Of a stretch of 45,951 bases of DNA, positions 1 through 45,951 are shown in pieces. Below the pieces are notes generated by a model, which was not told the origin of the DNA, made no database searches, and saw only the letters and a list, made by a program, of their open reading frames with translations. The DNA is from Octopus bimaculoides (taxonomy: Eukaryota): positions 21,562,960-21,608,910 of the forward strand of contig NC_068996.1 of assembly GCF_001194135.2 (NCBI RefSeq), written 5' to 3'. The translations under genes were made by a program, and so were the position numbers. How positions within the stretch are numbered: the first letter of the stretch is position 1; each line of letters begins with the position of its first letter.

Positions 1-45
<45 letters not shown>
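1..45. repeat. (GT)n microsatellite
   Basis: Direct reading. Confidence 0.99.
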
Positions 46-46
<1 letters not shown>

Positions 47-47
<1 letters not shown>

Positions 48-268
48 TCCTTGCTTTGACGTCTCATGATATCTGTAAACATGTAACACTGTCATACAAG
101 TAATGTGTTTCATTTCCAATCTTCCATAATATCATATCTGGTTATGGGGAAATATTACCTTGCTTGGAAACAGGTGACGGTTGGCAACAGAAGGGCAACT
201 AGCCATAGAAAATCAATGTCAACAAATTCTTAAAATCCATGTAAGCATGGAAAAGTCAATGTTAAAAT
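47..268 (+). mobile_element. Degenerate SINE 3' half with an RTE-like tail
   Basis: ...ttgcttggaaacaggtga...ccatg(t)aagcatggaaaagt...gttaaaatg. Related tails occur at about 24490-24750, 30070-30245, 32655-32885 (minus) and 36950-37190 (minus). Confidence 0.65.
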
Positions 269-274
269 GGTATA

Positions 275-443
275 TTCATCATCTTCATCATCATCATCAT
301 CATCATCATCATCGTTGTTGTCTAATGTCCGCTTTCCATGCTGGCATGGGTTGGACAGTTTGAATGAGGGCTGGCGAGCCAGTAGGCTGAGGCTGCACCA
401 GGCTCCAATCTGATCTGGCAAAGTTTCTACAGCTAGATTCCCT
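275..443 (-). mobile_element. 5'-truncated RTE LINE 3' end with (ATG)n tail, cut off by the Tc1/mariner insertion
   Basis: (CAT)n followed by ...tccgctttccatgctggcatgggttggac...ccaggctccaatctgat, the same motif as the other RTE tails in the window. Confidence 0.8.
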
Positions 444-445
444 TA

Positions 446-1707
446 GGGTGTCCCCAAAAAATGTATACACACTTTAGCAGCTGATAACTCAATTGATGTT
501 TTTTCTTTCCAGATGAAACCCACTGGAATTTATGATGGCAGTCAGACTAAACTTTGAACAAAGGAAATTAATTCTAAAATGCTACTGGAAGTGTGAAAAT
601 GCAGTTGAAGTGCAAAGACAGCTTAGGGGGAAGTTTCAAACAGATCCACCAACGCAACTGGCCATCACTTGAATTAGAGACAAGTTTGAAGCTGATGGAA
701 CTATTTAGGATGTCCATGAGAAGCATTCCAGAAGACCGCGAACATTGACAACCTCCACAAAGCAAGAAGGAGTACTGGAAACGAATCACCAAAGTCCAAG
801 AAAGTCTGTGTGGCAAGCAAGTCATATGCGGTAGGTATTCCAAAATCGTCTGTCCAGCACATTTTGAAGAGTTGTCAATGGAAAAATTACATTCCAAGAT
901 TAGTCCATGCTATTAATGACGATGATCCAGACCGAAGAGTGTAGTATTGCGAGTGGTACTTGGCACGATGTGTAAGAAGATGCACACTTACCAACAAAGA
1001 TTGTGTGGATTGATGAGGCTACATTCAAATTAAATGGTTCAATTAACCACCACAATTACACCGACTGGGGACCTGAGAATTCACATATTATGGTGGAACA
1101 CCATGTTAATTTAACAGGAGTTACAGTGTGGTGTGATTTATCATTAAGAGGATTAATTGGACCATACTTTTTTTGACGCTGCTGTGACTGATCCAATTTA
1201 CTTGAACTTGCTGCAACAGTTTGTCATGCCAAGAATTAAAGAAGACTTTGAAGATGAGGAGTTTTATTTTCAGTAAGATGGGGCACACTCAAACTACAAT
1301 CGCTATGTTAGATCCTTCTTTGAGGAGATCCTTCCAAATAGGTTGATCGGACAAAGGGGTTTTGATGAATACCCTCCACGTTCACCAAACCTCACACCAC
1401 TAGACTTTTTTTTATGGGGATACCTAAAAGTCAAAGTCTACGCTATGAAACCTGCAACAGTCGCTGATTTGAGAGCAGCCATTGAACGAGAATGCACACA
1501 AATACCAGATGAATTGTTTTGTGATATTTACGATTCCATTGCTTTGCATTGTCAGCAGTGCCTGGACCAGAACGGACGTCAGTTTAAAACAGGCATTGAC
1601 AAAACAATAAAATAATATCTGTAGATTCTATTAAATTTTGAAAATGGAATATATTTTAATAAACAGCTACTTTACAATTATTTAAAGTGTGTATACATTC
1701 TTTTGGG
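446..1707 (+). mobile_element. Tc1/mariner DD41D (rosa/Visitor-type) DNA transposon, near full length and dead
   Basis: Left TIR is GGGTGTCCCCAAAAAATGTATACACACTTT after TA. The right TIR AAAGTGTGTATACATTCTTTTGGG runs into the gap at 1708. Confidence 0.9.
535..1615 (+). pseudogene. DD41D transposase pseudogene
   Basis: Reads MAVRLNFEQRKLILKCYWKCENAVEVQRQ...IRDKFEADGT, then [14 protein letters not shown] (first D), then Q*DGAHSNY...YPPRSPNLTPLDFFLWGYLK with 41 residues between the second and third D. Several stops and frameshifts. Confidence 0.9.
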
Positions 1708-2418
1708 NNNNNNNNNNNNNNNNNNNNNNNNNNNNNNNNNNNNNNNNNNNNNNNNNNNNNNNNNNNNNNNNNNNNNNNNNNNNNNNNNNNNNNNNNNNNN
1801 NNNNNNNNNNNNNNNNNNNNNNNNNNNNNNNNNNNNNNNNNNNNNNNNNNNNNNNNNNNNNNNNNNNNNNNNNNNNNNNNNNNNNNNNNNNNNNNNNNNN
1901 NNNNNNNNNNNNNNNNNNNNNNNNNNNNNNNNNNNNNNNNNNNNNNNNNNNNNNNNNNNNNNNNNNNNNNNNNNNNNNNNNNNNNNNNNNNNNNNNNNNN
2001 NNNNNNNNNNNNNNNNNNNNNNNNNNNNNNNNNNNNNNNNNNNNNNNNNNNNNNNNNNNNNNNNNNNNNNNNNNNNNNNNNNNNNNNNNNNNNNNNNNNN
2101 NNNNNNNNNNNNNNNNNNNNNNNNNNNNNNNNNNNNNNNNNNNNNNNNNNNNNNNNNNNNNNNNNNNNNNNNNNNNNNNNNNNNNNNNNNNNNNNNNNNN
2201 NNNNNNNNNNNNNNNNNNNNNNNNNNNNNNNNNNNNNNNNNNNNNNNNNNNNNNNNNNNNNNNNNNNNNNNNNNNNNNNNNNNNNNNNNNNNNNNNNNNN
2301 NNNNNNNNNNNNNNNNNNNNNNNNNNNNNNNNNNNNNNNNNNNNNNNNNNNNNNNNNNNNNNNNNNNNNNNNNNNNNNNNNNNNNNNNNNNNNNNNNNNN
2401 NNNNNNNNNNNNNNNNNN
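1708..2418. other. Assembly gap (711 N). Other gaps: 5213-5222, 5892-5970, 15951-16084, 19754-19873, 27746-27755, 33841-34343, 43913-44012
   Basis: Runs of N. Confidence 0.99.
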
Positions 2419-2884
2419 CATTGACTGGTACTTTATTTATATATATAGCTGTTGTTATACATAACTTCTTGCTACGTACACAGCAACCAGCATCACTCGC
2501 ACAGGTTCTATCTCCACACTGTTTGTGAATTACTTCACCATGGTTAACAGCAAATACAACCTGCGAGAACTCCTGTAACAAGTAACCGGTAGCAGCATTG
2601 AAGCCACGACTTCTTGTACGACATGTGCCGCTCCCCAGCTCTGCATTGCAGCCTCAACTTCTTGATACAGCAATTCAACTACTGTGTACCTTGACGACGA
2701 ACTGGTATTTATCATCCAAGTGTCTGAACATTCTTCTAACGACATTGTAGACATCTTTCTAGGCTCTGTACTTATAGCACACACATACATCCATGTTTGT
2801 ACATACACACTTAGCATAAATGACGGCCTGCCTATTGTTATGTTTATATGTCGCACTCACACAGACACACATGTTAACATATAA

Positions 2885-3114
2885 GGCGGCGAGCTGGCAG
2901 AAACGTTAGCACACCGGGCGAAATGCTTAGCGGTATTTCGTCTGCCGCTACGTTCTGAGTTCAAATTCCGCCGAGGTCAACTTTGCCTTTCATCCTTTCG
3001 GGGTCGATTAAATAAGTACCAGTTACGCACTGGGGTCGATGTAATCGACTTAATCCGTTTGTCTGTCCTTGTTTGTCCCTCTGTGTGTAGCCCCTTTTGG
3101 GTAGTAAAGAAATA
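2885..3114 (+). mobile_element. Intact, apparently young tRNA-derived SINE with an 18-bp TSD
   Basis: ggcggcgagctggcagaaacgttagc...ttctgagttcaaattccgcc (B-box-like)...ggggtcgat...aaagaaata. The TSD ACACATGTTAACATATAA is at 2867-2884 and 3115-3132, and many CpGs are retained. Confidence 0.9.
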
Positions 3115-3301
3115 ACACATGTTAACATATAAATAAAATCTTCTTTTAAACCTTCTACCAGTTGTGTCTCTCTTTTCCTTCAGGCACTTATACAGCATTT
3201 ATCCTCTTTTCATATTTCTATTTGTATCTACCGTGCAATGTACTAAAGGAGCCATTCCTCGTCGCCTTCTCCTGTCGCACGGTCGTTACAAACTATATAA
3301 T

Positions 3302-3415
3302 TACACACACACACACACACGCACACGCACACACACACACACACACACACACGCACGCACGCACACACACACGCACACATATATATATGTGTGTGTGTGT
3401 GTGTAATTATATATT

Positions 3416-3458
<43 letters not shown>
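3302..3458. repeat. Compound (CA)n/(CACG)n/(GT)n/(TA)n microsatellite
   Basis: Direct reading. Confidence 0.98.
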
Positions 3459-3459
<1 letters not shown>

Positions 3460-3461
<2 letters not shown>

Positions 3462-3748
3462 GGAACAAAAATGCAGTAGAGGATATTAAAACGTTCGGAC
3501 AGATGGATGATACGAAGGTGGACAAGAGAAACAAGTACCAGAAGTCATGACCATTTCGGGTAGTTACACTTATATATATATAAGAAAAAGAAAATGGAGA
3601 TTCGGAAGTTCATAATTGTTTATTATTAACAGCTTAATAATCATCATCACTTACAGCTATTTCAGTTAATACTCAGTAAATATTAAGTATCATACTATTA
3701 ACAATAAACAATTATTAACTTTCCAATCTCCATTTTCTCTTTCTTCTT
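3460..3748 (-). mobile_element. Two adjacent Penelope-like terminal-repeat fragments, one a fold-back; both retain only the 3' half of a hammerhead
   Basis: A roughly 48-bp inverted repeat at about 3583-3630 / 3697-3745. The minus strand has GAAA TAGCTG TA AG in the loop, and the second fragment has CCC GAAA TG GTC ATGAC at about 3545-3562. Confidence 0.55.
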
Positions 3749-3940
3749 TTACATGAATATAAACTACGTTTTCATATATACACATCTATTATTTTAAGAA
3801 AATTAATTCCCCCAAAATACTAGCTATTGAACCAGTATTTCCTTGAGTGAAACCATCCCTTCATGAGGTTAATACAACCTCTAGTCGAATATATACATAT
3901 ATACACATACATATACATAGACATACACACACACACATAT

Positions 3941-4938
3941 CATCATCATCATCATTTAACCATCATCATTTAATGTCCATTGTCCATGCTGGCATGGGTT
4001 GGATGTTTTGACTAGGACTGGTAAACTGGAAAGCTGCACCAGACTCCAGTCTGATTTGACATGGCTTCTATGGCTGGATGCCCTTTCTAATGCCAACCAC
4101 TCAGAGAGTGTAACGGGTGCTTTTACATGCCACCAGCATGGGTGCCATTTGTGTGACACCAGTATCAGTCATGAGTGCAATTTTACTTGGCTTGATGGAT
4201 CTTCTTCTCTAGATCCATCCTAAGGTCTCGGTCATTTGTCATTGTCTCCATGAGGTCCAACACTTGAAAGGAGCTTTTCACATGCACTGGCATTGGCCAC
4301 TTTATCTCCATGAAGCCCAATGCTCAAAAAGTGCTTTTTACGTGCCATCAGCATGGGTGTCTGTTGTGTGACACCAGCATCAGCGCCAACTACAATTTAA
4401 CTTGCCTTGATAGGTCTTCTCAAGTACAGAATATCACCAAAGGTCTCGGTCACTAGTCATTGCCTCTGTGATGCCCAAAGTCCGAAGATCATGCTTCATC
4501 ACCTCGTCCCATGTCTTCTTGGGTCTACCTCTACCACAGATTCCCTCCACAGTTAGAGATTGGTACTTCTTTACACAGCTGACTCTATCTATATGCATCA
4601 TATGATCATACCAGCACAATTGTCTCTCTTGCATACTACATCTGATGCCTCTTATGCCTAACTTTTCTCTCAAGATGCTTAAACTCTGTTGAACATGTAC
4701 ACTGATATTGCCCATCCAGTGAAGCATACTGGCTTCATTTCCTTCAAACCTATGCATGTCCTCAGTTGTCATAACCCATGTTTCACTGCTATGTAACATA
4801 GCTGTTTGCATGCAGGCAACACACAATCTGCCTTTCACTTTTAGGGAGAGGCATTTTGTTACCAGCAGAGGTAGGAGCTCTCTGAACTTTGCCCAGCCTA
4901 TTCTTATTCTCACAGCTATGCTCTCAGGACATCCAGCT
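3941..4938 (-). mobile_element. RTE LINE 3' portion (RT C-terminus, 3' UTR and (ATG)n tail)
   Basis: ORF 4434-4913 reads RIRIGWAKFRELLPLLVTK...MLHSSETW...WYDHMMH...GRGRPKKTWDEVMKHDL, typical of an RTE-clade C-terminus. (CAT)n tail at 3941. Confidence 0.92.
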
Positions 4939-5212
4939 GTAAAAACCTTACTAAAACTGACTTTGCCTGTTCTTGTACCATGTAAAAAGCACTACTCACC
5001 TCACCAGTGCTTGTGCCATGAAAAAAAGCACTAAGCCCACTCTGCTGAGTGGTTGGTGTTAGGAAGGGCATCCAGCTGTAAAAATCCTGCCTAAACAGCC
5101 ACAGAAGTCTGATGCAGGCTTTGACCTAGCCAGCTCTTATAAAACCATCCCACCCATGCTCACATGGAAGGCAGACATTAAACAATGATGATGATGATGA
5201 TGATGATGATGA
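4939..5212 (+). mobile_element. RTE 3' UTR and tail fragment, plus strand
   Basis: catccagctgtaaaaa...ttggtgttaggaagggcatccagc...catggaaggcagacattaaacaa(TGA)n. Confidence 0.8.
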
Positions 5213-5222
5213 NNNNNNNNNN

Positions 5223-7292
5223 CCTTCATATGGTCAGAGATTTAGGGACATCCTAATTGAGAAATTTGATAAAAGGGAGGAAGACTAGTGACATATAGGG
5301 CAACTGGGAATTCCTGTGGGATATCTTGCTGAGTACCACAAATCAAATCTGCGGGTGGTGCAAAGTCCCTTCCTGACCTAATGTGACATGGTGGTGGAAT
5401 GATGCTGTAGACAGGGCTATTAGAGCAAAGAAACAGGCCTGGAAGGCCTGGAAGAGTGGGGGCAGCAGGGAACTGTATCAGATAGCTAGAAGGGAAGCTA
5501 GGAGACAGGTATATGTAACCAAGGTAGAAGCAGAAAAGAAGTTTTGCCTATGTTCAGTAACGTGAGAACCAAAGAACTGAAGTATCTCGGATTGCAAGAG
5601 AGTGTGTGAGAAAAAATTGTGATGTCAAAGAAGAAAAATGTGTCCACATGGATGATGGATCACTTGCTTTTAATGGGTCTGCAAAGAAAGAGGCTTGGAG
5701 ATGCCATTATGAAAGACTATTGAATGTAGAGAATGAATGGGAGGAGGAGAGTCGGTCAAATGTTGACCCAATTGAGGGACCAGCAGTCCAAATTGACAGT
5801 ACCTTGGTAGATAAAGCACTTACAGATATGAAAACAGGGAAAGCCCCTGGACCATTAGGAATCACCATTGAGATGCTTAAAATATCTGGCANNNNNNNNN
5901 NNNNNNNNNNNNNNNNNNNNNNNNNNNNNNNNNNNNNNNNNNNNNNNNNNNNNNNNNNNNNNNNNNNNNNCAGCAGGGAACTGTATCAGATAGCTAGAAG
6001 GGAAGCTAGGAGACAGGTATATGTAACCAAGGTAGAAGCAGAAAAGAAGTTTTGCCTATGTTCAGTAACGTGAGAACCAAAGAACTGAAGTATCTCGGAT
6101 TGCAAGAGAGTGTGTGAGAAAAAATTGTGATGTCAAAGAAGAAAAATGTGTCCACATGGATGATGGATCACTTGCTTTTAATGGGTCTGCAAAGAAAGAG
6201 GCTTGGAGATGCCATTATGAAAGACTATTGAATGTAGAGAATGAATGGGAGGAGGAGAGTCGGTCAAATGTTGACCCAATTGAGGGACCAGCAGTCCAAA
6301 TTGACAGTACCTTGGTAGATAAAGCACTTACAGATATGAAAACAGGGAAAGCCCCTGGACCATTAGGAATCACCATTGAGATGCTTAAAATATCTGGCAG
6401 TGTGGGTTATGGTCTAGTAACATGTATTGTAAATCAAGAGTTTCATGAAGGAGCCATACCCAACAACTGGTGTAGCAGCACCATAGTCAACTGCTACAAA
6501 AGTAAAGGCGATGCTTTAGAGAGAAATAATTACAGAGGTATTAAATTGTTGGATCAGGTGATGAAAGTTATGGAGAGGGTCATAGCCCAGCTAATTAGGG
6601 AGAGGGTCAGTCTATGAGATGCAGTTAGGTTTTGTGCAAGGGAGAAACACCACTGATACTATATTTCTGCAGGATAAATACATAGCCAAAGATAAACCTC
6701 TGTACTTGGCTTTTGTTGACTTGGAGAAAGCCCTTGACAGGGTCCCCCAATCCCTTATCTGGTGGTCAATGTGGAAACTAGGGAGAGACAAGTATTTGGT
6801 GAGAGCTGTGCAAGCCATATACAGGGATGCTACCTGTAAGGTGAGGGTGGGTAATGAGTACAGTGAAGAATTCAGAGCAGAAGTAGGAGTACATCAAGGA
6901 TCAGTCCTCAGCTTCCTCTAGTTCATCATAGTCCTCCAGGTAATGACAGAGGAATTTAAGACAAGCTGTCCCTGGGAGCTCCTCTATGCTGATGACCTTG
7001 TTTTTATATCTGAATCACTACCAGAATTAGAGAAGATGTTTCAGGTATGGAAGTAAGGTCCAGAATGAAAGGGTCTTAGAGTTAACCTAACAAAAACCAA
7101 AGTTTTAGTAAGTAGGAAGCCAGACAAATCACAAATCCCTTCAGGTAGATGGCTCTGCTTGATCTGTAGAAAAGCATAGGGAGAAACTCCATAAGATGTA
7201 CTCAGTGTAAGTCTTGGATACATAAGAGGTGCAGCAATATCAGAGGAAAGTTAATGGGGAAAATAGCTTGTGTATGTGGAAAGTTCACAGCT
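5223..7292 (+). pseudogene. RTE LINE ORF2 body (linker and RT domain), disrupted, with a duplicated block around the 79-N gap
   Basis: Contains the motifs MKTGKAPGPLGITIEMLK, NYRGIKLL, LYLAFVDLEKALDRVP, GVHQGSVLS and LLYADDLV, with stops and frameshifts. Confidence 0.93.
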
Positions 7293-9088
7293 ACCAGCAG
7301 AGGTAGGAGCTCTCTGAACTTTGCCCAGCCTAATCTTATTCTCATAGCTATGCTCTCAGAGCATCCAGCTCCACTACTAACTTGATCACCTAGATGACAG
7401 AAGCTATCTACTATCTCTAGCTTACCCCACTGGCAGGTGATGAGGTCTATTTTCTGCACATTTTCAGTGTTTATTGTACCTGTGCACCTTTCACATACAA
7501 AAATTAGTTTCCCTGTTAACCTTCCTCTGATGTTACTGCACTTTTTATGTGTCCAAAGCTTGAGTGTATCTTATGGAGTTTCTACCTACACCTTTTCTAC
7601 AGATCAAGCAGGGCCATCTACCTGAAGAGATTTGTGATTTGTCTGCCTTCCCGCTTACTATGACTCTAGTTTTACTAGGTTAACTTTGAGGCCTTTTGAT
7701 TCTAGACTTTGCTTCCATACCTGGAATTACTTCTCTAGTTTAGATAGTGATTCAGCTATAAGAGCAAGGTCATAAGTATAGAGGAGTTACCAGGGGCAGC
7801 CTGTCGTGAATTCCTTTATTATTGCCTGGAGGACTATGATGAACAAGAGGGGGATGAGCACCAATCCTTGGTGAACTCATACTTGTACTCTGAATTCTTC
7901 ACTGTACTCATTGCCCACCCTCACCTTACTGGTAGCATCCCTGTACAAGGCTTGTACAGCTCTCACCAAATACTTGTCTCTCCCTAGTTTCCACATTAAC
8001 CACCAGATAAGGGATTAGGGTCCCTGTCAAACGCTTTCTGCAACTCAACAAAAGCCAAGTACAGAGGTTTATGTTTGGCTATGTATTTCTCCTGCAGTTG
8101 CCTTACCAGAAATATAGCATCAGTGGTGCTTCTACATGGCACAAAACCAAACTGCATCTCATCTAGACTCTCTCCCTAATTAGTTGGGCTATGACTCTCT
8201 CTGTAACTTTCATCATCTGATCCAACAATTTGATACCTTTATAATTATTTCAGTCTAAAGCGTCACCTTTATCTTTGCAGCAGTTGATTATGGTGCTGCT
8301 ACATCAGTTATTGGGTATGACTCCTTCATGAACCACCTGATTTACAATAACCCACACTGTCAGACCATAACCCACAGCGCCAGATATTTTAAGCATCTCA
8401 ATGGTGATTCCTAATGGTCCAGGGGCTTTCCCTGTTTTCATATCTGTAAGTGCTTTATCTACCAAGGTACTGTCAATTTGGACTGCTGGTCCCTCAATTG
8501 GGTCAACATTTGACCGACTCTCCTCCTCCCATTCATTCTCTACATTCAATAGTCTTTCATAATGGCATCTCCAAGCCTCTTTCTTTGCAGACCCATTAAA
8601 AGCAAGTGATCCATCATCCATGTGGACACATTTTTCTTCTTTGACATCACAATTTTTTCTCACACACTCTCTTGCAATCCGAGATACTTCAGTTCTTTGG
8701 TTCTCACGTTACTGAACATAGGCAAAACTTCTTTTCTGCTTCTACCTTGGTTACATATACCTGTCTCCTAGCTTCCCTTCTAGCTATCTGATACAGTTCC
8801 CTGCTACCCCCACTCTTCCAGGCCTTCCAAACCTGTTTCTTTGCTCTAATGGCCCAGTCTACAGTATTGTACCACCACCGCGTTACCCTAGGTCTGGAAG
8901 GGACTTTGCACGAACTACAGATTTGGTCTGTGGCACTCAGCAAGCTATCTTGCAGGAATTCCCAGTCGCCCTCTATGTTACAAGTTTGTCGCTCCTCCTC
9001 CCTTTTATCAAATTTCTCAATTAGGATGCTTTTAAATCTCTGACCATATGAAGGGTCCTTAAGCTTCTAAATCCTTCTTTTCCAGATT
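7293..9088 (-). pseudogene. Second RTE LINE ORF2 body, inverted relative to 5223-7292
   Basis: Reverse-complement homologue with the same motifs (KAPGPLGITIEMLK; VDSFCHLGDQVSSG...RIRLGWAKFRELLPLLV). Roughly 80% similar by eye outside one identical block. Confidence 0.93.
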
Positions 9089-9089
9089 G

Positions 9090-9120
<31 letters not shown>

Positions 9121-9189
9121 CACATACATATATACATATAAAGATATACTATATGACATTGTAAAATAAGCAAAAGTAAATTTTGATGA

Positions 9190-9452
9190 TATAGCAGTCT
9201 CTATATTCTCTATCATTATGATTATTACTAATATACACTCCAGATAATACTATCAACCAGTAAAGCGAGCACAGAATTAGCCAACTACAACCTTAGGAAT
9301 GAGAACCCAGGTTCAAAATTTCCCCAAGACACCTGATGAAGGCTGGAGTGTGTATCAGCTGAAACATTGTGTTAACAACAAACAAGATGAGGACAAATAT
9401 CTGTCAAATGTAAATAATGTACATAATTCTTCATCTCTTAAATATAGAACTG
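9190..9452 (+). mobile_element. Probable solo pseudo-LTR / 3' fragment of a Penelope-like element
   Basis: Carries the hammerhead motif followed by an inverted repeat (AGATGAGGA...TCTTCATCT). Hammerheads in terminal repeats are an established feature of Penelope-like elements. Boundaries are approximate. Confidence 0.55.
9328..9373 (+). ncRNA. Degenerate minimal hammerhead motif in a Penelope-like terminal-repeat fragment
   Basis: GACAC [CTGATGA] A GGCTG-loop-CAGCT [GAAA] CA TT GTGTT. Stem I is GACAC/GTGTT. Two changes consistent with CpG decay (CAGCC>CAGCT and AACGTT>AACATT) weaken stems II and III. Confidence 0.7.
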
Positions 9453-9613
9453 AACTCCTAGTAGTTATAGACATTAAATACTAAAATCAATGCAGTTAAT
9501 CATAACCTGGAATATGACAGAGCTATCATGGTATCCAGAAAGATAATATATCCCTCTAAACTCACACACACATTATTTATTTAAAGGTCACAATACATGT
9601 ATTAAAGTGCTAC

Positions 9614-9970
9614 TAATAGTTTCATATGTTGAGAAAACTCAATTCTTCAGGTGCAAACCACATATCATGACATCATCATCATCATCATCGTCGTTTAACG
9701 TCCACCTTCCATGCTAGCATGAGTTGGACGATTTGACTGAGGACTGGTGGACCAGGAGGCAACACCAGGCTCCAATCTGATTTGGCAGAGTTTCTACAGC
9801 TGGATGCCCTTCCTAACGCCAACCACTCTGAAAGTGTAGTGGGTGCTTTTACATGTCACCGGCACGAGGACCAGTCAGGTGGGTACTGGCAACGGCCACG
9901 CTCGAAATGGTGTATTTTACGTGCCACCTGCACAGGAGCCAGTTCATCGGCACTGGCAACGATCTTGCTT
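9614..9970 (-). mobile_element. Young 5'-truncated RTE 3' UTR copy
   Basis: (CAT)n-cgtttaacgtccaccttccatgctagcatg...ggcactggcaacgatcttgct. Confidence 0.88.
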
Positions 9971-9994
9971 GAATGTGAACATAAGAAATTGAAT

Positions 9995-35364: not shown

Positions 35365-35652
35365 AAGCAAGATCGTTGCCAGTGCCCCTGGACTGGCTCT
35401 TGTGCGGGTGGCACATAAAATACACCATTTTGAGCGTGACCATTGCCAGACTGGCCTTCGTGCCGGTGGCACGTAAAAGCACCCACTACACTCTCTGAGT
35501 GGTTGGCGTTTAGGAAGGGCATTCAGCTGTAGAAACTATGCCAAATCAGATTGGAGGCTGGTGTTGCCATCTGGTTCACCAGTCCTCAGTCAAATCGTCC
35601 AACCCATGCTAGCATGGAAAGCGGACGTTAAACGATGATGATGATGATGATG
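35365..35652 (+). mobile_element. Young RTE 3' UTR copy in the last PAN3 intron
   Basis: gcaagatcgttgccagtgccc...agcatggaaagcggacgttaaacga(TGA)n. Confidence 0.88.
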
Positions 35653-37384
35653 AAATAAAGGAAAGCTCAAATACAGGAGAATAGCAGAGAAAACAGCTTA
35701 GAAGATTGAGTAAAAATACTCTGATAAGACAGAAAAAAATGGGGATACAGCTCACATTGTATTCCTCCTGCTGTCCTTCATCACCTTCTCCTCCTCTATG
35801 GCCCAATCCTATTCTCTTGACTTCACTCTACCCCCATCTGATATTTACTGTGCCCACCTCTATCCCCATCTCTAACCACATGTCACATTCTATTCACACT
35901 TTTTCAATCTTACATACCAACTTTTTCTATCTTTTATCTTTATTCTCTTTCTCACATTCACCTCCAGGATATATCATCTATCTCTTTCTAGCTGGGAGAG
36001 CCTCTTTAGCAAGATACTTGACCCTGTTTCTTTATCATACTTTCTACATTACATGCCTCAATTGAGGGTCTTGTCTTGAAAATTCTTGGTGATTTCACCA
36101 GTGCTGATGCCATGAAAAAAACACCTAGTACACTTTGTGAAATGGTTGGCATTGGGGAGGGCATCCACATGTATAAACCATGCCAAAGCAAACATTGGAG
36201 CTTGGTACAGCCCTCTGGCTCATTGGTTACTGTCAAACCATCTTATCTATACCACTATGGAAAAAGGCATGTTAAATGATGACATGCTGAAATGGTTTGT
36301 ACATATATAATTACACATGTGCAAATGACCTTCACCTGTAATTAACAAAAAAAAAAAAAAAATCAATGAGCCAAAGCACTGCCTAGAGCAGCATCCCTTC
36401 TTAAGGGCAATAACTACACAAGAGTCAGAAAACAGTACCTCCAGAACTCCACAAGGTCTCTTATTAATCAACAAGCCACTGAGGAAGATTGGGCTAATTA
36501 GAAAAATTAGACACAAGCCCAAGATCTATACTATCACAAAAAAAAAAAAAAGAAAGAAAAAAGAAAAGCATAGAACTATCTTTTCAGTCATAAGCCACTG
36601 ACTCATCTATTGATCAATGAATACTAATACTTTTATAAATTCTATAACCTTTGAAACAGTACTTATTTCCAAGGCACAGGGTTGGCTGTATGGTTAAGAA
36701 GACCACTTCCCAACCACAGGGCTTTGGGTTCAATCCCACTGTGTGATAACTTAGGCCAGTGGTTTTTACTCTATGTGTATGGCACAGCTGTATGGTTAAG
36801 AATTTTGCCTTCCAAACACATGGTTTTAGGTTTATTTTAACTGTGTGGCATCAGGCAAGTGCCTTTTACTATAGCTCTGGGCTGAACTGAAGCCTTTGAG
36901 TGGATTTGGTAGATGGGAACTGAAAGAAGCATGTTGTATATGTATATATACCCAGCTATCATTGTTTTCATGTTCAACTTCTCATGCTTGCATGTAGCAG
37001 TTAAGAGTTTACCGAGGTGGATTTTCACTAACTCTCTTTTCCAAGGTAATATTTCCCCATAGCCAGATATATTTTCAGAGAATATTGCAAATGAATGACA
37101 CTATTTTTATGACAGTGACATTGATTTACAACTATCATGCAATATCAAACAAGATACAAACATACAAGCATTCACACACACACAGAGTTTCATTTAAATT
37201 TTTACATGGCTCTTCTTCGATATATATTCTAACTCGCTTGCTTGTTGCTTTCACTTTTTATCAATATATTCTGTCTTGAAAGACCTTTAATTCACTTACA
37301 TCAGAAATGTAAGTGAATTTTTATGAGCTAAGGGGTACTTACTAGTTAATTAATCGGTTATTATTTATTTTTGTGGTAGATGCA

Positions 37385-38255
37385 TGAGAAATACCTGGCT
37401 GAGTAAATCATTATTCTTGGCTTCATGGACTTGGAGAAGGCATTTGACAGGGTGCCACAAACTAATATGCTGGTCACTAAGGAAACTAGGTACTGACGAA
37501 TGGCCAGTGAGAGTTGTATAAGCTATGTAGAAAGATGCAGTAAATAAAGTGAGAGTCTTCAGTAAAGAATTTAATGTAAGGATTGGAGCCCATTAATCCT
37601 CAGTCCCCTTCTATTCAGTCCTATATACCATCACAGAGGAGTCTATGACTGGCTATACTTGGGAACCCCTACACATTGAATCTATAGAGGAACTAGCAAA
37701 GAAATTCCAGGCATGGAAGCTAAGCCTAGAATTGAGAAGTCTTAAGGTATTCCTAGCAAAGATGAAGGCTTTAATTAGTATTAAAGAAGACAGGTTCCTA
37801 ATACCTTCAGGAAAATGGCCTTGCAAACCCCTGCCTCCTCACACTGCTAGTTTCCTGTATCTCTACTCACTCGTACTATCCTTACACCTTGAGGGACCGC
37901 AGCCACCTCATCACCACCACCGCTATTTGTCTCTTCACAGCTACTGTTTATATTATTCCTAGCTCTCTCTCCTAAATGTGAGTTTGTCGTGTACATCTTC
38001 TATGACAAGAAACAACTCTGCAGCATCCCCTTCTCTCATACTGTAACCCTCATTGGCTACCATGAAGCTCTTCTCCTAAGGTTTTGTAGGCTTGCAAACT
38101 GCATGACAACATCACCTGTACTAGGGGTATGAGAACAGCATCCAGTCATTGAAACCATGCTAGAGCAGACACAATCCTAGGATTCATTGGATCCTGTCAA
38201 ATCGTCCCATCCATGCCAGCATGGAACATGAATGGTAAATGACAATGATAATGAT
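37385..38255 (+). mobile_element. Old RTE LINE (RT remnant with an internal deletion, plus 3' UTR)
   Basis: Encodes LGFMDLEKAFDRVP...LRKLG.DEW.VRVV, ending atgccagcatggaacatgaatggtaaatgacaatgataatgatg. Confidence 0.75.
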
Positions 38256-38474
38256 GTTCCCAACCATGTGGTTTGGGATTTAGCCTACACATACATATAT
38301 ATAGATGCAGGCATAGCTGTGTGACTAAGAAATATGCTTTCCCATAGTTTTGGGTTCAGTCCCACAGCACAGCACCTTGGGCAAATATCTTCTACTATCT
38401 TCCCAGACCAATCAATGCCTTGTAAGTGAATATGGAAGATGGAAACTGTATAGAAGCCCATCATGTGTGTGCAT

Positions 38475-38514
<40 letters not shown>

Positions 38515-38728
38515 ATGTGTGTCTTTGTATTTGTCTCCACCCCTGACTGGCATTGCATTGTGTAAATCCCTGTAATAAGTGGTTCAACAAAAGAGACTGA
38601 GAAAATAAGTACCAGACTTAAAAATAAGTACTAGAGTTGATTTATTTGACTAAATCCTTCAAGACAAGGCCCCATCATGGCCATAGTCCAATGACTGAAA
38701 CAAGTAAAAGATATATGTACAAACATAC

Positions 38729-38867
38729 CTTGTTTAATGAGTCCACGATATGTGCCATATCTACCCATGGTGTGCCATGTTCGTCAACTTGGTGGAAGAT
38801 ATAGTCACGGAAGAGTTTTAACATGTATCGATCTCCTGTTTCTGACCAGGAAGCATCAATTGAGAAT
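38729..38867 (-). CDS. PAN3: PAN3 penultimate coding exon (139 nt, phase 2 to 0)
   Basis: ctttttcattacag|A TTC TCA...AAC AAG|gtatg encodes [46 protein letters not shown]. It contains the PAN3 signature [18 protein letters not shown] and its phase is compatible with both flanking exons. Confidence 0.98.
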
Positions 38868-38944
38868 CTGTAATGAAAAAGATTAACGAATTTGATTTAT
38901 AATAACATGTAAGTATAATACATATGCTTTTCAAAATATATACT

Positions 38945-39545
38945 GTATTTGTAAGTATATAAAATGCATTTTTAAAAATATTTTTAAACATATCAAAAAA
39001 TTTGACCTTTTCTCATATTTGTTACTAATAATATGATATTGAAAACTATCAGCCAAAATATCAGTCCGCTAACATAAATTCACAAAAAATTGCTCACAAT
39101 ATGTCAGTAACTATGTAAAAAAGTCATGCCATCTCATACCTTCTTCCTCAGCATATATAACCATACTTGATATGACTTACATTATTTAATGTCTGTGTTA
39201 CATTAAAGAAACATTTTTTTAAACATCCAATTGAAAAATTCTCCTAGAAAGATGAAAGAAATGTTAAACTTTCATCCACCTGTCAGCTATGAGTGGATGA
39301 CAACAATAACATAGTGGCGGCGCATCACCCTGTTACATAAATATTATAGCTAGAAATATTAATTTCACATACAGTATAACAATTCTCTTAACTAAACTAT
39401 GACCAACTACACAACTGATCTGAAAGAAGATAAAGTTGAAATGTAGTACTTGTTTAAAATAGTTTACCTTTGATAAATCTATGATTTCATACATTAATCC
39501 AGTAGACTGTTACAAAATTGTATTTACTTGTGCAGAACTATACAC
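38945..39545. mobile_element. pogo-like non-autonomous element, copy 4 (opposite orientation)
   Basis: TACTGTATTTGTAAGTATATAAAATGCA terminus. The internal cttcctcagcatata and aaactttcatccac segments are reverse complements of those in copies 1-3. Confidence 0.6.
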
Positions 39546-39712
39546 ATTTTCCTTTACAAAACAACTTTAACCCTTTAGCATTCAGATTAAATTGTATTAT
39601 AATTCTTATTTACTGACATTGTTTTGAATTAATCAGGCATTACCCTGTACCTTTGAGATTTTGATGATGATGTGATTGTACATCTTTTTAATGATATTAT
39701 AGAGTAGATATG

Positions 39713-40088
39713 GTGGAGGCGCAATGGCCCAGTGGTTAGGGCAGCAGACTCGCGGTCATAGGATCGCGGTTTCGATTCCCAGACCGGGTGTTGTGAGTGT
39801 TTATTGAGCGAAAACACCTAAAGCTCTACGAGGCTCTGGCAGGGGATGGTGGTGAACCCTGCTGTATTCTTTCACCACAACTTTCTCTTACTCTTACTTC
39901 CTGTTTCTGTTGCGCCTGTAATTCAAAGAGTCAGCCTTGTCACACTGTGTCAAACTACGTTAAGGGTACACGTGTCTGTGGAGTGCTCAGCCACTTGCAC
40001 GTTAATTTCACGAGTAGGCTGTTCTGTTAATCGGATGAACTGGAACCCTCGACGTTGTAAGCGACGGAGTGCCAACAACAACAACAAC
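39713..40088 (+). mobile_element. tRNA-derived SINE (17627/18256 family) with a 12-bp TSD, nested in a piggyBac-like MITE
   Basis: The TSD AGAGTAGATATG is at 39701-39712 and 40089-40100. Confidence 0.92.
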
Positions 40089-40538
40089 AGAGTAGATATG
40101 AGAGACCCAATCTGGTTACCTTGAACATAAAACAAATAGAATATTTTGGCTAGATTTGACCAATTAAAATATCTATCAATAGGTGTATAATCTAGCATTA
40201 AATTTGCTTTATCCACAAAATATCTTTGTAAAACAGCAGGGCATCCTAAATTCCAGCAAATATGGTATCTCCCTATTTGTTATCTATCTACAGTTTTACT
40301 ATACTGTTTTTCTCTTCACAAACCCCTCTTTATGCATTACCACTAAAGGAATTATTGTATTTCCCTTTGCATACTTGCCTTCCACTGAGTGAGATTCACT
40401 ATTAACCATCTGCGTTTTTGTGTTTGTGCTTGCCACTCACTACTTTCAATTCTGTCCGCATCTCTAAAGTCTGCCTCTCCTGAACATACCTACCCACCCA
40501 TCCTGGATCTTCTGTCCCTATACACTTTCTATCCTTCT

Positions 40539-40631
40539 TGTACCTTGAGGTTATGTACCTATGTACCTTGAGGTTATGTTCCTATGTACCTTGAGGTTAT
40601 GTACCTATGTACCTTGTACCTTGAGTTTATG
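40539..40631. repeat. 23-bp minisatellite (TGTACCTTGAGGTTATGTACCTA) x3 plus partial units
   Basis: Direct reading. Confidence 0.95.
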
Positions 40632-41150
40632 CACTGACACCTCATATATACCATCTTTTCTCCCTTTTCTACTGCAGTAGCCATGTATCACCTCTACAGC
40701 AAAATACGCTTTCCCATCCCTTTATCACATCTTTACCTTCTCAACACCTGACATAAAACCACCTCTTTCAATATTGCACTCTAACTCAGTTGAGGGGTCC
40801 TGTCTTGAAAGTTACTTGATGATGCCACTAGTGCTGGTGCCATTAAAAAGCACCCTCCATGCATTATTGGACACTTCCTACGCTTGTCCACCATTTACAA
40901 CATACGACCCCTCAACACTTGTTCATTCACTGTATTCACACTGCCTCACTCACTCCTCATCTCTCTTTCTCTCATACACTCTTGCAATCTTCACCTACCC
41001 ATATGCCTGGTCCCTCTGGCCCACTCATCCTCTACTCAGCTGGTACCTTAAGGGTCCACACAAACATCACCCCTATTTTTATCTCTTTCCAACTTCACCC
41101 ACTCACTCCCACCCTCTCTTCTGTTCTGCTCTGACTTTTTCTCTCATACT

Positions 41151-41526
41151 TTAAGCCTTTAGCATTCAGATTACTCAGTCAAATGCAATGCTTATTTATT
41201 CAAATTGTTTTCAATTAATCATACATTATCTCATAGCTACGAGATTTTGATGATGTGGCTTTAGTAGAGTAAGGCATGAGAAGCCAGATCTGGCTGGTTT
41301 GAACATAAAACAGGGAGAATGTTTGGGCTTGACATTTGACTGATAGTTTAAATGCTGAAGGATTAACCCTTTAGCATTTAATCCAGTCATATCTGGTCCA
41401 AATATTCTACATGTTTTATGTTAAAACTGACCAGATCCAGCCTCTCACACGTTATCTACAATGTCATTTTAAAAATATACAAAGACGCCACTGAAATCTT
41501 AAAGAAATCTGAATGTTAAAGCACTA
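41151..41526. mobile_element. Two abutting piggyBac-like MITEs sharing one TTAA (41363-41366)
   Basis: ttaagcctttagcattcagatt...aatgctgaagga-TTAA-ccctttagcattt... Confidence 0.65.
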
Positions 41527-42938
41527 ATCCTTTATTTAGCATAAAACCACTTCTGTTGGAGTTCAAAGTCTTGCAAGTTGCATGGCAACCTCACTAGTGC
41601 TGATGCCATGAAAAAAAAAACACACACACTTAGCACATACATTAAAGTTGAAGGGTATCCAGCCATAGAAACCATGCCAAAGAACACACTAGAGCACAAT
41701 ACAGTCTTTGGAACCATCAAATTCTGTCAAACCATCCACCCCATGCAACATGGATGCTAAATGACAATGATTATGATGACATATAAGATAAACTGTTGAA
41801 TTACTGAAATTAATCTCCACTTCCATTGAGACAAATGCCAAATGAAGAAAGATGGTAATCTCAGAAAGAATTCTCCAAAAATTAAAATGGCATTAAGTAA
41901 TAAACAATCTGATTGATAGGAGAGAGGGGGATAGCTATGTAGACATGTTTTTTGCCACAATAAGTGACATCTGCAGAGCATATCAGCTTTGGAGAATTCT
42001 TGATTCTAGTGATTATTTCCCCTTCCTATATGGAGTGGATCCCACTCGTTAAGCTTGGCCCCATACCTGACACTGCATTCAAAAAGATTCTTCAGTAATA
42101 CAAGTGGCAAGAAATATTCACCCTCTCTATGGAAATGGAACTTTAATGTATCTGAACAAGCTCTGTGTTAGGTAGAATATGAAATGTTAAACCAAAACGA
42201 AAAAAAGTTAATGCAAAGAACTATTGTCACTAACTGGAACCATTGCACAAAAATTTGCATAAAAAGTGCCCAGCGTTGTTACTCTGACACAAAACTGCAA
42301 AACAACATATTGCCCAAGTCACTCAGGAAAAGATTATATTACCGTATATATATATATGGGAGTTTGTACCTCATTCTTCTTACTCCCAACACCTTGCTCT
42401 GTTTGAGTGTCACTTTTGCAGATTATTGAAACATTATTTAGAGGAAAAACAAATGATATTGTTTCTTTACTTTGAAACCTGAAGAATTTTAAATCTGATG
42501 GACCAACAATTTGCCAAGTAGATGGGATAATGTTGACAATAATGAAAGGTATTGTCTTCATTAAATATACCAATTAAACCAAACAATCATTTGTTTCTTT
42601 CCTATCTTGAAATGCAACAGGACTTTCTTTCCAACCTAATATTACACACACACACACACATATATATACAAATATATATACAAATATATATACAACAGCC
42701 AAATCCACTCACACTGCTTTGGTTGGCCTGAGGCTAAAGTAGAAGACATTTACCTAAAGTGCCATGCAGTTGGAATGAACTTGAGTCCATGTGTCGGGAA
42801 GTAAACTTCTAACCACACCTGCACCTATATACATACATACACATATCTGTTTATCTATCTATATCTATATTTATATATATATATATATATATAAACATAC
42901 ATACACACACACAAAGAAAATAAAACAATATATCTTAC

Positions 42939-43003
42939 TCCGGTCTTTCCAATATCGTAACTAACTTGCAAAGGAGTCGAAACAGGCGGCCGTTTTCAAC
43001 TTC
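42939..43003 (-). CDS. PAN3: PAN3 internal coding exon (65 nt, phase 0 to 2), start of the C-terminal knob domain
   Basis: Minus strand reads ttttctttccag|GAAGTT...AGACCGGA|gtaag and encodes EVENGRLFRLLCKLVTILERP(E). This matches the metazoan PAN3 motif EVQNGRLFRLLAKLGTINERPE (recalled from human PAN3). Confidence 0.97.
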
Positions 43004-44869
43004 CTGGAAAGAAAATGACAAGGAATTGATGTTAGACAAGACTGCAGATAGGTTTATAAAAACACACACAAGCTCATATTTTTGTGTTACTATTGATGAT
43101 GTCACAAAAAAAAAAAAAGACACACACAATACATGCTGCAAAAGGGTTGGTGTAAGGAAGAGTATGCAACCATAGAAACCTTACCAAATGATACATTGGA
43201 GCACTATGTAGTCCTTAGATTCTGTCAGATCCTGTGAAACCACCCAACCTATGTCAACATGAATGATGGATGTTAAAAGATGATGATATCATCATTCAAC
43301 ATCAACATTACCATCATTTAATGTCTGTTTTCCATGCTGGCATGGGTTGGATGGTGTGGCAGGATCCAGTGGATCCAAGGACAGCACTATGATCCAGTTC
43401 TATAATTGAATGCTCTTCTTAATGCCAACCACTTTATAGAATGTACAGGGTGCTTTTTTTGTACCACCAGCAAGATAGAAAAAGAACAGAGAAAAAGATT
43501 TCACAACTCAGTGAGGGAGGGGGCTTTATGCCAGGTGCTCAGGGGCTTTACGCCAGGTGTTCAGGGGCTAAAGTGTGATAGAGGGACAAGAATAAGTATC
43601 TTGTTAAAGAGAAGACACATGGCTACTCCACATATATGAGTGGGAATAGCTGGGAAGATAAAGATGGTAATGATGGGAGTGGGGGAAAAACAAATCCTCA
43701 AGGTACAAGGTGAGTATATGAGAAGACACAGACAGTGGATTTGGGGAGGGGAAGAAGAGAGTGAGAAGTTGTGTATAAGTGTGAGAAGAGAACAACAGAT
43801 GACTGGAAATGAAGGTAGAGGTAAATATAGCAAGTGATGAACAGAGGTGGCGTGGTTGATGAGAAATACCAATATGGAGTAGATGTAAGGTGAGAGAAAT
43901 AGAAGCAAGGGANNNNNNNNNNNNNNNNNNNNNNNNNNNNNNNNNNNNNNNNNNNNNNNNNNNNNNNNNNNNNNNNNNNNNNNNNNNNNNNNNNNNNNNN
44001 NNNNNNNNNNNNGAAAGCGGACGTTAAACGATGATGATATATATATATATATATATGAAATATACTAGCTGAATATCCCATCGTTGCCAGGGAATTTTCA
44101 CAATAGGATGACTTTATTTCATTTTTTTTTTTCATTCCATGTCAGATCATGTCTTCTCTGATGGATAGGCCTCTTGATCAGAACTGATATCTGCATTATT
44201 TGGGGCAATATATAATGTTTTTGTTTTTCCATGTGGTGCATAGATGTAAAGATCTTTCTTAGTTCACTGCTGATGCTTTGTGAGGGTCTTTTCAACACTG
44301 TCGCTCTAATGAAATTCTTTACACACATGCATACACACACATACACACAGACACGCACACACATACACACACCCAAGAGAAAGAGCGAGAGAGTATGAAA
44401 GTTTCCAATGAGAAAAGTCACAGACAAAAAGAGAGATCTTTTCTGTTGTTAAAGACTTTGAAATTTTAAAATTAAGTGAAAATTTTCAAATTTGGTATAT
44501 GGATGTCTATCACAAAATGAAATTAAAAACGTCACAACTATGAAGTTCTAAACAAAATGGAAACAATTACACATCATATCAACAGAGAGGGTGAGCAACA
44601 TGCGTGAGAGATATACATATACATAGAGAGAGTGAAATATACATGTACAGAGGGGAAAGTATAAGATGGAGAGAACTGGGAGACAGATAGAGAATGGGAG
44701 ATTTGTCAATCTAAAAGTTGAGATATTTTTCGTAGTAAATCATATTTTTAGATTAATTGTAACTGAAAACCTTGTCACTGGAACACAGATTTCAAAAATC
44801 AAATCCATTTTCTTTAAGGACACACTGTGAACCTTTTGTGATATATCCACATACACACGCTCATTTATG

Positions 44870-44916
44870 TAATAGAAGATATATGTATATGTGTGTGTAT
44901 GTAAATATATATAGTC

Positions 44917-44947
<31 letters not shown>

Positions 44948-45120
44948 CACATATACATATATATATATATATACATATATACATATATATACATATATAT
45001 ATATATACATATATACATACATATACATATATATATACATATACATATACATATATATAAACATATATATATATATATAAACATATATATATATATATAT
45101 ATATGTATACATATATATAT
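44870..45120. repeat. (TA)n/(TACA)n/(TATACA)n compound microsatellite
   Basis: Direct reading. Confidence 0.98.
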
Positions 45121-45146
45121 GAAGAAAAGCAACAAAAATTCAATAG

Positions 45147-45245
45147 ATTATAGCAGTACGTACGTTTCGTACAAACTTCATTTATTCATGAAGTGAGAAC
45201 ACTACATAAAATGTATAATGAAAATGTACTCCTCAGCTGCATAAT
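45147..45245 (-). ncRNA. Type I minimal hammerhead ribozyme motif with intact core
   Basis: Minus strand reads AUUAU-GCAG [CUGAGGA] GUACA...(internal hairpins)...UGUAC [GAAA] CGUACG [UA] CUGC-U-AUAAU. Stem I is 9 bp with one bulge, stem II is 5 bp closed by G10.1-C11.1, stem III is the palindrome ACGUACGU, and the cleavage triplet is GUA. Confidence 0.85.
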
Positions 45246-45339
45246 GGAAGTTCATTTTAGAAAGGTCATTTTGTAGATGTTTGCAGAAACAAGAGTAGGA
45301 GAAGAAGAAAATATCATCTTGACTGGGCTGTTAATCAAC

Positions 45340-45630
45340 AGTCTAGACTGTTGATTTGACTGAGGACTGGCAAACCAGAAGGCTGCACCAGGCTCCAATC
45401 TGATCTGGCAGAGTTTCTACAGCTGGATGCCCTTCCTAACGCCAACCACTCCGAGAGTGTAGTGGGTGCCAGTCCAGCGGCACTGGTAACGATCTCGCTC
45501 AAATGGTTTTTGAACATGCCATCAGAACAAGTGCTAGAAGGCAACACTGGTAACGATTACACTCTAATGGTGGTATTTACGGGCCACTAGCACGGAAGCC
45601 AGGGAGCTGCTCTGGCAATGTACACGCTCA
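45340..45630 (-). mobile_element. RTE 3' UTR fragment
   Basis: gatttgactgaggactgg...ccaggctccaatctgat...gatgcccttcctaacgccaaccactcc. Confidence 0.8.
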
Positions 45631-45667
45631 ACTGTGCTGTTAGTGCTCCACTGGCGCGGGTACATAA

Positions 45668-45702
<35 letters not shown>

Positions 45703-45723
45703 CATACATTTATATATATCTAC

Positions 45724-45756
<33 letters not shown>

Positions 45757-45762
45757 CATACA

Positions 45763-45951
45763 TATCATCATCATCGTCGTTTAACGTCCGCTTTCCATGC
45801 TAGCATGGGTTGGACGATTTGACTGAGGACTGGTGAAACCAGATGGCTACACCAGGCTCCAATCTGATTTGGCAGAGTTTCTACAGCTGGATGCCCTTCC
45901 TAACGCCAACCACTCCGAGAGTGTAGAGGGTGCTTTTACGTGCCACCGGCA
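45763..45951 (-). mobile_element. Young RTE 3' UTR copy running off the window end
   Basis: (CAT)n-cgtcgtttaacgtccgctttccatgctagcatggg... Confidence 0.88.

Follow-up and report, generated by a model that had tools for sequence, protein, structure and literature searches.

An intron of the PAN3 gene of Octopus bimaculoides contains a complete type-I hammerhead motif of 99 nt. With a probability of about 0.62, we take it to be a genuine hammerhead on a ~175-nt non-coding piece of a mobile element from a retrozyme- or Penelope-associated lineage, which landed in a (TA)n region of the intron in the lineage leading to O. bimaculoides. Most likely the motif is a passenger of such an element and not a regulator of PAN3. 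The sequences show the motif and its significance, the gene, intron and strand that hold it, its lack in two sister species and its transposon-rich surroundings; the mobile origin, the boundaries of the unit, the polarity of the insertion and a low activity are what we infer. The window, that is the whole stretch of 45,951 nt that was analysed, is identical (100%) to part of O. bimaculoides chromosome CM046616.1, and positions refer to it unless a locus is named.

Anatomy of the motif

Read from 45245 down to 45147 on the minus strand, the sequence runs AUUAUGCAG, CUGAGGA, GUACA, a stretch of 51 nt, UGUAC, GAAA, CGUACGU, A, CUGC, U and AUAAU. Its elements and the evidence for each are the following.

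45147-45245, minus strand: complete type-I hammerhead motif (sequence read, descriptor scan, full-length RF00163 alignment)
45237-45245, minus strand: 5' strand of helix I, AUUAUGCAG, pairing with 45156-45147 (minimum free energy and centroid folds, descriptor scan)
45230-45236, minus strand: core C3-U4-G5-A6-G7-G8-A9, CUGAGGA (sequence, descriptor scan, Rfam alignment)
45225-45229, minus strand: 5' strand of helix II, GUACA, with G10.1 at 45229 (descriptor scan, constrained fold)
45174-45224, minus strand: 51-nt insert capping helix II (folding, Rfam alignment)
45169-45173, minus strand: 3' strand of helix II, UGUAC, with C11.1 at 45169 (descriptor scan, constrained fold)
45166-45168, minus strand: core G12-A13-A14 (sequence, Rfam alignment)
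45158-45165, minus strand: 8-nt palindrome of helix III, ACGUACGU, running from A15.1 to U16.1 (sequence, folding, Rfam)
45157, minus strand: A17, with predicted cleavage 3' of this base, between 45157 and 45156 (position within the motif)
45147-45156, minus strand: 3' strand of helix I, CUGC-U-AUAAU, with the bulged U at 45152 (folds, descriptor scan)

All conserved hammerhead positions are present: C3, U4, G5, A6, N7, G8 and A9, followed by G12, A13 and A14, the pair A15.1-U16.1, and H17. The topology is that of type I with an open helix I, which comprises 9 bp divided by the bulged U into blocks of four and five, while helix II has 5 bp and starts with the pair G10.1-C11.1. Helix III depends on copy number. 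In a monomer it is reduced to two pairs (A-U and C-G) closed by a GUAC loop, and two copies together can form a duplex of 8 bp. The 51-nt insert can fold into two hairpins or, alternatively, into a single long imperfect arm; the inner hairpins UACAU/AUGUA and ACUUCAU/AUGAAGU are both there. The tetranucleotide GUAC occurs three times in the motif.

The original prediction had described a complete core with G10.1-C11.1, a bulged stem I of 9 bp, a palindromic stem III and a large loop 2 with extra hairpins, and this description is confirmed. It had also pointed to two surviving CpGs in stem III. These are indeed found, and a third one at C11.1-G12 has to be added, so that the motif holds three CpGs within 10 nt.

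Position within the PAN3 gene

The host gene was identified by protein searches. A PAN3 C-terminal peptide retrieved a partial PAN3 of Argonauta hians, and a longer query the proteins of O. bimaculoides, O. vulgaris and O. sinensis. The corresponding loci are called L001 (A. hians), L002 (O. bimaculoides), L003 (O. vulgaris) and L004 (O. sinensis) here. The last three coding exons of PAN3 lie on the minus strand of the window at 43003-42939, 38867-38729 and 34677-34531, the first of them being the one that follows the motif:

42939-43003, minus strand: PAN3 exon (EVENGRLFRLLCKLVTILERPE), its acceptor 2154 nt downstream of the predicted cleavage site

The intron ahead of this third-last coding exon is 6.08 kb long and is bounded by exons at L002 71206-71334 and 77416-77484. 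Within it the motif occupies L002 75186-75265 on the sense strand, 3.85 kb from the donor exon. Two assembly gaps interrupt the intron, one of 1.66 kb about 700 bp upstream of the motif (L002 72812-74470) and one of 100 N (76410-76509). The assignment to the sense strand of a PAN3 intron, originally made on the assumption that the upstream exons lie beyond the window, is thus confirmed by the identification of the gene and its upstream exon, and so is the proposed distance of about 2.15 kb between the cut at 45157/45156 and the acceptor at 43003.

Descent or chance

Is the motif a hammerhead by descent, or could it have been assembled by chance from CUGANGA, GAAA and complementary stretches in a sequence that is rich in AT and in GUAC? 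We consider chance assembly very improbable. A descriptor consisting of CUGANGA, GAAA, H17 and minimum helix lengths matched the window only once on both strands, namely at the motif. Across 600 simulated windows (third-order Markov model) it produced 19 weak matches, none of which reached the observed total of 18 helix base pairs, and the reversed sequences of all octopod loci gave no match at all.

Chance nevertheless has several points on its side. About 3% of the simulated 46-kb windows contain a weak match, and a genome of 2.3-2.7 Gb would yield thousands of random matches to a relaxed descriptor. The three GUACs make the pairing of helices II and III cheap, and the z-score of the overall fold is merely -1.7. 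Moreover, the Rfam score stays under the gathering threshold. At that threshold no hammerhead is reported in the whole window, and none at E<=10 in a segment of 401 nt. When positions 45140-45260 are searched alone (121 nt), the model RF00163 Hammerhead_1 aligns over its full length to 45150-45242 on the minus strand, with 18.8 bits and E=0.023; the gathering threshold lies at 34 bits. In this alignment a 53-nt insert stands at loop 2, which is only 6 nt long in the model, and we attribute the low score to this insert.

What speaks against chance are features that match the family consensus although the descriptor did not ask for them: the 8-nt palindromic helix III (ACGcgCGU in the consensus), the G10.1-C11.1 pair and the place of the bulge in helix I. 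Further, the same build occurs twice more in about 250 kb of octopod sequence, against an expectation of one per 10 Mb. Given the simulations, the reversed controls, the full-length Rfam alignment and these consensus features, we conclude from sequence comparison that the motif is a hammerhead by descent.

Related builds in other octopods

A second scan asked for CUGANGA and GAAA followed by a palindrome of 6-10 nt and H17, with modest requirements for helices I and II. It revealed two further hammerheads, whose sequences are unrelated to the O. bimaculoides motif. One is shared by O. vulgaris (L003, C3 at 65718) and O. sinensis (L004, 66137) and lies in the same PAN3 intron, likewise in sense. 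Its position is not orthologous; it falls into a segment that matches the 100-N gap of O. bimaculoides. The other one, from Argonauta, is found on the minus strand of L001 (C3 at 28166), 4.5 kb beyond the PAN3 stop codon.

All three share a common build of CUGANGA, a helix II domain of 53-62 nt, GAAA, an 8-nt palindromic helix III, A17 and helix I. Three independent matches in about 250 kb compare with one per 10 Mb in a simulated run of 10 Mb, roughly 100 times the chance level, and this recurrence points to a class of mobile elements. Of the three, the O. bimaculoides motif is preserved best, since its G-C at pair 10.1-11.1 is replaced by A-U in O. vulgaris and by G-U in Argonauta. A scan allowing one mismatch in the core recovered no more members of the class in the loci, and Rfam detected neither the O. 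vulgaris nor the Argonauta hammerhead. The minimal-type hammerheads that also occur in the octopod loci belong to a different, SINE-like family.

The presence of two hammerheads in one intron calls for an explanation. The O. vulgaris copy sits in the loop between two inverted arms of about 380 bp with (TA)n on both sides, and at this (TA)n site O. bimaculoides carries a SINE. In both lineages the (TA)n tracts of the intron have gathered SINEs, a Tc1 element and a foldback element, and so the simplest explanation for the two hammerheads is that the microsatellites are landing sites common to several element types. One could also imagine an undescribed class of octopod elements (~175-285 nt) whose recurrence in and near PAN3 reflects the repeated capture of self-cleaving RNAs that modulate the deadenylase transcript, a scenario we regard as far-fetched.

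The surrounding block and the candidate unit

The motif is embedded in a block of about 4.3 kb (L002 71347-75670) that is rich in microsatellites and transposons. The block begins with (TG)n(TA)n, a Tc1-like DNA transposon with an ORF of 269 aa, and (TA)n with a gap. A SINE with a (GAT)n tail follows, then (TA)n and a second, 3'-truncated SINE that ends in a perfect 24-nt palindrome. The hammerhead segment comes next, succeeded by a (TA/TATG)n tract of 260 bp and about 110 bp of unique sequence. The immediate neighbourhood in the window is made up as follows.

45353-45640, minus strand: abundant octopus SINE, 3'-truncated, directly 5' of the unit, 5.1% from its family consensus
45333-45356, unstranded: perfect 24-nt palindrome AATCAACAGTCT|AGACTGTTGATT at the end of the truncated SINE
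45304-45311, minus strand: upstream TTTTCTTC, candidate target-site duplication, 1 nt past the (GAT)n tail of the SINE
45129-45303, minus strand: putative inserted unit of 175 nt with the hammerhead, flanked by the direct repeat TTTTCTTC
45121-45128, minus strand: downstream TTTTCTTC, abutting the start of the microsatellite
44862-45120, unstranded: (TA)n/(TATG)n microsatellite, directly 3' of the unit (sequence)

About one direct repeat of 8 nt like TTTTCTTC is expected by chance in the space searched, and for this reason the boundaries of the unit are treated as putative. The unit has a GC content of 0.31. Its fold is not unusually stable (z = -1.35), nor is that of a putative unit of 266 nt (z = -0.87), and the folding of both lends no support to a compact, retrozyme-like circle. 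As to related sequences, no second copy of the 175-nt unit exists in the ~330 kb of octopod DNA formed by window and loci, so that no repeat family could be recovered for it there, an observation that counts against a mobile unit. Similarly, no tandem partner occurs in the window or the loci, although the 1.66-kb assembly gap ~700 bp upstream may hide one. An exact-pattern scan of metagenome and viral contigs, collections essentially free of cephalopod DNA, had 0 matches. A search with the Tc1 transposase for further Octopus loci led to one protein and one locus of 21 kb, which contains no hammerhead.

Two other candidates were considered and dismissed. The first was that the adjacent SINE regularly includes the hammerhead at its 3' end; since none of the other SINE matches (34-59 per 50-bp bin) extends into the hammerhead segment, we do not regard it as part of the SINE. 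The second, what looked like an endonuclease remnant ahead of the '9328-type' motif, proved to belong to a tRNA-like SINE head.

The original prediction had offered a recent Penelope-like insertion as one of two origins. Of this the mobile-element origin is favoured here, whereas the assignment to Penelope-like elements (PLEs) is no more than plausible: no RT or GIY-YIG ORF, pLTR or second copy was found, and the architecture is canonical, as is usual in non-LTR retrozymes and in Schistosoma and newt repeats, and not of the minimal Penelope type. In its explicit form this account takes the motif as the 3' end, or pseudo-LTR, of a heavily 5'-truncated PLE that was inserted into (TA)n by its GIY-YIG endonuclease and brought along its own processing ribozyme. 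PLEs do always carry hammerheads in pLTRs near their 3' end, frequently lack their 5' part and insert preferentially into (TA)n microsatellites (PMC8557442, PMC4209133). The end of the motif lies 28 nt from a (TA)n tract, an adjacency of low weight, as other elements share it, and the O. vulgaris hammerhead between its ~380-bp inverted arms resembles the inverted, truncated partner copies of PLEs. These likenesses have to be held against the absence of any adjacent RT or GIY-YIG remnant: no such ORF and no pLTR were found at the end of the window or in L002 71335-77415, N gaps aside, and tblastn with approximate PLE RT and EN queries gave matches at chance level only. The canonical build with its 8-nt helix III palindrome and no extra base after A9 also argues against a PLE, as does the separate, SINE-like family into which the minimal-type hammerheads of the octopod loci fall. 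We therefore consider a truncated PLE unlikely and prefer the short non-coding piece of a retrozyme- or Penelope-associated lineage.

Age of the block and comparison with sister species

The first 12 nt of the intron are common to O. bimaculoides, O. vulgaris and O. sinensis. Then follows the 4.3-kb block without a counterpart in the other two species, and the alignment restarts at L002 75683, which corresponds to L003 64363. About 180 bp of non-repetitive sequence at the edges of the block are likewise missing in O. vulgaris. The 3' half of the motif (<=3 mismatches) is absent across the whole PAN3 locus of both O. vulgaris and O. sinensis, and a BLAST search of these loci with a 223-bp segment returned nothing. 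The difference may represent an insertion in O. bimaculoides or a deletion in the vulgaris/sinensis lineage, and either would fit the alignment: the orthologous intron of the outgroup A. hians (~2.1 kb) cannot be aligned and holds no hammerhead.

Indirect indications of age come from the SINEs. The two copies in the block differ from their consensus by 1.7% and 5.1%, and the alignable intron is 83-90% identical between species. At three further places in the gene, SINE copies 1.7-5.1% away from the consensus have clean empty sites in O. vulgaris. Because these similarly diverged copies lack counterparts, the two block SINEs probably inserted after the split. Furthermore, the three CpGs of the motif persist in a region with a CpG o/e of 0.33. 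SINE divergence, empty sites and surviving CpGs would thus, if indirectly, favour a young block.

These comparisons bear on the second origin proposed in the original prediction, a retained cis-acting ribozyme that cuts the PAN3 intron and tunes the splicing or abundance of a deadenylase subunit. The proposal is not supported. At the orthologous position O. vulgaris and O. sinensis have nothing that corresponds to the motif or to the 4.3-kb block, and absence in sister species is one of the two observations that the original prediction had named as speaking against domestication; a conserved, domesticated ribozyme thus finds no support. Some features would suit such a function, namely the intact core, G10.1-C11.1 and three CpGs, the sense orientation in the intron, and the second sense hammerhead that O. 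vulgaris and O. sinensis have in this intron, a coincidence of about 4% by intron length and about 2% when strand is included. The two intron hammerheads are unrelated, however. They have no common sequence, and pairing between their helices III, ACGUACGU in O. bimaculoides and AUGGCCAU in O. vulgaris and O. sinensis, is not possible. An intron full of (TA)n that collects SINEs, Tc1 and foldback elements explains the recurrence, and the predicted fraction of active fold discussed below is very small. With only 19 substitutions in 3.5 kb, O. vulgaris and O. sinensis are too similar for a test of constraint on the hammerhead that they share. Taken together, a regulatory role in PAN3 appears highly unlikely, and a passenger on a mobile element remains the preferred reading.

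Predicted folding and activity

Would the motif cleave? The unit would be transcribed within the PAN3 pre-mRNA. Once the three-helix junction is formed, G12 and G8 would catalyse the attack of the A17 2'-OH on the next phosphate, and the resulting cut between 45157 and 45156 would leave a 2',3'-cyclic phosphate and a 5'-OH. A single copy has a helix III of only 2 bp with a tetraloop, formed within an 8-nt palindrome. To cleave efficiently, the motif would therefore probably have to be stabilised by tertiary contacts of the helix II arm with the bulge in helix I, or else pair with a second copy into a double hammerhead.

According to nearest-neighbour prediction the catalytic fold is not the favoured structure of the monomer. 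The constrained hammerhead reaches -19.2 kcal/mol, compared with -22.8 kcal/mol for the minimum free energy structure, and the hammerhead-compatible fraction of the ensemble is about 2e-4 in a model that ignores tertiary contacts. The minimum free energy structure holds a competing hairpin, GUACG-AAA-CGUAC, whose loop consists of G12-A14. For dimers the estimates are -48.8 kcal/mol for the double hammerhead and -45.6 for two free monomers, but other dimers should be still more stable, at -53.3.

Experience with related ribozymes points in two directions. Single-copy hammerheads of coral and mussel retrozymes with a 2-bp helix III cleave in vitro at 0.1-0.8 per min (PMC7229834), and in PLE and newt/axolotl hammerheads with helices of this kind it is mainly the dimer that cleaves (PMC4209133, PMC6765202, PMC7229834). 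Since there is no second copy nearby and the competing hairpin sequesters G12-A14, we expect from these models that the motif cleaves weakly or not at all in cis and plays no part in the expression of PAN3.

Implications

Genome-encoded hammerheads of type I that are linked to retroelements are well known in animals, molluscs included, and a new solo hammerhead in an octopus intron changes little in this picture. In the literature searched, none has been found for cephalopods. The octopod examples are of interest for annotation: their unusually long helix II arm makes Rfam miss them, and hence standard annotation under-counts such motifs. In this intron, moreover, (TA)n tracts serve as landing pads common to several element types, and recurrence in one intron should be read as function only with caution. 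If cleavage were shown in vivo, the motif would offer a natural test of the effect that a self-cutting intron has on splicing.

Comparison with known systems

Among hammerheads in introns, the conserved amniote examples are likewise of type I and located on the sense strand in an intron of a protein-coding gene. They are orthologous across amniotes, in contrast to the octopus motif, which is missing in the two closest sequenced Octopus species.

The closest known relative in architecture is the canonical metazoan type I of RF00163, as found in the Schistosoma Sm-alpha and newt satellite 2 elements. It has the same core, topology and G10.1-C11.1 pair, and its 8-nt palindromic helix III and helix I bulge have their equivalents in the octopus palindrome and in a bulge at the same position. 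Three differences set the octopus motif apart: helix II is capped by 51 nt, where the canonical loop has 4-6 nt; H17 is A, where the consensus has C; and it stands alone as a dispersed copy, outside any satellite or SINE array.

PLE hammerheads typically have a short palindromic helix III and cleave in a dimer-dependent manner (PMC4209133; PMC6765202). Those of metazoans are minimal, with a helix I of 4-5 bp, a helix II of 6-8 bp, an unpaired base after A9 and a helix III that is almost absent (PMC4209133). The octopus motif resembles them in its type-I topology and short palindromic helix III (PMC4209133; Lunse et al. 2017, as cited in PMC6765202) and in its (TA)n neighbour, as well as in the expectation that it would act as a dimer, and inverted truncated copies are known for PLEs. 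It departs from the minimal type by a helix I of 9 bp, the direct succession of A9 and G10.1, and a full 8-nt palindrome in helix III.

The non-LTR retrozymes of invertebrates typically combine a type-I hammerhead with a helix III of 2 bp and a palindromic tetraloop, in AT-rich non-coding units of 150-450 nt, of which the mussel has ~5000 copies (PMC7229834). The octopus unit of ~175 nt, AT-rich and non-coding with a weak palindromic helix III, is similar in these respects. It differs in being single and not arranged in head-to-tail tandem, with no family members recovered, and in lacking an unusual degree of structure, unlike the compactly folded retrozyme circles. The motif would work like the hammerheads of retrozymes and PLEs, but membership in either family is no more than a candidate assignment: tandem repeats, PLE ORFs and pLTRs were looked for in the loci and not found. 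Non-LTR retrozymes are reported to derive from the pLTRs of PLEs and to be depleted from vertebrate introns (bioRxiv 10.64898/2026.07.22.740005), whereas the octopus unit is intronic and in sense. The depletion suggests selection against such insertions and thereby speaks against a function in PAN3: a neutral or slightly harmful passenger fits better than a recruited regulator.

Hammerheads of the same build in other species

The type-I hammerhead of the O. bimaculoides PAN3 intron (window 45147-45245, minus strand) has counterparts of the same build, that is, CUGANGA, a 53-62-nt helix II arm, GAAA, an 8-nt palindromic helix III, A17 and helix I, at the PAN3 loci of three further species:

L003 (O. 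vulgaris PAN3 locus) 65712-65795, plus strand: same-build hammerhead, sense, in the same PAN3 intron
L004 (O. sinensis PAN3 locus), C3 at 66137: same-build hammerhead at the site matching that of O. vulgaris
L001 (Argonauta hians PAN3 locus) about 28070-28180, minus strand: same-build hammerhead

The O. vulgaris and O. sinensis copies share the order UUUCCC CUGACGA, a 53-nt helix II arm, GAAA, UGGCCAU, A and GGGAA. In O. vulgaris, the hammerhead lies in the loop separating two inverted arms of about 380 bp each (L003 65179-65556 and 65906-66236), a structure with (TA)n on either side, and the 266-nt unit that carries it is bracketed by the 9-nt repeat CTTTTAACT. The Argonauta hammerhead is found 4.5 kb beyond the PAN3 stop and on the opposite strand. 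CUGAUGA and A17 are present, helix II forms a 62-nt hairpin, the palindrome reads ACAAUUGU, and helix I has 4 bp plus 9 bp with a bulged A in between; helices I and II are retained in its MFE fold (z = -3.5).

Insertion sites and a possible rearrangement

One (TA)n microsatellite is shared between two of these species. In O. bimaculoides (L002 76386-76409) it holds an antisense SINE, after which the assembly has a gap; in O. vulgaris (L003 65160-66360) it holds a 1.1-kb foldback element including the hammerhead. This site has been struck independently in the two lineages. Another (TA)n tract of the O. bimaculoides intron, beyond the window, received a DNA transposon:

L002 (O. bimaculoides PAN3 locus) 71510-72770: Tc1-like DNA transposon

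Terminal inverted repeats (GGTTGGACAAAATA...) mark this element, and its 269-aa ORF matches Pfam HTH_Tnp_Tc3_2, the nearest database relatives being proteins 70-75% identical.

Next to the O. bimaculoides hammerhead, a perfect 24-nt palindrome, AATCAACAGTCT|AGACTGTTGATT (window 45333-45356), sits exactly where the adjoining SINE loses its usual 3' end. Behind it comes a short segment similar to the tail of that SINE (CAGTCAA...GATGAT). The palindrome may have been left by a template switch or a rearrangement.

Possible coding remnants

Window 10629-10970, plus strand: ORF with a GIY-YIG-like pattern, recognized by eye, inside inverted repeats (10067-11255)

The pattern reads IIYEAEV...YIGLCEGEFKNRY...FRH with a Cys-rich stretch ahead; Pfam returned no match for this ORF. 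L002 24411, L003 19727 and L004 20167 all preserve a remnant like this one (IYCATCSQCKVYYIGEIR). Window 5284-8985 contains a reverse-transcriptase-like ORF as long inverted duplicates, of which one arm pair (444 nt) is 100% complementary, together with a 300-nt direct repeat broken by N runs. The duplicates represent either two inverted LINE copies of very young age or an artefact of the assembly.

A separate family of minimal hammerheads

Window 9333-9364, plus strand: minimal hammerhead (9328 motif)
C3 at L002 49656 (minus strand), L003 46042 and L004 48531: minimal hammerhead copies

In the 9328 motif, CUGAUGA and a single unpaired A are followed by a helix II of 6 bp and GAAA, and AACAC pairs with GUGUU as helix I. 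The motif belongs to a minimal-hammerhead family separate from that of the larger intronic motif. One orthologous PAN3-intron site has kept the minimal hammerhead in all three Octopus species. At 90-160 nt upstream of the L002 and L003 copies, a tRNA-like head (GGCGTAGTGG...GGTTCGATTCC) occurs together with an (AAT)n tract; ARAGORN called no tRNA at this place. The copies look like a tRNA-derived SINE with a hammerhead aboard, and in this they resemble Sm-alpha of Schistosoma, likewise a tRNA-derived SINE bearing a hammerhead.
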